Shown here piece after piece: positions 1 to 60,198 of a stretch of DNA of 60,198 nt. The translations under genes and the position numbers were made by a program. Origin of the DNA: a phage. Position 1 is the first letter of the stretch; each line of letters opens with the position of its first letter. The stretch lies in the NCBI GenBank assembly GCA_018175315.1, contig GCA_018175315.1_4769.1. The stretch is one strand, 5' to 3'. A model generated the notes under the pieces. It did not search any database and was not told the origin of the DNA. It saw only the letters and a list, made by a program, of their open reading frames with translations.

Positions 1-890
1 AAAAAACACTTCAAGCAATCAATGACGGTGTGCAAAAAGATCAGGGAGGGACTTACCGTAAATATCTTGGCGTAGTCATTCCCACAATTGAAGATGCATA
101 TCGCCCGGAAAGCGGTAACCGCAGCCACTTAGGCGCGTCCCTTATTGGACAATCCTGTGCGCGTAAACTTTTTTATGGATACCGTTGGGCTACAAGAAAA
201 GAGTTTGACGGACGTCAACTTCGCTTATTTAACCGCGGGCATTTGGAAGAAGCGCGTTTTATCGCTATGCTTCTCGCAGCAGGTATGCAGGTTTATCAGC
301 AGGATGAAAACGGACACCAGTTCCGTATCAGTGAAGCAGGTGGACATTTTGGCGGATCCTGTGATGGTGTGGTTATAGGTTGTCCGGACGTTCAACCTGG
401 AATGCCTGTGCTAACCGAAATGAAGACGCATAACGATAAGTCTTTTAGAAAGTTGAAAGATAAGGGTGTCAAAGAAGCTAAGCCTGAGCACTATGTGCAA
501 ATGAACGTATATATGCGAAAGCTTGGACTGGGAGCAGCTCTTTACCTTGCAGTAAACAAGAACGATGATGAAGTGTACGCAGAAATTATTCCTTTTGATC
601 CAGTTACTGCGGACATGTATATTGATCGTGGCGTTGTTATTGCGCTTGCACAGGATATTCCAGACCGCCCATTTAAAGACTCTACATTCTTTGAATGCAA
701 GTGGTGTGATCATTCCTCGTTATGCTGGCGTAAAACTATGCCGGAAGTAAACTGTCGCACCTGTCAATTCCTTGAGCCTAAAGAAGATGGAACATGGTAT
801 TGCAATTTCCATTCCAGTACAGTAGATACTCAAGGTCAGAAAGTTGGTTGCCAAAACTATCAAGTAGCTAATTATTACGGGAAAGATTAA
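1..890 (+). CDS. Cas4/RecB-like PD-(D/E)XK exonuclease with Fe-S cysteine cluster (5' end lies outside window start; continues in frame from 60180 if ends are joined)
   Basis: Frame is open to position 1; N-terminal Cys (GQSCARK) plus C-terminal C-x2-C-x5-C (CKWCDHSSLC) and CRTC; D/E-x-K-like residues (DGVV, LTEMK). Confidence 0.6.
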   Translation, partial: KTLQAINDGVQKDQGGTYRKYLGVVIPTIEDAYRPESGNRSHLGASLIGQSCARKLFYGYRWATRKEFDGRQLRLFNRGHLEEARFIAMLLAAGMQVYQQDENGHQFRISEAGGHFGGSCDGVVIGCPDVQPGMPVLTEMKTHNDKSFRKLKDKGVKEAKPEHYVQMNVYMRKLGLGAALYLAVNKNDDEVYAEIIPFDPVTADMYIDRGVVIALAQDIPDRPFKDSTFFECKWCDHSSLCWRKTMPEVNCRTCQFLEPKEDGTWYCNFHSSTVDTQGQKVGCQNYQVANYYGKD

Positions 891-892
891 TT

Positions 893-2869
893 ATGAATCT
901 CCGCGATTATCAACAGGAAGCAGTCTATAGCGTTTTTCGCTATTTTGACGCTGAAAAGGGTAACGCGGGGAACCCTTTAATCCTGTTACCGACAGGGACA
1001 GGAAAATCGCTCGTTATCGCGGGGTTCCTCGATCTGCTTTATAAATGGTATCCAAACCAACGCGTAATGATGCTAACTCATGTCAAAGAGCTGATTGCGC
1101 AAAACTACGATAAATTAATGAAAGTCTGGCCCGAAGCGCCAGCAGGTATTTACAGCGCGGGTTTGAAGCGTAAAGAAGTCTATAATCTTATTACCTTTGC
1201 AGGGATTGCGTCCGTTGCTAAGCATCCGAAAAAGTTCGGCAAAGTTGATCTTATTTTTGTGGACGAAGCGCATCTTATTAGTCCGCGTGATGCAACAATG
1301 TATAAGAAGTTCTTTGCAGCGTTGCGTGAAGTTAACCCTTACTTAAAAATCATCGGCCTTACTGCTACACCTTATCGACTGGGGTATGGTTCAATTGTCA
1401 AGGAAAACGAAGACGATGATGCGTTATTTGATAAGGTAACATTCGATGCAACTACTCCGGAAGCCTTCAACTGGTTCCTGGAGCAGGGTTATCTTCTTCC
1501 GGTTGTGCCAAAGCGTACTAAGATGGAACTGGACCTCAACGGGGTAGGTAAACGCGGCGGTGAGTTTATCCAGAGTGAGTTGCAAAGTGCGGTAAATCGC
1601 GATGACGCAACACTCCGCGCACTTGAGGAAGCGATTGAATGTGGTGAAGACCGTCAAAGCTGGCTTATATTTTGTTCTGGCATTGAACACGCTAAAGACG
1701 CGTGCGATATGCTGAACGATATGGGTATTAGCTGTGGATGTATTCACTCTAAGCTTGATGCAAAAGAACGTGACGAGATTATTGAAAAATTCAAGCGCGG
1801 TGAATTTCGAGCATTAACTAACAATAACGTCTTAACCACAGGTTTTGATCACCCAATGCTGGACTTAATTATCATGCTCCGCCCAACTGCGTCGGCGGTG
1901 CTATGGGTCCAGATGCTGGGTCGCGGTACGCGTCCGGTGTACGCGGAGGGCTTTGATCTTTCCACGCAGGAGGGGCGCTTACAAGCTATTGCGGCAAGCC
2001 CTAAGCAGAACTGCCTTGTACTGGATTTCAGCGGTAATACGCGGCGTTTAGGCCCTATTAACGACCCTGTTAAGCCCAAGCGCCCTGGCGAAAAAGGTGC
2101 TGGTACTGCTCCGGTTAAAGAATGCGATGTATGCGGGTCGTATAATCATGCATCCGCTCGTTATTGCGGTGGCTTCGCACCAATCCCAATGGACAGCGTT
2201 ACACAGGAACAAGTTCAACAATTATATCTGAAAGGATTTAGACTACGCGGGACGGATTACGTCAAAGAAGGCTTTTGCGGTCATGAGTTTAAGTTCCAGA
2301 CCAAACTCAAGAAAGCTGCAAGTACGGAAGCCCTGATCAAGCAGGATATTCCAATAGTTGAAGACTTTAAAGTTACGCATGTTACTTATGCGAAGCACAC
2401 TAAACGCAATGACAGCTCTAAACCTCCAACAATGAAGGTGACTTATTATTGCGGTAGTAAAATATTCAGCGAATGGGTAGCTCTACTTCACGGTGACTGG
2501 GCAGGTCGTAAAGCGGTTGCATGGTGGAAGAAAAGGACTCATCTTCCTTTACCACAAACTATTGAAGAAGCTCTTGATGTTGCTGCAATGCTCAAAACAC
2601 CGAAATACATCAAAGTTCATACCAATAAGAAATGGCCTGAGATATTGAACTATGATTATGATGGTACGTGTTTCGGTAAGTTTGAAGCACCACAGGACGA
2701 CGAAGCTATTCAGGTTAAAGTATACGGGCAGGATGGAACAACAGAAGGTCCAAGCTATAACGATGATGTGAGCTGGGATGATATTGTTTCACAGAATACG
2801 CAAGGTATAACAGTGAACAATGTGGTTAATCCTGTGCAAGTAGATGATCCGGATTACGTTCCGTTCTAA
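893..2869 (+). CDS. SF2 DEAH-box helicase
   Basis: Walker A LLPTGTGKS, DEAH box (FVDEAHLIS), helicase C-terminal motifs (MLGRGTRP); Cys cluster CDVCGSYNHASARYCGG; ATG 3 nt after upstream stop. Confidence 0.75.
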   Translation: MNLRDYQQEAVYSVFRYFDAEKGNAGNPLILLPTGTGKSLVIAGFLDLLYKWYPNQRVMMLTHVKELIAQNYDKLMKVWPEAPAGIYSAGLKRKEVYNLITFAGIASVAKHPKKFGKVDLIFVDEAHLISPRDATMYKKFFAALREVNPYLKIIGLTATPYRLGYGSIVKENEDDDALFDKVTFDATTPEAFNWFLEQGYLLPVVPKRTKMELDLNGVGKRGGEFIQSELQSAVNRDDATLRALEEAIECGEDRQSWLIFCSGIEHAKDACDMLNDMGISCGCIHSKLDAKERDEIIEKFKRGEFRALTNNNVLTTGFDHPMLDLIIMLRPTASAVLWVQMLGRGTRPVYAEGFDLSTQEGRLQAIAASPKQNCLVLDFSGNTRRLGPINDPVKPKRPGEKGAGTAPVKECDVCGSYNHASARYCGGFAPIPMDSVTQEQVQQLYLKGFRLRGTDYVKEGFCGHEFKFQTKLKKAASTEALIKQDIPIVEDFKVTHVTYAKHTKRNDSSKPPTMKVTYYCGSKIFSEWVALLHGDWAGRKAVAWWKKRTHLPLPQTIEEALDVAAMLKTPKYIKVHTNKKWPEILNYDYDGTCFGKFEAPQDDEAIQVKVYGQDGTTEGPSYNDDVSWDDIVSQNTQGITVNNVVNPVQVDDPDYVPF

Positions 2870-2898
2870 TTGACTTCAACATCTAATGCCCCTACTAT
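2870..2898 (+). promoter_or_regulatory. sigma70-like promoter candidate TTGACT-N17-TACTAT overlapping a hairpin (AATGCCCC/GGGGCATT)
   Basis: Hexamers read directly at 2870-2875 and 2893-2898; lies between helicase stop and next ORF. Confidence 0.3.
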
Positions 2899-2928
2899 TG
2901 GGGCATTACTTATTTATAGGGGATTGCA

Positions 2929-3423
2929 ATGTACGTCCTAATTGATACAGATAAATTTGAACTCTTGGCAAAGCATCCCAATTGGTTGACATTACACCAA
3001 CTTGGAATTATCTGTTGTCCAGAGTCAACACTGGTAACACCAGTAAACGATTTAAAAGATCTTGAAGATGTTGATCTTCAACTGCTTTATATTAACCTGA
3101 CAGAAAACTTAGGAGCTGCACCATATGAACGGGAAATCGTTGAGCGCATTTTGTCTGATTACTTTACGCAACTTCCAGAAACGATCCTGGATCACGCCCA
3201 AATCAGCGCACAAGCCGAATTCTGTGTGGAATACGATATCCAAGGCTTTTGCTCACCTCAAATTGGGCAATACGTTCCGTCAATGGATGAAGGACTTTGG
3301 AAACCTGCCCGTGTCAAATACGATGCTGAACGGGAGGGTGGTATTATTTCCGGTGCCAGGGTCATTTGTGAGCAACCCGCATTGCAAGAAGCATGGACAC
3401 CGGGCAGAGGTGCGAAGAGCTAA
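2929..3423 (+). CDS. hypothetical protein
   Basis: 164-aa ORF with AGGGGA-type RBS; no recognisable motifs. Confidence 0.5.
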   Translation: MYVLIDTDKFELLAKHPNWLTLHQLGIICCPESTLVTPVNDLKDLEDVDLQLLYINLTENLGAAPYEREIVERILSDYFTQLPETILDHAQISAQAEFCVEYDIQGFCSPQIGQYVPSMDEGLWKPARVKYDAEREGGIISGARVICEQPALQEAWTPGRGAKS

Positions 3424-3550
3424 TAAGTTCTAACCCTGATCAAAAATATTTTTAAAAATGTTTATGTAAGGGGTTGCGTGTCACAAAATCCTTTGGTACA
3501 TTTAACCCCGTTGGTAACAAACGAACCCATAATAATTCGGAGTGAAGAAA

Positions 3551-4354
3551 ATGAGTAATATTGAAGATAAGAAAGCCGCTGCTGCCGCAGCCGCTGCTGC
3601 CGCTGCAAAATCTGCTAAGCCTGCAAAGAAAGAAGCTACTGCTAACGACGCAGAAGCTAAAAAAGCCGCTGCCGCTGAAGCTGCACGCGTAGCGAAAGAG
3701 AAAAAAGAAGCAGAGAAAAAAGCTGCCGCTGAAAAGAAACAAGCTGAAATTCGTACTGAAGCGGAAAATAAATTTACCGCTCTTTCCCAGGCAGTTGAAA
3801 CCGTGAAGTTTGCTTTATCCGGTATTACCGATGAAAGCACTGTTGAACAGATTACGGAAGCAGAATCTAAGGGTTCTGAACAGCTGAAGCATTTAAAGAA
3901 TGCTCTGAAAGATCTGAAAGCAGTTGTTAAAAAATCCAAAGGTGAAGATCTGTCCGGTGCAGTAACTGCTGCTCAGAGCATGGTCGACGAACTGGATTCG
4001 TCTATCAAAGGCTTCAAAGACAAGATCCGCGCTGCTAAACAGGCTGAAAAGGCTGCTGAAAAAGCCCGCGAAAAAGCTGAACGTGAAAAAGCGAAAGAAG
4101 CGAACCGTATGCCTGAACAGAATGGTGTTCGTCGTCCGCAACCGGAAACTTCCTGCGGTCGTGCCTGGGCTCTGATGGACCAGATTAGCGCTACGCTGGG
4201 TCAGCCTGCTCCGATCTCTTATGTTCTGAATCTGGCAGGTCGTCACGGTCTGAACGAAGATACTGTTAAAACTCAGTATGCACGTTGGAAGAAGTTTAAT
4301 GGTGTGACTGGTCGCGTACCTATGCCAGTACCGGAAGCCCTGAACGGCTTGTAA
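3551..4354 (+). CDS. Ala/Lys-rich low-complexity protein (histone H1-like composition) with globular C-terminal domain
   Basis: GGAG RBS 8 nt before ATG 3551 (ORF track begins at GTG 3542); poly-Ala run and KKEAEKKAAAEKK-type repeats. Confidence 0.55.
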   Translation: MSNIEDKKAAAAAAAAAAAKSAKPAKKEATANDAEAKKAAAAEAARVAKEKKEAEKKAAAEKKQAEIRTEAENKFTALSQAVETVKFALSGITDESTVEQITEAESKGSEQLKHLKNALKDLKAVVKKSKGEDLSGAVTAAQSMVDELDSSIKGFKDKIRAAKQAEKAAEKAREKAEREKAKEANRMPEQNGVRRPQPETSCGRAWALMDQISATLGQPAPISYVLNLAGRHGLNEDTVKTQYARWKKFNGVTGRVPMPVPEALNGL

Positions 4355-4378
4355 TATCAAAACATATCACGTTATAAT
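4349..4378 (+). promoter_or_regulatory. promoter candidate TTGTAA-N18-TATAAT immediately upstream of terminator hairpin
   Basis: Perfect -10 TATAAT at 4373-4378; -35-like TTGTAA overlaps the stop codon of the upstream gene. Confidence 0.3.
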
Positions 4379-4379
4379 G

Positions 4380-4408
4380 AAAGCGCCCAATGAGGCGCTT
4401 TCTTTTTC
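4380..4408 (+). terminator. rho-independent terminator
   Basis: Stem AAGCGCC / GGCGCTT with loop CAATGA followed by TCTTTTT. Confidence 0.6.
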
Positions 4409-4423
4409 ACTAGAGGATTTAAG

Positions 4424-5131
4424 ATGAATATTAATCAACAAGCTCCCGAGTCCCGTTCTAAAGAAAACGATATGTATTTAGACGTGCATTCGGTATTCTC
4501 TACCATTCAGGGTGAAGGTCCATTCTGCGGCCAACCTGCTGTATTTGTGCGTCTTGCTGGGTGCAACCTGCAATGTCCTGGCTGTGATACGGATTATACT
4601 GTTGGTCGTAGTCTTTATCATATTGTCGATATTATGCGTTTAATCGAAAGCCGTAAGCTGGAATCGGGCAATAGCACCTCACTTGTGGTTATCACTGGGG
4701 GTGAACCGTTCCGTCAGCAAATTAACCCGTTTATTGAACAACTGTTATCGCGCGGCTATTTGGTGCAAATTGAAACTAATGGGTCTATGCCTTTACCTAA
4801 GAACTTTTCCCAGTTACCTGTAATTGTATGTAGTCCCAAGACCTCAAAGATTCATCCTTCTGTGCTGCGCCGCGCTAATGCATTTAAATATGTACTTAAA
4901 GCGTGCTGTGTAAACGTGGAAGATGGTTTACCTCTTCAAGCATTAGATCATCAAGCTACGCCATTTATCGCTAGACCTCCGAAGGGTTTCAAGGGTAAGA
5001 TATATTTACAGCCAATGGACGAGCAGGATGAAGACCTTAACCACAGTAATATCCAAGCCGTTGTCCAAAGCTGTATGAAACACGGTTACACGTTGCAGCT
5101 TCAGGTTCACAAATATATCGGAGTGGAATAA
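4424..5131 (+). CDS. queE: 7-carboxy-7-deazaguanine synthase QueE (radical SAM)
   Basis: Radical-SAM CxxxCxxC motif (CNLQCPGC) near N-terminus; GAGG RBS; sits in operon with queC/queD/folE. Confidence 0.85.
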   Translation: MNINQQAPESRSKENDMYLDVHSVFSTIQGEGPFCGQPAVFVRLAGCNLQCPGCDTDYTVGRSLYHIVDIMRLIESRKLESGNSTSLVVITGGEPFRQQINPFIEQLLSRGYLVQIETNGSMPLPKNFSQLPVIVCSPKTSKIHPSVLRRANAFKYVLKACCVNVEDGLPLQALDHQATPFIARPPKGFKGKIYLQPMDEQDEDLNHSNIQAVVQSCMKHGYTLQLQVHKYIGVE

Positions 5132-5385
5132 TGCGTGTGTTAAGCCAGGTTGTGCATACTAAAGATGTTAATTTTTGTGGTGTCACTTTAACCGTTCCAA
5201 GTCGAGTGGATTATCTGGCAGCCGACAAGGATGGGAATGTTTGGGGATATGAAGCAATTCCTCCAGAACTTAGCCATCGCTTTGATAGATGGTTGCCAGC
5301 AGATCCGGAAGCTTGCGAGTACGATGAAATAGCTGATGTAGATCTTGAAGGCTTAGACTGGACTCAAACATTAACGGAGGTTTAA
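5131..5385 (+). CDS. hypothetical protein (inside deazaguanine operon)
   Basis: 84-aa ORF, GGAG RBS, ATG overlaps queE stop (translational coupling). Confidence 0.5.
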   Translation: MRVLSQVVHTKDVNFCGVTLTVPSRVDYLAADKDGNVWGYEAIPPELSHRFDRWLPADPEACEYDEIADVDLEGLDWTQTLTEV

Positions 5386-5598
5386 ATGATCACTTTGGAA
5401 GAAGCGAAACAGCATCAGGAAATGATCACTGAACTGGTAGAAAAACTTAATTCTTCAATTGCCCACGCTACTATGCAGGGCGTGCATGTAGAATTAGATA
5501 TTAATTACGTTAGCACAATTGGAGCGCGCAATCACCCAATTGTGATGTCAAACGTAACAATTAACCCTTGTGATATTAAAGGTGAAGTAAATGAATAA
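5386..5598 (+). CDS. hypothetical protein (inside deazaguanine operon)
   Basis: 70-aa ORF with GGAGG RBS immediately after upstream stop. Confidence 0.45.
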   Translation: MITLEEAKQHQEMITELVEKLNSSIAHATMQGVHVELDINYVSTIGARNHPIVMSNVTINPCDIKGEVNE

Positions 5599-6313
5599 AT
5601 TAGATAAAATGGTATTCCCTGTAAAAAATCATAACTCCGCCGTTGTCGTCCTGTCTGGCGGCCAGGACAGTGTGACCTGTTTGGGTCTTGCACTTAATAA
5701 CTATGACAAAGTCTACGCTATTGGTTTTGCATACGGTCAACGTCATAACATTGAGCTGGCTTGTGCTAATCAAATCTGTAAAGAGCACGATGTCCCGTTT
5801 GTTGTCTTTGAATTACCTGCTTTGAAACAGATTGGTAATAGTGCTTTAATCGGGAACGAAGGGGATGTTAACGAACATCACGAACAGCACAACAACCTTC
5901 CGGCAAGCTTTGTACCAAACCGTAATGCTCTTTTCCTGACTACCGCGCACGCCTACGCGCAGAAGGTTGGAGCCCGATATGTGGTTACAGGCGTTTGTGA
6001 AACAGACTATAGCGGTTATCCGGATTGCCGCCGGCAGTTTGTAGACATGCTTGAAGCTACATTAAACGTTGCATATGAAACAGATATTTATTTCGTTACC
6101 CCGCTTATGCGTTTAAATAAAGCAGAAACGTTTGAGCTGGCGGATAAGGTTGGTTTCTTAACCACAGTGATTGAACAGTCCCATACTTGCTATAATGGCG
6201 TCCGTCGCACTCTGCATGACTGGGGATATGGTTGCGGTGAATGTCCTGCGTGCAAACTGCGTGCTAAAGGGTACAGCGAATTTATGGATAACGCTTACAG
6301 CAAACACGTTTGA
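5591..6313 (+). CDS. queC: 7-cyano-7-deazaguanine (preQ0) synthase QueC
   Basis: PP-loop SGGQDS; C-terminal Zn-binding cysteines (CYNG...CGECPAC). Confidence 0.85.
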   Translation: MNKLDKMVFPVKNHNSAVVVLSGGQDSVTCLGLALNNYDKVYAIGFAYGQRHNIELACANQICKEHDVPFVVFELPALKQIGNSALIGNEGDVNEHHEQHNNLPASFVPNRNALFLTTAHAYAQKVGARYVVTGVCETDYSGYPDCRRQFVDMLEATLNVAYETDIYFVTPLMRLNKAETFELADKVGFLTTVIEQSHTCYNGVRRTLHDWGYGCGECPACKLRAKGYSEFMDNAYSKHV

Positions 6314-6433
6314 TCTTACCGCGAAAACCGCACCGCTAGCGCATTGTTTAGGGTGCGGGAACCCAACTATACTACTAAAGCTTTTAAACCCAACAACCAG
6401 CGAATAACGCTGTTAAAACTGGAGAACAAAAGT

Positions 6434-6913
6434 ATGAAATTTATCGTTGCTTATCTGGCTGCAATCACATTCGTAAATCTGGGCTTTTCCTACCTTCCAA
6501 TGCTTAACACGCCTCTTGGCGTAGTCCCCATGATGGCTTTCTTTGTAGGTATTATCTTTGTTCTGCGTGATTACGCACAGCGTAACGCTGGCAAAGGCGT
6601 TATCCCTGCAATGATTGTGGGTTGCATCCTTAGCTGGGTATTTGGGGATCCTGCTGTTGTAGTTGCATCCGTTGCATCCTTTGCTCTTAGCGAGTTTGCG
6701 GACTATGCGGTATACACGATTACTAAGAAGCCTTTCCATCAACGAGTATTTATCAGCTCTTTGGTAGCTGTACCGATTGACTCCATTGTGTTCTTAAGTA
6801 TTATAGGTATTGTTAATCCGGGATCAATGGTAGCAATGAGCTTAAGTAAGTTCACAGCATCCGCTATCCTTTGGGTTGTTTACGAAGTTCATTCACGTAC
6901 AGCAAGAGCGTAA
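6434..6913 (+). CDS. small polytopic membrane protein, possible queuosine-precursor transporter (YhhQ/QueT-like) by context
   Basis: GGAG RBS before ATG 6434; about 5 hydrophobic segments; embedded between queC and queD. Function is inferred from context only. Confidence 0.4.
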   Translation: MKFIVAYLAAITFVNLGFSYLPMLNTPLGVVPMMAFFVGIIFVLRDYAQRNAGKGVIPAMIVGCILSWVFGDPAVVVASVASFALSEFADYAVYTITKKPFHQRVFISSLVAVPIDSIVFLSIIGIVNPGSMVAMSLSKFTASAILWVVYEVHSRTARA

Positions 6914-6915
6914 AA

Positions 6916-7473
6916 ATGAAAGATAATTTGAATAAAATTTGGCACCAACACGACGGTAAAGGAATGCCTATTTTTCTTCGTAATGAGAAGTTTGAAGTTC
7001 TTTTGCGCAACGGCACACACGTTAAGAATCTATTACATGGATGGGATTGGGCTATAGAAGGGCGTTCGGCTATGGATGAGAATAGCCCTTATAAAGTTCA
7101 AGATATTATAGCCTGGAGATATATTGTTGCGGATGATTACGTCAAACAATCTATTGAAGCAAATTTGCCCGACTGGAGAATTGATAAAACCGCAATTTTT
7201 ACGAAATATGAACCATCTAAAATTCCCATGAATAAATATCAGAAAGTTATTTATGGTAAAGATGAAAACGGCAATGTTGTAAAATGCATCGTGGACGTGT
7301 ATGATGTCTTGGAAGCTTGGAAAACAACTAACCCAGCTTTGCAGCATTTGATTAAAAAAGCGTTGCAGCCTGGCGAACGGGGTCATAAACATCTGGTAGA
7401 AGATTTGAAAGACATTATTGCGTCGGCGCAGCGTGCGTTAGAAATTGAACAGTCTAAAGAGGTATTAAAATGA
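6916..7473 (+). CDS. hypothetical protein (inside deazaguanine operon)
   Basis: 185-aa ORF from ATG 6916, tightly packed between the membrane protein and queD (ATGA overlap with queD); no recognisable catalytic motif. Confidence 0.5.
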   Translation: MKDNLNKIWHQHDGKGMPIFLRNEKFEVLLRNGTHVKNLLHGWDWAIEGRSAMDENSPYKVQDIIAWRYIVADDYVKQSIEANLPDWRIDKTAIFTKYEPSKIPMNKYQKVIYGKDENGNVVKCIVDVYDVLEAWKTTNPALQHLIKKALQPGERGHKHLVEDLKDIIASAQRALEIEQSKEVLK

Positions 7474-7991
7474 GTTATACAGTAATTCGTTCACATGAAA
7501 TTTGCGCTGGACATCGTGTTGTAGGGCATGAAAGCAAGTGTCGCCACCTTCATGGTCACAACTATAAGTTTCACTTTAAGGTTGCGCCGAAAGGTTGTAC
7601 GGACGTTAAAGTTATTCGCTGTGGCACACTTCGCGAAAAAGGTGGGCTGGACGACGTGGGACGCGTGATCGATTTTAGTGTGGTTAAAACTACGCTGTGT
7701 CAGTGGCTGGAAGATAACTGGGACCATAAGTTCCTGCACTGGGAGCATGATCCGCTCATTGAGAGCTTAAATAAATTTGTAGATACGACAACTATGGACA
7801 ATATGTCGCATCGGGATCAAATGGATTATTTAGGTTCGCTGGTGTCACTTCCATTCAACCCGACCGCTGAAAACTTAGCTGCGTACATGGTTGAAGTAAT
7901 TGGACCACAGCTGCTTGACGAACATGGTGTTCAACTTGTAGAATGCACCATCGAAGAAACTTCGAAATGTCACGTAAACTATAGCCTGTAA
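7470..7991 (+). CDS. queD: 6-carboxy-5,6,7,8-tetrahydropterin synthase QueD
   Basis: Cys/His Zn-binding signature CAGHRVVGHESKCRHLHGHNYKF typical of the QueD/PTPS family. Confidence 0.8.
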   Translation: MSYTVIRSHEICAGHRVVGHESKCRHLHGHNYKFHFKVAPKGCTDVKVIRCGTLREKGGLDDVGRVIDFSVVKTTLCQWLEDNWDHKFLHWEHDPLIESLNKFVDTTTMDNMSHRDQMDYLGSLVSLPFNPTAENLAAYMVEVIGPQLLDEHGVQLVECTIEETSKCHVNYSL

Positions 7992-7992
7992 T

Positions 7993-8652
7993 ATGACCAC
8001 ATTAACAACAAGGAAACTGCAAACCATGCCAAAATTTACTATTGATAATGAAGGTACTCAATTCCGTATTGCTCGCGCGGTGCGTACTTTACTAACTCAG
8101 ATTGAAGATTGCACTGAATTACGTCCAGGATTAGCAGAGACACCAGACCGTGTCGCTAAAGCTTATGCTACATGGTTTAGCGGTTACGATGTAGATATTG
8201 CTGGTCTGTTTAAAACCTTTGAGGATGGGGCGGAAAACACCAATGAAATGGTCATTGTCCGTGATATTCCTGTTTACAGTCATTGTGAACACCATATGGC
8301 CCCTATTATCGGTCGCGCTGTCGTGGGGTATGTTCCTAACGGTCGCATCGTGGGGCTCAGTAAGCTGTCTCGCGTTGTGGATGCTTTTAGTCGTCGACTG
8401 CAAGTTCAGGAACGTCTTACTAACCAGATTGCAGACGCTATTCAGGAGCATTTAAACCCGAAAGCTGTATGTGTTTATATTGACGCCAAGCATATGTGCA
8501 TGGAGGCAAGAGGAATCAAGCAGGTTTGTGGCTCGAGCACTATTACGAAAGCTTTCCGTGGAGCTACAGAGCTGGAACATGGTAGTGATATTGGTAAACA
8601 ATGGCGCCAAGAATTTTTAGAATCTGCTACTAATTATCAACGGATTCGTTAA
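7993..8652 (+). CDS. folE: GTP cyclohydrolase I FolE (alternative start at ATG 8026)
   Basis: Conserved CEHH and GLSK motifs (YSHCEHHMAPIIG...GRIVGLSKLSRVV...RLQVQERLT). Confidence 0.85.
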   Translation: MTTLTTRKLQTMPKFTIDNEGTQFRIARAVRTLLTQIEDCTELRPGLAETPDRVAKAYATWFSGYDVDIAGLFKTFEDGAENTNEMVIVRDIPVYSHCEHHMAPIIGRAVVGYVPNGRIVGLSKLSRVVDAFSRRLQVQERLTNQIADAIQEHLNPKAVCVYIDAKHMCMEARGIKQVCGSSTITKAFRGATELEHGSDIGKQWRQEFLESATNYQRIR

Positions 8653-8653
8653 T

Positions 8654-9112
8654 ATGCCAAGGGTCTATACTAAAAAGCCGATGTCCGAAAGACTAAGCAA
8701 ATACGTTATAGACCCTTCTACTGGTTGCTGGAACTGGACTGGTAGTAAGGATAAAGACGGTTACGGTAGAATGATTAGTGGTTCCAAAGGTGAACGAATT
8801 TTTAGTTTTGCGCATCGCGAGAGCTATAAACTGTACAAAGGAGAAATTGGTTTACCTGATTCCGCTACAGGGTGCGTTCTGCATACATGTGATAATCCGT
8901 CTTGCATTAACCCAGATCATTTATATTTAGGAGATCAAAAACAAAACGGGTTGGATAAGAAAGTTAGAGGGAGGGCAAGGACACGTCCACGGTTTGGGAA
9001 AGATAACCCAATGTATCAAAAATATGGTGAACTGAATCCAATGTACGGGAAACATCATACAGAGGAAACCAAACGTAAAATTAGCGAAACTAAGAAAGCT
9101 AATTTTAAATAA
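8654..9112 (+). CDS. HNH homing endonuclease
   Basis: HNH_3-type pattern (GCWNWTGSKDKDGYGRM ... HRESYKLYKG ... CDNPSCINPDHLYLGDQKQN); inserted between folE and dpdA. Confidence 0.7.
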   Translation: MPRVYTKKPMSERLSKYVIDPSTGCWNWTGSKDKDGYGRMISGSKGERIFSFAHRESYKLYKGEIGLPDSATGCVLHTCDNPSCINPDHLYLGDQKQNGLDKKVRGRARTRPRFGKDNPMYQKYGELNPMYGKHHTEETKRKISETKKANFK

Positions 9113-9130
9113 TAGATAGCTTTACAGATC

Positions 9131-9166
9131 AAGCCCATATCGGTCATAATACTGGTATGGGCTTTT
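9131..9166 (+). terminator. terminator-like hairpin with T-run (weak)
   Basis: AAGCCCATA ... TATGGGCTT with 16-nt loop followed by TTTTT, between HNH and dpdA. Confidence 0.3.
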
Positions 9167-9191
9167 TAGTCATTGGAGGTTTATTTAAGAT

Positions 9192-10112
9192 ATGAATGTA
9201 TTCATGGCGGCTGTGTATACTAACGGCTATATGCCTGGCCAGCAGCGTTATGAAAAGCTGTCTGAGCATGAGAAAAATATCACGCGCAATCTGCCCCATA
9301 TTTTGGAATCATACCACTACGTTGGGCGTCAGAAGTATGTTGATCAGATGCGTGCGGACGGGGCTAAAGTGTTTCTCGACTCCGGTGCATTCTCCGCGCA
9401 CTCGTTAGGTGCTCACATTGATATTGTTGAATACTGCGAATACATTAAGCGTAACAAAGACATCCTTCGCGTAGAAGATGGTGCGGTGATGGCATCGGTG
9501 CTCGATGGTATCGGTGATCCGCTACAAACCTACCGTAACCAGCTTGAAATGGAAGCACGCGGTGCTAAACCGTTACCTTGCTTTCACTTTGGGGAGGACT
9601 TCCGCTATCTTGAATACTACATGAAGAACTACGAATATATCACCATTGGGGGTATGGTAGGGCGTTCCACGGACACGCTTAAGACTTGGCTTGACCGCAT
9701 GTGGGACAAATATATTTGCGACGGTAGCGGACGTGCTAAGATTAAACTTCATGCGTTTGGTATTACGTCCACAACCATTATGGAGCGTTATCCGTGGTAT
9801 AGCTGCGACTCATCCTCCTGGATACAAGCGGCAGCGTTTGGAAGTGTGGTTACTCCTCCGTGGGGCCCAATGCGCGTATCCGATAAGTCACCGGACCGCC
9901 ATCATTTTGGTAAGCATGTTTCAACGTTAACTGAAATTGAACAAGACGCTGTCCTTAAATACCTTGAGCAAAACGGTTTCACTTACGAACGTTTATCAAC
10001 AATTTATGAATCACGTGCTGCCTTCAATTTATGGGCTTATGGTGTAATTGCTGCAAACATTAACGCTACCCATGACGGCACATTCCGTGATCGTGTAATG
10101 GAGTTGTTCTGA
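9192..10112 (+). CDS. dpdA: DpdA-like 7-deazaguanine DNA transglycosylase (TGT superfamily)
   Basis: TGT-like motifs (FLDSGAFS, LHAFG, YSCDSSSW); adjacent to the preQ0 biosynthesis genes. Confidence 0.8.
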   Translation: MNVFMAAVYTNGYMPGQQRYEKLSEHEKNITRNLPHILESYHYVGRQKYVDQMRADGAKVFLDSGAFSAHSLGAHIDIVEYCEYIKRNKDILRVEDGAVMASVLDGIGDPLQTYRNQLEMEARGAKPLPCFHFGEDFRYLEYYMKNYEYITIGGMVGRSTDTLKTWLDRMWDKYICDGSGRAKIKLHAFGITSTTIMERYPWYSCDSSSWIQAAAFGSVVTPPWGPMRVSDKSPDRHHFGKHVSTLTEIEQDAVLKYLEQNGFTYERLSTIYESRAAFNLWAYGVIAANINATHDGTFRDRVMELF

Positions 10113-10339
10113 TGGCTAACTTAAGAAGACCAAAAGGTAAACGTAAATATACTCACACAGGCGTAAGAATTAATTATTACGGTGAAAACAGAGTAGTATT
10201 TCTCCACAAGACACCTAAGCAGTGGCAGGATCCGTCAGGTACATGGTTTAATGCACAAGGAAAACAAATGGGACTTTATGGATACCCTCCAACCTGTGAA
10301 TTAGATTTAACCACAATTAGAGCAATCGAGGATCGCTAA
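10112..10339 (+). CDS. hypothetical basic protein
   Basis: 75-aa ORF, ATG overlaps dpdA stop. Confidence 0.45.
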   Translation: MANLRRPKGKRKYTHTGVRINYYGENRVVFLHKTPKQWQDPSGTWFNAQGKQMGLYGYPPTCELDLTTIRAIEDR

Positions 10340-11292
10340 TGTTAGACGCTCTTAAATTTGTTCAAGGCTCCGTCGCTAAAAAGGAACTGGTAGAAGGGCT
10401 TACCAGCTTTCTTATCCGTGATGGACAGGTACAGGGCTTTAACGGTGTTATTGCACTGGGTAGTCCTATTGAGCTGGATATTGATTGCAAGCCCGAAGCT
10501 GGGCCTATGATTAAAGCTATTTCAAACTGTGACGAAACCGTACAGTTAACAATGATGGCTAACGGTAAACTTAATATCAAGTCCGGGCCGTTTCGTGTTG
10601 CTATACGCTGCATTGATAAAGAAACGCCGCACGTATTCCCTGAAGGTGATTTATACGAAATAGACGGTGCTCGCTTCGTACACGGTGTGAAGTCCGTTGC
10701 TCCGTTTGTAGGCTCAGATGCATCCCGCCCGTGGGCTTGCGGTATTCTGATTAATAACGGTAGCCTGTTTGCTACAAATAACGTCACCATTGCGGAATAT
10801 TGGTTTGGTAATCAATTCCCTATTGACTGCATAATACCGTCTGTTGCTATTAAAGAAATACTGCGCATTAAAGCTAACCCGACGCATATTCAGGTTAGCA
10901 AGAATAACGTAACGTTTCATTATCCGGAAGGTCGCTGGTTGCGGACACAGCTTATTGATGCGGAATGGCCCGATATACGTCGTATTTTAAATGTTCAATG
11001 CAATGCACATCCTGTTGATCCAGGTCTTTTTGAAGGCTTGCATAAAATTAAACCGTTCGCAGAAGACCGACCGCGTGTATATATTGAAAACGGTCTAGCC
11101 CGTACTCACTATGATGATGCAGAAGGTGCAAGCTTCGTATTACAGGACCGCACAATAACGGGAGTGTACAATATTGACATCCTGCTATTGCTTGAAAATG
11201 TGGTTAAGACGGCGGACTTTAGTTTATATCCGCAACCTTGCGCATTCTTTGGGGAAAATCTTCGCGGTGTATTAATTGGAGAACGTGTCTAA
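10339..11292 (+). CDS. DNA polymerase sliding clamp (DnaN/beta-clamp-like)
   Basis: QLIDAEWPDIRRIL resembles the beta-clamp KLVDGRFPDYRRVLP motif; N-terminus beta-clamp-like; directly upstream of the polymerase. Confidence 0.55.
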   Translation: MLDALKFVQGSVAKKELVEGLTSFLIRDGQVQGFNGVIALGSPIELDIDCKPEAGPMIKAISNCDETVQLTMMANGKLNIKSGPFRVAIRCIDKETPHVFPEGDLYEIDGARFVHGVKSVAPFVGSDASRPWACGILINNGSLFATNNVTIAEYWFGNQFPIDCIIPSVAIKEILRIKANPTHIQVSKNNVTFHYPEGRWLRTQLIDAEWPDIRRILNVQCNAHPVDPGLFEGLHKIKPFAEDRPRVYIENGLARTHYDDAEGASFVLQDRTITGVYNIDILLLLENVVKTADFSLYPQPCAFFGENLRGVLIGERV

Positions 11293-13277
11293 TGCGGACA
11301 GATGCTATTGGTTTCTTTTGGCAGGACTTACCGCCTGAGCCAAAAGCAAAGAAAGAAAAAGTTAAACGTTTACCGCCGGAGCGCACTTGGGAGCGCCCGG
11401 ATTATCTACCTAACCTTGAGGAAGCGCGGAACTTCCAATACAACCTGTATACGCAGGATGAACTTATTCAAGCATGGATTAACCGCGAACCGCTTGTATA
11501 CGATATCGAATGTTATCCAAACTATTTCTTAATTGCATTTCGCGGAGTACGAACTAAGAAAGTTGTCTACTTCGAGATGTATCACGGTTGTAGTTTGAAT
11601 TGCTTGTTACTTAACTGGGTAATGACAAACTTCCTTATCGTAAGCTTTAACGGTAACGGGTACGATATGCCCATTGCTACGCTTGCGCTTAACGGCTGCT
11701 CTAATGCTCAGCTTAAAGATGCAACCGATAAGATAATCGTGGAAGACTGGCGTCCTTCCGATGTGTTAAAGAGTTACCGTCTTAAGCGTATGCAGAACGT
11801 TAACCACATTGATATTATGGAAGTGTTGCCTGGGTCCGGTGGTTTGAAACAATACGGCGGACGTATGCATACTCGCCGTATGCAGGATTTACCGTTCAAG
11901 CCTAATACAATGTTGACGCAAGACCAGATGCTTATTGTGCGATGGTACTGTATTAACGACCTTGTACAGACGGAAGAATGTTTTATTGCATTACAAGAAC
12001 CTTTGCACCTTCGTGAAATTATGTCGCAAGAATACGGTGTGGACCTGCGTTCGCGCTCCGATGCACAAATTGTAGAAGACGTAATTAAGCACGAAATCCA
12101 AGCGTTAACGGGCGTGCGCCCACAGCGTCCGCAAGTTTATCCTGGAACAAAGTATGCATACAACATACCGGACTTTATTCGTTTTCAAACGCCTTTAATG
12201 AATAGTGTTTTGGATATTGTTCGGGACTGTCGCTTTATTGTTAGCGATAACGGTGGTGTTAGCTTACCACCTGCATTAACAGGTCTTGAGATCAAGATTG
12301 CGGACGGTGTCTACCGTATGGGTATTGGTGGTTTGCATAGCTCCGAAGAGTGTGCTGGCCACGGTAAAGAGCCTGGTATCAAAAAGCGGGACATTGACGT
12401 AACGTCTTATTATCCTTCAATCATTCTTAATCAGGGCTTATATCCAGAACAGTTGGGACCAGCGTTCCTTCGTGTTTATAAGAGTATTGTAGATCGTCGT
12501 ATTGCAGCTAAGCACGCAGGGGACAAGAACACAGCCAACACGCTGAAGATCGTCATTAACGGATCGTTCGGTAAGTTGGGGTCCATGTGGTCTGTACTGT
12601 ACGCTCCGCAATTATTGATACAAGTTACATTAACCGGACAGCTTTCACTGTTGATGCTTATTGAAGCATTTGAGTTAAATGGTGTTAAAGTAATTTCGGC
12701 TAACACGGATGGCATTGTGGTTAAGTATCCAGACCACATGCAGGACTTCGTTGATAATATGATCAAGTGGTGGGAGTCTGTGACAGGTTTTGAAATGGAA
12801 TCCACTTATTATGACAAGCTATACAGTGCAAACGTTAACAACTATGTAGCTGTCAAGGAACCTGATGCAGAAGGTAACATTGAAGTCAAGCGTAAAGGTT
12901 GGTTTGCCAAGACAGGTCTTCAAAAGAACTGTACTGGCGAAATCATTATGGAAGCTGTATGTGAATGTTTGGCCCACGGTACGCCTGTTTCTCGTACTAT
13001 ACGCAATTGCAACGATATTAGAAAATTCATTATCCTACGTGCAGTAAAAGGCGGCGCGGTATGGAATGGCGAATTTTTGGGTAAGGTTGTACGCTGGTAT
13101 TTAAGCACCAATGAAGAAACCCCTGAAATAATCTATGCTAACTCAGGCAACCGTGTAGCTGGTAGCTCGGGTGGTGTCCCGATCATGACGCTACCGGATA
13201 AAGTACCGGACGACATAGATTACGACGCTTATATAGCTAAGGCTGAAAAATATCTCGAAGACATGGGATACGCCTAA
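11292..13277 (+). CDS. DNA polymerase with 3'-5' exonuclease domain (family-B-type motifs)
   Basis: Exo motifs YDIECYP and SFNGNGYDMP; polymerase motifs DVTSYYPSII (A), KIVINGSFGKLG (B), ANTDGI (C). ATG 11292 overlaps upstream stop (TAATG); ORF track begins earlier. Confidence 0.75.
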   Translation: MRTDAIGFFWQDLPPEPKAKKEKVKRLPPERTWERPDYLPNLEEARNFQYNLYTQDELIQAWINREPLVYDIECYPNYFLIAFRGVRTKKVVYFEMYHGCSLNCLLLNWVMTNFLIVSFNGNGYDMPIATLALNGCSNAQLKDATDKIIVEDWRPSDVLKSYRLKRMQNVNHIDIMEVLPGSGGLKQYGGRMHTRRMQDLPFKPNTMLTQDQMLIVRWYCINDLVQTEECFIALQEPLHLREIMSQEYGVDLRSRSDAQIVEDVIKHEIQALTGVRPQRPQVYPGTKYAYNIPDFIRFQTPLMNSVLDIVRDCRFIVSDNGGVSLPPALTGLEIKIADGVYRMGIGGLHSSEECAGHGKEPGIKKRDIDVTSYYPSIILNQGLYPEQLGPAFLRVYKSIVDRRIAAKHAGDKNTANTLKIVINGSFGKLGSMWSVLYAPQLLIQVTLTGQLSLLMLIEAFELNGVKVISANTDGIVVKYPDHMQDFVDNMIKWWESVTGFEMESTYYDKLYSANVNNYVAVKEPDAEGNIEVKRKGWFAKTGLQKNCTGEIIMEAVCECLAHGTPVSRTIRNCNDIRKFIILRAVKGGAVWNGEFLGKVVRWYLSTNEETPEIIYANSGNRVAGSSGGVPIMTLPDKVPDDIDYDAYIAKAEKYLEDMGYA

Positions 13278-13287
13278 ATTCTACTTG

Positions 13288-13312
13288 CAGACCCTTCGCG
13301 GGTCTGTTTTAA
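13288..13312 (+). terminator. rho-independent terminator after polymerase gene
   Basis: Stem CAGACCC / GGGTCTG, loop TTCGC, then TTTTAAT. Confidence 0.6.
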
Positions 13313-13341
13313 TATGTACATACAGTAAGAGGAGATACAAA

Positions 13342-13626
13342 ATGAGTTTAGTAGACGATTACAATAAAGGTAAAATCGACGTGGTGGAGCTTAACCGTCA
13401 GCTTAATAAACAAAATGAAGAACGCAAACAAGGTAAATACCTTACAATGATTGTTGCGCTTATCTTCACTGTTATTGGGGGATGTGTTTACGGCTACATT
13501 AACCACACTGTTGAAGTTGGCAACGAATGTCGCGCTAAATATCCAATTCACGTTGGGGTAACTCCACAGGAAGACATTGATGCGCTTCTGGAACTTCAAG
13601 CCTTATGTCGTAAAGGGAAAGCATAA
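13342..13626 (+). CDS. hypothetical membrane protein
   Basis: GAGGAG RBS before ATG 13342; one hydrophobic segment (LTMIVALIFTVIGGCVYGYI). Confidence 0.45.
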   Translation: MSLVDDYNKGKIDVVELNRQLNKQNEERKQGKYLTMIVALIFTVIGGCVYGYINHTVEVGNECRAKYPIHVGVTPQEDIDALLELQALCRKGKA

Positions 13627-13919
13627 TGAAACGTTTATTACTCGTAACGTTGCTGATAGCGCCTGGTGTCCAAGCTGTGGATTTAAAGGATGCAGCAAAG
13701 AAACTATGCCAAGACCATCCTATTAAGTTACAATGTGAAGAGCTTGTATCCAGCATGTTAACCCATTCTTACGTGATGGGACAAACGCAGCTTGGATGTG
13801 AGTTAGGTATTATTGATGCGTGCAAAGCAGCGCGTACCAATAAACATTTTGAAAAGAACGCACGTTGGCTGGAGCAGCGCATTAGAACCCTTGATCATAG
13901 GGGTACTTTTGGGGGCTAG
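13626..13919 (+). CDS. secreted/periplasmic protein with signal peptide
   Basis: N-terminus MKRLLLVTLLIAPGVQA is signal-peptide-like; Cys-containing mature part. Confidence 0.5.
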   Translation: MKRLLLVTLLIAPGVQAVDLKDAAKKLCQDHPIKLQCEELVSSMLTHSYVMGQTQLGCELGIIDACKAARTNKHFEKNARWLEQRIRTLDHRGTFGG

Positions 13920-13951
13920 CCGCGTGTAAAACCTTAAAGGGGTACATTAGC

Positions 13952-14158
13952 ATGGCTGGTAAAGAAAAGAGCGTAGCAAGCGATTTAGCTGCGGATGTAG
14001 TAAGTCGCGAACCGTGGCAACATGGTGACAAACCAGTAGTTTACATTCACGTCTATTACTGGAATAATATGACAGCGGAGCAACAAGAAGCGTTAAAAGT
14101 TTTAGCTGACGTTATTGTTGTTCCTGATGAACCATCACCAGAAACACCGGAAGCGTAA
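13952..14158 (+). CDS. hypothetical protein
   Basis: 68-aa acidic ORF. Confidence 0.4.
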   Translation: MAGKEKSVASDLAADVVSREPWQHGDKPVVYIHVYYWNNMTAEQQEALKVLADVIVVPDEPSPETPEA

Positions 14159-14164
14159 TAAAGA

Positions 14165-14190
14165 AATACCCGCGTTCGCGCGGGTATTTA
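14165..14190 (+). terminator. stable hairpin with UUCG-type loop, weak U-tract
   Basis: AATACCCGCG-TTCG-CGCGGGTATT followed by TAAGG. Confidence 0.35.
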
Positions 14191-14194
14191 AGGA

Positions 14195-14389
14195 GTGAGC
14201 ATGGCTAAAGCTGCAAAAGGTTATCGACGGACTTTTAAATTGATAGGCGGACCGTGGGACGGACAAAAGGTGCAACTATATAGCGCTGGAACGCTGGAGT
14301 TTTCAGTGAAAAGCTTCGATCCACGTCCAGGGCGCTATGTACCAGCGGGAAATAATTATAATCTGATTTGGGAGTTTACCGATGCATGA
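14195..14389 (+). CDS. hypothetical protein
   Basis: 64-aa ORF with AAGGAG RBS. Confidence 0.45.
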   Translation: MSMAKAAKGYRRTFKLIGGPWDGQKVQLYSAGTLEFSVKSFDPRPGRYVPAGNNYNLIWEFTDA

Positions 14390-14588
14390 ATATGTGGTTA
14401 TGTATTTTGTAATTGGCGCAATTATTGCGGCAATGACTTATTTCTTTTGTTGGAATAACTATGATTATGCGCTAGCCCATAAGAAACGTTGGGAGAAGAT
14501 TGTAAGTCTTCTATGTATACTCGCTTGCTGGCCAGTCACTATTATTGCGACCGCATATGATCAATACATGTACAGGAGACGCAAATGA
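14382..14588 (+). CDS. small membrane protein
   Basis: 68 aa, two hydrophobic segments; overlaps neighbours. Confidence 0.4.
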   Translation: MHEYVVMYFVIGAIIAAMTYFFCWNNYDYALAHKKRWEKIVSLLCILACWPVTIIATAYDQYMYRRRK

Positions 14589-14866
14589 TGGAATATCTAT
14601 TAGTTGTCGTTTCGCTATTTCTGATCATTGTTGTTATAATGACCGGAGATAGTAATGAGAAGGGCTTTACAGCAATGAGCAGGGCGTTATTACGCGCCCT
14701 TGCTGTAGCACTGCTTGGGACCAGCTTTGCTATGGCGTTTGGGATTGTAGACATCCCTAGCACCTATTATGGCTTTGTTAAAGTTCAACACCAACTCACT
14801 TATGCTACCGTCGTCGGATTGGGTGCTGTAACACTTGCAATCATGTCAGCTTTTCATAAGCGTTAA
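14585..14866 (+). CDS. small membrane protein
   Basis: 93 aa, hydrophobic segments; ATGA overlap with upstream gene. Confidence 0.45.
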   Translation: MMEYLLVVVSLFLIIVVIMTGDSNEKGFTAMSRALLRALAVALLGTSFAMAFGIVDIPSTYYGFVKVQHQLTYATVVGLGAVTLAIMSAFHKR

Positions 14867-14897
14867 AGAAAGGGGGCGTTTGCCCCCTTTTCTCTTC
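14867..14897. terminator. bidirectional rho-independent terminator between convergent blocks
   Basis: AAAGGGGGC-GTTT-GCCCCCTTT flanked by T-rich sequence on both strands. Confidence 0.6.
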
Positions 14898-15101
14898 TTA
14901 GAATATACGAAAGAAAGCACCGTATGGGTATACGCCAAAAGTATTGAAAACAGGCGGTGCAAAAGCATTCACAAACACAGGAGTTGGCGCTACTGGTTGA
15001 AAAGTTTTGCAATTACACGCTGCTTGAGCCAATTGCCCCTGAAGTATACCTGCTTGTGTTGCAGGACTGCCTAGACAGCAACGGTTAGTATTACCACACA
15101 T
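14898..15101 (-). CDS. small Cys-rich protein of unknown function
   Basis: AGGAGG RBS 6 nt before ATG; 67 aa, MCGNTNRCC N-terminus, aromatic/Pro-rich C-terminus. Confidence 0.5.
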   Translation of the reverse strand: MCGNTNRCCLGSPATQAGILQGQLAQAACNCKTFQPVAPTPVFVNAFAPPVFNTFGVYPYGAFFRIF

Positions 15102-15112
15102 AGTAGACCTCC

Positions 15113-15397
15113 TTAAAGGTCGCTTTCGTTATCCTGCTTGGAACTGGGTTTTTCAGCTTCAATCATCCCAAGTACCGCAATAACTTTAACAGCAATACGC
15201 TGAGCTAGACTGATTTGCTGCTGGGTTAATTTTCCGGTCGAAACCACAGTCATTAACCCGCTTAAGTTTCCAAGAGACTTAAAATCGCTGAATGCAGATT
15301 TCATAATTGTAAGTTGATCATGACCTTCGTCTGCTATAACATGAGCACGAATAGAAAGTCCTTCAACGACTTTATCAATACCTTCATTCTTCGTCAT
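15113..15397 (-). CDS. hypothetical protein
   Basis: 94-aa ORF in the accessory module. Confidence 0.5.
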   Translation of the reverse strand: MTKNEGIDKVVEGLSIRAHVIADEGHDQLTIMKSAFSDFKSLGNLSGLMTVVSTGKLTQQQISLAQRIAVKVIAVLGMIEAEKPSSKQDNESDL

Positions 15398-15914
15398 TTG
15401 GTTTCACCTTCTGCTCCGGTTTCTGAGGGACCGTTTGAGCGGTCTTTGGTTGCAGCACTTCCTGATCAATCATGGGTGGCCACGGGCTAATATGCTCGCG
15501 TGCTTCTACAGGCTGCTCCGGTTGCATACCAAGAAACTTACTAATAAAATCCCCTGCGAAGTCTGTACCATCGCTGACGTAAACATGCATACGATCAAGA
15601 TCTGATTGACTAATGGAGTTTGGAGCAATTGTAATCTTGAACTGGTGGAAGCCGACATACATCACATTCACGGGTCGTTCGATAGTGCCCGGCGTAGGAG
15701 GTATCACTCCCATAATCCAACAGTAATGAACCCTTCCATCACCCATAGGTTCACATCCAGCATTAAGCCAGCTCACCTTCTGGTGTGGGAACATGGTAGT
15801 TGAATCGGTAGCGTCCCGACGTAACGTCCAATCAACACCGCCCATGTTGATGGAGTTTTTCGGTTTCATCCCGTTGAACTGGGTTACGCCCATTCCTGCG
15901 TTTACGTTTTGCAT
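15384..15914 (-). CDS. hypothetical protein
   Basis: 176-aa ORF, no recognisable motif. Confidence 0.5.
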   Translation of the reverse strand: MQNVNAGMGVTQFNGMKPKNSINMGGVDWTLRRDATDSTTMFPHQKVSWLNAGCEPMGDGRVHYCWIMGVIPPTPGTIERPVNVMYVGFHQFKITIAPNSISQSDLDRMHVYVSDGTDFAGDFISKFLGMQPEQPVEAREHISPWPPMIDQEVLQPKTAQTVPQKPEQKVKPNDEE

Positions 15915-15929
15915 GTCGGCTTCCTATTC

Positions 15930-16298
15930 TTACATATCTTTCATTTTTTGAAGAGCGCAAGTACAAGCTGCGGCAAGATCAGTCAACTCTTTCATGATCC
16001 CTGCGCGGTCGCCTTCTTTCTTACACTCCATTAATTCGCGGTATTCCATTTCAACGATGGACATCATACCGCCGGGCTTGTCGTGGTACGCCGCCCACGT
16101 ATGCGGAGGTTCTTCCATCCGGTCAAGAACATTTGACATAGCTGCCATATGTTCATGATCTCGAGCATAAGAGTGAGCATGTTTATATTCCTCTTTCTCA
16201 TGTTCATGGTGGTGCTCACCTACGCTAATGCGAGGTAAAGCAACCTTAGGCAATTTGACCCGTGGCATTCCCATCGTTGCAATTTTAATGTGACTCAT
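15930..16298 (-). CDS. His-rich protein of unknown function
   Basis: AGAGGT RBS; His/Glu cluster VGEHHHEHEKEEYKHAHSYARDHEH. Confidence 0.5.
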   Translation of the reverse strand: MSHIKIATMGMPRVKLPKVALPRISVGEHHHEHEKEEYKHAHSYARDHEHMAAMSNVLDRMEEPPHTWAAYHDKPGGMMSIVEMEYRELMECKKEGDRAGIMKELTDLAAACTCALQKMKDM

Positions 16299-16369
16299 GA
16301 TAGTACCTCTGTTAAAAGCGCCCCAAGCGGAGGAGCGAAAGGCGCTTTAGTTTAACCACACTTCAACGA

Positions 16370-17077
16370 TTAGCAGCAGCCCGTCGGAGGAGTCGGAGGA
16401 GTTGGCAGTTTAAAGTTAACTAACTGCTCAACCTGATTGATCTTACAGGTAAGACCAGCCGTCTGCGCCAACTGAGAGTTTGCAAAGCGAGCTTCCTGCA
16501 ACTGGGACTTCAGGTCACAGATCAGAACTGCTTGCGCCTGTGCGTGCTGGTCACGGATCAGCGCACGGGTAGCTTCAGCTTGACGCTCGATGTTCAGGTT
16601 GGTTTCGCAGCAACACTTCTGAGCTTCTAACTGAGCCTGGAAGGAGCGGGTAATGTTAGCTGCTTCGTTGTTACACAGAGCCGCGAGCACTTGGCTTGTG
16701 CCGCTCTGGATCTGCGTGTTCAGACCAGCAAAACCCTGAACGGAAGCCAGCATGTTTTGAGTGTTCTGCTGAGTAATACCGTTATAAGTAGAAGCAGCGG
16801 AGCGCTCAACAGTCAGGTTAGTACCGTTCTGCCCCTGAATGGTCTGAAGAGTACCGTTGTTGATAGCTTGCAGAATTGCGTTGGTGTCAACAGAAGCCTG
16901 CACTTCCACCGGACCAGCGAAGTTACCGCGACCACCCCAACCACCATTGCCGCCCCAACCATTACCGATCCAGGAACCAATTAAGCCACCGATCGCGCCG
17001 CCGATACCAGCCGCACCAGCTTCACCACCGAAACCGTCGCCACCAAGATTAGTAGGTAAAAGAGTCATGTCAGACAT
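16370..17077 (-). CDS. Gly-rich protein (Gly-rich N-terminus, Q/N/T-rich middle, Cys-rich C-terminus)
   Basis: GGAG RBS before ATG at 17077 (ORF track begins at an upstream alternative start 17206); GGDGFGGEAGAAGIGGAIGG...GNGWGGNGGWGG; ends PTPPTPPTGCC. Confidence 0.55.
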   Translation of the reverse strand: MSDMTLLPTNLGGDGFGGEAGAAGIGGAIGGLIGSWIGNGWGGNGGWGGRGNFAGPVEVQASVDTNAILQAINNGTLQTIQGQNGTNLTVERSAASTYNGITQQNTQNMLASVQGFAGLNTQIQSGTSQVLAALCNNEAANITRSFQAQLEAQKCCCETNLNIERQAEATRALIRDQHAQAQAVLICDLKSQLQEARFANSQLAQTAGLTCKINQVEQLVNFKLPTPPTPPTGCC

Positions 17078-17206
17078 AGGAAAATCTCCATATATGGATT
17101 TGTTAAGCGGATGTAACCAACTGGTTACGAAGTAAAGCATACCCCTTAACATGCTTTTTACAATGATCCAAATGTAAAGATTTTGTAAATTGGGATTGAC
17201 AGTCAA

Positions 17207-17235
17207 TAAAAAGCGCGCCCGAAGACGCGCTTGAA
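17207..17235 (-). terminator. rho-independent terminator downstream of tail-fibre gene
   Basis: Minus strand stem AAGCGCG / CGCGCTT followed by TTTTT; adjacent perfect palindrome ATTGACAGTCAAT at 17195-17207. Confidence 0.5.
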
Positions 17236-17246
17236 GTTAGATGTGG

Positions 17247-19013
17247 TTATGGAAGATCTGCAGTCTGTGAATTGTTTAGATTAGAAATGAGTTCTTTTAG
17301 TTTCTTATTATCTTCTTCCAAAGATTCAATCCGTTTTATAAGTTCTTGCACCACATGCATCGTATCCAAAAGCATAGGTGTTGTGTCAAGTTCCTTTTGT
17401 TCAACAATCTCTCCTGGATTACTGCCAACATATTTACGCGTCTTAACATATAAAGGCTCAACAACCTCTGCTTGCTGTGCAATCACGCCATGCCGAACTC
17501 GATTTTGTTCGTCATTGTCATAAATGAACTCTACAAATTCCAGACCTTGGATATTAGAGTATGACTTTTCAACTCCAACAGGGGCGATGCCGTGTTTTAC
17601 ACGTGAGTCAGAAGTACCATTTTTTGTATAACTAAAGTTCCCGTAATCAGTTGAACAATTTATTTGCCCATCAATGTCAAAAAAGTAACGGCAGAATTTT
17701 CCAGCGTCTCCACCGATAACTACACAGGCTTTGCCAAATGCGTTATTACCTGGAATATACATGTGATATCCAACCTTTGTTGGATATCCATTAGGTCTGA
17801 TGCCGCCGATAGAATAGCCGCGCACCAGCGTATCTGATCCACTCTCGATTGCCACCCTGTCCATTCCGTTAGTGGTCAAGTTAGGCCCGTCGGCATCCGT
17901 TATCCCGTTCCACGTACCAATAGGCGTATACATGCGGAATGGGTTGACCTTCCCTGACTGTCGAAAGTCTACCGTACCATCATCATAAAACTTGTAGGAG
18001 TGTTTAGCGGAGCCTTCAGATTCTATAACAGCCGCAGTATAAGAACCCCAGGTAGTATCAGAGTATAGACGAGCAAACCGCTTACCTGCTGGGTTGGAGT
18101 ATTCCGATACTACTTTACCACCACGAACGGAGGTATTCTGCGGAGGTGTGCTACTATCTGCATTCTTAACACTCCACGAGGTATTCGCAGCTACGAACCC
18201 ACCAGAAGCACGAATTACCCACACACCGACAAAGTTTCGTGTAAGAATCTCATCTGTTGATGCTCCGTAAATTTGACTTGAACGTGAGGCGTCAAAATTT
18301 AGCGTGTTACAACGGCCAGTAAGCGGTGTCTTACCTGCGGGGATGACATCCCCATCCCCGTTAGGAAAAAGCATATTATCAGAAAAGAATGCACCTCTAG
18401 CAGCAGAACCGAATACCTGAGCATACGTACCTCCTGAGTAACTAGGAACAGCACCAGTAATATTAGGTGCAGCAGATTCAAATAGCTGACCATTTGCATT
18501 ACTATTCCCGCCATCACCACGACCATAAAGAGCGCGTATTGATCCCTCCTGCACCCCATTCTTGTCTGGAACACGAAAAGTTGTTGTTCCATTTCCTGAT
18601 GAGTATTTACCACGCTGGAATTTATCAGCTAACCAAACTGAATCATCTATAGCCCCAACCATTTGTGCATACGCCCAGAGTTCAGGCCAATCCGCTCGAT
18701 TCAATAACTGTCCATCAGAAACGACTTCATACGGTTGAATATATGCACGACTGTCGCGTAAGTGGAAGTCACCAACACCATAATTCATGACGCCATTCAT
18801 AGTGGGTCCAACTATACCAGTATTAATCTTATTTTCTACCCAACGTTTGGTTGCAGCATCATAGTCCATAACAGGATCCCCAGCAAGCGGAGTAGATCCA
18901 ATAGGTCGCACGTTTAACCACGCTGCTGCGCGGTCCGCTAAGTCGCTCAGGTTTGCACTCTTTTTAAGAGAGTTCTTGATGTCAGCCGGAATATTTGTTA
19001 CTTGCTTAGTCAT
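17247..19013 (-). CDS. tail fibre protein with C-terminal intramolecular-chaperone-like domain
   Basis: GGGAG RBS before ATG 19013; Gly/Ser/Asn-rich beta-type composition; C-terminal SDSRVKHG resembles the S-D-x-R-x-K self-cleavage site of fibre chaperone domains, followed by coiled-coil tail. Confidence 0.65.
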   Translation of the reverse strand: MTKQVTNIPADIKNSLKKSANLSDLADRAAAWLNVRPIGSTPLAGDPVMDYDAATKRWVENKINTGIVGPTMNGVMNYGVGDFHLRDSRAYIQPYEVVSDGQLLNRADWPELWAYAQMVGAIDDSVWLADKFQRGKYSSGNGTTTFRVPDKNGVQEGSIRALYGRGDGGNSNANGQLFESAAPNITGAVPSYSGGTYAQVFGSAARGAFFSDNMLFPNGDGDVIPAGKTPLTGRCNTLNFDASRSSQIYGASTDEILTRNFVGVWVIRASGGFVAANTSWSVKNADSSTPPQNTSVRGGKVVSEYSNPAGKRFARLYSDTTWGSYTAAVIESEGSAKHSYKFYDDGTVDFRQSGKVNPFRMYTPIGTWNGITDADGPNLTTNGMDRVAIESGSDTLVRGYSIGGIRPNGYPTKVGYHMYIPGNNAFGKACVVIGGDAGKFCRYFFDIDGQINCSTDYGNFSYTKNGTSDSRVKHGIAPVGVEKSYSNIQGLEFVEFIYDNDEQNRVRHGVIAQQAEVVEPLYVKTRKYVGSNPGEIVEQKELDTTPMLLDTMHVVQELIKRIESLEEDNKKLKELISNLNNSQTADLP

Positions 19014-19015
19014 AA

Positions 19016-19291
19016 TTACGCCCACTCCCTTAAAGGTTGCTCAAGAATAACACTGTGGTTACTGTACTGGGTAAAATCAAACGAGTCATCAATAACCCTT
19101 ACGTTCACATAATACCCTTCATTTTGAATATATGTTGGTTCGTCTGATAAACTTTCAACTTCTGTAAAGGTGTATCCTATTACATCAAGCATTATTTGGT
19201 TTTGCAAAGTTTCATTGCCTTCCCAATCAATGACCACAAGAAAATCTTCAAACGCCTTCTTGTCCTTAAATTTCATAGTTAAGTCTTTCAT
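19016..19291 (-). CDS. hypothetical protein between tail-fibre genes (possible fibre assembly factor)
   Basis: 91 aa with GGAG RBS; start overlaps upstream stop. Confidence 0.45.
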   Translation of the reverse strand: MKDLTMKFKDKKAFEDFLVVIDWEGNETLQNQIMLDVIGYTFTEVESLSDEPTYIQNEGYYVNVRVIDDSFDFTQYSNHSVILEQPLREWA

Positions 19292-21417
19292 ACAGACTCC
19301 TTCAATTCACGGTCAGTCAATGCTTTATGCCATACTCGAAGATTTCTGACATGCCCGAATAAATGGCGCTGCCCCGTTGTTGTCTGACCGCCAATACGAA
19401 TGGTTGCAGAGCTTTGAATATAGGACCATGTGGCTTTCTTTTCGCTGGATATACGCCCGTTACTTACTGCACATGTCATCTGATCTTCCTTCACACGCAT
19501 CCCCATAACCATTTTTTCAAGCGATGCGTTTTCGTTTACCCGTCTGTTAGCTCCTCCAATATCGCAATAAGGAAATCCGTCGTAATCTGCTGAAGAACCG
19601 AAGCCAAGAATAATAGCCGCTCCGGTTTGATGACCGCCGGTATCAAAAACACGCGGCGCTGCATTTGGCGTTTTATACCAGTTCTTATGTACCTCACAAA
19701 GAACCGTAAAAGGAAGATTATAAAGATTATTCTTAATTGGAACTGTAACTATATCGCTTGCGCGGGTCGCCGCCGTCGCTCCTGATATAATAAAAGATGA
19801 TACACAAGGCCCATCTTCTACTTGTGGGGTGGCCAGATAAATATAGTCACCAGATACGGTTGCCCCGCTCTGCTTAGGAGAATACTGTATCTGAGAGCCT
19901 ATTTTTAACTCCCCATCAATTGCCTGAATTGTTGCCTCTGCAAAAATCCATCCGGTAGCTTCGTCCTTTCTGACTCTCGCTGTAATCCTTGAGGCAGCAC
20001 CGCCTGTCATATTAATTTCAAGCGTTTGTGTATCAATATACGCATCACCAAGAAAAGTTGTTGCGCTACCGTCATATTTATCAAACCGGATACGCAACCT
20101 TACCTGCAGTTCTGTTTTAAAACGACATGAGGTTGTCACGTATTTATTATAGCCTGAGACATCAACTGACTTTGTTGCAGCAATTGATGCCATATTAATG
20201 GCTGAGGTTTGCCCAATCAGAGAATCGTTACAGACGAACTTTCCATAGGTAAAACCAAAACTATCCTTCCCGGTTTCGGGAACATCCATATTTGACGATC
20301 GCCCCCAACTGGCAGGGTTTTCCGAATTGAGCATGTAGTTTGTTCTTTGCCCCTCAATAAGCAGGCCATCACGTTCAAATCGTGGCTCGTCAACTTCAGC
20401 AACGGTTAATACTCCTGATTTATTAATGTATGTTGCACCTGACGCCCGTTTGAAATCCACAACCTTATCGGACGGCATTTTAATAACATCATCACCTACA
20501 GTTATTTGCTTATAGCCTGGTGCAAACCCCGCTAACATATCCAGTGAGTCGTTGAAAGGAATCCATACATCAGGGAAAGGTTGAATTTCTGGAGCATTGT
20601 TAGCAGCAGATTCCGCACGGTCTGCTTCCGTCTTTGCGCGGTCTGCGTCGTTTTTAGCTGCGGTTGCGCTTGTACCTGCGTTACCTGCTTGTTGTCCCGC
20701 TTCGGTAGCGCTATTACTTGCTTGTGCAGCAGACGCGGCAGCGGCGTCTTTTAGCGCGGTAGTTTCGGACACAGCAGCGTCCTTAATTGCTTGCGTCTCG
20801 CTTATTGCGCTATTCTTAATAGTCTGTGTATCCGACTTTAATTTTTCAACATCCTTTTTGAGATTTGTTATTGTGGTTACAGCTTGGGTTGCAGTGTTAG
20901 CAGAGCCCGCAGCACTGGACTGGGCTTGTTTAGCTGCATCCGCGTTAGTTTTAGAATCATTCTTATATGTAAGCGCTTCACTTGCAGAAGAAGCAGCCGC
21001 CGCTTTACTATTACGTGCGTCGGTAGCATCTGAGTTTGCTGCGGCAGCAGAGCGTCCAGCTTGCAGAGCATATTCTTCAGAGTTAGCCACAAGTTGCTGG
21101 ACTTGTTTGATAACATCTGGAGTTAATTCTTCTGGAGCCCAGTTAATTAAATATCCGTTCAGCGAACCTTCAGGACTGTCACCATAAATAACAATCTCCC
21201 CAGCTTTATAAGGCTCAACACCTTGAGGTCCGATGATTACTTTATAACGACCAGTCTGGACAGTTACATTATACGCACCGGATCCGTCAGTGCGGAATAT
21301 AGCCTCACTACCATTAAGAACGGTAATTGTGTTCCCTTTAGCAATAAGAGCAACTGTAGCGTTGATGATTGGTTTATTTAAACCATCCATCAGAATACCA
21401 TGTAGACGAGTTGCCAT
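19288..21417 (-). CDS. tail fibre / receptor-binding protein with C-terminal lectin (LamG)-like domain
   Basis: AGAGGT RBS before ATG 21417; beta-rich N-terminal domain, Ala/Ser-rich coiled middle, C-terminal region lectin-like by composition. Confidence 0.6.
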   Translation of the reverse strand: MATRLHGILMDGLNKPIINATVALIAKGNTITVLNGSEAIFRTDGSGAYNVTVQTGRYKVIIGPQGVEPYKAGEIVIYGDSPEGSLNGYLINWAPEELTPDVIKQVQQLVANSEEYALQAGRSAAAANSDATDARNSKAAAASSASEALTYKNDSKTNADAAKQAQSSAAGSANTATQAVTTITNLKKDVEKLKSDTQTIKNSAISETQAIKDAAVSETTALKDAAAASAAQASNSATEAGQQAGNAGTSATAAKNDADRAKTEADRAESAANNAPEIQPFPDVWIPFNDSLDMLAGFAPGYKQITVGDDVIKMPSDKVVDFKRASGATYINKSGVLTVAEVDEPRFERDGLLIEGQRTNYMLNSENPASWGRSSNMDVPETGKDSFGFTYGKFVCNDSLIGQTSAINMASIAATKSVDVSGYNKYVTTSCRFKTELQVRLRIRFDKYDGSATTFLGDAYIDTQTLEINMTGGAASRITARVRKDEATGWIFAEATIQAIDGELKIGSQIQYSPKQSGATVSGDYIYLATPQVEDGPCVSSFIISGATAATRASDIVTVPIKNNLYNLPFTVLCEVHKNWYKTPNAAPRVFDTGGHQTGAAIILGFGSSADYDGFPYCDIGGANRRVNENASLEKMVMGMRVKEDQMTCAVSNGRISSEKKATWSYIQSSATIRIGGQTTTGQRHLFGHVRNLRVWHKALTDRELKESV

Positions 21418-21541
21418 TTTTACCTCTTGTTTCGCAGAGTTGATCAATTAATGGATGCACTATGGCATATAAATATGGTAAATTAAATTAGAATATAAAA
21501 CAATATTGTCTATCATCTTTAACCACATTGTTGGAGTAATT

Positions 21542-22507
21542 ATGCCAGAGGGTATTTATATAAACTACAATGACGGTAGACCTGCAATGCAAATAACATC
21601 AGGTTTACGGGCCTTGTCCTTTTGCGCTAAATTTGATCAGCGCTGTCAATCCGATCAAACGTTAGTGATTAATACCCCTCTCACTAACGGGTCTGAGATT
21701 TTTGTAATTCCAACAAGGCCAGTTGAAATTATTGAAGTTTACGATCAAGGTTTAGTTGTCGCATCACCTTTCTATATATCCTCTATTTCCAGGAACGGTA
21801 ATTCTGGAGTTGTCTTAAGGGGTGGTAATCCTTTTGGGTATACCGGAAAACTACCGCAATGGGCGGGTTCAATTATGGAGGTATTACCTGCCGCCAATTA
21901 TAATACAGGTCTATATGTATCTAACTCTACGGATTTTACAGCAATCTCTAATAATGCAAAGCTAATGACTTGTCAATACGCTGGTACGGTTACAGTCAAT
22001 GGCAGTCTGCAACTACCTGTATCCGGTATCCCGTTTGCAAGATGGAGCGATCCAAACGTTTCTGTTGGCTTTGATGGTTCTAACATTATAGTCCGCAACA
22101 TTGCGTATACGGGTCGAGACGACGTTGCTGGTAGCGTTACAATGGAGCTGGTAATCTTTAATAATACTCCACCGTCACCTGGCGACGGTATTACAATGAC
22201 AAACAATATTGGGCAAGTCACATTTTCTACAGTGAGAAAACCATTCTTATTCGACAGGACTTTAATTTTATCGGGAAGTAACCAAGACATAGGTAACAGG
22301 TTAATTCAGCTTGCTTTTTACGGTATGCGCAACGTCTATAATGGCGGGTATGACCATGTTCGTTATAATGGCGTTTATATGTATAATAATCAGGTAAGAG
22401 CTGAAAGAAATAAAGTGATTGGTAACTTCTATTCCCCTTCTTTAAGACCACCAGAAAGAAATATTATCATCCCTACTCCAGCTATCGCTATACCAAATAT
22501 GTATTAA
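21542..22507 (+). CDS. hypothetical protein encoded antisense to the tail module
   Basis: GGAG RBS 5 nt before ATG 21542; 321 aa rich in N/G/S/T/Y; AT-rich upstream region and hairpin terminator downstream; no large competing ORF on the minus strand. Confidence 0.55.
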   Translation: MPEGIYINYNDGRPAMQITSGLRALSFCAKFDQRCQSDQTLVINTPLTNGSEIFVIPTRPVEIIEVYDQGLVVASPFYISSISRNGNSGVVLRGGNPFGYTGKLPQWAGSIMEVLPAANYNTGLYVSNSTDFTAISNNAKLMTCQYAGTVTVNGSLQLPVSGIPFARWSDPNVSVGFDGSNIIVRNIAYTGRDDVAGSVTMELVIFNNTPPSPGDGITMTNNIGQVTFSTVRKPFLFDRTLILSGSNQDIGNRLIQLAFYGMRNVYNGGYDHVRYNGVYMYNNQVRAERNKVIGNFYSPSLRPPERNIIIPTPAIAIPNMY

Positions 22508-22508
22508 T

Positions 22509-22530
22509 AAACGGGGCATGTGCCCCGTTT
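22509..22530. terminator. bidirectional hairpin terminator
   Basis: Palindrome AAACGGGGCA-TG-TGCCCCGTTT between convergent genes. Confidence 0.5.
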
Positions 22531-22540
22531 AAATATTTCA

Positions 22541-25180
22541 TTACCATCGTCCCACTATGACAACACCACCACCTGATAGCGGAACACGAATACCGTTACT
22601 ATCAATTGTAATACCTCCATTTCCATTGAAACCAAATTGACCAGCGTTAGCAACAACGGTCCCTCTGACGGTCACGTTATTAAATACGCAATAACCGTCT
22701 TTTGTGATTGCCCAACCTTGATCGTTACCATTCCAGTTATTGGACTGGATAACATTACCAATCTTAGCGTTAGTAATCGATCCGTTTTCAATAAACGCTT
22801 CTCGCAAGAAACTTTGACCGTTTTTAATAGCGAATGCAAGCTGTGCTGCTCCTGCTACAGGATTATAAATAGCAAAGTTATCCGCGCTCACCATAAAGTA
22901 AGACTGGAATTGTCCTCCGCTACCTTCAATACCTAACTGCATACCTGCAACATATTTGTTACCATTATTGTCTATTTGAACCTTTTGTCCCCATTGAGCA
23001 GAAAGTTTACCATTAAGATCTGCTAGTGCTTGCGATTGCTCTTGCACGGTAACAACAACATCACCCACACTACTCTGAACCGATTCAATTTTTGTAGCTT
23101 GTCCTTCAACTACTTTGGACAATTCCGTTACACCGTCATCAACCTTTTGCACAGTCTCCATGAGGTTTTTGAAAGTTTCAGTTTCTTGAAACTCTTTATC
23201 CATAATTTCTATGATCTGTGCAGTTTCTGCCCATACACGAGCTTCAACTTCCACAAACGCGGACGACCCAAAGGCATTGATAGTTCTTACATACCAGTAA
23301 TAAGTGTGGTCATTGAGTAAGTTATTTTTCTGCCATATAGTTCCCATACCTTCACGGGTCGCATCGCGCTCAACAACATCTGTATTAACAGACGGCAGTT
23401 TTGTTTCACCAGACGTCCAGAAATCAAATTGTGTGCTAACACTAGTGAGCTCTGCAATCTTTGGTATAAGAGTTAAAGAAAAATAACCGTTCTGTATTTC
23501 GACAGATGAAGGCGGCGGTGGGGCTTGAATATTAAACTCCAGATAAGCTTCCGGTGATATTGCGCCACTGTGCGATACAGCTTGAACGTGCGCAGTATAT
23601 GCCCCACGCAGCAACCCAGTAACACGAACGCTTTGGCCAGGGACTTGTGCGGTCCAAATAGTAACGCCTCCCTGTCGCACAGCTACGCGGTTGTATGCAA
23701 CTTGCCCCATGTTGGTCCAGGATAATACCCCCTGTACCACATCGCTAATCTGCAATATCTGGTATTGGAGATTTTGAGGTTGAGCAACACCACCACTTGG
23801 CAAGTCTACAAGATCCGGTCGGTCCATAGGCTTACCGATCGCATCGTCCCACATTTCCAGGAAATCTTGACGTAGTGTAAGGTTAACACCACCTTTAGGG
23901 TTAAAAGACCATTTAGTAACGCGCATTTCAACATTCTTCATGCCAATCTGCGTAATGGTGACTTTTACATACATTCCTGGACGAAATTTATAACCCTTCA
24001 TGTTACAAGGAATTTCAATTGTGCGGCCAACACGTTTACGACGTAGAATAATATTAGACAAACGTTGGGCTTGATATTCGCTTGTTACAAATCGGAAATC
24101 CATGTCTTGCGTTATTTCACCGCCGTCCTTTTCCACCCATTCCTTAACCACAACTGGAGGAAAGTCCGCTTCAACATAGTTTTGCTTTGGATCAATAAAT
24201 GTCCCTGTGATGGTGTTGGTGCGCTCCTTATAAGAAGTTTCTGGAACAATTTTAATATCCCCAGCAATACAACTTTCGTCCAGCGTCATTGTTGCTGGAC
24301 CGTAATATGCGCCAACCAGAAGACCGTGTTTACCCGCTACATACGTTAGCTCGCCGCCACAAGCTTGCAACATAGCATCCAGAATTTTGGATGGGGCTTC
24401 ATCTACTTCAAATTCACCGTTGATTTTATAACGGCGCTCTGTAGAACCATCAGCGTTATTGACGTATTCATCACAGATGTTAGCCGCTTCTTTGAATTGG
24501 TCCCAGTTAATATCTTCATCTTTGCGCTTTAAATACGTGCGGAAGTAATCAAGTATCACCAACGCTGCATTATCGCTGAATATGGTATAACCAGAACGAG
24601 GATCATATACACGGCGACCTCTTTTAAGAAGCTTAATGTTTGGCAAACCAGACGGGAATTTTTCCGCATTAAATTTAAAGCTAATACGAAGCCATGCAAT
24701 CCCTTTCCCGATCATATCCTCTTTCCAGGAAGGGCAATTGCTTAACATGAATGGATCTACAGTCTGACGGTCGTTATGGAATTCCCAAGTGACATACTGT
24801 TCGAAAGTCTGTACAAGGTCATCCCCAAGCCAAATATCACCAATTCCCTCCAATGGATGTGAAGCTACAACAAGAGCCATATGCAGGAGTTCGTCTTCGT
24901 CCTGATCTCCAGGCTGCTCCTCGGCAAACGTCATAACACCGGAAGCAACCGTTGTACCATACACTACTGTTCGAGATGCTGCGGCTGCTCGTAAAACCTG
25001 TTTACGCTCTTGTTGACCTTTATAAGCATTAAAGTTCATATTAGGTGTCTTAGTTAAAAGAGCACCCGCCGCAGTTGCAGCCATACCAATAGCCAAAGCT
25101 ACGCCAGTAGCAATCCACCCCGCCGCAGCGGCAGCGGAAGCACCTAAAGCTATTGCTGCTCCAATTATTGCTGGTGGCAT
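22541..25180 (-). CDS. lambda J-like tail tip / central fibre protein (host specificity)
   Basis: GGAGGG RBS before ATG 25180; FN3-like segment YYWYVRTINAFGSSAFVEV resembles lambda J YYFYIRSVNTVGKSAFVEA; first about 47 aa are an Ala/Gly-rich hydrophobic segment. Confidence 0.7.
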   Translation of the reverse strand: MPPAIIGAAIALGASAAAAAGWIATGVALAIGMAATAAGALLTKTPNMNFNAYKGQQERKQVLRAAAASRTVVYGTTVASGVMTFAEEQPGDQDEDELLHMALVVASHPLEGIGDIWLGDDLVQTFEQYVTWEFHNDRQTVDPFMLSNCPSWKEDMIGKGIAWLRISFKFNAEKFPSGLPNIKLLKRGRRVYDPRSGYTIFSDNAALVILDYFRTYLKRKDEDINWDQFKEAANICDEYVNNADGSTERRYKINGEFEVDEAPSKILDAMLQACGGELTYVAGKHGLLVGAYYGPATMTLDESCIAGDIKIVPETSYKERTNTITGTFIDPKQNYVEADFPPVVVKEWVEKDGGEITQDMDFRFVTSEYQAQRLSNIILRRKRVGRTIEIPCNMKGYKFRPGMYVKVTITQIGMKNVEMRVTKWSFNPKGGVNLTLRQDFLEMWDDAIGKPMDRPDLVDLPSGGVAQPQNLQYQILQISDVVQGVLSWTNMGQVAYNRVAVRQGGVTIWTAQVPGQSVRVTGLLRGAYTAHVQAVSHSGAISPEAYLEFNIQAPPPPSSVEIQNGYFSLTLIPKIAELTSVSTQFDFWTSGETKLPSVNTDVVERDATREGMGTIWQKNNLLNDHTYYWYVRTINAFGSSAFVEVEARVWAETAQIIEIMDKEFQETETFKNLMETVQKVDDGVTELSKVVEGQATKIESVQSSVGDVVVTVQEQSQALADLNGKLSAQWGQKVQIDNNGNKYVAGMQLGIEGSGGQFQSYFMVSADNFAIYNPVAGAAQLAFAIKNGQSFLREAFIENGSITNAKIGNVIQSNNWNGNDQGWAITKDGYCVFNNVTVRGTVVANAGQFGFNGNGGITIDSNGIRVPLSGGGVVIVGRW

Positions 25181-25596
25181 TAGACCCTCCAAATATCCGT
25201 GATTTTGATCTTATTAAGCGGGAATGTTTCCACACCGTTCGGGCCCATAGCCCATACATATCCCGTCCATAATATGCCAGCGGTTAAGCCCAATGCTCCC
25301 TCAAATGTAACCACATCTCCTCTTTGCGCAAAGTTCTTATCAACGCGCTCACTTAGGTAAGCATCCAGCAAGGTTGGAAGGTAAGCTGTTCCAACCTTTT
25401 CAATTGAGAACCGTTTGCTTCCAAGCTCTGTGCTGTATTTACCCGCTATCTGATTATAAATATTTGTGTTGTATTGTGCATCAACACATTTAGCAGCAAA
25501 CGTACAGCAATCGTTTTCACCCCAAGAAAAAGGAGTCGATGACAACTCCTTTACTGTGGTTAATAAACGTGTCTGCCATCCTGGCATTTTACTCAT
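25180..25596 (-). CDS. minor tail / tail assembly protein (lambda K/I position)
   Basis: Start chosen at ATG 25596 overlapping upstream stop (ORF track's longer ORF overlaps previous gene by 176 nt); contains ENDCCTF Cys motif. Confidence 0.4.
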   Translation of the reverse strand: MSKMPGWQTRLLTTVKELSSTPFSWGENDCCTFAAKCVDAQYNTNIYNQIAGKYSTELGSKRFSIEKVGTAYLPTLLDAYLSERVDKNFAQRGDVVTFEGALGLTAGILWTGYVWAMGPNGVETFPLNKIKITDIWRV

Positions 25597-26173
25597 ACGT
25601 GAATCCTGGCGCATCTTTTTTACTCCCCCAAAAGATCGAACGTTCAGCCATTTGTGCGACATATCTAAAGAACCGATCGCCTGGATGTAAACGTTGTTGA
25701 CTTTCATCCGTATAGCGATCCGGTAAACCTTGTGACCAACGCTCAAAGACATTGGCAATGACATAGCTCAAAGCATTTTGTTGTCCTGCTTGTAAAGCTG
25801 TATCTGTAATAAACCCTTCAAATAATACGTTTGCACCAGTGACAACGCCTTGATCGTTCATAACCGCAAGATAGCAAATAACATTGCGGCCAATAACTTC
25901 TTCGTTTAACGTCTCCCCTACAAGACTCATATCCAGACCGCTAAGTGCCATGGACATAGTGCTTGAGCTTGTGCTGTTTTCTTCTGTGACCGATCCAACA
26001 TCCCCTAGAGTACCTACACCAAGAAAAGTCTGACCATTGATAATAACAGTTCCTGTTCCGGTATGCACGCGGGTGATACCGGAAGGGAAGTCTATTTCCG
26101 CTGCCAACACTAGCGCGACGTTTGGTTGCTCCATTGCGCTAAGAAGGCTATCGCTAAACGGACTGAATAACAT
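25589..26173 (-). CDS. minor tail protein (lambda L position)
   Basis: 194-aa ORF, ATGA overlap with upstream gene, between tape measure and J-like gene. Confidence 0.5.
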   Translation of the reverse strand: MLFSPFSDSLLSAMEQPNVALVLAAEIDFPSGITRVHTGTGTVIINGQTFLGVGTLGDVGSVTEENSTSSSTMSMALSGLDMSLVGETLNEEVIGRNVICYLAVMNDQGVVTGANVLFEGFITDTALQAGQQNALSYVIANVFERWSQGLPDRYTDESQQRLHPGDRFFRYVAQMAERSIFWGSKKDAPGFTYE

Positions 26174-26757
26174 TAGAACGCCTCCGAGAATTTTAAAGTA
26201 AAGGAGTTATTAAATGCAGGTTGACGTTTAACTCCATTTGTGTTTTCGGCTAAACGGAAAGATCCTTGGGGTTTCTGAGTTTCAATCTTCGCACCGTTTG
26301 GAGGGATGCTTCTTAACATTGGGGCAATGTTTAAAATCACGTTACCAGAAGAATCACTCCAAGCATCTTCTGTTATCAATTTTAATTCATTGTTTACTGC
26401 GATATAGTCCCCTTCCCATAATACCTTACGGTCAGGAGTCCAACCCTTAGTTGATAAAGTTGTCCCAGTGTTATTTGCGCCATTAACCACAGGTGATCCC
26501 ATTGGAGGTCGACCCCAGCGACCAAAATCCTGAAGCATAATCCGACCAGCTTTACCATCAAGTTTGGCTAACGTTGATTCAAGCTTTCTAGACTGCCAAT
26601 CATTTAAATTGCTGAATGTTAGCGTAGCTTCCCATCGCGATCCAGGATAAGACACAGTTTGGGAAGCCCCATTGAAGGGGCTTGTAAATTCTACAGCGTT
26701 TGAGACTAGATACCATTCCATTTCCGATGGTCTAAGCTCTTCGGGCCAAGTGAGCAT
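26173..26757 (-). CDS. minor tail protein (lambda M / distal tail position)
   Basis: 194-aa ORF immediately downstream of tape measure gene. Confidence 0.5.
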   Translation of the reverse strand: MLTWPEELRPSEMEWYLVSNAVEFTSPFNGASQTVSYPGSRWEATLTFSNLNDWQSRKLESTLAKLDGKAGRIMLQDFGRWGRPPMGSPVVNGANNTGTTLSTKGWTPDRKVLWEGDYIAVNNELKLITEDAWSDSSGNVILNIAPMLRSIPPNGAKIETQKPQGSFRLAENTNGVKRQPAFNNSFTLKFSEAF

Positions 26758-26760
26758 ATA

Positions 26761-29700
26761 TTACCCCATTGCAGTTCTACGAATTGTTCCTCGGGATGCA
26801 AAGTCTGTAAGAACTTTATTATATCCCTGCTCCGCACCATCACGAGCCGCTTGCTGCATGGCTTGCGTGAGTGCAGCATCGCCATTTCCTTGCACCGTGA
26901 TATACTGGACAATGCTAACACCACCGGACATATTCACGCCACCTTGTTGTGAAGCTTGACTATCCAGGAAGCGATTTAACTTGTCATTAGACGGAGCATT
27001 GAGTACACGTTCACCCTTATCCAGCAACCATGTACCTTCACGAGGAACGTTATCGATACCGTCGTGAGCCATACCAGCAATTGCTAAGCCCCCCACAGTA
27101 GCGGCGGACGCATAACCCATAGCTTTCACTATACCAGCCATAGCTGCACCCATTGTAGCACCGCCTTGCTGTGTACCCCATGCAAGCGCTGCGGATGCTG
27201 CCGTTTCCGTGTTGGCAAGGATTGACGGGATTTGCATTGCTTTCTGTGCGGCAAACATTGCCTTATAAATAAAGTTCTGTTTACTAACACCTTCTTCCAG
27301 CCCTGACAAAATAATACCCAATGATTCCTGAGAAAAGGATATCATTCGGTTCATAAGAACTTTATCCAGGTTTTCCCTTTCCATGCTTGCTTTTTTCAGC
27401 ACTTGGGTTTTAGCATCTTCGTAAAGCTGATAGTAAGCTAAATCATCCGCTCGCTGTTTAGCAGTAAGCTCAGCAATCTTCGTATTTTGCTCGTACGCGA
27501 TTTTTTCATAGTCCGTCATACCTTCATCTAACAGACCCTGAGCAAACTTACGATTCTTCTTACGCTCGTCCAGTTTCTTTTGAGCTTCTTCTGCATCGTA
27601 AATTGCAGCGGCAAGACTAACGACTTCTGCTTTTTCCGCAGCCGTTGCGGACGCATTTAACTTATTGAGTGCCACAGCTTGCGCTTTAGCTTTAGCGTTT
27701 TCCTTAACCCCTGTGGTTACTTCGTTAAGCTTGTTGCGTAAATCGTCAATAACTTTGGCGTTCTGTTGTTCTGCTTTAATACCGTCTTTTGTCGCTTTAG
27801 TTCGGTTCCTCTCCGCTTCCTCGAGATCGTAGTTTTTGCCAAGAGCTTGCGCTAAATCTTGAGCATATTTAACAAGCTCTTTAGCGGATTCGCTTGTTGC
27901 CTCTGAGCTAACGTCCTGACCCATAGCTACTTTGCGAATAAGACTTCCGTATGTATCCGCATCCTTGCCCAGCGTCTGATACAGTCCACTAAGGATTGCA
28001 GCTTGGCGAGCATTGCCAGCACCCTTAACCGTGTTAACATCAATCTCACGGTTGACATCACCTAGCTGACCTTTAAAACGGTCAAGGACTTTCTCGTCAA
28101 TAAGTGGACCGGATTTGATGTTAAGAACGGCCTTCATATCAGCAGCAAGCTGACGAGCTAACGGAATTATCTTCTCGATAGCAGGGCTTGTCATTTCTAA
28201 GACATTGTTGTAACGGCGTTGAGCTTCTTCAGCACGTTCAGCAGCTAGCTTGACGTTATCCGTAGCAATCTGTAAGTTCTTTTCCGCACTAGCAGTATCT
28301 CGACCGGATGCAGCTCGACGTTTTAATTGTGCTTCGTAGAACTTTTGCGTTTCTGTTGCAGATTTTAGAGCGGTCTGTTCCCGCTTCATTTGCTCTTCAA
28401 GTTCAGGAAGTATTGCGCGAGCTTTGACAGCGTTAGCTGCCAGCTGAGCTTCCGTCATCTGCATTAGTTTTTCGCGTACACTATCAACACTATCTGCAAA
28501 CTGATTGTTTTCCGCACGACCAGCTTCCAGCGACGCTTTATAGGAGTAAATTGCACCCGCTGCCAGCATTGCTACACCAACAGGACCACCAATTAACCCC
28601 ATAGCACCGCGCAGCACGCTCATTGCTGTAGCGGCTCGGCTTGCGGCTGGTACGGTTGCATTGAGCGCAGCATTGAGCGCTTGCCGCGCTTGTACGTCCG
28701 CCATAATTGCCGCAGAATGCGCACGGGTAGCGTTAATAAGAGCAAGACGTGCGCCTGCTTCCGCTGCCGTACCTTTAGCAACTGCTAATGCACCGCGTGC
28801 CACCTGCAACGATGCAAGCGAAGCAGCACGATCCGCAGCCGCTTTCTGTGCGGTAACGCCAATAGAGCTTTGCATCACCGCCGTAGTTGCCGCCGTTTGT
28901 GCAGCTTCCATCCGTGATGCTTTTGCAGCAGCTATAGACGCTTTAGTCTTAGCAAGCATTGCCGTAATGATACGGGCGGTAATCACTGTGGCTAAAGCTG
29001 AACCAACCGTTACAACCGTTCCTAAGTTTTCGGATAATGCAACAAACGTCTGTCCCAATGCAGCAACCGCACCTTGAGTCTTTTGGGATTCACCCATAAA
29101 CTTAGTCAGGTTGTTTGTTGCAACTGTCCATTGCCGGTTGAACGTTGGCATAGTGCGGCTAAATTCTTTATCAATTGTATCCGCAGCACCAGACAACGAT
29201 TTGATAACCACATCTGATGTTAACTTTCCGCTGTACGCCAGCTCACGCAATTGTCCAATGGTAACGCCTAACGAATCGGACATGATTTGAGTTAAGCGCG
29301 GTGCCTGTTCTGCAACAGATCGGAATTCATCCCCGCGCAAAACACCGGATGCCATCGCTTGCGAAAACTGAATAAGAGCAGCACTTGCTTCATGGGATGT
29401 TGCACCGGAAACAATCATTGCTTTGTTAATTGTTTCCGTGATACGTCCAAGCTCCATACCAGTCATACCAGTATTCTTCATCGCACGCTGGAGACGGGAG
29501 TACAGAGTTGCAGTCGCTTCCAAGCTTGTACGTGACCGCTGGGCAATATCAAACACGCGTTGCTGCGCATCCGCAACGGTTTCATTACCCGTACGAGCCA
29601 GTTCAAGTTTGTTGGTGAGGATAGTCCAGGAGTCCGATAGCGAAATAACACGGCTAATAGTGTCAACGCTAATCATTCCTACAATTGCAGCATCCAAACG

Positions 29701-29877
29701 ACTTGTGACAGTTGCAAGTTCGTTAGATGTGTTAGACAATGTTTTATAGCTGGAGGTAACACGTTGAGCAGACCGCTCCGCTGTGTCACCTGTACGCGCT
29801 AAGTTCCGCAACATGGAGTCCGCGGTACTAATCCCTCTCGCGTCAACTCTGATTACTAGCGAAGCGGTTTCGGCCAT
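26761..29877 (-). CDS. tail tape measure protein
   Basis: 1038 aa, long Ala-rich alpha-helical/coiled-coil protein; AGGAGAAG RBS; ATG overlaps stop of chaperone extension frame (TAATG). Confidence 0.85.
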   Translation of the reverse strand: MAETASLVIRVDARGISTADSMLRNLARTGDTAERSAQRVTSSYKTLSNTSNELATVTSRLDAAIVGMISVDTISRVISLSDSWTILTNKLELARTGNETVADAQQRVFDIAQRSRTSLEATATLYSRLQRAMKNTGMTGMELGRITETINKAMIVSGATSHEASAALIQFSQAMASGVLRGDEFRSVAEQAPRLTQIMSDSLGVTIGQLRELAYSGKLTSDVVIKSLSGAADTIDKEFSRTMPTFNRQWTVATNNLTKFMGESQKTQGAVAALGQTFVALSENLGTVVTVGSALATVITARIITAMLAKTKASIAAAKASRMEAAQTAATTAVMQSSIGVTAQKAAADRAASLASLQVARGALAVAKGTAAEAGARLALINATRAHSAAIMADVQARQALNAALNATVPAASRAATAMSVLRGAMGLIGGPVGVAMLAAGAIYSYKASLEAGRAENNQFADSVDSVREKLMQMTEAQLAANAVKARAILPELEEQMKREQTALKSATETQKFYEAQLKRRAASGRDTASAEKNLQIATDNVKLAAERAEEAQRRYNNVLEMTSPAIEKIIPLARQLAADMKAVLNIKSGPLIDEKVLDRFKGQLGDVNREIDVNTVKGAGNARQAAILSGLYQTLGKDADTYGSLIRKVAMGQDVSSEATSESAKELVKYAQDLAQALGKNYDLEEAERNRTKATKDGIKAEQQNAKVIDDLRNKLNEVTTGVKENAKAKAQAVALNKLNASATAAEKAEVVSLAAAIYDAEEAQKKLDERKKNRKFAQGLLDEGMTDYEKIAYEQNTKIAELTAKQRADDLAYYQLYEDAKTQVLKKASMERENLDKVLMNRMISFSQESLGIILSGLEEGVSKQNFIYKAMFAAQKAMQIPSILANTETAASAALAWGTQQGGATMGAAMAGIVKAMGYASAATVGGLAIAGMAHDGIDNVPREGTWLLDKGERVLNAPSNDKLNRFLDSQASQQGGVNMSGGVSIVQYITVQGNGDAALTQAMQQAARDGAEQGYNKVLTDFASRGTIRRTAMG

Positions 29878-30682
29878 TATCTTCTCCTTTTTCTTCTACC
29901 TTTATTTTGATTTTGCATTTGACTTTCCATGAGTTTAGCATTTTGTTCAGCTTCTGACACGCGCTTTTCAAGCCATAGCTGCCGCAGTATTTCGCATTCG
30001 TACGGTTGAAGACGTAAGCCCATTGTCACTTGATAGCTGTGCAATTCTGTATAACTAAAATCTCCTCCAGTGTAGATATCATCAAATAAAGTAGATAGAT
30101 ATTCGAAGCAAAGCGGTATTTCCTTTTCCCGATATTCTTTAAGCTTAGGTGGCGTCTTACCAGACTGTTCCTCAACCTTTTGCAGTTGCGATAATAAAGA
30201 AGATCCCCCGCCGGGGACTTTGCTATTTAGTTCCCATTGGAGGATCTTCTTATCAATTAACTGTCTGCGCGCTTTTAGAAAAAATTACTATCTTTAGCGG
30301 CAAATACGTTAAGGTCTTCTCGGACAGTTGGGTTCTCCGTTAAGAACTCAAACACGTTATCAACAGTCGGTGGCTCGTCAAAAGTCCAACCTGCTACAAG
30401 GTTACACAGTGAACGGGTAAGGATATCTTCCTTCATAGCATCCGTTACTTCACCGTCTTTACCCTGCATAAGCGCCAACAGTTGACGCTGTGCTTTCAAT
30501 TCTGCGTCACGATACTCTGTGCAGTAGCGGCTACGAATGTAGAGTTTTTCGCCCGTGTCGCCTACACCAGGAATAACCACATTCATTGGCTTAGTGTTTG
30601 CCGGGTCATTTGCCCGGCTCACAGTTTTAAAATCACGGAAGCTTTTAGCTACTGCAACTTTGGCTTTTTTGGTGTCGGTCAT
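29877..30682 (-). CDS. tail assembly chaperone, -1 frameshift-extended form (lambda GT-like)
   Basis: Hand translation of the -1 frame from the slippery site (30278-30284) stays open for about 130 codons and stops at TAA 29877-29879, overlapping the tape measure ATG. Confidence 0.55.
30275..30682 (-). CDS. tail assembly chaperone (lambda G-like, short form)
   Basis: 135-aa ORF between major tail and tape measure genes; ends ...AATTTTTTCTAA, which contains slippery heptamer T_TTT_TTC. Confidence 0.65.
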   Translation of the reverse strand: MTDTKKAKVAVAKSFRDFKTVSRANDPANTKPMNVVIPGVGDTGEKLYIRSRYCTEYRDAELKAQRQLLALMQGKDGEVTDAMKEDILTRSLCNLVAGWTFDEPPTVDNVFEFLTENPTVREDLNVFAAKDSNFF

Positions 30683-30691
30683 TTCTTATCC

Positions 30692-31615
30692 TTATGCTGC
30701 CGCTAAAACGCGGGTAATTTTGATGGAACTTGCGGTTGTTGGGTCCAGCAATCCGCGGTAGCCCATATTAAGCATGATATCGCCTTCACCGTCAATAGGA
30801 CGCGGAGCCTCTGTGAATTTCACGCGAGGGATTTCCACGGTGTATTTTTGTTGCGGATTGCTTGGGTCAATCAGATCAAACTTGATTGAAGTTTCCACTT
30901 CATCCAGATACTTCTTACGCAGCTTGTTATCCAGGAAGTACACGTTAGCTGTACCAGTTACCGCACGGCGACCAGCGGACGGTTCAATGGAGAACTTAGA
31001 ACCAACAACAAAGCGTGGTGCAATATCGTTTTCAACGGTAAGACCGATTTCCGTAATAACGCTGATTTCTTCGTTGTTTTCCAGCAAGCGACCGGAGAAA
31101 CCATCCATCGGTGAAGTAGTTGTACGGTCTTTGATAGTTGCACCAGATGGGAGCGATTCCGCAATTTCCATCGAGCGACCGACAATGCCAAATTCCACTG
31201 TGGTCATGTTTTCCGCAGACAATGAGAAAGTCATGCTATTAACTTCGCAACCGCGATAAATTGTATATTTACCTGACGGCAGATCTGCGTTATAGTCTAC
31301 GAAAGTAAATGACTGGCGAACAATACCACCTTTAAGGACGTTCTCCTGCCATTCACCGCGCAGCGCTGCCGCAATGAGGTCGTCAAACGTACCGAAGGAC
31401 ATTTCGCCCGTTACCGTACCTTCAACGCTTCGAGCGCCAAGACGGAAGTCTGCGGTTTCTGCGTCATCACGCAGTTCTTCAGACTCCAGCGTCGCGATGT
31501 TAATATCCAGACCGGAACTCGTCACACGAAACGGGGTAAACTTTGCGTTCGCTGGAGTTGTGTTGCTCACATCTTCTTTGACGTAATAACACGAATAACG
31601 TGAACCTGTAGCCAT
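30692..31615 (-). CDS. major tail protein
   Basis: 307 aa, GAGG RBS; position directly upstream of chaperone pair. Confidence 0.65.
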   Translation of the reverse strand: MATGSRYSCYYVKEDVSNTTPANAKFTPFRVTSSGLDINIATLESEELRDDAETADFRLGARSVEGTVTGEMSFGTFDDLIAAALRGEWQENVLKGGIVRQSFTFVDYNADLPSGKYTIYRGCEVNSMTFSLSAENMTTVEFGIVGRSMEIAESLPSGATIKDRTTTSPMDGFSGRLLENNEEISVITEIGLTVENDIAPRFVVGSKFSIEPSAGRRAVTGTANVYFLDNKLRKKYLDEVETSIKFDLIDPSNPQQKYTVEIPRVKFTEAPRPIDGEGDIMLNMGYRGLLDPTTASSIKITRVLAAA

Positions 31616-31629
31616 ATTTAGATCCTCAC

Positions 31630-32079
31630 TTACCTCGGCTCACGAGCCGACCAATAGATTGTAATAAAGTTAACGTCCCAGTTGTCTTCAACCCCGCCTT
31701 TGGTAAAATCATTCAGCGAAGTTTGTCCACCCTGCGAAAAGTCTAAGCTGACAATTCGTATCGTGTGGTCATCCGGGCACGGGATACGCAAGCCCAGTTT
31801 AAACTTTTTCCGAATGGAATCCAAGATTTGATTCTGTTTAGACGTTCCAGTGTTTAACGGACTGTACACTGTGACTTGATAGAACCCTGGAATTTCATTC
31901 AGACCGTTGTCACCTAGCGTTGCCGCGTATGTGGATGCAGGTGCATTGATTGCCTTTAACCACATCTGATTTGCTTTGGGTGTAAACTTCTTGTTCTTCC
32001 AAGCTATACCGATATCCGGTCCAACGGCTTCGCGTAGCATCTTATTGAATGCGTCATTGATAAAATCGTATCCCAGCAT
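31630..32079 (-). CDS. tail terminator / tail completion protein (by position)
   Basis: 149 aa between neck genes and major tail gene. Confidence 0.4.
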   Translation of the reverse strand: MLGYDFINDAFNKMLREAVGPDIGIAWKNKKFTPKANQMWLKAINAPASTYAATLGDNGLNEIPGFYQVTVYSPLNTGTSKQNQILDSIRKKFKLGLRIPCPDDHTIRIVSLDFSQGGQTSLNDFTKGGVEDNWDVNFITIYWSAREPR

Positions 32080-32486
32080 TATAGTTTTCCTTCTACAATA
32101 GCTTGGCGTATCAACATTGGAAGCTTCGCTACGTTAATACGCACCATGCCATTTGGCGCTTGCTGCGACCAACCAAGATATTCAAGTTTCGGAGCATACG
32201 GGGTTAAGTTGCTAAAGTAGAAAGTCCAGTCTTTATCATCTGGCAACTGTCTTACGATAACCCTAGCTTCCGCTTTAGCTAACTCCCCAGTAGGATCGAG
32301 GCGGATTGTTTCCGTCGCATATGGTGCACCAATGGATGAACGCCAACCGCCTTTTGTACGTCCGGTCTTAACAGGAGTATCCTGAATCACATTCTCCGTG
32401 AACTTGACAACAACCTTTTTGGCTTGCTCCCCAGTCTGGACAAGCACCTTTTGACTTGCACGTCGTATATCCGCCCCGAATCCCAT
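32079..32486 (-). CDS. neck protein (HK97 gp10-like, by position)
   Basis: 135 aa; ATGA overlaps with neighbours. Confidence 0.4.
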   Translation of the reverse strand: MGFGADIRRASQKVLVQTGEQAKKVVVKFTENVIQDTPVKTGRTKGGWRSSIGAPYATETIRLDPTGELAKAEARVIVRQLPDDKDWTFYFSNLTPYAPKLEYLGWSQQAPNGMVRINVAKLPMLIRQAIVEGKL

Positions 32487-32866
32487 TATCGCGTCACCTT
32501 GAAAGTATAAAGAACAGAAACATTAGCAGGTCTTGTATCAACGAACTCGTTAATTGTCCATACTTCCAACTCACCATCAGGAGACATACGCTCAATGCGT
32601 GCAGTCATTGCTTTATCTCGTGTCAATGGTGGAGTCATTGGATAGGTTAGGACTTTCAATTCGCCAGCAGCAACAAGACTCCCACCGATCATTTTTTCCT
32701 TCGGAGAAAGGAAAGCTCCGATAAATGGGTATCGTTTTTCAACGCTCGGATCGTCCCATTCATCTTGACCTTCCCCTTGTTCCATAACCACAAGGGTACA
32801 GTTAACACCAGCATCGTTGATCATTTGCTTTGCAGCTTCAACTAGCTGCTCGTAAGGAAAGCTCAT
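32486..32866 (-). CDS. head closure / head-tail joining protein (by position)
   Basis: 126 aa, tightly packed in head-tail connector block. Confidence 0.4.
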   Translation of the reverse strand: MSFPYEQLVEAAKQMINDAGVNCTLVVMEQGEGQDEWDDPSVEKRYPFIGAFLSPKEKMIGGSLVAAGELKVLTYPMTPPLTRDKAMTARIERMSPDGELEVWTINEFVDTRPANVSVLYTFKVTR

Positions 32867-32869
32867 AAA

Positions 32870-33376
32870 TCACCGTATTAATCTGTTACCCATTTGATAA
32901 CCCAGCAAAGGTGATAAAAACGTCATAGCTTTATCATATGTTTTTGCTGGACCTGACTGCGCTGTGCTACCAGTTGCATATTCAATCTCAAGACCTTCTA
33001 CTTTAGTTCTTTTGACTGCATATGCAGTAGTTTTCCCATTAAGGGGACCGCCAGTAGCTGAGTCCGCTGTAAGCTGGCAAACCGCGTTTATAAGCGCCTT
33101 TGGTAAAGGGCTTTGGGGTAGCTCGAACCCATCCACAAACACCCCGTAGCGTGGCCAATTTAGCGGTTGCTGTGGGTCCATTTTGTAACCCTTAAACCGT
33201 TGACCGTATCCTTCCACAAAATCCATAGCGTCGAAGATCTTTGTCTTTAGATCTTCATCTTCACTTGGAAGTACAATACCTCGCATTGCGGCATACATGC
33301 GGACTTGTTCAATGGTCACATAACTGTTGGCATCCGGTACACCAGTACCATCTTCAACTATCAGTGGAATCTTCAT
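32870..33376 (-). CDS. head-tail adaptor protein (by position)
   Basis: 168 aa; first gene of neck block. Confidence 0.4.
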   Translation of the reverse strand: MKIPLIVEDGTGVPDANSYVTIEQVRMYAAMRGIVLPSEDEDLKTKIFDAMDFVEGYGQRFKGYKMDPQQPLNWPRYGVFVDGFELPQSPLPKALINAVCQLTADSATGGPLNGKTTAYAVKRTKVEGLEIEYATGSTAQSGPAKTYDKAMTFLSPLLGYQMGNRLIR

Positions 33377-33514
33377 CTTTCTTCCTCATTGCGATGGTTG
33401 TAGGGATAAGTGGCGGGAGCTCTTCTTCAGGAACAGAAACGACGTCTTCTTGACGCCGTTTTCTATTACGTCGGAGGAGCCACAACACATATTGTCTATG
33501 GCTCATTTCCATGG

Positions 33515-34168
33515 TTAACCTCGACGCATCATATTACGTGCAACCATACGGGCAACCGGATCGTCAATAGGGTTCTGGAAGCGATGGTCAGAAAGCATGT
33601 CTTCAGGTTTACGTTTTTTCTGCGCTTCAAGATACATCTGAGTTGCAGTAAGACCGGACTTAGGACGACGACGCTCCTGCTCAACGATAATCTTATCCAG
33701 ATCCGATTGAACGTCTGCAATAGCAAGCTCCAGCGCGTGCTTGGTGTCAGCAATCTCTTTAACCACATTGCTGAGCTTTTCGCTCTTCACTTTTAGCTCT
33801 TCATCGCTTAGGCTGGAAGTGTCACCGATTTTTTCCGGCTCCAGAAGAGCACGCAGTGCTTCGCTAATCTTAACTTCGATTTGCATCGTTGCAACCGCGA
33901 CTTTCTTTTCTTCTTCATGAGCTTTCTCCTGTTTGACAGCTTCATGTAAAACTGGATCAGCGGATTTAACAGGTTCCACTGGCTCTGGCTCTTCCAGCAC
34001 GCGGTTATCGCGGGTGAACAGCGGAGCAGCAGTTGTAATATCGTCGCGGGTTAAAGACGGGTTAGCGGTAGCGAAACGCAGAGCGTCAACTTTAGGTAAG
34101 CCATCGCTGGTCCAATGATTCGGGTTTTCCGGATCAAGTTCTAATAGTGCTTCAATTAATGTCTTCAT
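33515..34168 (-). CDS. hypothetical acidic coiled-coil protein
   Basis: 217 aa, Glu/Lys-rich central helix. Confidence 0.4.
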   Translation of the reverse strand: MKTLIEALLELDPENPNHWTSDGLPKVDALRFATANPSLTRDDITTAAPLFTRDNRVLEEPEPVEPVKSADPVLHEAVKQEKAHEEEKKVAVATMQIEVKISEALRALLEPEKIGDTSSLSDEELKVKSEKLSNVVKEIADTKHALELAIADVQSDLDKIIVEQERRRPKSGLTATQMYLEAQKKRKPEDMLSDHRFQNPIDDPVARMVARNMMRRG

Positions 34169-34185
34169 TGTTTAATCCTTATTTT

Positions 34186-34509
34186 TTAGGTCACATTAAT
34201 AACGCATGTACCAGTAACACTATCCTTTGCCTTGGACTTCACTGTCAAGTTTGAAGTACCACTGCTTGCAGTTGTGGTCACGGTAATTGTACCGTCCCCG
34301 TTGTCTTTAATTGTAGCAGAGGAACCGTCAACTGACGCGCTATACGCTTTGTTTGTAGTTCCGCCTGGGACAAAGTTTATTTTAACAGTAACCGTTTTTA
34401 CTTCTGAAGTTGTGGTGTCAATCGTAGCAGGATCGAGAGTAATCGAAATTGGCTCCACCTGCAACGATTTTTCCATCAAGTCATGTCGTTCATAACGTTG
34501 ATAACGCAT
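34186..34509 (-). CDS. Ig-like domain protein (probable head decoration)
   Basis: AGGAGAA RBS; Thr/Ser/Val-rich beta pattern (TVTVKINFVPGG...TITVTTTASSGTSNLTVKSKA); directly downstream of major capsid gene. Confidence 0.5.
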   Translation of the reverse strand: MRYQRYERHDLMEKSLQVEPISITLDPATIDTTTSEVKTVTVKINFVPGGTTNKAYSASVDGSSATIKDNGDGTITVTTTASSGTSNLTVKSKAKDSVTGTCVINVT

Positions 34510-34520
34510 GGTTGTTCTCC

Positions 34521-34555
34521 TAAAAAAGAGGGGACATAAATGTCCCCAAAATACT
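34521..34555 (-). terminator. rho-independent terminator after major capsid gene
   Basis: Perfect palindrome GGGGACAT-AA-ATGTCCCC; minus strand reads hairpin then CTCTTTTTT. Confidence 0.6.
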
Positions 34556-34578
34556 ACAGCGCGGCGTTGAGTGAAGCC

Positions 34579-35640
34579 TTAGGAACCCTGATACTCACGA
34601 GTAATCAGGCGAGCAACTTTAAGCTGCTTGCGCTCAGGGAACGCACGACGCCAGGAATCTGCATGGGCCAGGTTGTTAGTAGTTGCAGCGTTAGACGGAC
34701 CACCTTTAGCAGTTTGAGCAGCAGCCCAAGCATGACCGACTGGATGCAGAATCCATTCAACACGGTTGTGAAGAACTTCTTCACCAGCGCCATTGTTAGC
34801 AGCTTCGTCACGAACAACCGCAGTCGGTACTTTCGGTGAACCAGCACCCATTGCAGTTGCGCCCGGACCGAACAGCCAGCTTTCAAACACACCAGTAGTC
34901 GGATCGTGCGGCATGGAGTCGTCTTCAATAATACGCAGACCCTGATAATACTCAAACTGAGTTTCACCGCGAGCATCTGGAATGAAGTCGATCAGGTTCA
35001 ACTGACGCATACGGTTACGAACGGTAGAGTGTACCATAATCATAGTCAGATTGCGGGCAGCATCACCCATCGTTGCAGTTGCGTTGATGAAGTTAGACGC
35101 GGTAAAGTTGGTCTGGTTATTTACAAAAGAAGAACCAGAGATGTCGAAAGTTAAATCGTCGTTATGAGATTTCTTCGCATTAGCAAATACACCTTTCCAG
35201 GTTGCGATGTATGCAGCTTGCAGACGGCGAACCCACCACGCAGACACGCGGTTGCCGATAGCGGTCATTGGGTCGTTACCGATCAAAGCTGATACCAGAT
35301 CCGCAGAACCCCAGGATTTCGAACGGCTCATACGAACCTGAACTTCAGATCCGGTAGTGATGTTTGACGGTTTGGACGGATTACCTTTATCGACCGCGAT
35401 ATCTTCGTCTTCATCTTTCAGGTCGTTATAGAACGGCTCGTTAAAAGTCAGACCTGCACCAGCAAGGTTAGCAGATAAACGCTCGTCCATTACAACCGCA
35501 CCGGATTGGATCAGAGCAGAAAGTTCAGCGGTCTGCGTCTGCACATAACCAGTGAAGATCTCAGGGACAATGACATCCTTCAAACGAGTCAGGTCAGTTT
35601 CACCACGACCAAATGGTAGAATAATTTTAGATTTAGACAT
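34579..35640 (-). CDS. major capsid protein
   Basis: 353 aa, strong RBS, followed by strong terminator; position after scaffold gene. Confidence 0.75.
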   Translation of the reverse strand: MSKSKIILPFGRGETDLTRLKDVIVPEIFTGYVQTQTAELSALIQSGAVVMDERLSANLAGAGLTFNEPFYNDLKDEDEDIAVDKGNPSKPSNITTGSEVQVRMSRSKSWGSADLVSALIGNDPMTAIGNRVSAWWVRRLQAAYIATWKGVFANAKKSHNDDLTFDISGSSFVNNQTNFTASNFINATATMGDAARNLTMIMVHSTVRNRMRQLNLIDFIPDARGETQFEYYQGLRIIEDDSMPHDPTTGVFESWLFGPGATAMGAGSPKVPTAVVRDEAANNGAGEEVLHNRVEWILHPVGHAWAAAQTAKGGPSNAATTNNLAHADSWRRAFPERKQLKVARLITREYQGS

Positions 35641-35762
35641 ACTTGTCTCCAGGAAAAGGATTGATTTGTTTACTGTTGGTAGCCTTTCCCCGTGGAAGGC
35701 TGTTTAGGAACCCGTGTCCCTGATGTGTTGAAACTTAACATCAGGGACGTCGGGATGTCAAC

Positions 35763-36635
35763 TTATTTCTTAGCAGGACGTACAGGCTTCAGCGGATCTA
35801 CGCCATTCTTTTCAGCTAAGCGTTTAGCTAAAGATTGATTAGTTTTCCAGAGATTCATTTGCTTAGAAATGTTCCAGCCGTCGTGACTGTATGGGTCTTC
35901 ACCGTGATGGCCACCAGCGCCCGGACCAGATGCACCGCCACCAGCAGATCCTTCAACCCAGTGCGGACGCTTCGGAAGGATTTCGTTCAGCCAGTCCGCC
36001 GGAGTCAGGTAAGGAGTTACACCAGCCCCATCTTTCGTAACCACATTACCGTTCTCATCGACGGTCATTTGCAACTGTGCATAAGTTACAGCGTCTTCAA
36101 TAGCAGACGGACGCAATTTAGCACCAGAAGCAGCGGCAATAACTGCATCTTTAATCTTCGCTTTAGTTTCGCGAGCGCGGTAGCCTTCAATTTCCTGCTT
36201 AACCGTGTCACGCTCGGTGATAACAGTTTGCAATTGGCGCTCAAGCGGAGCAAGACGGGCTTTGACCATCTTCTCAATGTCTTCCGGATTGCCTTTACCG
36301 CTAGCAGCAGCTTCCAGCTCAGGAATACGATCCAAATCCGCCAGGACTTCTTCAACCGGACGCCCCAGTGCGCTAATTTGTTGTTTCACCTGACGATGAT
36401 CGTTACGCTCTTTTGCTAACGCACTTTCCAGACGACGAACGCTATCAGCAGGTGCTACACCTTTGACTTTTGCAAGAACGTATTTACCACCCTGCTCTGC
36501 GTAAAGAGTTGCAAATTCCGCCGGGATTTCTTCCGCAGATGCATACTCGTATTGCAATTCCACATCACCTTCACCGCGAGCGCGTGGATTAATTAGAGCA
36601 AGACCAACACTAATAGCTACAGAACTCTTTTGCAT
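35763..36635 (-). CDS. scaffolding protein
   Basis: 290 aa, long charged coiled-coil region; located between portal and major capsid genes. Confidence 0.5.
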   Translation of the reverse strand: MQKSSVAISVGLALINPRARGEGDVELQYEYASAEEIPAEFATLYAEQGGKYVLAKVKGVAPADSVRRLESALAKERNDHRQVKQQISALGRPVEEVLADLDRIPELEAAASGKGNPEDIEKMVKARLAPLERQLQTVITERDTVKQEIEGYRARETKAKIKDAVIAAASGAKLRPSAIEDAVTYAQLQMTVDENGNVVTKDGAGVTPYLTPADWLNEILPKRPHWVEGSAGGGASGPGAGGHHGEDPYSHDGWNISKQMNLWKTNQSLAKRLAEKNGVDPLKPVRPAKK

Positions 36636-36730
36636 TTCTTATCTCCGTTGTCACCCGTGTGACGTTTTTGGGGCTGAGCCGTCCCAGCCCCGTGTTCGTT
36701 AATATAAACCAATCAATTTGGAAGTTGCAA

Positions 36731-38227
36731 CTATTCTTTATCGGAAGCGTCGTCTTCCTTAGGATCTTTGTTTACTTGCTGCTCTGCGTTTAAATCAGCC
36801 TTAGCATCATCGGGCAGAGGCCACTTCTTAAGCTCTTCCTCAAGAATTGCCATTTCTTCTTCAAAGCTCAATGTGGTTAAACCCTGATCCACAAGCCAGC
36901 CATGAATAGACTGCAAGCTGATCGGAGCCTTAAGGTTGCGTGCAGTAATAATTTGAACAAAGTCCTGACCGTTAAACATGCTCTTGGTAAATTCAAGATT
37001 AGGCTTAACCACAACTTTCTCTGGATCAGCACCCATCCATTTAGCGCAAACCTTCAGCAAGTTTTCCAAACCTGCCGCACCAGTATACGCAATTCGAATC
37101 AGGCTAGCTGTACGCGCAGCAATACGCGTTTTCATAGCTTCGCCTGATTCCTGCGTGCTCTTGGTGTTGTTTACCATTTGCCCGGCTTTAATCTGGGCTT
37201 CTTGCTTATCCGCTGCTAGTGCAAGACGTTGCTCGGACAAACCGTCACCGCTAACGCCTACATATTTAGCGTCACCCCCAATAGCAACGTTAATGACCGC
37301 TCCAGGACCGATGCGCTGAGGGGCTTTATCTCCATTCTCCCCCGTGCCACCAACAACAACTAATGTGTCCTGACCCTGCATATGCAGGCTCTGACGGTAA
37401 TCAGCGTCACTTCGGTACATGCTTAGGCAGATGTTAGCTAGCCCCAACAATGGAGGCGCTTCCGGTGCTGGGGTGATATCTGTTGTATTAACAAACTGGA
37501 AAGGTATTTCGTCCAGTTTGTTACCTTTATAATAAGGAGCAATCATTTGCCCTTCATCATAATTGGTATTGTTGATAAATAAATGCTGGGAGTAGACCGC
37601 CCCACCTGCAACTTCATCTGTGTCCATCGGACCTAATTGCAAGACACGATAACGCTTCTCTTCTTTCCAGTCAAACTGATTGACACGTACAGGCCCGCTT
37701 TCATCCAGAACAACCATGTTCAAGTTGATATTGCCTAATTCATCTTTACCATCATCCCAGTTGATAATGGATAAAGCATCATAAACGCTAATATACGGTC
37801 TGTTATTTACATCCTCACCTTTTGGCAAGTCCAGCAGCAGACCCAAACGTCCATTTTTTAACTGCATTTCGTTGATGCGACGTAGCAGAGCAATAATGTC
37901 TTCACCATCCGCAGTACACAGCTCCCGCATGTACTCCATTTCAGGAGGAAGCTGGATTGTAGGCGGCTTCTGGTGCAACAGACCTAAATTATTTGTGACA
38001 GCACTTGAATAATCGTCAGGGAAGTTAGCACGCAGACGATAAGCGAGCCAACGTTGAAAGCCTAAATCATTAGGATTATTCATCCCATCAATAATCATGG
38101 AAGCTAAAGGTGGTAGATATTTAACACCTTCTTCCTTAATTTTATCTTCACCCTCATAGCAGTCGTTGCACTTAACCCATGCATCCTTCCACTTGTCATA
38201 TAGCGGGTGAGTTGCATCAATACCCAT
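36731..38227 (-). CDS. portal protein
   Basis: 498 aa immediately downstream of terminase large subunit. Confidence 0.7.
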   Translation of the reverse strand: MGIDATHPLYDKWKDAWVKCNDCYEGEDKIKEEGVKYLPPLASMIIDGMNNPNDLGFQRWLAYRLRANFPDDYSSAVTNNLGLLHQKPPTIQLPPEMEYMRELCTADGEDIIALLRRINEMQLKNGRLGLLLDLPKGEDVNNRPYISVYDALSIINWDDGKDELGNINLNMVVLDESGPVRVNQFDWKEEKRYRVLQLGPMDTDEVAGGAVYSQHLFINNTNYDEGQMIAPYYKGNKLDEIPFQFVNTTDITPAPEAPPLLGLANICLSMYRSDADYRQSLHMQGQDTLVVVGGTGENGDKAPQRIGPGAVINVAIGGDAKYVGVSGDGLSEQRLALAADKQEAQIKAGQMVNNTKSTQESGEAMKTRIAARTASLIRIAYTGAAGLENLLKVCAKWMGADPEKVVVKPNLEFTKSMFNGQDFVQIITARNLKAPISLQSIHGWLVDQGLTTLSFEEEMAILEEELKKWPLPDDAKADLNAEQQVNKDPKEDDASDKE

Positions 38228-38238
38228 ATACCCTCCAG

Positions 38239-39798
38239 TTAAATACCGATAGTTTTACCGACACCTGTATAAACAGCTTGATCCAGAACCATATAACGTA
38301 CTTCATCGCCCATATGGTCTTCACATTCCGTATCAACGTCGTCCTGATCTACTTCATCGCGCGGAAGACTTGGAACAAGTTCAAAGAAATAATTGCAGTT
38401 ATCAAAAACATACATTGCTGGATTTTCACGTGGTCCCGGCAAAGGTTTACCGTTTGCATCTTCCCGCAATGCAGCTTTAAGAAACTCACGCATTTTCTGC
38501 CATCCGCGTTTACGCGACCCAGCAGATTTATCACTTCTCTTCCAATGGATACCGTTATACAGCTTGCCGTTAAGACGAATTTTCTTCGCCATTGTTGCAG
38601 CGGTGGAGTTATTGTTCTCCAGATCCCAAATGGAGTTATCCGCAGGACCAGGAACTACACGATCGTGTATACCCCAGGCTAATTCCCGCTCCAGTATACC
38701 GCTTGCAATTTCTGAGTCCAGCAAATGTAGACCTTCGTTTGTTTTACCGTTGGTCCCATACCATTCGTTAATCCTAAACAGGTCACCTCGGACCGTGGAG
38801 AATGTAGTGCCATCTTCACGCACAACATCCGAACCATCACTAATAGCCCACCAACCGACAGAGAACGGTTTTGAAGAACCCCAGTCGAAAGAACGTGTAA
38901 TCTTCCAACTCGCTGGAATCGGGAATGGTCGTACTTTGTGAACAGTGCTACGCCACAGGTCATCGAACATACCACCGGATGTAATATCCCAGCTCCCGCC
39001 CAACCATGCAGCACGCTTGTTCGGGTCTGTGATAGACATAAGTTCTGCAATATATTTTGGACTTAGGTTTTTGTTTTCACGGTACGAACCAAAGATATGG
39101 CATTGCGTCGTAACCACATCTTCGTCTTTCTGCGTCCTCGGGTTAAACACTCGCGTAGTCTTCCTGAGTATTTTACCCATCGGTGCAGCGTCAATGAAGC
39201 GTTTCTTAACCCAGTTATGCCCCGCACCAAACGGGTTACTGGTAGCAAACACTTCAAGAGGGATATCCGGTAAATATGTGACCGTACCATCTGGATTAAT
39301 AATTGGGTTATCTTCTGGTAAGAAAGATGAACGGTTACAGGACATCATAGCTTCAAACAAACGCCCGTCCGGATATTTTGTTAATTCGTTCCATCCGATA
39401 AATGGGTATTCGTGACCGTGATAAGACCAGTAATCCTTTTCTTTACAAGCAACGCGGAACAGTAGCTCTTCACCAGTAGGCCAAACCCATTTATAATCAG
39501 ACTTAGAGCTAAGGAATTTAGCCCCGTCTTTAAATTCAGGAAACCAACGCTGGGATTTAGTTACAAGGTCATCAAGGTTTTTATATTCACGGTCGAATAT
39601 AATACCCTTCCAAAATTTACCGTACCCTACACCAACATTCTTACGGAAACGCATAAGCTGGCAGTCCGTTTTTCCAGGACCGCGAGTTCCATGGTATAAG
39701 ATAATATCAGCGGGGCAGGATAGAGCGAGTGTCTGTGAACCTGGATGTGGTTTCCAGACGACTCGCGGCATGTTATCAGGTTGTCGGTTTAGCTCCAT
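38239..39798 (-). CDS. terL: terminase large subunit
   Basis: Walker A HGTRGPGKT near N-terminus; 519 aa; C-terminal nuclease-type acidic residues. Confidence 0.85.
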   Translation of the reverse strand: MELNRQPDNMPRVVWKPHPGSQTLALSCPADIILYHGTRGPGKTDCQLMRFRKNVGVGYGKFWKGIIFDREYKNLDDLVTKSQRWFPEFKDGAKFLSSKSDYKWVWPTGEELLFRVACKEKDYWSYHGHEYPFIGWNELTKYPDGRLFEAMMSCNRSSFLPEDNPIINPDGTVTYLPDIPLEVFATSNPFGAGHNWVKKRFIDAAPMGKILRKTTRVFNPRTQKDEDVVTTQCHIFGSYRENKNLSPKYIAELMSITDPNKRAAWLGGSWDITSGGMFDDLWRSTVHKVRPFPIPASWKITRSFDWGSSKPFSVGWWAISDGSDVVREDGTTFSTVRGDLFRINEWYGTNGKTNEGLHLLDSEIASGILERELAWGIHDRVVPGPADNSIWDLENNNSTAATMAKKIRLNGKLYNGIHWKRSDKSAGSRKRGWQKMREFLKAALREDANGKPLPGPRENPAMYVFDNCNYFFELVPSLPRDEVDQDDVDTECEDHMGDEVRYMVLDQAVYTGVGKTIGI

Positions 39799-40333
39799 CT
39801 TCAGTCTCTTTAACTAGTCGTTGTTGAGACTCGGATGCAGTTTTTTCCCATTCGTCAATATTTGCTACAGCAGGGACTATCATTACGCCGCCTCTGTTAG
39901 TAACATCAATCTTAGCCTTCTTGGGAGCATCCAAATCATAAATTTGTGCAAGCTTGCCCAATGCGGCGACTCTAGCAGCTTGAGAAGATCCCGGTCCTGT
40001 ATAATGAGCTTCACGTTTTAATGCTTCAATGATATGCTGACGCTCAAGGTCTGCTTCAATGTTAGCTTGCTCAGAAGTACGTTGAACACGGGATCTTTCA
40101 ATCTCCTTGAGCTTCCATCGAACATAACAGTCCGTGGCAAAGCGTTGGCCCAGCTCCTGTGCAAACATAGCATTGAACCCGCATCTCATGCAAGCGTTAG
40201 TCCAATTGTAGTCGAACATGTACTCAGCAACAACTTTGTCACGTATTGCCATCTCTTCAGCGGACAAGCTATTTGCATACTGGATGTAATTCGTCCAGTC
40301 ACGATCATATTGCTCTTGACTTGCCCCGTTCAT
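39776..40333 (-). CDS. terS: terminase small subunit (putative)
   Basis: 185 aa directly upstream of and overlapping terL. Confidence 0.5.
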   Translation of the reverse strand: MNGASQEQYDRDWTNYIQYANSLSAEEMAIRDKVVAEYMFDYNWTNACMRCGFNAMFAQELGQRFATDCYVRWKLKEIERSRVQRTSEQANIEADLERQHIIEALKREAHYTGPGSSQAARVAALGKLAQIYDLDAPKKAKIDVTNRGGVMIVPAVANIDEWEKTASESQQRLVKETEDGAKPTT

Positions 40334-40353
40334 GGAAGCCCCCTTTCTTATTG

Positions 40354-40659
40354 CTATTTAGGCTGAATATAATTGCTTGATCCTACAAAATCAAGCGAAA
40401 CATTTTCAGCTTCATAGCGTATGATTTCCTTAACCCTCAGTTTACATTCAGTCAGAGCTGTTTCTGTATCCTGCAAACGTTGGATAATGTCCCTTGTATA
40501 AACCAAAGGATATTTATCAACTTCCCGACATTCTACCAACAGATGGGCCGGAAGTTTTATCTTCACTATCTGCGGCGGTGGTGGAGGTTGTATCTCCGTC
40601 GAGCAGCCTGCGCAAATCATCAGGAACACGCTCATTAAGATAAGCTTTGACGTCGGCAT
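40354..40659 (-). CDS. o-spanin (Rz1-like outer-membrane lipoprotein)
   Basis: GGAG RBS; signal/lipobox-like LMICAGCS followed by Pro-rich PPPPPQ; gene starts inside the i-spanin gene in another frame. Confidence 0.7.
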   Translation of the reverse strand: MPTSKLILMSVFLMICAGCSTEIQPPPPPQIVKIKLPAHLLVECREVDKYPLVYTRDIIQRLQDTETALTECKLRVKEIIRYEAENVSLDFVGSSNYIQPK

Positions 40660-40993
40660 TGCTTTTCTCCAGTGCTTTTAATTTGTCCTGAAGCAACCTG
40701 TGGTTATGTTGCTCACTTTCAATCGCTGAAGCCAATTTTCGATAGGATTCAGTATCCTTCTCCCGTTGGGATGCAAGAAATACAACAGCTTCGCCCAGCT
40801 TTGCATTGTCCCGTTCTACAACGGTTAGCCTTTGCTCAGCATGATTTAAATTAGTTTTGCTGAGCTCGTTCTGTGACCACAAGTATGCAGACACCCCACA
40901 TAAAAACACAACCGCGCCGATCATCAAATACTCGATAAACAGACGCGGTTTAGTTTTTATAAAACCGAAGAAGTTATTTAGAATCGTTTTCAT
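40517..40993 (-). CDS. i-spanin (Rz-like inner-membrane protein)
   Basis: N-terminal transmembrane segment then coiled coil; overlapped by the o-spanin gene. Confidence 0.7.
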   Translation of the reverse strand: MKTILNNFFGFIKTKPRLFIEYLMIGAVVFLCGVSAYLWSQNELSKTNLNHAEQRLTVVERDNAKLGEAVVFLASQREKDTESYRKLASAIESEQHNHRLLQDKLKALEKSNADVKAYLNERVPDDLRRLLDGDTTSTTAADSEDKTSGPSVGRMSGS

Positions 40994-41318
40994 GTTTGCA
41001 GTCCCCTGAATCGAGTTTGATCCCTGTCCGTGAAGCTATAAGCGACGTTAGGGCTTTTAGCGTAGCACGTGAACCTGCCCAAGCAAATAGGCCAGCAAGG
41101 CCAAAAGCGAACCAAAGGCTGATGTTAAACTCCCTGTAGATCGCATACATTATAACGCCAAAGAAAGCGGCAGATAAGCCTTCAAGAAATGCAATGCTTG
41201 CCCGTACTTTCTTACCAGCGTCTATTGTACGCATGACATAACCGAGAGCTCCCCCAATGAGAGAGATAAACGCAAACCCCGCTAGAACTGCCCAATGTTC
41301 GTTGGGTGAATTGAACAT
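40974..41318 (-). CDS. holin (putative)
   Basis: 114 aa with 3 hydrophobic segments and charged C-terminus; adjacent to spanins. Confidence 0.55.
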   Translation of the reverse strand: MFNSPNEHWAVLAGFAFISLIGGALGYVMRTIDAGKKVRASIAFLEGLSAAFFGVIMYAIYREFNISLWFAFGLAGLFAWAGSRATLKALTSLIASRTGIKLDSGDCKHENDSK

Positions 41319-41354
41319 GTTCCCTCCAAATAAAAGGGGCTAACGCCCCGTCAG

Positions 41355-41792
41355 TTAAAGTACCATTGCAATAGCGCGGTTAATTACGTCGTCGGTATAG
41401 GGCATCATGCCATTTTCATGACGAATGATTGCTTTCACCAATCCTGACATAATTGCCTTGTCGAAGACATTAATTGGATCGTTAGGTTGAACACCAATTG
41501 CTTTGGCAACAGAGCGAATATACGCTTCCGTATCGTTTTCGTTAGGCGGAGCCCAGCGAGCGATAATTTCACGTACAGTGTCGATGTTTTTCTTACCCAC
41601 ATTGGGCAAGCCTTCACGTTTGGTGTAGTTTGTCAGGATTTTCGCTAGTGCACGAATGCCGTAAATCGGTTGCGTAAATTGAGCAAAAGATTTATCGGTT
41701 CTCTTATCAGCAGGAACTAAGCCCTGCCAATTATCACCCCAGCGAATATTGCCTGGATTGTTATTACGAATACCACGAGGTTGAAGTGCCAT
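41355..41792 (-). CDS. putative endolysin (by lysis-cassette position)
   Basis: GGAGGAGG RBS before ATG 41792 (ORF track's longer ORF lacks an RBS); motif RGIRNNNPGNIRWG; immediately upstream of holin. Confidence 0.4.
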   Translation of the reverse strand: MALQPRGIRNNNPGNIRWGDNWQGLVPADKRTDKSFAQFTQPIYGIRALAKILTNYTKREGLPNVGKKNIDTVREIIARWAPPNENDTEAYIRSVAKAIGVQPNDPINVFDKAIMSGLVKAIIRHENGMMPYTDDVINRAIAMVL

Positions 41793-41877
41793 GCTTAAAG
41801 CCTCCTCCGCTTGACATGAACATATGAAGGGTAGCAGAGAAGGCTGATACGGCGCAAGGAGAATTGATCTAAGGAGA

Positions 41878-42138
41878 TTACCCGTCAAACCAGTCGTTAA
41901 TGTAGAAAGCAACAAGACTTTTTCCACCTTTATCGACCCCGTAGCTGGAGTAAAAAGTGAAGTTATCTGGTTCGTGTTGCAGGATAACCATAAAGTCATG
42001 CTGAGCGCTGTCAATAATTGCAATGGCGATTTCCTCGTTATCTGTGATAAAGATTTCGCCACCAATTACAACATGCGTCCCGTGGTCAACTACCTTACTA
42101 TGATAAGCAGGTGGGATCAGGTGACTGAATGTAGTCAT
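41878..42138 (-). CDS. hypothetical protein
   Basis: 86 aa, GAGGG RBS. Confidence 0.45.
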   Translation of the reverse strand: MTTFSHLIPPAYHSKVVDHGTHVVIGGEIFITDNEEIAIAIIDSAQHDFMVILQHEPDNFTFYSSYGVDKGGKSLVAFYINDWFDG

Positions 42139-42603
42139 TTAAAAACCCTCAAATGATATTGTATCAACTCCCAGGAATGCACATGTGGTGTGTTTAATTG
42201 CTAACTCAATAGCTTCGCTCGCACTTGCACCAGCAGCTAACGCGCCAGCAGCAAACACACAACCGCTACCCTCAGATCCCCATCCATCCAGCATGGGTTC
42301 ACTCAAAGTACCATCATTATAAATAAAATGGCAAGTACCTTCCGGAGTGACAGCAAGACCGCAAGTTTGCCCGTAATCATCATCTTTACTGTAAAGTTTA
42401 ATATCAGGGAACTTAACAGGTTCCGCGCTATTAAAATAACGCAACACCTGATCGGTAAATGCTGTAAGGCCGCACAAGCCCAGTAAAAACCGTCCACGAT
42501 GTCCATTTACGCTATGAACTTTCTTATAAGCAGTCACAGCTTCCCCGCGCATAACTCCACGGTCCGCAGCTAATACTTTTCCATCGAACGCAATTGTGGT
42601 CAT
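42139..42603 (-). CDS. HslV-like / proteasome beta-type Ntn-hydrolase peptidase
   Basis: N-terminus MTTIAFDGKVLAADRG (Thr directly after Met) and GSEGSGCVFAAGALAAGASASEAIELAI parallel E. coli HslV; AAGGAAAG RBS. Confidence 0.55.
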   Translation of the reverse strand: MTTIAFDGKVLAADRGVMRGEAVTAYKKVHSVNGHRGRFLLGLCGLTAFTDQVLRYFNSAEPVKFPDIKLYSKDDDYGQTCGLAVTPEGTCHFIYNDGTLSEPMLDGWGSEGSGCVFAAGALAAGASASEAIELAIKHTTCAFLGVDTISFEGF

Positions 42604-42785
42604 TTAACTTTCCTTTGGTCTTGGATAATAACAATACATAAAACAAATAGAATAAGACAGATGCAAAGCCCTGTACTTGCAAAGATTCGGATAACCGTGG
42701 AAGGTTGTTCGACTACTGTATAGGTATAAAGCCCAGCGAACATTAACGTCGCAAATAAAAACAATCCGGCGTATAGTTTGGTCAT
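42600..42785 (-). CDS. small membrane protein
   Basis: 61 aa, two hydrophobic segments, AGAGGGG RBS. Confidence 0.4.
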   Translation of the reverse strand: MTKLYAGLFLFATLMFAGLYTYTVVEQPSTVIRIFASTGLCICLILFVLCIVIIQDQRKVK

Positions 42786-42847
42786 TGTGTACCCCTCTTA
42801 TTCGATGGGTACACAATACAATGAAGGGTTATGTGATAGCAAGAAAA

Positions 42848-43270
42848 TTAATAAGGCAGGATTTCAACGTCTTTGACCCAAGTGTGAATGATAAAAGCTC
42901 CAGGCTCTTCAGGATCTTGATCCGGACCAACATAGAACTTTTTACCTTCCCATCCTTTAATTGGATCATGCACAATAAACTTGTGATCTGTCATATCAAT
43001 CACAATCTGGTGCAATGCGCCAGGAATATTAAGACTTGGCACCGTGCACAGGAACAGACCTCCCATATGCAAAGTTTCACGCCCACCACCTTCTGAACAA
43101 TGATGCTGGACGCCGTTTTTAGTCAAATATTCGCTGATAGTAATTTCCCAGTTGTTATAATAACGACTATGAAATTCCTCAATCACCTTTTCAACAGGTT
43201 TATTAAGGATCATTGCTAGACACGCAGAAACGCATGTATTCAATGTTGGTTGCTTGACGTGTTTAATCAT
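42848..43270 (-). CDS. papain-like cysteine peptidase (C39-like domain)
   Basis: Q-x5-C-x2-A-x-LAMIL pattern (QPTLNTCVSACLAMIL) with downstream His (IVHDP); GAGG RBS. Confidence 0.5.
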   Translation of the reverse strand: MIKHVKQPTLNTCVSACLAMILNKPVEKVIEEFHSRYYNNWEITISEYLTKNGVQHHCSEGGGRETLHMGGLFLCTVPSLNIPGALHQIVIDMTDHKFIVHDPIKGWEGKKFYVGPDQDPEEPGAFIIHTWVKDVEILPY

Positions 43271-43271
43271 C

Positions 43272-43742
43272 TTATGCCTCGTATATGATTTCCGGCTCGT
43301 TATTATAAGGACGCAGCAGCAAACGCGCTACCAGCGCCGTACGCTCGCTTAACCCTTGCGGATGTACAAACCCAACGAACTGGTAATGACAACCGCGCAG
43401 GTGGTGTAGGCTCTTAGCACAATGGCACGCTTCCAAACGCAGTGTCTCGCCCGACTGCCATTTAACCACAATGGTAGAGCTCGCAGTCATGTTAATTTCT
43501 ACATCACCGATTTCAACCTGAAGACGCAGAACATCTTCTACAACATTACGGACATAGACAAGGATCTGCGATGTAGGCATAACAATGAGCCCATTCCAAT
43601 CCTTCCCGCGACCCAATCCGCAATAACGCGCAAAGTTGGCTATCAACTGCGTCTCTGTAACCTGTTTTACTTCAAACGACTTCTTCAGTTGGCAGTCTTT
43701 GGATTCGTCCATTACATCAACAATAGTTTTAACGTCAACCAT
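43272..43742 (-). CDS. hypothetical protein
   Basis: 156 aa from ATG 43742 with GGTGGAG RBS. Confidence 0.45.
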   Translation of the reverse strand: MVDVKTIVDVMDESKDCQLKKSFEVKQVTETQLIANFARYCGLGRGKDWNGLIVMPTSQILVYVRNVVEDVLRLQVEIGDVEINMTASSTIVVKWQSGETLRLEACHCAKSLHHLRGCHYQFVGFVHPQGLSERTALVARLLLRPYNNEPEIIYEA

Positions 43743-43744
43743 TA

Positions 43745-43966
43745 TTATCTCCACCTGTTACGGTCATCGCATTTATATTCATACTCAGTAATAACCTGAG
43801 GATACATTGACATAAAATTACCTTTCGCATCGTAGACATTGTTCCAAACAATATATTCCCGGCTGTTACCAGTACGTTGACAGTTTTGCCGCTCCATTTC
43901 TTTGGAGTCTACGATTGCAAATACAACAAAGGCAAGTATAACGCCTAGTATGATGACTATTTTCAT
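43745..43966 (-). CDS. small membrane/secreted protein
   Basis: 73 aa, hydrophobic N-terminus MKIVIILGVILAFVVFAIV. Confidence 0.45.
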   Translation of the reverse strand: MKIVIILGVILAFVVFAIVDSKEMERQNCQRTGNSREYIVWNNVYDAKGNFMSMYPQVITEYEYKCDDRNRWR

Positions 43967-44265
43967 GGGTTAATCCGATATTCTTTAATGTCCCTTAGCG
44001 TATCGCGCCAATCACTACCTTCAAGGTCAACTTCACCGCAATAGCGAACATGCAAACCGTATACTCCAAGCATCCATTGCTTACCAGATTCATAGCAAGA
44101 AGGTTTGGCGTCATAACAATGTACTTTACCGTCTGCGTCTACAGCGATAAAGTTAGCCCAGGGCTCAACAGGGACAGCAGACCCGTAATAGTCGGTAAAT
44201 ACTTGCGTCTCCTTGTTAACGGAACGAATCGCGTGTCCAGTTTCGTCCATTCCTAAATACAGCAT
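43963..44265 (-). CDS. hypothetical protein
   Basis: 100-aa ORF in tight array. Confidence 0.45.
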   Translation of the reverse strand: MLYLGMDETGHAIRSVNKETQVFTDYYGSAVPVEPWANFIAVDADGKVHCYDAKPSCYESGKQWMLGVYGLHVRYCGEVDLEGSDWRDTLRDIKEYRINP

Positions 44266-44316
44266 AACAGCCTCCAGATAATTAAGGGCTCCGTAGAGCC
44301 CATTATAGATTGATAA

Positions 44317-44682
44317 TTATACTTGTCCTATATTTTTCTGCCATTCACGAACAGTTTCTAGCATAGATTTATAATCGTCATCCCAATCATAATTCTCAAC
44401 ATCCTTTTGAAGTTTGGCAATCATTTCTTCAAAGCTGTTAGCTGGTAAGTAACTTTCACCAAATTCAGCAAGACGTTTCTGATAATCGGGACTTTCCTCA
44501 TCATCCCAGCCAAATTCAGCTTGAAATGAATCGCAACCAGAGCATGATCCATAAGACCCTTCGCAAACTCCCAATACACCATCTTTTCTTATCAGGGCAA
44601 GCCATTCACCCTGATAACAACCAAACTCAACAAAATCTAATACTTCGCATCCAGCAGCTTCTAATGCTAATTGGTAAGACAT
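44317..44682 (-). CDS. hypothetical Cys-containing acidic protein
   Basis: 121 aa with GSYGSCSGCDSF. Confidence 0.45.
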   Translation of the reverse strand: MSYQLALEAAGCEVLDFVEFGCYQGEWLALIRKDGVLGVCEGSYGSCSGCDSFQAEFGWDDEESPDYQKRLAEFGESYLPANSFEEMIAKLQKDVENYDWDDDYKSMLETVREWQKNIGQV

Positions 44683-44924
44683 TCTTCCTGCTCCTCTACA
44701 TATTTAGTGACACATTTTTGAAAATTAAGAACGATATTTTTCTCTTTTACGGAGTGAAATTTAACACGTTCCGGACAAATAATCCAGCCTTCAAAACGTT
44801 GAGTAGCGTCATTCCATGCTGCCCGACCATAATACCCGCGATAGGGGCCTAATCGCATTGCATTTACCTCTGTAACCACATTGTTGGAGGTGCTGGGTGT
44901 AGCGCTTACACTGGAGTCGCACAT
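44667..44924 (-). CDS. hypothetical protein (first gene of minus-strand block)
   Basis: AGGAGG RBS before ATG 44924. Confidence 0.5.
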   Translation of the reverse strand: MCDSSVSATPSTSNNVVTEVNAMRLGPYRGYYGRAAWNDATQRFEGWIICPERVKFHSVKEKNIVLNFQKCVTKYVEEQEECLTN

Positions 44925-45096
44925 AAATACCTCCTTGATGCTCTAAAAACAGGTGTGAATTGATAGAAATTGGTTGCATCCGCTTAAAGATGATAGCTAT
45001 GGAGCAGCTACAAGACGAATTATACGTTGACGACTCAGAATTTACTACCAAAATCCATATATTCAGAAAGGATGAGCGCAATATATTCAAAAAGAA

Positions 45097-45230
45097 GGTA
45101 GGTGGGGTCATGGATGTAGGTGGATAGGCTATGTGACAGGTGAGATTTAGGCGTGGACTTACTATCAGGATGGATAAGGCGCCCTCGGGTGATTATTAGT
45201 ACCCTGATGATCCTAGGTGGGGTCTATGAG
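45097..45230. repeat. direct repeats TAGGTGGGGTC(A/T)ATG (2 copies) plus variant GTAGGTGGATAGG in non-coding leader
   Basis: Copies read at 45099-45109 and 45214-45224; variant at 45116-45128. Confidence 0.45.
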
Positions 45231-45632
45231 TCGGCTCATTGGACCGGTCTGTGACTGTAAGATCTGTTATTCTTCCAAACGAATCTATTTCATTCGTCAT
45301 TATACTGATGTATATCGTGAGCTGCCTATATACATGGCGTGCATATAGCAGAGCAGGCCGTACGCGTTAACGTACAGCCTGTGAGCATTGAAATTAGCGC
45401 CGCTTTGTGGGGTACAGCGTGCTCGTTGTGTGTTGGTAATGCATTACCATTACCTTTGTGCATTAGCTCGCTGTGGTGCTGCTGTGTGCGTTATCCTTGC
45501 GAGCGCATGTCCGCATATATGCTTTTACCGCGCATCATGGCACTATGCCAGCCATGAACTGCATATTCTGCGCGCATTGCTGCAATTAATAACGCGTGCT
45601 GTGCGCGTGTAAGCGTGTATTTGCGTGACATA

Positions 45633-45818
45633 TTAGTACACCTCTACCAGTTTAACGATGGCGCTAAAATCGGCGATTCCAAGTTGCATCTCTGTACGGA
45701 CGAAATCTTCTGCCACGATACGACTGGGAGCTGTAACGTCTCCGATATATTCGCCATAGTACATAACTTTAAATGTTCTGTTGCTATTATTTACAGACTT
45801 CACAATGTTCGTAGACAT
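45633..45818 (-). CDS. hypothetical protein
   Basis: 61 aa with GAGGTG RBS. Confidence 0.5.
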   Translation of the reverse strand: MSTNIVKSVNNSNRTFKVMYYGEYIGDVTAPSRIVAEDFVRTEMQLGIADFSAIVKLVEVY

Positions 45819-45886
45819 AATACACCTCGTTATAATTAGTTAGCTTATTAATGAGCACTGTATTAATGCTCATTGTATAAGTTAGC

Positions 45887-46090
45887 TTAGTTAAATTCGA
45901 AGACAGCAATAGTTTTCATTGTATCAGAACTATAGATGTAGATATCTCCGCGGTCTTCTACTACTGCACGCCATTCCTCTTCACCTTTAATAATGCAACG
46001 AGTTTTAAGATCCATTTTATACTCTGCGCCTTCTACGAAACCGAAATTATTGTTTGCAACCATTACGCAGATAACGTTACGAATAGACAT
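45887..46090 (-). CDS. hypothetical protein
   Basis: 67 aa with AAAGGGG RBS. Confidence 0.5.
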   Translation of the reverse strand: MSIRNVICVMVANNNFGFVEGAEYKMDLKTRCIIKGEEEWRAVVEDRGDIYIYSSDTMKTIAVFEFN

Positions 46091-46296
46091 GATGTAAACC
46101 CCTTTAAGTTAATTTGTAGTACCCTTGCGGTATGTGTATATAGTAGTGCTAGACTGATCATATGTCTACACCTTTTTGCATCTTTTTATAAAAATATTTT
46201 GGCAGCTTTATATGTATGTGCACGCCCGCGCGAATACTCCAGATAATGTGATGTTAGTTAGGCCATTAGTGCTAAACATGCAGGGCAAGCGTATTT

Positions 46297-46324
46297 TTCA
46301 CTAGATGCAAAACAATTCTAAAAT
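46297..46324 (+). promoter_or_regulatory. promoter candidate TTCACT-N16-TAAAAT in divergent intergenic region
   Basis: Hexamers read by eye; upstream of plus-strand gene block. Confidence 0.25.
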
Positions 46325-46416
46325 AGCACTTTTGGCCTATTCAATATCACGATGCATCGCTATTATGTACCCATAGCAACACGATACTACTTCTTAACCA
46401 CACTTGGAGGCGCGTT

Positions 46417-46584
46417 ATGTCCAGCTCATACTTCACTATCATGTACTTCGGTCGCAGTTATTGCATCGACAACAAATACCGCCACCTTACCCGCGCTCAG
46501 CTGGAGTGGGCAATCAGCTTATATAAGCAGGAAGAATTTTATTTCCTTGAAGTCGCACTGGATTATGTAAGCGAAAATAGTTGA
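46417..46584 (+). CDS. small hypothetical protein (55 aa)
   Basis: GGAGG RBS 6 nt before ATG; below the 60-aa cutoff of the ORF track. Confidence 0.4.
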   Translation: MSSSYFTIMYFGRSYCIDNKYRHLTRAQLEWAISLYKQEEFYFLEVALDYVSENS

Positions 46585-46652
46585 TTTATATCTTGCCTAG
46601 TTGATCTGGCTGGGCAATAATAAGTCAACTTAAACAAAAAGAGGATTACATT

Positions 46653-46901
46653 ATGGCTACTTCTATCATCACCAAATTTTTGGCACCAACTAACACCAAA
46701 GGCGCACGCATTGTAGTTAAAGGTTTTGGCAAGCGCAAAGTCTATAGCTGGGTCTATGCTATCGACGTAACGCTTAACCATAAAGCGGCAGTACAGCAGT
46801 TCCTCAAAGCGTTTAACGCCGAAAACGACACCGACTATAGCATCGTTGCTTTCGCAAGCATGGATATCGCAACCGTCGATTACGTAGCAATCGTCGCATA
46901 A
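46653..46901 (+). CDS. hypothetical protein
   Basis: 82 aa with AAGAGGA RBS. Confidence 0.55.
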   Translation: MATSIITKFLAPTNTKGARIVVKGFGKRKVYSWVYAIDVTLNHKAAVQQFLKAFNAENDTDYSIVAFASMDIATVDYVAIVA

Positions 46902-46974
46902 GTTTTCTTATACACTGCTCATCATTACGGTGGGCAGTAATAAGCAAACTAACATTAACGAAAGGAGCTATACC

Positions 46975-47586
46975 ATGTCTAAAGTAACTCACCGCGAACA
47001 GGACAAAATGCGTTACACCATGAAAACGAATGCACGCCGCGCCCTTAAGACCCGTTGGGGCCAGGTTGCACGCGATGCACACGAGCAGTTAATCCATCAG
47101 GACGAGATCGGTTTTTACATCGTCGAGAAGGAAGTCCTTCAGGTACTGCGCGACCATAAAAAAGCGCAACAACCGGAGCAGAAAGTCCCGGCACCAACCG
47201 CCGCGCCAGCTGCCAGCGTCTCGGTACTGCGCCCGATGGTAAATCCGGAAATCGTCAAAAGCTGCCTCGAAGCTTTGGAGCAGGAGGAAGAGAAAGATAT
47301 GAAACACGCAAAAGCTGCCACGCAGGTTTCTGAAATCAAAATTGAAGAGCCAAAAGCTGCCGCGCCAAAACAGGATGCAAAAGCTGCTCGCTGTGATTTC
47401 AAAAATGGCGCTCGCAAGCCTCTGAAAGGAAAAACTGCCGAAGTGTGGGCAATGGGCGACAAACTTTTAGCCGAACTGGGCCGCACGCCGGAGCTGAAAG
47501 AGATGAAAGCTGCAATGCCTTCTTACAACGGGACAACGGTTGCCATTCAGTTCTACGCTTGGAGAACTTATCATGGACTTAAATAA
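46975..47586 (+). CDS. hypothetical protein
   Basis: AAAGGAG RBS before ATG 46975; 203 aa, charged and Ala/Pro-rich. Confidence 0.55.
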   Translation: MSKVTHREQDKMRYTMKTNARRALKTRWGQVARDAHEQLIHQDEIGFYIVEKEVLQVLRDHKKAQQPEQKVPAPTAAPAASVSVLRPMVNPEIVKSCLEALEQEEEKDMKHAKAATQVSEIKIEEPKAAAPKQDAKAARCDFKNGARKPLKGKTAEVWAMGDKLLAELGRTPELKEMKAAMPSYNGTTVAIQFYAWRTYHGLK

Positions 47587-48055
47587 TATCTTCAGCTATC
47601 AAAACGGAGAATTATTTTGGAAAATAAGACCAGCTAAACAGATTTCTATCGGTAGTAAAGCTGGTGCACCAAATAAGCGCGGATACATCCTGATAGGATA
47701 CAAGGGAAAACTATATCGTCGTTCAAGGTTAGTATGGGAGTTGCATAAAGGCCCGATACCGGAAGGACATCAAATAGACCATATTAACCATTGTACATGG
47801 GACGACCGCATAGAGAATTTGCGCTTAGTGTTGCCAAGCGATAATAGTAAAAATCTTAGCAGGGCAATAAATAACTCTACCGGAGTAACAGGAGTTTACT
47901 TTAATAAAAAGGCATGTAAATTTCAGGCTTACATTCAAATAAACGGATTGAAAAAGTATCTAGGTTTATATGATACTATAGAGGACGCAAAACAGGCCCG
48001 TAAACAAGCGGAAGAGCATTACAAATTTCACGCCAACCACGGACTGGACGCATGA
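47573..48055 (+). CDS. HNH homing endonuclease with AP2-type DNA-binding domain
   Basis: HNH core (GYKGKLYRRSRLVWELHKG ... IDHINHCTWDDRIENLRLV) and AP2-like segment (VTGVYFNKKACKFQAYIQINGLKKYLGLYDTIEDAKQA); GGAG RBS. Confidence 0.7.
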   Translation: MDLNNIFSYQNGELFWKIRPAKQISIGSKAGAPNKRGYILIGYKGKLYRRSRLVWELHKGPIPEGHQIDHINHCTWDDRIENLRLVLPSDNSKNLSRAINNSTGVTGVYFNKKACKFQAYIQINGLKKYLGLYDTIEDAKQARKQAEEHYKFHANHGLDA

Positions 48056-48092
48056 TCTATAACCACATCAACCAACGGGCTTCTGCGGGAGC

Positions 48093-48422
48093 CTATTTCA
48101 AATAAAGATTTTCAATCATGTCGTTCTTCGGGTCGTTGATATACTTCCCGAAGACCGCACCTTTACCCTGTGGGCCGTGGAACATTTCATAAACGACTCG
48201 AGCTCTTAAGACTTTACGGTTTTCACCTTGGCAAATAGGTGCTAAGCAAATTTTACAATGAAGATGCGGAGCACAAACATCTTTAACTTCGTCACCTTTG
48301 GATATGCCGTATTTCTTAAAGTCCTTCTTCCAGAATAAATCTCCATCCTTATACTCAAAATATTTATTCCATTTTGGCTCTTTCTTCCACCAGTGTTTTT
48401 TATAATCCCATTCAAGACTCAT
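48093..48422 (-). CDS. HNH endonuclease (putative)
   Basis: GGAGTG RBS before ATG 48422; INDPKNDMIENLYL resembles the HNH_3 H-x-D...N...NL core. Confidence 0.55.
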   Translation of the reverse strand: MSLEWDYKKHWWKKEPKWNKYFEYKDGDLFWKKDFKKYGISKGDEVKDVCAPHLHCKICLAPICQGENRKVLRARVVYEMFHGPQGKGAVFGKYINDPKNDMIENLYLK

Positions 48423-48582
48423 ATTCACTCCAAACAATAGTTTAATTTTGCGCGCTACGTAAGACAGCCTCCTATAGACTTGCTATTGCTGTGGAGGCTG
48501 CCCGTGTTACCGGACCTCTGCAATAACTCCTCTCTGCCTTAATGCAGATTATAGCTTGATATACCTTCCGATCACAATAGTT

Positions 48583-49250
48583 CAATAATTTATTCCATTA
48601 TTCCAATTATTCCGGAATCTGGAATAATACTGTATATCCATACACCATATTCCATTAACAATCCTGTCACGAATTGTATTCTTTCACTTTTTGTGAGTTT
48701 TGTGATTTTTTGTAGCAGACCTTGCGAACGTCAACTAATACCAATAGGTACTATATACATTACTAATAAAACCTTATTTTATATATATTTATGGTATTAA
48801 TTATTAACTTTTAGTTTCTATCCATTTTTAGTCTGTTGACTGAAAGTTTTAGGTTTTTGCGCTCCAGAGTACCGATTCCATTATTCCATCAAGTAGGAAT
48901 AATTTATTCCACTTCCATCATTTGGATTTTTACCCATTCCATTCACTATTCATTTAGTATCTATCCTATTGATTTATATACGTTTTTTACTAACAGTCGG
49001 GATTTGGGTGTTAGGGTAAAAAATGCGTTTTACCCCAAAACGCAAAAACTTACTGCACCAACTTATTGTTTTTATTAAAGTTTTTAGCAACAGTGGCACC
49101 ACAAAACTTCGCAAAACTTCGCAAAACTCACAAAACTTTCCGTCACATTGTGCAAACTGCGGAGCACCAACTATTCCTACCCAAAACTTTCCATCACATG
49201 TGGTTATATATTAACAATCCGCTCACATCATAACTTCAGGTGGAATAATT
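48583..49250. repeat. iteron-like repeat region (GGAATAAT / ATTATTCC family; CAAAACTT tandem repeats; AT-rich core)
   Basis: TTATTCC at 48590, 48598, 48607, 48881, 48904; GGAATAAT at 48621, 48896, 49242; CAAAACT at 49102, 49112, 49122, 49131, 49182; AT-rich 48741-48830; no ORF with RBS. Confidence 0.5.
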
Positions 49251-49297
49251 GTGGCTGGCTTACTATGGATTGTGTATAGTGCTGTTAGGAGGTAGGT

Positions 49298-49513
49298 ATG
49301 GACTGTCAAAAAGAATTTGATCTTAAATACATAACCACATCAGAAATTGAAAACCGCTTCGGTCTTAGCCGTCGCAAATTATGTTCGCTTCGCGGTAAGC
49401 TGCCGGGCGAAGTTAAGATTGCTAACGTGTATGTCTATGTTCGTGCAGTTGCAGAGCCTGTCTTAATGTTGCACGCTGGCCGGGTTGTGCCGGAGGTTGG
49501 TCGTGGGTCGTAA
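49298..49513 (+). CDS. small HTH-type DNA-binding protein (putative)
   Basis: AGGAGG RBS; ITTSEIENRFGLSRRKLCSLR resembles a helix-turn-helix. Confidence 0.45.
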   Translation: MDCQKEFDLKYITTSEIENRFGLSRRKLCSLRGKLPGEVKIANVYVYVRAVAEPVLMLHAGRVVPEVGRGS

Positions 49514-49790
49514 GTGCAGAACTGTCCCGGGCAGCAATTTCAAAGGCCGTGGGCTCGCACGCCGAAAGCCCCGAGTGCCGCGGGAAAATGTGAGCGGGCG
49601 TGAGGGCGTTACTTTCGATTACAAAACTGGTAAATGGCTCGCCCGATTAACATGGGTAGATGCGAGCGGGGAAACAAGGCGAACTTTCCTTGGACTGTAC
49701 GACAGCATGAAAGACGCTTGCGAAGTATATGATGCAAATAATTCAGCATATGAAGAATGGCGGAGGAAACAGATCTATGGCTACAATTGA
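49503..49790 (+). CDS. AP2-type DNA-binding domain protein (start uncertain; GTG 49503 proposed)
   Basis: GVTFDYKTGKWLARLTWVDASGETRRTFLGLYDSMKDACEVY parallels the AP2-like segment of the HNH at 47573; GGAGG precedes GTG 49503. Confidence 0.4.
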   Translation: MGRKCRTVPGSNFKGRGLARRKPRVPRENVSGREGVTFDYKTGKWLARLTWVDASGETRRTFLGLYDSMKDACEVYDANNSAYEEWRRKQIYGYN

Positions 49791-50022
49791 TCCTTTCATG
49801 AAACAGGTTAATTCAAAATCTTCATGTTGCTATTTTGGCAAGTCTTTAGACATCAACGGTTATGTTGTTGAACATGTGGAAGGTGAAGGCTATCGCTTAT
49901 ACGTTAAAGTTTTGGATAGCGTGGAATATGTTAACACATTTGCGTCCAAGCGAGAAGCTCGGGACACAGTTGATAATATTAAGGCGGCAATTATATCCAT
50001 GTTAAAACTAGCTTCTAATTAA
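49777..50022 (+). CDS. hypothetical protein
   Basis: GGAGGAAA RBS before ATG 49777; 81 aa. Confidence 0.5.
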   Translation: MATIDPFMKQVNSKSSCCYFGKSLDINGYVVEHVEGEGYRLYVKVLDSVEYVNTFASKREARDTVDNIKAAIISMLKLASN

Positions 50023-50031
50023 GGACAAGCA

Positions 50032-52368
50032 ATGGAACTGTTTCCCGCTGAAATTAAAGCTTTCCCACAATGGGCGGTCGCCGATGCGGATAAAAAGCCG
50101 CTCGTATGGGATAACGATATTGGACGTTTGATGGCGGCGGACGTTACCGATCCGGATATGCTTATGACGTTTGAAGCTGCCAAAGGTTGCGCTGCTCATT
50201 TCAATAAACCTTATATTGGATTTGTGCTTACTGCCCAAGACCCGTTCACCTGCATCGATCTGGATGTGAAGAATGCAACCAATGAACCAGACCCCAAGAA
50301 GCACACGACGCCGGAACAGTTGCGCCGCTTCGAACAGATCATGACTGCGTTCGATACTTACACCGAAGTGAGTCGCTCAGGCTTGGGTGTTCACCTGTGG
50401 TTAAGAGGTAACATCGGTAAAGGTCGTCGACGTGATGGTGTCGAGGTTTATAGTCAGGAGCGTTTTATTATCTGCACGGGCAATCCCGTCTACAACAAAC
50501 CAGTTGCAGAACGTGATCATTACCTTACTATGCTTGTGAATGAAATTGATCTTCAGCGCAAGACATATGAAATTGAACTGGTAGAAAAAGATCCGGTAGA
50601 AGATGATGCAACTATTCATCAGCGTGCGCTTGAAGCAGATAACGGCGATAAGTATGCACGGTTATTTAACGGTGAATGGGTTGAAATGGGATTCCCCTCC
50701 CAGTCTGAAGCAGACCTTGCCCTTATTTCCATGTATGCATTCTACACGGAAAGTAATGAGCAATGTCGTCGTCTGTTTCGTTATAGTGCACTGGGAAAAC
50801 GTGAGAAGGCTAATAAGAACAATGTTCATATTGACCGTTGCTTGCGTATGTGTCGAGGTCGCATGGAGCGTGAGCGCATTGCCCAGGAAAACGTAGCGGC
50901 GCTGGCGCGGGATTACGCTGCCCGTATGCAAGCTGCACACAGCACAATGCAGCAGGTAGCGGAAATGCCTGTAACCACAGTCAGCCCGTCTGGTGAAATA
51001 GTAGTTGCAGAAAGTACGTCCATTGATGCAACCGCTATTGAGTGGCCTCCGGGGCTTGCTGGGGAGCTTGCGAAGTACATCTACAAAGCATCGCAACGTC
51101 CCGTGAAAGAAATTGCAATCACCGCATCGTTAGCATTTCTGTCTGGTGTGTGCGGTAAAGTATGGAATACTATCACCAACACAGGGCTGAACGGTTATTT
51201 TGTGCTTATTGCTCGATCTGGTGTGGGTAAAGAGATGCTTCACGCCGGACCCAGCTATATTTGCAAGCAAGTAGGGGAGCAATTACCGCAAGTTCATGAA
51301 TTTGTAGACATGACTAACTATGCGTCCGGTCCTGCATTGCGTAAAAGTTTTGCGGATCATAGTTCGTTTGTGAACATTAACGGAGAGTTTGGCAAAACCA
51401 TCAAAGGTATGGCAACAGCTCAGCCCGGTACTGCAAACTATACTCTGAAGCAAACTATCACAGATGTATATCAAAAATCTGGCGCAATGGATGTTGTTGG
51501 CGGTATTGGATATTCTGATAAGGCTAATAATACCAAAACAATGGAAGGGGTGGCGTTCAGCGTGCTGGGAGAAACAACACCGGACACGTTCTTTGAAGCA
51601 TTAACCCGTGAAATGATGGAAGACGGTTTCTTGTCCCGTTTCCACATTGTGCAATATGAAGGAGATCGAGTTCCTGCAAACGAAAACCCTGAGATTATAA
51701 TGCCCCAGCAGTTGAAGGACATGGTGTGCCATCTTGTTAACCACACCTTAGTAACAATGGCGAAGTTTCAAACGGTCACAGTTCAGTTAAGTCCTGAAGC
51801 TGAAAGGATTGAACGGGAGTTTAACCTGTTATGTGACGAACACATTAACGCAACCAAAGACGAAGCTATCCGTCAGCCGTGGAACCGTGCGCACCTTAAA
51901 GCTCTGCGCCTTGCGTCCCTGCTAGCGGTAGGGGAAAACTGGATCAACCCTGTCGTTCAGCCAAATCACATGCAATGGGCGGTAGATTTTGTTACGCATG
52001 GACAGGACATCATGATCAACGCATGGGAAAAAGGTACTATTGGCGGTGATGATGAAACGCGCGTGAAGGCTATTTGCCAGGTCTGCAAAGACTATCTTGG
52101 CGGTAAGATTGCATGTGATCGTAAGGAGCTGCGCGTTGACGGTATCATCCCGAAGGCAACTATCACACGCAGGACATACGGTCTGGCAGCATTCAAGAAC
52201 CACCGGATGGGGGCAGGTACTGCGACAGACCTGACTATCAAACAACTTGTAGACATGGGCGCGCTCGTTCCAGTCACGCGTGAAGATGCGTTGAAGCGTA
52301 ATTTCAGGGGATTGGGTTGGTATATAGACGAGTCCATTGAGAGTGTTTTCAAGGACTTAAGCAAATAA
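50032..52368 (+). CDS. DNA primase (prim-pol/AEP-type N-terminus with C-terminal ATPase/helicase-like region)
   Basis: AEP motifs FTCIDLDVKN (DxD) and SRSGLGVHLWL (SxH); Walker A-like ARSGVGKE; 778 aa. Confidence 0.65.
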   Translation: MELFPAEIKAFPQWAVADADKKPLVWDNDIGRLMAADVTDPDMLMTFEAAKGCAAHFNKPYIGFVLTAQDPFTCIDLDVKNATNEPDPKKHTTPEQLRRFEQIMTAFDTYTEVSRSGLGVHLWLRGNIGKGRRRDGVEVYSQERFIICTGNPVYNKPVAERDHYLTMLVNEIDLQRKTYEIELVEKDPVEDDATIHQRALEADNGDKYARLFNGEWVEMGFPSQSEADLALISMYAFYTESNEQCRRLFRYSALGKREKANKNNVHIDRCLRMCRGRMERERIAQENVAALARDYAARMQAAHSTMQQVAEMPVTTVSPSGEIVVAESTSIDATAIEWPPGLAGELAKYIYKASQRPVKEIAITASLAFLSGVCGKVWNTITNTGLNGYFVLIARSGVGKEMLHAGPSYICKQVGEQLPQVHEFVDMTNYASGPALRKSFADHSSFVNINGEFGKTIKGMATAQPGTANYTLKQTITDVYQKSGAMDVVGGIGYSDKANNTKTMEGVAFSVLGETTPDTFFEALTREMMEDGFLSRFHIVQYEGDRVPANENPEIIMPQQLKDMVCHLVNHTLVTMAKFQTVTVQLSPEAERIEREFNLLCDEHINATKDEAIRQPWNRAHLKALRLASLLAVGENWINPVVQPNHMQWAVDFVTHGQDIMINAWEKGTIGGDDETRVKAICQVCKDYLGGKIACDRKELRVDGIIPKATITRRTYGLAAFKNHRMGAGTATDLTIKQLVDMGALVPVTREDALKRNFRGLGWYIDESIESVFKDLSK

Positions 52369-52370
52369 AT

Positions 52371-52390
52371 AAAGGGCCGAAAGGCCCTTT
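52371..52390. terminator. bidirectional terminator between primase and a convergent minus-strand gene
   Basis: AAAGGGCC-GAAA-GGCCCTTT. Confidence 0.55.
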
Positions 52391-52394
52391 ATTG

Positions 52395-52619
52395 TTAGTT
52401 GAAATAGTAATCATCGACGTCGTACCTTGCCATAATTTCGGATGCTTCTGCCGCACTTTCCGCTTCTTCATAAGCTTGCTCAGCGTCATCATAAGTACCG
52501 TAATACATCCAACCTTCACCCATTGGACGGAGATATGCTTCAAATTTACCAGTACGCGGGTGACGTACAACTTTATAATCTGCGCCCATTGTGCTATATA
52601 CTTTATTCAGCATGACCAT
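52395..52619 (-). CDS. hypothetical acidic protein
   Basis: GGAGGATT RBS before ATG 52619; 74 aa; convergent with primase. Confidence 0.55.
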   Translation of the reverse strand: MVMLNKVYSTMGADYKVVRHPRTGKFEAYLRPMGEGWMYYGTYDDAEQAYEEAESAAEASEIMARYDVDDYYFN

Positions 52620-52777
52620 TTTGTAATCCTCCGTTCTGTTTATGAGTTAATAGTACAGCTAGACGGATCAAAGGTAAAGGCAAATCGTGCTATTTTATAG
52701 ATGCATTTCAAGTCTAAAGTTGTTGCATACATCGCAAGTCCTGCTATACTTACAGCATAAAGTTAACGGAGGGAACA

Positions 52778-52852
52778 ATGTTCGAGCTTTTAAAATTATT
52801 TGCGGGTGCTATTTTCGTAGCTGGTTATTTTTGGTTTATGTACATTCTGTGA
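52778..52852 (+). CDS. candidate 24-aa hydrophobic peptide (MFELLKLFAGAIFVAGYFWFMYIL)
   Basis: GGAGGGAA RBS 3 nt before ATG; single predicted transmembrane helix; stop overlaps RBS of next gene. Confidence 0.35.
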   Translation: MFELLKLFAGAIFVAGYFWFMYIL

Positions 52853-52860
52853 GGTATAAA

Positions 52861-53118
52861 ATGAACATTGAAGATTTTCCTGTGTGGCCTGCCTTCATAC
52901 CGCCTCAGTCTACTACTGGGTCTTATTTTAGAATTGGGTTTGTCATAGAGTATCAATTAAATCTTTTGTCATATTTAAGAAAAGAATTAGACAAACTGAA
53001 TATTAATAATATTGGTCAATTGCGAAAAAGGCTCAAAATTAAACGGCGTATCACGGAATTAGATAAGGTTGTTACACAACTTCTTAGATACCAGAGAGTA
53101 GTTAATTTTAAGTTGTAA
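52861..53118 (+). CDS. hypothetical protein
   Basis: GAGG RBS before ATG 52861 (ORF track's longer ORF begins upstream). Confidence 0.45.
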   Translation: MNIEDFPVWPAFIPPQSTTGSYFRIGFVIEYQLNLLSYLRKELDKLNINNIGQLRKRLKIKRRITELDKVVTQLLRYQRVVNFKL

Positions 53119-53137
53119 CTTTTGTGAGGGTGATAAG

Positions 53138-53464
53138 ATGACCAATAACGTTCTAAGATTATTTGCTTACGGTCTGGCAAGTAAATTTGGCTTTGGTGAT
53201 GGTGATATTCTCGAATATTTTTGTGAAGACAATGATATTGATTTACAAGGACGAGATGAACATGACGTTTTAATTAAGCTGGTAAGAACTTATCTTTTAC
53301 CTCTTATTCCTCATGTTCAAGTGTATGAAATTGGATCGCTTCATAATCCAATCCGCTGTGAGGATGAGTTTATAAAAGAGCTTGAGCAGAGCGAGATTTA
53401 CGTTGATGTAAGTATTGATCAACTTGTACAATGTATTAACGAAACAGAAAAGGCGGACTGGTGA
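53138..53464 (+). CDS. hypothetical protein
   Basis: 108-aa acidic ORF with GAGGG RBS. Confidence 0.5.
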   Translation: MTNNVLRLFAYGLASKFGFGDGDILEYFCEDNDIDLQGRDEHDVLIKLVRTYLLPLIPHVQVYEIGSLHNPIRCEDEFIKELEQSEIYVDVSIDQLVQCINETEKADW

Positions 53465-53778
53465 TGGGAATTGTAAATACTATCTGTGAAGCAATTTATG
53501 CGGAGCTTATCCGTATTGAAACTAATCTGCATAAAGAAGGACGAAAAGAAATCAAAAGAATTCTTGTAGACTTCCCGACAGCAATGGATATTCGAAGAGA
53601 TGGGCATTTATACTATTGGGGTAATGAATACATCGATGAATGTGACGGAGGGCATTGTATCCACATGGCTATTATGAATTACCCTATTGTTCCAACAGAT
53701 CAAGTAACGGGTTTTGAGTTGATGTTAAATGATGGTACTTTAGCACCAAAAGCGGCAAAGGGAACCGCGCAAAATTGA
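53461..53778 (+). CDS. hypothetical protein
   Basis: 105 aa, ATGA overlap with upstream gene. Confidence 0.5.
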   Translation: MMGIVNTICEAIYAELIRIETNLHKEGRKEIKRILVDFPTAMDIRRDGHLYYWGNEYIDECDGGHCIHMAIMNYPIVPTDQVTGFELMLNDGTLAPKAAKGTAQN

Positions 53779-54090
53779 AGCTTGCCATTCAAGACTGCAT
53801 CCTTTAAGATAACCACAGTTAACGAGGTTTAACAATTTAACAACATTAACTTAGTGAACGATGCTTAACTCAAGCCCTTGAAAGCGGTAGCTGTACCTCC
53901 TTACAGCAACTACTTTCGCTGGGCTTCCTGGAGCGGACAGGGTAAACCCGCAACTTACTGAACGATGTGAACGATGTTTAACGCGACGGCGCCAGATGTA
54001 CCAAACCGTCACCAGCCTTTGGCGAGGCTGTACAAGTAGGCCAGGATAGACGAAGACGGCAGTCAAAGTAAGCTATCCGACAATCAAGAG

Positions 54091-54122
54091 AGCCCAGGAA
54101 TCCTTATGCCTGGGCTTTTTTG
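54091..54122 (+). terminator. rho-independent terminator
   Basis: AGCCCAGG ... CCTGGGCT followed by TTTTTT. Confidence 0.65.
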
Positions 54123-54195
54123 TTCCTTGCGATCAACATAACTTCAATATAAAATTCTTTATGAAGTGTTTTACATTAAAGTTATGGAGACAAAC

Positions 54196-54663
54196 ATGGC
54201 AGTAAATATTCGCGCTAAAGGTCAACGCGGTGAGCGGGAAGTATGTGATTTCTTTAATGCAATTTATGCCGAAATTTACGCAGAGCTGGGGATGCAGTTA
54301 CCGGAAAAACCTATTGCTCAGCGTAACCAGAATCAAAGTGCGGTCGGTGGTTGCGACATTAGCAATACATGCCACCATGCGGTTGAAGTAAAAAACCACG
54401 CTACGCCACAAGTAAACACATGGTGGAAGCAGACTGTCCAATCTGCTAAAGAGCTTGGCAGATATCCAGTTCTGATGTATAAAATAGAACGTAAAGGATG
54501 GAAGGTCGTTCTACCGCTTAATCCGGTTGTCTTCAGTAATGGGGAATGGCAGTGGTATGAAGTTAAAGATTCCATCCGCGCGGAAATTAGTCTTAATGAC
54601 TACCGCATTATTTTTAAAGCGCACGCGAAACAATGGTTAATTGATCGCGGCTCAATCCAATAA
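54196..54663 (+). CDS. PD-(D/E)XK-type nuclease (possible Holliday-junction resolvase)
   Basis: GGAG RBS before ATG 54196; GQRGEREV then GGCDIS...HAVEVKN gives a D...E-x-K arrangement. Confidence 0.45.
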   Translation: MAVNIRAKGQRGEREVCDFFNAIYAEIYAELGMQLPEKPIAQRNQNQSAVGGCDISNTCHHAVEVKNHATPQVNTWWKQTVQSAKELGRYPVLMYKIERKGWKVVLPLNPVVFSNGEWQWYEVKDSIRAEISLNDYRIIFKAHAKQWLIDRGSIQ

Positions 54664-54672
54664 GGTGAAATT

Positions 54673-55329
54673 ATGACTGACGTATTAAATAACATGCACA
54701 CTATTTCTATAACTAATTCTAGCGTAACTGCTGCATCCTTTGCACCAACTCTTCTCGGGGTGAAACGCTTAACGGACACCGCAATCCTGCCATCGTTTGC
54801 CAGTGCGGGGGCAGCTTGCTTTGACCTGCACGCGGACCTTAAAAGTGAAGAAGGTTGCGAACAAATCATTTTCTCTTACGAGCACATATTCCGCACAGGG
54901 TTAGCGTTTGATATTCCTGAAGGTTACGCGCTTATGGTGTATTCCCGTAGCGGACACGGATTCAAAAACGACGTGCGTCTGGCAAACTGCGTGGGCGTCA
55001 TTGATAGCGACTACACTGGGGAACTTAAGGTTAAGATTACTATTGATAACGATGGTAGTTTTACTGTCAATCATGGTGATCGCATTGCGCAAGCTATGCT
55101 TATTAAGCTGCCCAGCGTGCAACTGGTAGAAGTGGACGAGCTTAAGAGCACTGAGCGCGGTGCCAATGGCTTTGGGTCCACTGGCACGGGCGAACTTAAA
55201 AAGGGTAACGGCAAAGGGTGGAAACTTGGAGACGAGCAGTCCAACAACTTTGTACCTGCCACCAATGTGGTTACATCTGAGGAAGAAGTGTCTTTGCATC
55301 CAATTATGACTTCCCGCTATTTGAAATAG
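54673..55329 (+). CDS. dut: dUTP diphosphatase (dUTPase)
   Basis: Canonical dUTPase motifs: AGAACFDL, RSGHGFKNDVRLANCVGVIDSDYTGEL, GDRIAQ, RGANGFGSTG. Confidence 0.85.
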   Translation: MTDVLNNMHTISITNSSVTAASFAPTLLGVKRLTDTAILPSFASAGAACFDLHADLKSEEGCEQIIFSYEHIFRTGLAFDIPEGYALMVYSRSGHGFKNDVRLANCVGVIDSDYTGELKVKITIDNDGSFTVNHGDRIAQAMLIKLPSVQLVEVDELKSTERGANGFGSTGTGELKKGNGKGWKLGDEQSNNFVPATNVVTSEEEVSLHPIMTSRYLK

Positions 55330-55336
55330 GCTATTT

Positions 55337-55507
55337 ATGGGTAAACGGAAGAAAAAGTTATCAAAGCAAGTAATATCTGACATGGAACCCTATATACCTT
55401 GTCCGATACCTGAAGCGTATAAGCCTTCACCATTAATGGAGGATGCTGAATGGAGGAAGGTTGCTAGATTACTAATCCGTTTAAAAAGATTAATTGATAC
55501 AAATTGA
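55337..55507 (+). CDS. candidate small basic protein (56 aa)
   Basis: ORF read by hand (MGKRKKKLSKQ...); weak RBS; below ORF-track cutoff. Confidence 0.25.
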   Translation: MGKRKKKLSKQVISDMEPYIPCPIPEAYKPSPLMEDAEWRKVARLLIRLKRLIDTN

Positions 55508-55510
55508 GTC

Positions 55511-55538
55511 TTGCCTAAGCACATGGATGTGCTACTAT
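55511..55538 (+). promoter_or_regulatory. promoter candidate TTGCCT-N16-TACTAT with embedded palindrome GCACATGGATGTGC
   Basis: Hexamers at 55511-55516 and 55533-55538; perfect 6-2-6 inverted repeat 55519-55532 in the spacer. Confidence 0.3.
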
Positions 55539-55570
55539 ACATACATCGAAACACAACAGAGGACAGAAAA

Positions 55571-55981
55571 ATGTTCGACGCAGATAAAGCAGTACAAGCA
55601 ACAGAAGCAGATGTAATCGAGTGGTATAAAACTAAAGCGGAATTGCAGAAACTGCAAGATCGTGAGCGAGCACTCCGTGATAAGATTATTAAGTCCTATT
55701 TCCCTGCTCCATCGGAAGGGACTAATAAAGTTGAAATTACTGGCGGGGTTATGAAAATGACTCACAAGATTGATCGCAAGATTGATCTTCCAAGCCTTAA
55801 CGGAATCCTGGGCGATCTGATTAAAGTTGGTGTTAACGTTGATCAGCTTGTGGAAAATAAACCTGTGTTGAAAGTTGCGGCTTGGCGTAAACTTACAGCG
55901 GAGCAAGCCGCAGTCTTTAACCAGTGCGTTGAATCGAAAGTTGGTTCCGCGTCTCTGGAAATTGTGCCGAATAAAGCCTAA
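55571..55981 (+). CDS. hypothetical protein
   Basis: AGAGGA RBS before ATG 55571; 136 aa. Confidence 0.5.
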   Translation: MFDADKAVQATEADVIEWYKTKAELQKLQDRERALRDKIIKSYFPAPSEGTNKVEITGGVMKMTHKIDRKIDLPSLNGILGDLIKVGVNVDQLVENKPVLKVAAWRKLTAEQAAVFNQCVESKVGSASLEIVPNKA

Positions 55982-56022
55982 CCACATTAACGGGCGGTCG
56001 ATCCGCCCAAGAGGAAACTAAA

Positions 56023-56814
56023 ATGCGTAAAGAATTTCAGAAAGCTTATCATGCTCTGTTAAAAGGCGTTGTAACTGTCAAAGTTAAGTTTGAAGCAGGT
56101 GGTCGCCTTTATACCTACCGTGCTCTGGAAAGTGACGAATTGCAGCCGGGCGATACAGTTGTTATTCAATATAACGGCAAGTTCTTTACTACGGAAGTAG
56201 TAGAAGTAGATCAGTATCCGGACTTCAGCAAGGATGTTGAATATAAATGGATTGTGTGCAAAGTAGACGAAGAGCGCTATGCTCACTTCCTGGAACAGGA
56301 ACACATGTTCGAACAACAGATGTTGGCTTTGTCCGCAAACAAAGAAGCAGAAGCAACCAAGAAAGAACTGATCGAGTTGTACGGTGAAGAAAACGTCGGT
56401 TATTTGGCAGGCATTGCCCAGGGCAAAGTGACGGTTCCAACATTGAATGATGTTATTGAAACTATGCTACACAACTTTGCGGATGGTGCAGATCTTAACG
56501 GTAGTGTTGTTGAGTTTAAAACCGGACCTTATAATGGTGAATCTGTACAACGTCAGAAAGATCTGTATGTACAGGTGCTTGGTCGCGGTTTGCGCAAGAT
56601 GGAAGGTCCGCGTGTGGACTGGGAAAGTCGTTACAATAAACACATTGCAAACATGCATACTTTGAACGGTTTCACGTGGCGTGATTTTATGGCTCCTGGC
56701 GCAAATAAGGAGAATAAAGAAGACGTAACCGCAGCTAAAATCTTGTTTGATCGTTTCAAGCGTAAGCAGTATCCGATTGAGCAATATATCGAAGAGTTCA
56801 AAAACAAACTGTAA
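56023..56814 (+). CDS. hypothetical protein
   Basis: 263-aa ORF between dUTPase and RNase H. Confidence 0.5.
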   Translation: MRKEFQKAYHALLKGVVTVKVKFEAGGRLYTYRALESDELQPGDTVVIQYNGKFFTTEVVEVDQYPDFSKDVEYKWIVCKVDEERYAHFLEQEHMFEQQMLALSANKEAEATKKELIELYGEENVGYLAGIAQGKVTVPTLNDVIETMLHNFADGADLNGSVVEFKTGPYNGESVQRQKDLYVQVLGRGLRKMEGPRVDWESRYNKHIANMHTLNGFTWRDFMAPGANKENKEDVTAAKILFDRFKRKQYPIEQYIEEFKNKL

Positions 56815-56857
56815 TAAACTAAAGGGGTCAGTAGACACCTTTTTAACAGGAGTCATT

Positions 56858-57511
56858 ATGCGAGTAACAATTATATCCGATGCAAGTTTTTGTCCAAATA
56901 CAAAAGCCGCGGGATACGGTGGCTGGGTAGTGTGTAACCGTGGAAATAATGCTAACGGTGGACCGTTACGTGGAGCTCCTGATAATAATGCAGCTGAAAC
57001 AATGGCAATCTGTAATGTTATTTGGGAGGGAATGAAGGCTAAATTAATCCATCCAGGCGATCATTTAATTGTGCAAACAGATTGTTCAACAGCTATTAAA
57101 GTGTATAAAGAAGCAAGCTGGAAAAGTGAACAGGAAGGTGTAGCTTTCAAATGGTTGAACGATCAATTGCGTAAATATAATCTAACTATTGAGTTCCGCC
57201 ACGTTAAAGGTCATACAAGTACGCAAGACCAACGTAGTAAAGCACAAAGATTCTGCGATGAACGTGCGCGTTCTGCTATGCGATTGGAAAGAAGCAAAAT
57301 CCGTTTGAAGGAATGCAAAGAGCTTATTTCCGAAGCAAAGAAAAAGGAAAATAGACCTAAAAAGGGTAGCGGGCATTTACGTCGCAATACTCGTATGAAA
57401 GAGAAAGCTCAAAAAGCTGCAACCGTTTGGCGGCGTTCTATGGGTAAAGGTATGGGCGTAAATTCAATTACAACTCGCTCAGACTGGTCAGACTTTGACT
57501 ATGAAATGTAA
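56858..57511 (+). CDS. ribonuclease H (RNase H1-like)
   Basis: AGGAG RBS before ATG 56858; RNase H-like Asp/Glu/His pattern (ISDASF...AETMAI...VQTDCSTAI...KGHTSTQDQ); basic C-terminal tail. Confidence 0.7.
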   Translation: MRVTIISDASFCPNTKAAGYGGWVVCNRGNNANGGPLRGAPDNNAAETMAICNVIWEGMKAKLIHPGDHLIVQTDCSTAIKVYKEASWKSEQEGVAFKWLNDQLRKYNLTIEFRHVKGHTSTQDQRSKAQRFCDERARSAMRLERSKIRLKECKELISEAKKKENRPKKGSGHLRRNTRMKEKAQKAATVWRRSMGKGMGVNSITTRSDWSDFDYEM

Positions 57512-57520
57512 GGAGGGTAT

Positions 57521-58435
57521 ATGGCATTCAAGCCACATTTAGCGACTGACGCGGTTGAAGAAAAGATTAAGTTTCCGTGCTGTATACTGCCTAAAATCGA
57601 CGGTGTACGCGGTTTAAATCCAGACGGGCAGATAGTAGGGCGAAGCTTAAAGCTGTTTAAAAACCGCCATACAAGCGCAATTTTCAGCGGTCCCCAGTAC
57701 ATGGGCTATGACGGTGAACTTGCAGCAGGGTTGGAAACAGATCCAGACCTGTGTCGTAAAACAACCAGTGCGGTAAATACAATTGAAGGTAAACCGTTCC
57801 TGAAATGGCACATCTTTGATCTGTGCGCTGAGAGTGTTGCAGAGCTGGGCTATGAAGCCCGCTACAACATGATGAAAGATTTTATAACCACACAGCACGC
57901 GAAAGGTGAATTGCTCGACTTGCAAGTTGTGCCAATGTATGTGGTTAAGTCTTTAGAAGAGTTGCTCTACTGGGAAAACATCTGGCTTGATATGGGTTAT
58001 GAAGGTATTATTATCCGTGATCCTGACAAGCCTTATAAACATGGGCGCGGCACAGTTCGTGAAGGTGGATATCTTCGTATTAAACGCTTTATTCAGGAAG
58101 ACGCTATTGTCCTTGATATTATTGAGGGCGAAACTAACCTTAATGAAGCTACTGTTAACGAGCTGGGCAGGACTACACGATCTTCGCATCAGGAAAATAA
58201 AGTTCCTAACGGTATGATCGGGACGTTGGTTTGTAAAGACATTAAGACGGGCAATACAATCAACGTTAGTCCTGGTAAACTAACGCAAGAGGATAAGATT
58301 TATTATTGGAATAACCCTGACAAAATTAAAGGTCGGACTATTTCATATAAACACTTCCCTCATGGCGTGAAAGATAAACCGCGTTTTGCAAACTTTATGC
58401 ATTTCCGCGATGAAAGTGATCAGGCTTTAGATTAA
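57521..58435 (+). CDS. ATP-dependent DNA ligase
   Basis: Adenylation motif I KIDGVRG (KxDG); 304 aa like small phage ligases; AAGGAGGG RBS. Confidence 0.8.
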   Translation: MAFKPHLATDAVEEKIKFPCCILPKIDGVRGLNPDGQIVGRSLKLFKNRHTSAIFSGPQYMGYDGELAAGLETDPDLCRKTTSAVNTIEGKPFLKWHIFDLCAESVAELGYEARYNMMKDFITTQHAKGELLDLQVVPMYVVKSLEELLYWENIWLDMGYEGIIIRDPDKPYKHGRGTVREGGYLRIKRFIQEDAIVLDIIEGETNLNEATVNELGRTTRSSHQENKVPNGMIGTLVCKDIKTGNTINVSPGKLTQEDKIYYWNNPDKIKGRTISYKHFPHGVKDKPRFANFMHFRDESDQALD

Positions 58436-58500
58436 AAAGTAATTGAGGGTTCAAAGTATATTACGTTACAATGAGCGCGAACTTAAAAGAGAGGCGTTAA

Positions 58501-59229
58501 ATGGCCATTGAAATTAAAATGTCTTCGCAAGTTGTGCAGGACACAGGTGTTAAAATTCTGGTTTACGGTGAAGCGGGTATGGGTAAAACCAGCCTTGTAG
58601 CCACATTGCCTAAACCAATTTTAATCAGCGCAGAATCCGGTCTGTTGTCTATTGCAGCGGAAAACCTTAACCGTGTTTATGGTAACATGGGTTTGCCCAT
58701 CGTTTACGATATTCCGGTAATTGAAGTGAAATGTCTGGAAGACGTTGAAGCGGCTTATCAGTGGTGCGTAACTCCAGCTAACCAGCAGTATTTCGATTCT
58801 ATTGCGCTTGACAGCTTGAGCGAAATTGCTGAACAATGTTTAAACAACGCGAAAAAGGGAACGAAAGATCCTCGTCAAGCTTATGGTACTTTGCTTGAAA
58901 AGATGCAAGATCTGATCCGTAAATTTCGCGATATTCCTGGCAAACATGTTTATATGTCTGCTAAAATGGGTAAAGACAAAGATGAAGTCTCCGGTGTTAC
59001 CGCGTATGCTCCATCTATGCCTGGATCCAAATTGGGGCAAATGCTCCCTTACTTCTTCGACGAAGTATTTCGTCTGAATGTAAATAAGGATCAGCAAGGT
59101 AACTCGTATCGTTACTTGCAAACTCAACCGGACTTTAATACAATCGCTAAGGATCGTTCGGGACGTTTAGATGCGGTTGAAGTCCCACACTTAGGTTCTG
59201 TTATCAACAAAATGAAAGGTATCAACTAA
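58501..59229 (+). CDS. Sak4-like RecA-fold ATPase (recombination/annealing)
   Basis: Walker A YGEAGMGKTS about 20 aa from N-terminus; 242 aa; followed by SSB-like gene. Confidence 0.55.
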   Translation: MAIEIKMSSQVVQDTGVKILVYGEAGMGKTSLVATLPKPILISAESGLLSIAAENLNRVYGNMGLPIVYDIPVIEVKCLEDVEAAYQWCVTPANQQYFDSIALDSLSEIAEQCLNNAKKGTKDPRQAYGTLLEKMQDLIRKFRDIPGKHVYMSAKMGKDKDEVSGVTAYAPSMPGSKLGQMLPYFFDEVFRLNVNKDQQGNSYRYLQTQPDFNTIAKDRSGRLDAVEVPHLGSVINKMKGIN

Positions 59230-60116
59230 TGACTATGCCAACTAATTTCCACTTTGACGCGAGCAGCTATCAAGCACCTTCTTACGGCGCATTGCCGAAA
59301 GGTTGGTATAAAGCAGTAATTGAAGCATCTGAATTTAAACCGACCAAAAATGGCGGTATGGCGATCCAGGTAACGTTTAGCATCATTGACGGTTTTGCTA
59401 AAGGTCGTAAAATCTTCGCTCGTTACAACGTTATCAACGACAACGAAGACACTGTGCGTATCGCATACGAGCAACTGGGCGCGCTTTCCCATGCGGTTGG
59501 CGTAATTCGCTGGGATACTCCTGCTCAACTGCATAACATTCCGCTGAACCTGCGTCTGAAAGTTCGTTCTCAGGAAGGTTATGAAGACAGCAACGAGCCT
59601 AACGGTTATGCTAACATCAACGATCCGGTTAAGTATGCAGAAAAAGAAGCAGGTACTCCAGCAATGGGTGCTCAAGCGGCAGTAGCTAACCCGTTCGGTG
59701 CAGGTGCGCCAGCACAGCAGCCAGCTTTCCCGGGCGCAGCACCTCAGCAACCAGCAGCTAACCCGTTTGCACAGCAACAGCAAGCGCCTGTACAGCAGCA
59801 AGCTCCGGCGCAGCAGCCGCAAGTTCAGCAGCCTGTGCAGCAGCAACCAGCACCGCAGCAGGGCGCCGCAGCACAACCGTGGCAGAATGCAGCACCGCAA
59901 CCGTGGGATAACCCTGCTCAAAATGCAGCACCGCAGCAGCCAGTTCAACAGGCTCCGGTAGAGCAACCAGCAGCACCGCAACAAGCTGTTCAGCAGCCGT
60001 GGGCGCAGCAGGTAGCACAGCCTGGTCAGGCAGCAGCGCCAGCGCAGCAAGCGCAACCACAGCAGCAAGCTGAACCGCATCCAGCACAATCCGCAGTTCC
60101 GCCGTGGCAGCAGTAA
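59229..60116 (+). CDS. putative ssDNA-binding protein with Q/P/A-rich low-complexity C-terminal half
   Basis: Globular N-terminal approx 150 aa then approx 140 aa of PQQ/AQQ repeats; TAATG coupling with upstream ATPase; function inferred from context. Confidence 0.4.
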   Translation: MTMPTNFHFDASSYQAPSYGALPKGWYKAVIEASEFKPTKNGGMAIQVTFSIIDGFAKGRKIFARYNVINDNEDTVRIAYEQLGALSHAVGVIRWDTPAQLHNIPLNLRLKVRSQEGYEDSNEPNGYANINDPVKYAEKEAGTPAMGAQAAVANPFGAGAPAQQPAFPGAAPQQPAANPFAQQQQAPVQQQAPAQQPQVQQPVQQQPAPQQGAAAQPWQNAAPQPWDNPAQNAAPQQPVQQAPVEQPAAPQQAVQQPWAQQVAQPGQAAAPAQQAQPQQQAEPHPAQSAVPPWQQ

Positions 60117-60141
60117 GATAACCCTCCTTTGTAGCATTCAT

Positions 60142-60168
60142 AAGCCGTCGAAAGACGGCTTATTTTCT
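60142..60168 (+). terminator. rho-independent terminator
   Basis: AAGCCGTC-GAAA-GACGGCTT followed by ATTTTCT. Confidence 0.6.
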
Positions 60169-60198
60169 AAGGTACTCCAATGGCTATTTACATTGCAG

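Follow-up and report, generated by a model that had tools for sequence, protein, structure and literature searches.

The phage DNA considered here, 60,198 nucleotides in all and referred to below as the window, is to judge by its closest matches a Seuratvirus-type (Queuovirinae) coliphage genome. Its first 25 kb, set against Seuratvirus genomes, show ~93–95% identity over ~80–86% of their length, and the nearest matches in that group include Escherichia phages Dru_SM1, VogelGryff (Bas25) and vB_EcoS_SA80RD. The lateral-tail-fibre locus is one of two hypervariable regions in Queuovirinae genomes (BASEL study, PMC8594841). For the fibre gene dealt with here, partial DNA relatives are scattered through T5-like phages, Wifcevirus myoviruses and smaller siphoviruses, a distribution that reads as typical fibre mosaicism. 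Upstream of it are the gene for a 719-aa fibre in which Pfam places a phage_tail_N attachment domain and, just upstream, a conserved 91-aa ORF with no function assigned in PHROGs. The features on which the argument turns, with the evidence for each in brackets, are as follows.

17247..19025, minus strand: lateral tail-fibre gene (ORF list; PHROG 6921; start-codon context)
18069..18971, minus strand: shaft/collar-like module, residues 19-319 (phmmer against PDB 8hqz_d, 378.6 bits; blastp against P0012 and VogelGryff)
17613..18068, minus strand: beta-rich distal tip, residues 320-471 (AF2 full-length model; position as in T5 pb1)
17250..17612, minus strand: intramolecular chaperone or Peptidase_S74 domain, residues 472-592 (Pfam, PDB profile search, AF2, Foldseek, masses)
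17595..17612, minus strand: S-D-S-R-V-K, residues 472-477 (coordinates; conservation; alignment to known dyads)
17259..17384, minus strand: long C-terminal alpha-helix, residues 548-589 (DSSP on models; heptad count)
17211..17232, minus strand: intrinsic-terminator-like hairpin, 15 nt past the fibre stop codon (terminator scan and sequence)

The sole long ORF over the interval runs on the minus strand for 592 codons from a GTG at 19025, with its TAA stop codon at 17247-17249. An alternative start, an ATG at 19013 giving 588 residues, is the likelier one, since the 91-aa ORF upstream stops 2 nt before it and a Shine-Dalgarno sequence, AAGGGAG, lies 11 nt before it. Beyond the stop codon the hairpin, which has a 9-bp stem with 6 G-C pairs and a TTCG loop and is followed by TTTTTATT, is a strong terminator hairpin by its sequence and is predicted to end the fibre transcription unit.

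What does the gene encode? The best PHROG for the 592-aa protein is PHROG 6921, 'tail fiber protein' (E 2.4e-202, residues 15-578), and as its top PHROG families all carry that description across the full length, it can be called a lateral tail-fibre protein from its sequence relationships. Residues 19-319 match residues 530-830 of DT57C LtfA with a domain score of 378.6 bits, a collar-like segment included. Following this shaft is a tip, residues ~320-471, that is divergent in sequence and for which the AF2 full-length monomer has beta-strands over residues 299-466 with moderate confidence; those predicted immediately upstream of the chaperone occupy residues 399-466. That model as a whole has a pLDDT of 70 and a pTM of 0.38, and in a Foldseek search with it the tip and shaft gave no informative match beyond weak T4 gp34/gp12 similarities. 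In T5 pb1 it is the region directly upstream of the chaperone that binds O-antigen (PMC4690869), and by that analogy residues 320-471 are presumed to be the receptor-binding part of the mature fibre. The homologue in VogelGryff, at 388 residues, aligns with residues 1-71 at 71% identity and with residues 280-592 at 84%; residues 72-279 of the window protein form an extra module of ~208 residues that is absent from the shorter protein (blastp). Dru_SM1 has a naturally truncated allele of the gene. The predicted masses are 63.9 kDa for the precursor, 50.2 kDa for residues 5-471 and 13.7 kDa for residues 472-592.

Attention had been drawn to the C-terminal part by a first-pass annotation, made from the sequence alone, that quoted the peptide TSDSRVKHGIAPVGVEK. 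The peptide is indeed present in the translation of the fibre ORF. It is residues 471-487 of that minus-strand ORF and corresponds to window positions 17565-17615, i.e., it lies just outside the interval 17247-17560 in which it had been placed and which encodes only residues 489-592 and the stop codon. Nor does the protein end with the motif as had been written, for 121 more residues come after it. The codons of special concern are those of Thr471 (17613-17615), Ser472 (17610-17612) and Lys477 (17595-17597). How much weight can a pattern of this sort bear? Over all six translated frames of the window the bare S-D-x-R-x-K would turn up ~0.67 times by chance, and it turns up exactly once, so that the pattern alone is weak evidence and invites the suspicion of a coincidental match within a C-terminal coiled coil that has nothing to do with chaperones. 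That suspicion deserves almost no credence and was rejected, as the evidence from profile, fold and conservation spans the whole 121-residue domain, and a profile of the family has an E of 7.7e-45 on the fibre ORF and finds nothing else in the six-frame translation of the window. With the Pfam E of 5e-8 described next, the domain around the motif goes far past anything that chance would give.

A profile comparison with Peptidase_S74 had been proposed as the means of checking the idea, and it is positive. Pfam PF13884, whose family description is 'Chaperone of endosialidase', matches residues 472-524 at 33.6 bits, above the curated gathering cut-off of 22 (E 5e-8). The match covers positions 1-54 of the 58 in the profile, its first residue being precisely the motif's Ser. 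The domain itself is 121 residues long, Ser472 to Pro592, and reaches the stop codon. Relatives were sought with residues 462-592; a word-indexed search gave 11 proteins only, and in its place an exhaustive HMMER search was used, which found 351 relatives at E<=1e-3, with 159 of them retrieved. The domain is C-terminal in the 159, with a median of 4 residues beyond the aligned end, and the proteins that carry it are fibre proteins of 400-1300 residues that have it at their end. When the query is counted with the retrieved homologues, S-x4-K is found near the domain start in 153 of 160 sequences and is missing from the other 7. A minority of the family is without the Ser, so the domain can occur uncleaved, a caveat that does not touch the present sequence. 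Across 52 aligned domain sequences no position other than Lys477 and Gly513 is invariant, and Ser472 is conserved to at least 90%. An alignment of 36 full-length proteins again has Lys477 as invariant and Ser472 as conserved to at least 90%, and its majority consensus is SDxRxK.

The same 52 homologous C-terminal domains were the source of the family profile, which was also run against the PDB sequences. It recovered DT57C LtfA (8hqz_d, E 2.6e-39), the MyRF ICA domain (7dc3, E 1.8e-15), a phage tail fibre (8jov, E 7e-13), the S16 long-tail-fibre protein gp37 (6f45, E 3.5e-9) and the GA-1 gp12 neck-appendage chaperone domain, or CIMCD (3gud, E 7e-6). The family profile was needed, as single-sequence phmmer against the PDB, whether with the full protein or with its C-terminal 132 residues, found DT57C LtfA only and so missed MyRF, S16 gp37 and GA-1. 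At E<=1 the profile found neither T5 pb1 nor endoNF among PDB sequences; endoNF came up in the fold comparison alone. Two of the alignments are telling at the level of single residues. The crystallised GA-1 chain, 3gud, begins SDERHK and its first Ser aligns with Ser472, while in 7dc3 Ser472 falls opposite the substituted Ala of the S587A mutant. The likeness of S-D-x-R-x-K to the autoproteolytic site of fibre chaperones, which the first-pass annotation had remarked on, is thus borne out in that Ser472 and Lys477 align with proven dyads. They have the S-x4-K spacing of the known dyads and their assignment as the predicted catalytic pair is supported by sequence.

The predicted fold agrees. An AF2 model of residues 462-592, built on the domain alignment, has a mean pLDDT of 92.2, and in Foldseek its only significant PDB neighbours are the MyRF ICA domain (7dc3) and the K1F endosialidase chaperone (3gw6). 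For 7dc3 the TM is 0.67, with an rmsd of 3.5 Å over 120 columns, 22% identity and a probability of 1.00. For 3gw6 the probability is likewise 1.00, with a TM of 0.45-0.52 and 10-12% identity; the TM is only of this order since the endoNF tentacles are much longer and 3gw6 includes stalk residues. The full-length model leads to these two families again, with no further significant match, and T5 pb1 structures are absent from the Foldseek lists for both the domain and the full-length models. In the models an alpha/beta part with helices and two beta-hairpins spans residues 485-546, its elements being a helix at 485-493, strands at 497-500 and 511-514, a helix at 516-522 and a beta-hairpin at 527-533/540-546. 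There follows the long C-terminal helix, assigned by DSSP as H87-128 in the domain model and H548-585 in the full-length model, in which 8 of the 12 a/d heptad positions are hydrophobic. This heptad pattern, in residues 548-589, is compatible with homotrimerisation, and by analogy with the trimer-core helix of T5 pb1 and MyRF the helix is presumed to be the trimeric coiled coil of the chaperone. The coiled coil that had been said to follow the motif therefore has its counterpart in a long C-terminal heptad helix, though ~75 residues of mixed alpha/beta structure intervene. Profile, fold and conservation are in agreement on a C-terminal intramolecular chaperone, as had been proposed; the Pfam match, the dyad with its spacing, the C-terminal position on a fibre protein and the predicted fold are all there, and the assignment of residues 472-592 to Peptidase_S74 is supported.

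For what such a domain does, the precedents are instructive. In T5 pb1, Ser1264, activated by Lys1269, cuts the Thr1263-Ser1264 bond after folding and S1264A blocks the reaction (PMC4690869). Uncleaved T5 pb1 does not compete for the O-antigen receptor, so that in T5 it is cleavage that unmasks the tip (PMC4690869). In MyRF, S587A and K592A abolish cleavage between P586 and S587, the equivalents of the two residues being endoNF S911 and K916 (PMC8326128). Nearer to the present case, DT57C LtfA and LtfB were described in 2016 as having pfam13884 domains with predicted autocleavage sites (PMC4728585). By analogy with T5 pb1 the scissile bond is predicted to be Thr471-Ser472 with Lys477 as general base. 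The residue before the predicted cut is Thr, as in T5, and Thr471 together with the S-D-x-R-x-K consensus would fit the predicted cleavage well. The predicted products, on the same analogy, are a mature fibre of ~50 kDa ending at Thr471 and a released fragment of 13.7 kDa.

Could the domain be a genuine S74 chaperone and nevertheless stay on the fibre, either as an uncleaved C-terminal cap or cleaved yet still bound? The catalytic Ser is absent from a few members of the family, and Alteromonas phage fibres are reported with 'transient chaperone caps'. There is also the matter of the upstream triple-beta-helix and its folding sensor, which in endoNF is Arg897 and in T5 pb1 is Arg1250 and Asp1239, contributed by the neighbouring subunit (PMC4690869). 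Arg446, Asp450, Asp452 and Asp460 are present upstream of the domain in the window protein and no alignment to the T5 or endoNF stalks was obtained; with the tip not alignable to those stalks and a monomer model only, the Arg and Asp counterparts were not identified, and the failure to locate the neighbouring-subunit Arg leaves some room for retention. Such a sensor is not universal, as MyRF shows (PMC8326128). Against retention, Ser472 and Lys477 are both in place, the family is most strongly conserved at just these two residues, and cleavage follows folding in all the characterised members with an intact dyad (endoNF, GA-1 gp12, T5 pb1 and MyRF). Retention would, moreover, probably disable the fibre, because the uncleaved T5 chaperone blocks receptor competition. 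Overall, a retained domain is unlikely.

A different thought is that the protein is not structural at all and works as a free-standing chaperone in the assembly of the 719-aa fibre encoded upstream. The VogelGryff homologue, bas25_0024, whose chaperone domain is 96% identical to that of the window protein, carries the label 'putative lateral tail fiber chaperone'. The position of the present gene, downstream of the main fibre gene, is also one in which genes for trans-acting fibre chaperones are commonly encountered. Further, neither Pfam nor the family profile detects an S74 domain in the 719-aa fibre itself, and the profile finds no second one in the six-frame translation of the window. Yet residues 19-319 are homologous to the shaft of a structural protein, DT57C LtfA, and the PHROGs are all 'tail fiber protein'; an S74 domain acts in cis on the polypeptide that it terminates, and in the homologues it is the end of fibre proteins of 400-1300 residues. 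The VogelGryff label is most likely an echo of the Pfam description, 'Chaperone of endosialidase'. With these points together a free-standing role is very unlikely. A trans-acting chaperone like Tfa, gp38 or gp57A, a small protein that has no shaft domains and serves another polypeptide, was also considered: a 592-aa protein with shaft and tip that is homologous to structural fibres throughout makes this unlikely, and the fibre-chaperone families in Pfam or PHROGs gave no match to it.

The view preferred here, and it is a very probable one, is that the product of the gene is a subunit of the trimeric lateral tail fibre of a Seuratvirus-type siphovirus, with an S74 self-cleaving chaperone at residues 472-592. 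As T5, endoNF, GA-1 and MyRF are the models for trimerisation, cleavage, the exact bond, release and tip unmasking, the course of events would be the following. The C-terminal helix, residues 548-589, would bring three nascent chains into register as a three-stranded coiled coil, and the alpha/beta part with its beta-hairpins would template the folding of the upstream beta-rich tip, residues ~320-471. In a correctly folded trimer Lys477 would then activate Ser472 and each chain would cut its own Thr471-Ser472 bond. Finally the 13.7-kDa chaperone trimer would leave, and the ~50-kDa mature fibre, now ending at Thr471, would have its receptor-binding tip exposed.

How does this compare with systems that are better known? 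The closest solved or characterised relative is LtfA of the T5-like phage DT57C (PDB 8hqz chain d), of which residues 951-1067 match the chaperone region at residues 464-571 of the window protein. DT57C fibres are branched and encoded by two genes, LtfA and LtfB (PMC4728585), and the window phage likewise has a two-gene fibre locus. The differences are considerable. DT57C has a 110-kb genome of T5-like type and the window phage is a 60-kb Seuratvirus; the motif is S-D-S-R-V-K in the window protein and S-G-I-E-Y-K in DT57C LtfA; and the tip between shaft and chaperone, residues ~320-465, diverges from that of LtfA. The N-terminal 529 residues of LtfA, tail-attachment domain included, have no counterpart in the window protein, which aligns only to LtfA 530-1075 and in which the T5-type N-terminal domain of ~80 residues for tail attachment (the LtfC collar) is absent. 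In the window phage the tail-attachment domain, phage_tail_N, is instead on the separate 719-aa protein, unlike in DT57C LtfA, and the branched two-gene arrangement of DT57C suggests that the 719-aa protein is probably what links the 592-aa one to the virion. Lacking the N-terminal half of LtfA and pb1, the window protein is no orthologue of theirs; the distal modules are what they have in common.

T5 pb1 (Ltf) itself resembles the window protein in having a C-terminal domain of ~130 residues (1264-1396) on a siphovirus lateral fibre (PMC4690869). The Thr-Ser bond and S-x4-K are also held in common, Thr1263-Ser1264 and Lys1269 in T5 corresponding to Thr471-Ser472 and Lys477 as predicted here. 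Both pb1 and the window model have an alpha/beta part with beta-hairpins and then a C-terminal helix, which in pb1 forms a trimeric coiled coil. The beta-hairpin 'tentacle' of the window protein is short in the model (527-533, 540-546), unlike that of pb1, and Foldseek with the full-length model did not recover the bullet-shaped pb1 receptor domain for the tip. The founding Peptidase_S74 members are the K1F endoNF chaperone (3gw6) and the GA-1 gp12 CIMCD (3gud). With endoNF the window protein would share the Ser/Lys dyad (S911/K916 in the former, predicted in the latter), but the cargo is a tailspike enzyme in endoNF and a neck appendage in GA-1, compared with a thin lateral fibre here. The best structural neighbour is the MyRF ICA domain (7dc3), which has the same S-x4-K dyad, there proven by mutagenesis. 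MyRF, myelin regulatory factor, is a eukaryotic membrane-bound transcription factor whose cleavage frees the N-terminal DNA-binding part, and its stalk barely touches the ICA domain (PMC8326128). That comparison is informative on the fold only and not on the biological role.

None of this makes the feature itself new. The domain is known and ordinary, and standard Pfam annotation recognises it; Peptidase_S74 domains are well documented on T5-like and many other fibres. By tblastn 575 phage records contain it, that of the Seuratvirus CAjan among them, and 'tail fiber protein' is the annotation in most; the phage SR02 homologue is already named 'Peptidase S74 domain-containing protein'. What might go beyond the ordinary is a release that is delayed or conditional, the 13.7-kDa trimer serving as a removable cap that masks the tip, or help given in trans to the assembly of the 719-aa fibre into a two-protein Seuratvirus lateral fibre, serial or branched. 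Either would be a long shot.

For self-cleavage as the preferred reading, the consequences are ones of refinement. The label 'putative lateral tail fiber chaperone' on the VogelGryff homologue appears misleading, as the comparison favours a fibre whose chaperone domain acts in cis. By analogy with the cleaved fibres, annotation should have the mature fibre end at Thr471 (~50 kDa), with the last 121 residues expected to be absent from virions. That is relevant to proteomics, literature searches having turned up no virion proteomics for Seuratvirus or Queuovirinae and no study of the processing of this fibre, and to fibre-swapping designs. In constructs for expression of the tip, the chaperone must be kept for folding.

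Four features flank the gene for the 592-aa lateral tail-fibre protein, whose C-terminus is a Peptidase_S74 intramolecular chaperone domain, all on the same strand:

19288-21447, minus strand: the other lateral tail fibre, 719 aa, with a phage_tail_N attachment domain
19016-19291, minus strand: 91-aa ORF, PHROG 1361 (unknown function), E 5e-31
17211-17232, minus strand: intrinsic-terminator hairpin, with a 9-bp stem, TTCG loop and T-run
16370-17206, minus strand: 278-aa ORF, PHROG 9288 (unknown function), E 8e-130

The 719-aa fibre, in which the S74 domain is absent, has an Ala/Ser-rich repetitive segment, and its C-terminal region (aa 332-578) resembles Rcc01080, the head spike fibre of the Rhodobacter capsulatus gene-transfer agent (6tb9, E 1.8e-7). 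The conserved 91-aa ORF separates the two fibre genes and ends 2 nt ahead of the probable ATG of the S74-bearing one; for a two-protein fibre, its product is a candidate adaptor or assembly factor. Where does the 592-aa fibre itself begin? The start is ambiguous (19013-19025, minus strand): the GTG at 19025 is the mechanical ORF start and gives a 10-nt overlap with the upstream ORF, as is likewise annotated in VogelGryff. More plausible is the ATG at 19013, which an AAGGGAG Shine-Dalgarno precedes by 11 nt; starting there would change the residue numbering by -4.

At the other end, the terminator hairpin is strong and lies 15 nt past the fibre stop codon. As it is directly followed, before the 278-aa ORF, by TTGACT...TACAAA-like promoter elements (17160-17205), the junction between fibre gene and ORF suggests a transcription-unit boundary. 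The 278-aa ORF beyond has no Pfam match; the N-terminal third of its product is Gly-rich (GGDGFGGEAGAAGIGGAIGG...GWGGNGGWGG), the middle is Gln/Ala-rich and helical in look, and there are multiple Cys, including CCC, with PTPPTPPTGCC at the C-terminus.

Dru_SM1, the nearest genome overall, carries at 16448-17557 a truncated allele (369 aa) of the 17247-19025 fibre gene. Comparison of the two shows that it corresponds to fibre aa 76-422 followed by unrelated terminal residues, and so is without the N-terminus and the entire chaperone domain. It may be non-functional, if the chaperone is required for folding, and is possibly a pseudogene or a sequencing or assembly artefact.

In the related VogelGryff, bas25_0024 (5001-6167 of its record) has the database label 'putative lateral tail fiber chaperone'. 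That label is probably misleading, since its architecture of conserved N-terminus, tip and cis-acting S74 domain points to a fibre protein that carries its own intramolecular chaperone. The VogelGryff homologue (388 aa) is collinear with the 592-aa fibre apart from a module of ~208 aa (18189-18812, fibre aa 72-279), which it is missing and which the fibre has in common with LtfA of the T5-like phage DT57C. The module is a clean case of insertion or deletion in the fibre shaft, found both in a 60-kb Seuratvirus and in 110-kb T5-like phages.

Follow-up and report, generated by a model that had tools for sequence, protein, structure and literature searches.

Receptor specificity in the small siphoviruses of the BASEL collection has been attributed to a "bona fide RBP locus" located directly downstream of gpJ (PMC8594841; Maffei et al. 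2021). Four unrelated protein families encoded downstream of gpJ track the receptors FhuA, BtuB, LptD and YncD, respectively, and the LptD-specific family was defined by >30% identity, >99% coverage and this location (preprint 10.64898/2026.04.02.716166). The DUF6453-type family correlates with LptD use across the backbones of Drexlerviridae, Dhillonvirus and Queuovirinae (PMC8594841; 10.64898/2026.04.02.716166). Infection by Bas25, Bas19, Bas20, Bas18, Bas14, Bas01 and Bas02 is blocked by small lptD deletions, and for Bas25, which is fully blocked by two lptD loop mutants, the block was complemented (PMC8594841). The protein of phage Oekolampad (Bas18) was seen by cryo-EM to lie deep in the extracellular face of the open LptDE complex (Dunbar et al. 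2025, bioRxiv 10.1101/2025.07.07.663478), with an interface to LptD of about 1700 square angstroms and 20 hydrogen bonds that involves loops EL3-5 and EL11; neither binding nor infection by this phage occurs with LptD carrying the single substitution Y671N or D352Y (bioRxiv 10.1101/2025.07.07.663478). LptDE binding and a dependence of infection on LptD loops EL4, EL5 and EL11 are thus documented for homologues, structurally and biochemically for the Oekolampad protein and genetically, at the level of the phage, for VogelGryff (Bas25).

Two further systems are relevant for comparison. In the Drexlerviridae phage Rtp, the gene for the DUF6453 protein Rtp44 faces rtp43, the J homologue, in convergent orientation and is the second gene of an Rtp45-Rtp44 operon in which Rtp45 is a structurally characterised exclusion factor for LptD. 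In T5, pb5 (oad) is likewise a monomeric, stand-alone receptor-binding protein, located at the tip of the central fibre of a siphophage, and binds an outer-membrane beta-barrel, although its receptor is FhuA and not LptD. When bound to their receptors, both pb5 and the Oekolampad protein show poor order in the part nearest the tail.

The DNA analysed here (the window, 60,198 nucleotides in length) represents a whole genome of the Seuratvirus type (Queuovirinae) and shares about 93-96% identity with its deposited relatives. Its plus strand carries, at positions 21542-22507, a gene whose product is, with a probability that we put at roughly 0.93, the terminal LptD-specific receptor-binding protein of this siphophage, the binding property being transferred from homologues. 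The assignment draws on the open reading frame itself, the match to DUF6453, the match to the solved Oekolampad chain and the dN/dS ratio. The reading frame starts with ATG at 21542, ends with TAA at 22505-22507 and encodes 321 residues beginning with MPEGIYINYNDGRP. A GGAG ribosome-binding site at 21533-21536 on the same strand, 5 nt before the ATG, is kept in four Queuovirinae loci. The preliminary description had placed a plus-strand gene of this length between two minus-strand tail genes, preceded by a GGAG site and by an AT-rich region and followed by a palindromic bidirectional terminator, and in all these respects its reading and its coordinates agree with ours.

The gene is real and not a chance reading frame, as indicated by a Pfam E value of 1e-120 and a dN/dS ratio of 0.063 for the plus frame, the latter calculated against the 79%-identical allele of phage FritzHoffmann. 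Differences from that allele are distributed over codon positions 1, 2 and 3 as 41, 21 and 139, respectively, i.e., with an excess at the third position, and strong purifying selection acts on the plus frame of 21542-22507. Two minus-strand open reading frames within the gene, at 21973-22290 and 22227-22451 (105 and 74 aa), were considered as genes and rejected, as homologues have 2-5 internal stops in them. A conserved minus-strand frame overlooked in this region had been named beforehand as the finding that would speak against the plus-strand gene; since both antisense frames are broken by stops in homologues, that objection is removed.

The product was identified by Pfam as DUF6453 (PF20051), with 402.6 bits against a cut-off of 25 over residues 4-296 of 321, and it matched phrog_1265 over residues 1-321 (E=9e-113). 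A search of solved structures returned chain C of PDB entry 9rpt (also 9rpw and 9rqi) over residues 2-321 with E=2e-132. This chain is the Oekolampad receptor-binding protein, which has the same length and is 63.1% identical from end to end without a gap. By far the closest relative is bas25_0021 of VogelGryff, with 99.4% protein identity; the only differences, N8D and Q17E, are both located in the tail-proximal segment, and the DNA of the region is also 99.4% identical to that of Escherichia phage VogelGryff (Bas25). The identities to the proteins of Bas20, Bas19, a Dhillonvirus, Rtp (Rtp44) and phage A121 are 86%, 66%, 60%, 36% and 77.6%, respectively. In the terms of the published family definition, the alleles of Bas25 (99.4%), Bas20 (86%), Bas19 (66%) and Bas18 (9rpt_C, 63%) align with the window protein end to end and well above 30% identity, and the gene adjoins a convergent J-like gene, i.e., it lies downstream of gpJ. 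DUF6453 was matched by every homologue scanned against Pfam (Bas20, SA126VB and Rtp44, the last with 379 bits), and the family was found by tblastn in 423 phage records. The 63% ungapped identity to the solved chain suggests an Oekolampad-like fold; a single-sequence AlphaFold2 model of the 321-residue protein reached a pLDDT of 31.6 and a pTM of 0.23, too low for the model to be usable. No sequence relationship to pb5 of T5 was detected, Pfam giving DUF6453 only. The kind of gene is already known and structurally characterised, and the window adds another, near-identical allele.

In composition, the product was described beforehand as rich in Asn, Gly, Ser, Thr and Tyr and as lacking an obvious signal peptide, both of which were borne out. 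These five residues make up 38.6% of the 321-aa protein, in which no signal peptide, lipobox or transmembrane segment was found; the highest 19-residue Kyte-Doolittle mean was 1.0, the usual threshold for a transmembrane segment being about 1.6. The public labels of the family are of a different kind. The PHROG is annotated as "membrane protein" in the category "moron, auxiliary metabolic gene and host takeover", RefSeq has "membrane protein", GenBank has "hypothetical protein" (including bas25_0021), and one record has "exonuclease"; a literature search for "DUF6453" retrieved only a genome-annotation table. In view of the solved receptor complex and of the lack of a transmembrane segment, these labels look wrong or outdated.

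Compared with VogelGryff, the window shares the genus, the slot between J and the lateral fibre, the antisense orientation and the length of 321 aa, and differs in the distal lateral-fibre genes; the genome as a whole is no closer than about 93-96% to any deposited Seuratvirus. Compared with Oekolampad, it shares the Pfam family, the protein length, an ungapped alignment at 63% identity and a gene that is convergent with J, whereas Oekolampad is a Dhillonvirus with an exclusion lipoprotein, bas18_0026, and its protein differs in the loop 296-306. Within that loop, Gln299 of Oekolampad, which hydrogen-bonds LptD Ser350 and is the only phage-side contact named in the text of the structural report (bioRxiv 10.1101/2025.07.07.663478), is replaced by Pro299 in the window protein. 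Owing to this replacement and to the differing surrounding residues, the detailed interface with LptD may differ.

The distribution of conserved positions along the protein was analysed within the context of the solved complex. In the Oekolampad cryo-EM map, residues 1-25, 113-142 and 206-234 are missing, and the absent part is described as the tail-proximal one (bioRxiv 10.1101/2025.07.07.663478). In an alignment of six alleles, 35 of the 84 positions in these segments were invariant, versus 42 of the 237 positions elsewhere (Fisher p=2e-5). The most conserved segment was formed by codons 1-25 (21542-21616, plus strand), with 52% of positions invariant among the six alleles, and represents a putative J-docking surface. 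The C-terminal third, conversely, which includes the loop with position 299, was the most variable (15% invariant), and its identity to Oekolampad is no more than about 50%. The pattern is consistent with a docking face that is conserved and a receptor face that varies, the docking role being proposed from conservation only.

The J-like tail-tip protein (879 aa; Phage_Tail_Tip, Ig_J_second and phrog_31) is encoded on the minus strand at 22541-25180 and has no C-terminal receptor-binding extension. Its start at 25180 was taken from the VogelGryff annotation, the mechanically called reading frame beginning at 25192. The J-like protein presumably carries the receptor-binding protein at its tip. 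Its last 30 codons (22544-22633, minus strand), ending in GGGVVIVGRW, are a candidate attachment site, as an end motif, GG(x)V(x)VG(R/T)(W/F), was recognised by eye as common to the J proteins paired with DUF6453 proteins: the corresponding ends are GGRVVVGRW in A121, GGGRVKVGTW in Lzu_P1 and NGGRVVVGTF in Rtp. The two genes also appear to be inherited together. The region 21225-25200, which comprises the N-terminus of the fibre, the receptor-binding protein and J, is mostly 98-100% identical to VogelGryff. Beyond 26.4 kb, in the tape-measure gene, the identity is about 90-96%, and in the remainder of the lateral fibre it is 65-95% and lower.

The slot is occupied differently in KurtStettler (MZ501091, 1656-4882 of the piece analysed), a LamB-dependent Seuratvirus. 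Its J protein, of 987 aa, is 108 aa longer than that of the window; the two align collinearly, with 79% identity, as far as about residue 849, where an extension of ~134 aa begins in KurtStettler. The antisense slot of this phage contains only a gene for a 77-aa lipoprotein, bas22_0021 (MKRSIAILTLTFLLSAC...), which is plausibly a LamB-type exclusion factor. This swap marks the slot as an exchangeable host-recognition cassette, as published, and the gene of the window is predicted to be the stand-alone LptD-specific protein of such a cassette downstream of gpJ. In the Klebsiella phage KA1-2, a DUF6453 gene (1501-2457 of the piece analysed) follows the J-like gene after 1 nt and shares its strand, so that the antisense arrangement belongs to particular lineages and does not characterise the family as a whole.

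Between the receptor-binding gene (plus strand) and the divergent lateral fibre gene (minus strand) lies an AT-rich spacer of 124 nt (21418-21541), with 27-30% GC versus about 40-45% in the surrounding sequence. Within it, the block 21464-21541 was almost invariant between Nonagvirus and Seuratvirus in a four-phage alignment. A scan of the spacer for sigma-70-like promoters with at least 9 of 12 matches found none, and inspection by eye found only TAGAAT at 21489-21494, without a credible -35 element. At the other end of the gene, 34 nt separate its stop codon from that of the convergent J-like gene, and the sole terminator-like site between the two is a palindrome at 22509-22530, AAACGGGGCATGTGCCCCGTTT, placed by the terminator scan at 22508-22531. 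It forms a bidirectional hairpin resembling an intrinsic terminator, with a folding energy of -17.8 kcal/mol on one strand and -17.2 kcal/mol on the other (z -4.1 and -3.7, respectively). In six homologous loci from three phage groups a hairpin occurs at the equivalent spot with differing stem sequences, and the retention of its position despite these differences argues that it is functional. As the hairpin should halt J transcripts, the spacer would have to serve the lateral fibre operon as well, and it presumably contains putative back-to-back promoters. Bounded by the conserved spacer and by the bidirectional hairpin, the gene is predicted to form its own transcription unit.

The gene on the far side of the spacer (19288-21417, minus strand) encodes a lateral tail fibre of 709 aa, identified by phage_tail_N, phrog_1419 and the VogelGryff annotation. 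Its start was placed at ATG 21417 behind a GAGG site, as in VogelGryff, and not at TTG 21447. The lateral tail fibre is a separate host-range determinant, and the distal lateral-fibre genes form a second, independent host-range cassette. These distal genes are mosaic (17247-19025, minus strand, and 18500-20600), with identities to VogelGryff of 27-70%, and one of them encodes a fibre protein of 592 aa that bears a Peptidase_S74 chaperone domain and has no equivalent in VogelGryff at that position. Just downstream of the tail fibre genes, at 16370-17077 on the minus strand, a 235-aa protein of phrog_9288 (unknown function) is encoded, which is rich in Gly over a long part of its N-terminal region (GGDGFGGEAGAAGIGG...GGWGGRG) and has the C-terminus PTPPTPPTGCC.

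A weak partial match to the receptor-binding protein was also observed beyond the siphophages. In the Gordonclarkvirinae podovirus KBNP1711, a 344-aa hypothetical protein that adjoins the tail fibre genes (3330-4364 of the piece) matched residues 52-259 with about 26% identity. Similar weak matches occur in about ten further podoviruses of 76-79 kb and may represent a distant DUF6453-like domain.

In several related phages the receptor-binding gene is accompanied by an exclusion-type lipoprotein gene. A gene for a lipoprotein of 74-76 aa immediately precedes the receptor-binding gene in Rtp, in the Dhillonvirus Lzu_P1, where it is upstream in the same operon, and in A121 (Drexlerviridae). In A121 (MG065670, an unannotated record labelled "Campylobacter phage") it was observed as a 75-aa reading frame at 1272-1499 of the piece, upstream of the 77.6%-identical protein, and the closest allele from outside the Queuovirinae thus keeps the exclusion gene that the Queuovirinae lack. 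In the window, by contrast with these two-gene cassettes of receptor-binding protein and exclusion factor, no co-oriented lipoprotein gene precedes the receptor-binding gene: the 124-nt spacer contains no open reading frame and has no room for a lipoprotein gene, and no homologue of Rtp45 or of the Dhillonvirus lipoprotein was found in the whole window (best tblastn E about 3). The window therefore differs from Rtp, with its 36%-identical Rtp44, in having no Rtp45, and from T5 in that no counterpart of the exclusion lipoprotein Llp was found. A lipoprotein gene is also absent from the locus in Bas19, Bas20, Bas25 and SA126VB.

Elsewhere in the window, the DNA polymerase gene is followed by a series of small genes for envelope-targeted products (13342-14866, plus strand), all of them in PHROGs of unknown function. 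One product, of 94 aa, has a single hydrophobic segment that ends in IGGC, another, of 97 aa, has a signal peptide that looks cleavable (MKRLLLVTLLIAPGVQA), and two more, of 68 and 93 aa, are apparently membrane-spanning, judging from their hydrophobic stretches. The reading frames 13342-13626 and 13626-13919, which a scan for lipoboxes and signal peptides had singled out, were considered as LptD exclusion factors and rejected: they are core Seuratvirus genes, with 96-99% conservation among about 34 members of the genus, KurtStettler with its LamB dependence included, and hence do not track receptor type. Queuovirinae with a solo gene for the LptD-binding protein may skip exclusion at the level of the receptor or use an unrelated factor encoded elsewhere, and may also engage LptD somewhat differently from the solved Oekolampad complex, a suggestion that we consider tentative and rather doubtful.

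The preliminary description had left a choice between a receptor-binding protein, an exclusion factor and a moron. The first of these is favoured by the 99.4% identity to the VogelGryff protein and the 63% identity to the LptDE-bound protein of Oekolampad. A non-structural membrane protein or moron, or an exclusion factor that an infected cell would produce so that the receptor is blocked, would agree with the labels of phrog_1265 and RefSeq and with the fact that the gene occupies the slot of exclusion lipoproteins in related phages. The protein, however, contains neither a signal peptide nor a lipobox nor any hydrophobic segment, the exclusion factors known from the locus are unrelated lipoproteins of 74-77 aa, and in the solved complex the homologue is bound to LptDE from outside the cell, as expected of a virion protein. 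With its 321 residues and no lipobox signal peptide, the product also does not resemble Llp, Cor or Rtp45, which have such a signal and about 60-80 aa. A role of this sort is thus highly improbable. Hardly more credible is a purely structural role at the tail tip, as an adaptor or in assembly, with receptor specificity residing in J or in the lateral fibres. The most conserved parts of the protein are indeed the presumed tail-facing segments, and genetics alone cannot separate two genes that are inherited together, but the homologue contacts its receptor directly through the extensive hydrogen-bonded interface (about 1700 square angstroms, 20 hydrogen bonds), the family follows LptD use across three phage backbones (Drexlerviridae, Dhillonvirus and Queuovirinae), and the J protein of the window is without the C-terminal domain that is carried by phages of the LamB and TolC types.

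A receptor-binding protein directed through its diverged distal loops to a receptor other than LptD, or to an additional one, is also very unlikely. The C-terminal third with its identity of only about 50% to Oekolampad, the change from Gln299 to Pro and the requirement of Bas01 for both NupG and LptD (10.64898/2026.04.02.716166) could be taken in its favour. Against this stand the phenotype of VogelGryff, whose protein is only two residues apart (N8D and Q17E) and which is fully blocked by two lptD loop mutants and complemented, and the fact that the dual requirement of Bas01 maps to a J domain and not to the DUF6453-type protein (10.64898/2026.04.02.716166). The LptD dependence of VogelGryff and the Oekolampad-LptDE structure likewise support the earlier proposal that the gene determines host range.

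As an LptD-specific receptor-binding protein, the product, which lacks a signal peptide, would be assembled into the virion at the extreme end of the tail, probably held by non-covalent contacts to the J-like protein at its short C-terminus. Contact with J would be made by the conserved tail-proximal residues 1-25, 113-142 and 206-234, while the more variable distal part would enter the extracellular mouth of the LptD barrel in the LptDE lipopolysaccharide translocon. There it would touch loops EL3-5 and EL11 of LptD, leading to irreversible adsorption and ejection of the DNA. At the level of the genome, the gene would fill an exchangeable slot just downstream of gpJ as a small separate transcription unit, and would move with J as one block. 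The presence of this gene, and not a C-terminal extension of J or another receptor-binding family, would set LptD as the terminal receptor.

The absence of a cognate exclusion lipoprotein from the Queuovirinae is a small point beyond the biology already published. The value of the finding for annotation is that a gene recorded as "hypothetical", "membrane protein" or DUF6453 can be named as that of a probable LptD-specific receptor-binding protein, so that the terminal receptor of the phage becomes predictable as LptD from sequence alone. LptD is both essential and surface-exposed, and phages that use it are therefore of interest for therapy and for the control of contamination.

What the first reader, a model, noticed from the sequence alone, without database searches (positions are those of the whole stretch)
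29877..30682. Programmed -1 ribosomal frameshift in the tail assembly chaperone (G/GT-like)
The 135-aa chaperone ORF ends AAT TTT TTC TAA; T_TTT_TTC is a plausible X_XXY_YYZ slippery heptamer (30278-30284, minus strand). Hand translation of the -1 frame from this site is open for about 130 codons and stops with a TAA that overlaps the tape measure ATG at 29877. This matches the conserved G/GT arrangement of long-tailed phages.
Basis: seen in the sequence. Interest (0 to 1): 0.5.

Follow-up and report, generated by a model that had tools for sequence, protein, structure and literature searches.

The report
Tail chaperone G/GT frameshift, already annotated
This is the ordinary programmed -1 ribosomal frameshift that long-tailed phages use to make a small amount of an extended tail-assembly chaperone; it is present in the sequence and strongly conserved, and GenBank already annotates it at the same site in the near-identical phage Seurat.

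Summary
The 135-aa ORF (30682..30275, minus strand) ends AAT TTT TTC TAA. The -1 frame has a TAA directly before the heptamer T_TTT_TTC (30284..30278). It then stays open for 133 codons, to a TAA that overlaps the tape-measure ATG (TAATG, 29879..29875).

The window is a Seuratvirus coliphage. GenBank record KM236243 (phage Seurat) already carries a joined CDS with "ribosomal slippage" at this heptamer, and my predicted fusion for Seurat equals its protein AIW03876.1 exactly. A 2014 paper reported G/T frameshifting on the same U-run in the related phage 9g.

Comparative evidence is very strong:
- In 60 of 60 related loci the T part lies in the -1 frame of the G part.
- 42 of those loci keep an in-phase T_TTT_TTC/A. 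The codon before it changes amino acid but always ends in T.
- The first 78 T codons have no start codon yet evolve as coding sequence.

No stable RNA structure lies at the canonical 5-9 nt spacing. A strong hairpin begins 22 nt downstream. The first ~36 T codons fold more stably than synonymous recodings in 21 of 21 lineages tested. Its role is unproven.

No experimental proof exists for this clade. Verdict: real, ordinary, already known.

The parts
30275..30682 (-). Gene G: 135-aa tail assembly (tape measure) chaperone, ATG 30682..30680, stop TAA 30277..30275
   Evidence: PHROG 569 (E 3e-26) and PHROG 313 'tail assembly chaperone' (E 3e-11). The exact protein is in public databases, named 'tape measure chaperone'.
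30278..30284 (-). Slippery heptamer T_TTT_TTC (U_UUU_UUC) in X_XXY_YYZ phase; codons AAT TTT TTC
   Evidence: Conserved in phase in 42 of 60 related loci and 16 codon contexts. Annotated as the slippage point in Seurat KM236243.
30285..30287 (-). TAA stop in the -1 frame directly 5' of the heptamer; it limits productive shifting to the heptamer
   Evidence: stop in the -1 frame at 30287..30285; overlap = 7 nt.
30275..30277 (-). Zero-frame stop TAA immediately 3' of the heptamer; a possible 'shifty stop' stimulator
   Evidence: A stop directly follows the heptamer in 22 of the 42 loci that carry the T-run.
29877..30278 (-). T extension: 133 codons in the -1 frame (LKARRQLIDKK...GRRKRRR) plus stop TAA 29879..29877
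   Evidence: Pfam PF23812 Phage_TAC_18 at 37.9 bits against a cutoff of 27. tblastn finds homologues in 92 phage records. Third-position substitution bias of 15/5/34 over the 78 start-less codons.
29877..30682 (-). Whole GT frameshift CDS (268-aa fusion ...AAKDSNFF|LKARR...)
   Evidence: It differs at 2 residues from Seurat AIW03876.1, whose sequence equals the reconstruction made the same way.
30192..30255 (-). Stable RNA hairpin inside the T frame (core stem AAGAAGAUCCUCC / GGGGGAUCUUCUU), beginning 22 nt 3' of the heptamer; role unproven
   Evidence: twelfth most stable non-overlapping 70-nt stretch on the minus strand; 24th of 12026 windows. Synonymous resampling; frozen synonymous sites.
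26761..29877 (-). Tape measure protein gene (1038 aa); its ATG overlaps the GT stop (TAATG)
   Evidence: TMP_3, E 2e-59; phrog_339, E 1e-177.
30692..31615 (-). Tail tube (major tail) protein gene immediately upstream of G
   Evidence: Phage_tube_2, E 2e-42.

Best explanation
Most ribosomes translating gene G read ...AAU UUU UUC and terminate at UAA, which gives the 135-aa chaperone G. A minority slip back one nucleotide on U_UUU_UUC. The host tRNA-Phe can re-pair in the -1 frame, UUU to UUU in the P site and UUC to UUU in the A site. Those ribosomes then read CUA AAA GCG... for 133 more codons and make the 268-aa fusion GT. GT ends one base into the tape-measure start codon.

By analogy with lambda gpG/gpGT, the G domains would coat the tape measure protein. 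The rarer T domain would recruit the tail tube protein, and the fixed low GT:G ratio would be set by the frameshift efficiency.

Shown here: the sequence anatomy, coding of the T frame without its own start, and conservation of the site at the nucleotide level. Inferred: that slippage happens, its efficiency, its stimulators (the adjacent stop codon and/or the downstream stem-loop), and the protein functions.
For: Anatomy:
- The heptamer is in the correct phase and the -1 frame is open for 133 codons (P about 2e-6).
- The 0/-1 overlap is exactly the heptamer.

Coding without a start:
- The first ATG/GTG/TTG in the T frame is 78 codons in (TTG 30044).
- Those 78 codons still show differences of 15/5/34 at codon positions 1/2/3 against phage STP-SP5.
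- They contain the invariant GKTP motif.

Homology:
- The T part matches Pfam Phage_TAC_18 above its cutoff in 8 of 8 aligned relatives.
- G and T map to the consecutive halves of phrog_569.
- Synteny is tube gene, G, T, tape measure gene.

Conservation:
- T lies in the -1 frame of G in 60 of 60 loci.
- An in-phase T_TTT_TTC/A is present in 42 of 60 loci, 36 of 51 unique.
- The preceding codon encodes N, L, D, A, R or S but always ends in T, and the first Phe codon is always TTT. This is nucleotide-level selection, not only protein-level selection.
- The fused proteins align colinearly, with the FF junction in one column.

Prior annotation and literature:
- Seurat KM236243 has a joined CDS noted 'ribosomal slippage (10236)'.
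- My reconstruction equals AIW03876.1/YP_009151957.1 exactly.
- Kulikov et al. 2014 reported G/T frameshifting on CCCUUUUUUU in phage 9g, with the run confirmed by Sanger sequencing (PMC4276943).
- The lambda mechanism and its 30:1 ratio are taken from Atkins et al. 2016 (PMC5009743).
Against: - I found no experimental detection of GT in any member of this clade.
- U-run heptamers are much less shift-prone in E. coli than A_AAA_AAG: U_UUU_UUA and U_UUU_UUU were the ones tested (PMC5009743). This fits a low-level shift but gives no estimate of efficiency.
- There is no stable structure at the canonical 5-9 nt spacing. The strong hairpin starts 22-26 nt downstream.
- No Shine-Dalgarno-like element lies upstream of the heptamer (direct reading).
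- The G part reaches Pfam Phage_TAC_4 only below its cutoff (E 0.048).
- No relative with a solved structure is detectable by sequence.
Confidence: 0.88

Rival explanations
1. Single-tRNA 'shifty stop' slippage. The ribosome pauses with peptidyl-tRNA-Phe on UUC in the P site and the UAA stop in the A site. Only the P-site tRNA slips back, onto UUU, and CUA is then decoded. This is a variant of ribosomal -1 frameshifting and gives the identical protein.
For: A zero-frame stop directly abuts the heptamer in the window and in 22 of the 42 loci that carry the T-run. No closely spaced RNA stimulator is present. Stops adjacent to shift sites are recognised stimulators (PMC5009743).
Against: In 20 of the 42 T-run loci the stop lies 3-93 nt further downstream, yet the full heptamer is still kept, including the first T that only a tandem slip needs. 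The two routes cannot be separated from sequence, because their products are identical.
Confidence: 0.2
2. Transcriptional slippage. RNA polymerase adds one extra U while copying the T6 run, and normal translation of that minority mRNA yields the same GT protein.
For: The site is a homopolymer run, T6 here and T7 in many relatives. One inserted U gives exactly ...NFFLK..., so the protein sequence cannot distinguish the two routes.
Against: Bacterial transcriptional slippage is described for runs of about 9 A or T (PMC5009743), and this run is 6-7. The run is kept in one codon phase with a fixed 3' C/A in 16 sequence contexts, as tandem tRNA re-pairing requires. It is never lengthened beyond 7, although a longer run would favour polymerase slippage.
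Confidence: 0.05
3. Two separate genes. The downstream frame is translated on its own from an internal start (TTG 30044 or ATG 30023), as some GenBank records annotate (the 48-aa ORF in phage WildeMaa), and no frameshift occurs.
For: Automatic annotations in several relatives call a short separate ORF.
Against: The 78 codons upstream of the first possible start are conserved as protein, with third-position bias. They also hold the most conserved motif of the family and the first ~31 of the 70 residues (T-part 35-104) that match Phage_TAC_18. No Shine-Dalgarno sequence precedes TTG 30044 or ATG 30023 (direct reading). Without a shift, 230 nt would be left non-coding in a tightly packed operon.
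Confidence: 0.03
4. Artefact. G and T are really one ORF, and a homopolymer sequencing error created the apparent frame change.
For: Homopolymer runs are error-prone on some sequencing platforms.
Against: The same -1 relation appears in 60 of 60 loci from independent isolates and metagenomes. The 9g run was confirmed by targeted Sanger sequencing (PMC4276943). In the window, TAA stops flank the heptamer in both frames.
Confidence: 0.01

Closest known systems
Escherichia phage Seurat CPT_Seurat13/14 'tape measure chaperone' (GenBank KM236243; AIW03877.1 / AIW03876.1)
   Same: Same genus and 97% nucleotide identity over this region. Identical heptamer and flanks. The joined CDS is annotated with ribosomal slippage at the same base. 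The 268-aa product differs from the window's at only 2 residues.
   Different: Nothing of substance. It is an annotation-level prediction only: the genome announcement lists a 'tape measure chaperone' without experiments (PMC4342423).
Bacteriophage lambda gpG / gpGT (-1 programmed frameshift; Levin et al. 1993; Xu, Hendrix and Duda 2004, 2013, 2014, as summarised in PMC5009743)
   Same: Two overlapping ORFs between the major tail gene and the tape measure gene. A -1 shift near the end of G. The fusion stops at the tape measure start. No closely spaced RNA stimulator is evident.
   Different: From my own knowledge, the lambda slippery site is G_GGA_AAG; here it is U_UUU_UUC, abutting the stop codon. 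No sequence similarity to lambda G or T was tested here. The T part belongs to Pfam Phage_TAC_18. The lambda ratio and binding roles are experimentally established, whereas here they are inferred.
Phage 9g (Nonagvirus) G/T chaperone (Kulikov et al. 2014, PMC4276943)
   Same: Same subfamily (Queuovirinae). The G and T parts are homologous (about 40% identity). The U-run slip site sits at the homologous FF position and is directly followed by UAA.
   Different: 9g has a U7 run (CUU UUU UUC). The paper calls the event a -2 shift, but in record NC_024146.1 the T frame is -1 from G.
HIV-1 gag-pol U_UUU_UUA and E. coli dnaX A_AAA_AAG -1 frameshift sites
   Same: X_XXY_YYZ tandem-slippage logic, and a U-run heptamer in the case of HIV-1 (PMC5009743).
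   Different: From my own knowledge, those sites depend on a stem-loop about 6-8 nt downstream, and dnaX also on an upstream Shine-Dalgarno-like element. Here the strong helix starts 22-26 nt downstream and no such upstream element is present.

Membership tests
Conserved G/GT tail assembly chaperone frameshift of long-tailed phages (Xu, Hendrix and Duda 2004) | Pair of ORFs located between the major tail (tube) gene and the tape measure gene | tested here: met
   Phage_tube_2 at 30692..31615 and TMP_3 at 26761..29877 flank the pair.
Conserved G/GT tail assembly chaperone frameshift of long-tailed phages (Xu, Hendrix and Duda 2004) | Second ORF overlaps the 3' end of the first in the -1 frame and lacks its own plausible start | tested here: met
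   -1 frame open 30284..29880. The first possible start codon is 78 codons in and has no Shine-Dalgarno sequence. The +1/-2 frame is open for only 7 codons.
Conserved G/GT tail assembly chaperone frameshift of long-tailed phages (Xu, Hendrix and Duda 2004) | Slippery X_XXY_YYZ sequence in the correct phase within the overlap | tested here: met
   T_TTT_TTC at 30284..30278 is the entire overlap.
Conserved G/GT tail assembly chaperone frameshift of long-tailed phages (Xu, Hendrix and Duda 2004) | Arrangement conserved in relatives despite sequence divergence | tested here: met
   60 of 60 loci have T in the -1 frame. 42 of 60 keep T_TTT_TTY. The most distant loci use A_AAT_TTT-type sites at the same place.
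Conserved G/GT tail assembly chaperone frameshift of long-tailed phages (Xu, Hendrix and Duda 2004) | Sequence membership of the G and T parts in curated tail assembly chaperone families | tested here: met
   T part: PF23812 Phage_TAC_18 at 37.9 bits against a cutoff of 27, matched by 8 of 8 relatives. G part: PHROG 313 'tail assembly chaperone', E 3e-11. The Pfam Phage_TAC_4 match for G is below cutoff (E 0.048), so the G part alone is only inconclusive in Pfam.
Conserved G/GT tail assembly chaperone frameshift of long-tailed phages (Xu, Hendrix and Duda 2004) | Frameshift product actually made, at a low fixed ratio to G | not testable with these tools
   No proteomic or reporter data were found for Seuratvirus, Nonagvirus or their relatives.
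Conserved G/GT tail assembly chaperone frameshift of long-tailed phages (Xu, Hendrix and Duda 2004) | G binds the tape measure protein, T binds the tube protein, and neither is in the virion | not testable with these tools
   Inferred from lambda only (PMC5009743).
Conserved G/GT tail assembly chaperone frameshift of long-tailed phages (Xu, Hendrix and Duda 2004) | Chaperone fold of the G domain | not tested
   A profile search of PDB sequences found nothing. No structure prediction was run, because it could not change the verdict.
Canonical stimulated -1 PRF signal (heptamer + 5-9 nt spacer + stem-loop or pseudoknot) | Stable RNA structure beginning 5-9 nt 3' of the heptamer | tested here: not met
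   The strong helix starts 22-26 nt downstream. Only weak, variable outer pairs reach to 4-15 nt. Relatives from Pseudomonas and Alteromonas phages do have hairpins at 2-7 nt. Rfam gave no match.

The most novel reading that the evidence does not exclude
In the enterobacterial Queuovirinae-like clade, the frameshift may not be driven by a canonical closely spaced stimulator. It may instead combine a stop-adjacent U-run with a selected RNA stem-loop more than 20 nt downstream. That stem-loop could tune frameshift efficiency in an unconventional way. Alternatively it could protect the rarely translated T region and the downstream tape measure message from Rho-dependent termination or RNase attack. 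The evidence shows excess structure beyond the coding constraint. It does not show what the structure does.
Probability: 0.2. Interest if true: 0.35.

Novelty: already known. Interest (0 to 1): 0.1.

Why it matters
The main value is for correct annotation.
- The closest database record (phiG7) and many other Seuratvirus records omit the GT product or call a spurious 48-aa ORF.
- RefSeq and PHROG 569 label the chaperone 'tail length tape measure protein'.
- The comparative table made here gives a clean rule for annotating this family: in-phase T_TTT_TTY at the FF junction, in 16 sequence contexts.

Biologically it is one more instance of a mechanism understood since 1993, so it opens no new question. 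The only mildly open point is the function of the conserved structured RNA just downstream of the slip site.

Tried and rejected
- +1/-2 frame: open for only 7 codons past the G stop, so the '-2' description published for 9g does not apply to the window, nor to the current 9g record.
- Independent promoter for T: none was found in 29600..31000.
- Intrinsic terminator reading of the hairpin: it was flagged by the consensus scan. Relatives lack the U-tail, however (my reading of the sequences), and it lies inside a conserved coding frame, so I did not adopt this reading.
- Rfam: only two sub-threshold antisense hits, mir-1002 and RAGATH-25. Rejected as chance.
- NCBIfam: no family. One meaningless weak hit at E 0.039 against a cutoff of 117 bits.
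- PDB sequence or profile search: nothing.
- Column-wise covariation of the hairpin: the hairpin register differs between lineages by a few nucleotides (from my own inspection of the folds), so an alignment-based test or a covariance model would be circular. I replaced it with a synonymous-resampling test with controls.
- A second pair of in-phase TTTTTTC at 3700..3721 (minus strand) looked like another candidate. It is antisense to a real Lys/Glu-rich gene on the plus strand (3542..4354), so it is spurious.
- Phage tRNAs that might affect Phe decoding: none are encoded.
- Three 194-aa ORFs downstream of the tape measure gene: they are unrelated proteins and the equal length is coincidental.
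- Structure prediction and large homology searches were not run. They could not change the verdict and are costly.

Full report
**What the window is.** The region 29700..30900 is 99.8% identical to Escherichia phage phiG7. It is 95-99% identical to about 30 other Seuratvirus (Queuovirinae) coliphages, including the type phage Seurat. All genes of the tail module lie on the minus strand.

**Check of the observation.**
- The ORF 30682..30275 encodes 135 aa and ends AAT TTT TTC TAA.
- T_TTT_TTC lies at 30284..30278 in X_XXY_YYZ phase.
- The -1 frame carries a TAA at 30287..30285, immediately before the heptamer. It is then open for 133 codons, down to TAA 29879..29877.
- That TAA overlaps the ATG (29877..29875) of the 1038-aa tape measure gene, as TAATG.
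- The zero and -1 frames therefore overlap by exactly the seven slippery nucleotides, so the heptamer is the only position at which a -1 shift could be productive.

Three results show this is more than chance.
- The -1 frames of the window's 34 long ORFs contain 9.4% stop codons, so a 133-codon open run has a chance probability near 2e-6.
- T6Y runs are strongly avoided in this genome: 10 found on both strands against 54.9 expected.
- The copy at the G stop is the only one in sense orientation and correct phase inside a credible gene. The pair at 3700..3721 is antisense to a real plus-strand gene.

**What the two parts are.**
- Upstream lies a tail tube gene (Pfam Phage_tube_2, E 2e-42). Downstream lies the tape measure gene (TMP_3, E 2e-59).
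- The -1 frame extension matches Pfam PF23812 Phage_TAC_18 (tail assembly chaperone) at 37.9 bits, against a cutoff of 27. All eight aligned relatives match it too.
- The G part matches PHROG 313 'tail assembly chaperone' (E 3e-11). Its Pfam match, Phage_TAC_4, is below threshold.
- G and T map to positions 11-126 and 130-256 of the single 256-position profile phrog_569, so that family was built from fused proteins.
- NCBIfam, PDB sequence search and Rfam add nothing.

**Is the T frame translated without its own start?** The first ATG/GTG/TTG in the T frame is TTG 30044, 78 codons downstream of the shift site, and nothing like a Shine-Dalgarno sequence precedes it. Those 78 codons nevertheless behave as coding sequence.
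- Against Salmonella phage STP-SP5 they differ at codon positions 1/2/3 in the ratio 15/5/34.
- tblastn with the T part finds homologues in 92 phage records. Many matches start at query residue 1-3, right at the junction.
- The invariant GKTP motif lies within this stretch.

**Comparative test of the slip site.** I fetched 12 annotated relatives and 46 IMG/VR loci. I then located the G and T parts with HMMs built from the fused alignment.
- In all 60 loci that contain both parts, T is in the -1 frame of G.
- Forty-two loci (36 of 51 unique) have T_TTT_TTC or T_TTT_TTA in phase within the overlap. They span Seuratvirus, Nonagvirus, Vidquintavirus, Craquatrovirus, Amoyvirus, Abidjanvirus and unclassified contigs.
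- Across 16 different local contexts the codon before the Phe-Phe pair encodes Asn, Leu, Asp, Ala, Arg or Ser, yet it always ends in T. The first Phe codon is always TTT, never TTC. This is selection on the nucleotide heptamer, not merely on the protein.
- The fused proteins align colinearly, with the junction in a single column.
- The remaining 18 distant loci carry A_AAT_TTT-type sequences at the same place.

**Prior knowledge.**
That base falls inside the same heptamer.
- The fusion I reconstruct from Seurat DNA is letter-for-letter AIW03876.1 / YP_009151957.1. A second 268-aa entry exists for phage vB_EcoS_SA126VB.
- The window's fusion differs from Seurat's at two residues.
- Kulikov et al. 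2014 reported G/T chaperones with a programmed frameshift on CCCUUUUUUU in the related phage 9g, with the run confirmed by Sanger sequencing (PMC4276943).
- The Seurat announcement itself only lists a tape measure chaperone (PMC4342423).
- I found no proteomic or reporter evidence for any member of this clade.
- The finding is therefore an already-annotated prediction of a well-known kind, not a new one.
- Annotation is uneven. phiG7, the closest record, has no T feature. Phage WildeMaa calls a 48-aa ORF. RefSeq names the chaperone 'tail length tape measure protein'.

**Mechanism.** The best-supported mechanism is ribosomal -1 slippage on U_UUU_UUC.
- From established knowledge, E. coli has a single tRNA-Phe species (anticodon GAA), which can re-pair with UUU in both sites.
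[quoted passage not shown] This fits the low-level shifting expected of a G/GT system, which is about 30:1 in lambda.
- A tandem slip, a P-site-only slip with the adjacent UAA in the A site, and insertion of one U by RNA polymerase all give the same protein (...DSNFF-LKARR...). Sequence and mass spectrometry cannot separate them.
- Retention of the complete heptamer in the 20 of 42 loci where the stop is 3-93 nt away favours the tandem model.
- The short run (6-7 T, never longer) argues against transcriptional slippage, which in bacteria is described for runs of about nine.
- The protein functions (G on the tape measure, T recruiting the tube protein) are inferred from lambda only.

- No stable element lies 5-10 nt downstream of the heptamer.
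- A strong hairpin occupies 30255..30192 (core AAGAAGAUCCUCC / GGGGGAUCUUCUU) and starts 22 nt after the heptamer.
- Its 70-nt window (-29.0 kcal/mol) ranks 24th of 12026 windows scanned on the minus strand of the 60 kb, and is the twelfth most stable non-overlapping stretch.
- Hairpins of different sequence lie 21-35 nt downstream in 9g-, Kpn2-P2-, EC151- and Vid5-like phages and several metagenomic lineages. Pseudomonas and Alteromonas relatives have one at 2-7 nt.
- The register shifts between lineages, so column-wise covariation is not informative.
- I therefore resampled synonymous codons while keeping the protein. The first 36 T codons fold more stably than the recoded versions in 21 of 21 lineages, with an empirical fraction of 0.017 or less in 11 of them (window 0.007).
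- In the 12 lineages with controls, 9 have z below -2.2, against 5% of 58 control segments taken from the G part, the later T part and the tape measure gene (control mean z -0.38).
- Synonymous sites are also frozen over the first ~30 T codons. Locus L019 shows 0 changes in 31 codons against 27 in the following 102, and the stem arms are unchanged in STP-SP5.
- The lineages are related, so these are not independent trials.
- The data show selected RNA structure just downstream of the slip site. They do not show whether it stimulates frameshifting, acts at a distance, or protects a sparsely translated stretch of mRNA.

**Verdict.** It is a textbook G/GT-type -1 programmed frameshift, already annotated at this exact site in the type phage of the genus and described for a sister genus. 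Interest is low. The only residual curiosity is the role of the conserved downstream structure and of the abutting stop codon.

Noticed in passing
window 30192..30255 (minus strand); homologous positions in L004-L010, L027, L030, L033, L035-L038: A strong hairpin starts 22 nt (21-35 nt in relatives) downstream of the slip site, with different sequences in different genera. The first 36 T codons are more structured than synonymous recodings in 21 of 21 lineages, and synonymous sites there are frozen. The spacing is too long for a canonical -1 PRF stimulator, and the function is unknown.
   Followed up: partly
L008 (phage 9g, NC_024146.1) 1462..1887: Kulikov et al. 2014 (PMC4276943) state that the 9g motif CCCUUUUUUU programs a -2 frameshift. 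In the current record (56,702 bp; the paper gives 56,703) the T frame is -1 relative to G, and the -2/+1 frame closes after 7 codons. The published '-2' looks like an error or reflects an earlier sequence version.
   Followed up: partly
L007, L030, L032, L034 (EC151-like) and L033: These lineages have two overlapping in-phase heptamers: T_TTT_TTA plus T_TTA_AAG, or T_TTA_AAC in L033. Either would give the same fusion. T_TTA_AAG ends in the A_AAG motif that the Atkins review describes as shift-prone in E. coli.
   Followed up: no
L044-L061 (distant IMG/VR relatives): At the homologous junction the T6 run is replaced by A_AAT_TTT, C_AAT_TTT or G_GTT_TTT (AAT TTT ACC/ATC; GTT TTT ACC). The -1 arrangement is kept, so the slip site has drifted within the family.
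   Followed up: partly
L011 (Aeromonas phage AP1, MT713136.1, about 240.6-241.3 kb) 1489..2121 (+): A T-part homologue (HMM E 1.5e-35) lies in a 211-codon open frame of a 254-kb Straboviridae genome. It has no G part nearby and is on the opposite strand to the annotated CDS AP1_0455. It may be a misannotation, a captured gene or an assembly chimera.
   Followed up: no
whole window: TTTTTTY occurs 10 times on both strands against 54.9 expected from dinucleotide shuffles. This is a strong genome-wide avoidance of T6/A6 runs.
   Followed up: partly
public records for this region (OQ791410 phiG7, MZ501112 WildeMaa, NC_027378, PHROG 569): Annotation is inconsistent. phiG7 lacks the T or GT feature. 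WildeMaa and others call a 48-aa ORF 'putative tape measure chaperone'. RefSeq and PHROG 569 label the chaperone 'tail length tape measure protein'.
   Followed up: yes
window 3542..4354 (+) and 3700..3721 (-): A 270-aa Lys/Ala/Glu-rich protein gene contains GAAAAAA repeats. Its antisense strand gives two in-phase TTTTTTC within shadow ORFs, which mimic a second frameshift candidate. This is spurious.
   Followed up: yes

Follow-up and report, generated by a model that had tools for sequence, protein, structure and literature searches.

The gene at 42139..42603 (minus strand) of the window, by which we mean the whole 60,198-nucleotide stretch of phage DNA that was analysed, belongs to the PPH family of proteasome homologs. 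PPH is the right label for this coliphage protein, as judged by the published features of the family, which were read from its sequence and from a structural model. We consider it somewhat probable (roughly 55%) that its product functions as an N-terminal-threonine peptidase that is catalytically competent and stands alone, and that it is produced along with the lysis and packaging genes. Public records already contain both the protein and its assignment to the family, and no new entity is described here. The value of the gene lies in its being a member of an uncharacterised, very large enzyme family in a genetically tractable K-12 phage. The copy studied here is that of a Seuratvirus growing on E. 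coli K-12, and several Seuratvirus are in the BASEL collection, where a homolog is present in phage KurtStettler as bas22_0090, so that its role is directly testable genetically.

The gene and its close relatives

The open reading frame comprises 154 codons from ATG to TAA and specifies a product of 154 aa. The translation reads MTTIAFDGKVLAADRG...GSEGSGCVFAAGALAAGA...SFEGF, with the N-terminus MTTIAFDGK. The gene and the elements next to it are the following:

42139..42603, minus strand: CDS of the 154-aa PPH-family protein, a predicted proteasome/HslV-like N-terminal-threonine hydrolase; the product is identical to Seurat gp84 / CAjan gp86
42611..42614, minus strand: Shine-Dalgarno sequence AGGA, read from the sequence, 7 nt 5' of the ATG; a ribosome_binding_site is annotated at the same position in phage Seurat
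42600..42785, minus strand: upstream gene for a 61-aa predicted membrane protein, phrog_22841; its stop overlaps the PPH start (ATGA)
41878..42138, minus strand: downstream gene for an 86-aa protein, phrog_23528; its ATG adjoins the PPH stop codon TAA

This is a real gene, translationally coupled to its neighbours, and not a chance ORF. More than 20 sequenced phages encode a protein with 100% identity to this one, even though the DNA of the gene diverges by up to ~5%, and comparisons with Seurat, OddieOddie, CSP1 and ECP2304 gave a dN/dS of 0.01-0.03 at dS 0.14-0.60 (Nei-Gojobori). It follows from both observations that the gene is translated and under strong purifying selection. Its G+C content of 45.2% is also in keeping with the 44.4% of the window.

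The window is ~96% identical to Escherichia phages CAjan, Seurat and other Seuratvirus (subfamily Queuovirinae), and with 60.2 kb it amounts to an essentially complete Seuratvirus genome. The PPH gene has been labelled 'putative protease' or 'hypothetical protein' by GenBank submitters and 'peptidase HslV family' in RefSeq. Close Seuratvirus relatives are also annotated with a 7-deazaguanine (queuosine-type) pathway represented by FolE, QueC, QueD, QueE and a queuine tRNA-ribosyltransferase-like gene. A comparative-genomics paper on Seuratvirus and two papers on the related deazaguanine-modifying phages Vid5 and EC151 are silent on the PPH gene. More generally, no biochemical or genetic work on any PPH member was found in the searchable literature, which holds a single bioinformatic paper of 2021 and routine annotations; where HslV is mentioned in three further papers, the reference is to host HslVU or to an unrelated jumbo-phage protein.

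A gene annotated 'peptidase HslV family' occurs in SPN3US-like jumbo phages as well. Positions 1186-1227 of Salmonella phage SPN3US match window positions 42562-42603 (minus strand) with 90.5% identity over the first 42 nt. This identity at the 5' end probably reflects the extremely conserved N-terminus MTTIA.DGK.LAAD.

Fold, active site and missing helix H2

Searches with the single PPH sequence were weak and a family profile was required. The Pfam model Proteasome (PF00227) gave 15.4 bits (E = 0.015) for residues 7-58 only, which is below its gathering threshold of 22.4 bits. A phmmer search of PDB with the single sequence returned only a spurious S-layer match, and a single-sequence search of NCBIfam returned nothing relevant. 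PHROG 1040, 'peptidase HslV family', matched residues 1-152 with E = 5.4e-32. When a family profile composed of the query and 17 relatives (down to 30% identity) was compared with PDB, it matched BPH and numerous 20S beta chains besides HslV (best E = 3.2e-8), and hhalign of the PPH profile with E. coli HslV gave a probability of 93.9%. An AF2 model built on the same 18-sequence alignment had a mean pLDDT of 94.9 and a pTM of 0.89; in a Foldseek search of PDB its top matches were all HslV, BPH or 20S beta. At the level of profile and modelled fold the homology to the proteasome family is significant despite the sub-threshold Pfam score, and the protein is predicted to adopt the proteasome/HslV Ntn sandwich fold.

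An HslV-like or proteasome beta-type Ntn-hydrolase with Thr directly after Met in a product of 154 aa had been proposed in the first-pass annotation of this DNA. The Thr2 codon (42598-42600) indeed adjoins the Met1 codon (42601-42603), and the hhalign probability, the conserved catalytic residues and the predicted fold all support the proposed class; AF2 and Foldseek pointed to the proteasome/HslV Ntn fold and to no non-Ntn fold.

Proteasome-fold proteins are widespread in phages. BFVD contributed 39 matches at E <= 1e-3, among which were proteins of jumbo phages, of Caulobacter phages and of Pseudomonas phage nickie. When 1.84 billion cluster representatives were searched exhaustively with the profile, 11,548 proteins were obtained at E <= 1e-3, almost all of them 140-150 aa long. 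At E <= 1e-10 there remained 8,075 PPH-like representatives, each standing for a cluster at 50% identity, which may be compared with the 324 nr90 sequences counted in 2021 (PMC8665760). The PPH family is therefore very large, and its active site is almost invariant.

Conservation was assessed in 236 distinct PPH relatives, composed of the best 150 representatives, earlier matches and 80 viral loci. The hhalign comparison with HslV placed the predicted active site as follows, with conservation among these relatives in brackets; the last line gives the segment that takes the place of a helix:

42598..42603, minus strand: codons of Met1-Thr2; Thr2 is the counterpart of HslV Thr1 and the predicted nucleophile after removal of the initiator Met (M1 98%, T2 96%, Ser 4%)
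42562..42564, minus strand: codon of Asp14, counterpart of proteasome/HslV Asp17 (100%)
42520..42522, minus strand: codon of Lys28, counterpart of Lys33 (100%)
42469..42471, minus strand: codon of Gly45, counterpart of the oxyanion-hole glycine, HslV Gly45 / 20S Gly47 (99%)
42262..42270, minus strand: codons of Gly112-Ser113-Gly114, counterpart of the HslV G-S124-G / 20S Ser129 loop at the start of helix H3 (100%, 80%, 100%)
42367..42429, minus strand: non-helical linker, residues 59-79, in place of helix H2 of HslV/20S beta, according to DSSP on the AF2 model and to hhalign gaps

Equivalents of HslV Thr1, Lys33 and the Ser/Gly loop had been named as the positions to look for, and Thr2, Lys28 and G112-S113-G114 align with them. 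The glycine-rich segment noticed earlier is also present, its G-S-G counterpart being G112-S113-G114 and not the first 'GS' of 'GSEGSG'. Position 2 is Thr or Ser in 100% of the 236 relatives. Because the match begins at residue 1-2 in 147 of the best 150 representatives, the PPH relatives appear to be made without a propeptide. Read from sequence, a fixed Met-Thr/Ser start, no propeptide and an invariant triad are the signature of a working N-terminal-nucleophile hydrolase.

Methionine aminopeptidase prefers small second residues, and E. coli HslV has the same MTT start; for these reasons Met1 would be cut off by the host enzyme. The freed amino group and the hydroxyl of Thr2 would then act as base and nucleophile, with Lys28 and Asp14 as proton relay. 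It might be argued that the proteasome fold has been kept for binding or structure, as in proteasome alpha subunits, and that the protein is a catalytically dead scaffold. Many proteasome-family members are non-catalytic (alpha subunits and some beta subunits), and no PPH activity has ever been reported. However, catalytic positions conserved at 96-100% (Ser113 80%) and an N-terminus fixed as Met-Thr/Ser are unexpected for a pseudo-enzyme, which makes this explanation highly improbable. What counts against a peptidase that stands alone is that subunits of the proteasome type mostly show no activity in isolation and gain it upon assembly (PMC8665760).

The modelled PPH protein departs from HslV in its helices. 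DSSP on the AF2 model assigned H1 to residues 47-58, between strands 37-43 and 80-85, and no second helix; pLDDT in this block was 94-98, and the hhalign gaps fall opposite H2 of HslV. The last secondary-structure element is a strand at 146-149, and a C-terminal S12/H5 is absent from the model. Moreover, the protein did not match the NCBIfam HslV equivalogs TIGR03692 and NF003964 at E <= 10, while the control, E. coli HslV, scored 288 and 304 bits. From the lack of an equivalog match and the absence of H2, both in sequence and in the model, it follows that the protein is not an HslV ortholog.

The loss of H2 bears on the question of a partner. In HslV the pocket between subunits that receives the C-terminal tail of HslU is formed by Phe54 and Phe57 (H1), Ala79/Lys80 (H2) and Gln114 (PMC6429459). 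Since H2 with Ala79/Lys80 is absent, part of this pocket would be missing in PPH. The phage does not appear to supply an unfoldase of its own. The earlier remark that no HslU-like AAA+ gene lies nearby holds for the whole 60-kb window, in which no HslU-like sequence was detected (tblastn with E. coli HslU, best E = 0.68; phmmer, none), and the annotated genomes of Seurat and CAjan list no AAA+ unfoldase. A Walker-A scan of the window found its clearest matches in the large terminase and in an ORF at ~58567, which corresponds by position to the Sak4-like gene of Seurat, and three weaker ones in other ORFs. The downstream 86-aa protein (41878-42138, minus strand) holds the Walker-A-like string GVDKGGKS, but its family annotation is phrog_23528 only and the string is probably due to chance.

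A host unfoldase could in principle be used instead, as the first-pass annotation had also suggested. HslV-like hexameric rings of PPH would dock on host HslU (or ClpX) to give a hybrid ATP-dependent protease aimed at substrates useful to the phage. The closest solved fold to PPH is still that of HslV, for which reason an altered mode of HslU docking may be envisaged. Against this, a loop replaces H2, the source of Ala79/Lys80 in the HslU-tail pocket (PMC6429459), the curated HslV equivalog models are unmatched and PPH is only ~20% identical to HslV. The authors who defined PPH likewise saw no co-occurring AAA+ protein, and they described its function as unknown as of 2021 (PMC8665760). Use of host HslU is therefore disfavoured, and we consider it unlikely. 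The stand-alone peptidase, by comparison, would cleave peptide bonds without a dedicated unfoldase, and with part of the HslU-tail pocket missing its action would be more like that of BPH than that of HslVU.

Genomic context and possible role

The PPH gene is located within a tightly packed run of minus-strand genes in the order 160-aa protein, 140-aa protein, 61-aa membrane protein, PPH, 86-aa protein, endolysin, holin, spanins, TerS, TerL, portal, scaffold and major head protein. Two parts of this run need to be located:

41355..41792, minus strand: endolysin, phrog_873, after the CAjan/Seurat annotation; the start ATG is that of the 145-aa product of CAjan
33515-38227, minus strand: head module with portal (phrog_145, DUF4055), scaffold (phrog_206) and major head protein (phrog_247)

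Judged from gene order only, PPH would be made late in infection, together with the lysis and packaging genes downstream, and it would then act on phage or host proteins. The operon that holds PPH begins ~5 kb upstream among many small genes, which are possibly early. Terminator-like hairpins are located at 41336-41349 (minus strand), after the endolysin, where one is also annotated in Seurat, and at 44286-44301 (minus strand), between genes for a 121-aa and a 100-aa protein. Together with a promoter-like site at 44302-44344 they may bound a transcription unit containing PPH and the endolysin; in promoter and terminator scans around PPH these signals were not above shuffled controls.

The 61-aa and 86-aa genes that flank PPH are Seuratvirus-specific. 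Two genes upstream of PPH lies the gene for the 140-aa protein (42848-43270, minus strand), a member of phrog_4049 that accompanies PPH in Seuratvirus only. With its N-terminal 'QPTLNTCVSAC' and later His/Asp residues the protein is reminiscent of a small papain/C39-like cysteine peptidase; its match to Pfam Peptidase_C39 (E = 0.05) is below threshold. If this peptidase were real, two predicted peptidases would stand in one operon.

PPH genes of other phages were surveyed in IMG/VR, which gave 144 matches. Genomic context was compared at 80 loci, which represent 64 lineages at 80% PPH identity; the proteins from the viral loci are 137-235 aa long with a median of 146 aa, so that the coliphage protein with its 154 aa is at the long end. 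A location 1-4 genes upstream of a lysis cassette and terminase was also found in Nonagvirus JenK1, Klebsiella phage vB_Kpn2-P2 and Providencia phage PSTCR7, but not in Ralstonia phage YL1. The idea of a conserved partner gene right next to PPH was rejected, since no single gene family accompanies PPH across the 64 lineages. The commonest annotated genes within two genes of PPH were those for TerL, TerS, portal, head-tail adaptors or connectors and neck proteins; NinB, RusA, HNH and methyltransferase genes were also among the neighbours. In iterative local searches TerL or portal was found no more than 1 kb from PPH in 22 of the 64 lineages, within 2 kb in 29/64 and within 8 kb in 44/64, more often downstream. 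A gene placed at random in a phage of 50 kb would be expected to lie within 1-2 kb in ~10-15% of cases, a figure that is a rough estimate and not a computed null. Across lineages PPH shows a tendency to lie within the packaging/head module or at its border. A defence or anti-defence role was also considered and rejected, because the PADLOC anti-phage defence models gave no match to the PPH protein at E <= 1.

Individual loci show how far into the structural genes PPH can be placed. In L018 (4358-6198) and L066 (3293-5118), two metagenomic viral lineages, a portal gene of the phrog_145 type ends in overlap with the start of PPH, and in L018 PPH precedes the scaffold and an ORF at 8671-9828 which, going by gene order, would encode the major head protein. 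This post-portal position in L018 is the slot usual for a prohead protease. In L075 (7486-8432) the overlap is between the start of PPH and the stop of the gene for the Ad1 head-tail adaptor, and a tail-terminator gene comes after PPH; here PPH is deep inside the structural operon and translationally coupled to Ad1. PPH comes after the major head protein gene in L049, and in prophage L008 it lies between TerL and the gene for an 893-aa protein. In the phage studied here, in L049 and in L075 there is a scaffold of phrog_206, and in none of the three could a prohead protease be recognised. A module with phrog_145 portal and phrog_206 scaffold was nevertheless near PPH in only ~10/64 lineages, for which reason one specific head type was rejected as a general partner of PPH.

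This pattern suggests a narrower version of the stand-alone peptidase, compatible with it, in which PPH serves morphogenesis by cleaving the scaffold, portal, major head or connector protein in place of a missing prohead protease. A recognisable prohead protease is absent from the portal/scaffold/major head module of the window (33515-38227), PPH lies inside the structural operon in other lineages (L018, L075, L049 and prophage L008), and TerL or portal is close to it in the 29 lineages mentioned. In the present phage, however, the lysis cassette and TerS separate PPH from the head module, and PPH as a family is not bound to one head type. In phages whose scaffolding protein is a separate one, a protease is often unnecessary. 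Unrelated accessory genes, moreover, are common at the boundary that precedes the packaging genes, and NinB, HNH and methyltransferase genes also occur next to PPH, which limits the positional support for a morphogenetic role. The searchable literature yielded no virion proteomics bearing on the matter. The position of the gene speaks to some extent for a link of PPH with the packaging and head genes, and processing of head proteins may be regarded as a possible, rather doubtful, special case.

More ambitiously, PPH might be seen as a new class of unfoldase-independent phage threonine protease whose conserved role is tied to packaging or head assembly in many unrelated tailed phages. Examples of such a role would be the maturation of portal, scaffold or connector in phages without a prohead protease, or the removal, timed to the beginning of packaging, of a protein of the host or the phage. 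If this were true PPH would be the first functional 'viral proteasome', but we hold this generalisation to be tentative, and improbable on present evidence.

Comparison with known systems

The reduced helix layer of PPH has a parallel in connectase, an archaeal proteasome-fold protein ligase in which the H1/H2 layer is also reduced (PMC8665760). PPH might not be a protease but a connectase-like sequence-specific protein ligase or transpeptidase, or an amidase acting on a cell-wall or small-molecule amide. We consider such an activity quite unlikely. Like docking on host HslU and like the dead scaffold, it is a less likely explanation than the stand-alone N-terminal-threonine peptidase.

With HslV (ClpQ) the PPH protein shares ~20% identity, the predicted N-terminal Thr nucleophile and the positions of Lys33, Asp17, Gly45 and Ser124. 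It differs in being ~22 residues shorter and in its apical helices, of which H1 and H2 form the HslU-tail pocket in HslV whereas the PPH model is without H2. HslV is co-encoded with its partner HslU, but no hslU adjoins the PPH gene. The 20S beta subunits (PF00227) have the fold and the catalytic triad in common with the predicted PPH protein; PPH differs from them in that it lacks a propeptide, an alpha-ring partner and H2. BPH (PDB 5ovs/5ovu) is a tetradecamer of subunits of ~185-200 aa with a long acidic pore loop and, unlike PPH, with both H1 and H2 (PMC5777263, PMC8665760).

The closest relationship is with PPH as published. Fuchs, Alva and Lupas described 22 new proteasome homologs in 2021, PPH among them, and placed it in group I together with HslV and BPH (PMC8665760). 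Their PPH is a protein of ~140 residues from Caudovirales and from prophages of Proteobacteria, without propeptide and without C-terminal S12/H5, and the lack of H2 is unique to PPH and its relative RPC (PMC8665760). The published representative WP_042125023.1 (KEGG OC.1434257) was not returned by a cluster look-up of ten family members; the comparison made here is with the published family features. The beta-sandwich core with Thr1/Ser1, Asp17, Lys33 and the oxyanion Gly is present in the coliphage protein, which is equally compact, with 154 aa, starts with MT and has neither propeptide nor S12/H5. H2 is missing also from its model. Relatives were found in Seuratvirus, Nonagvirus, Craquatrovirus, Ralstonia phages and prophage L008, in agreement with the tailed phages and prophages of Proteobacteria from which the family was described. 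In all these respects the coliphage protein and the published PPH family show no substantive difference.
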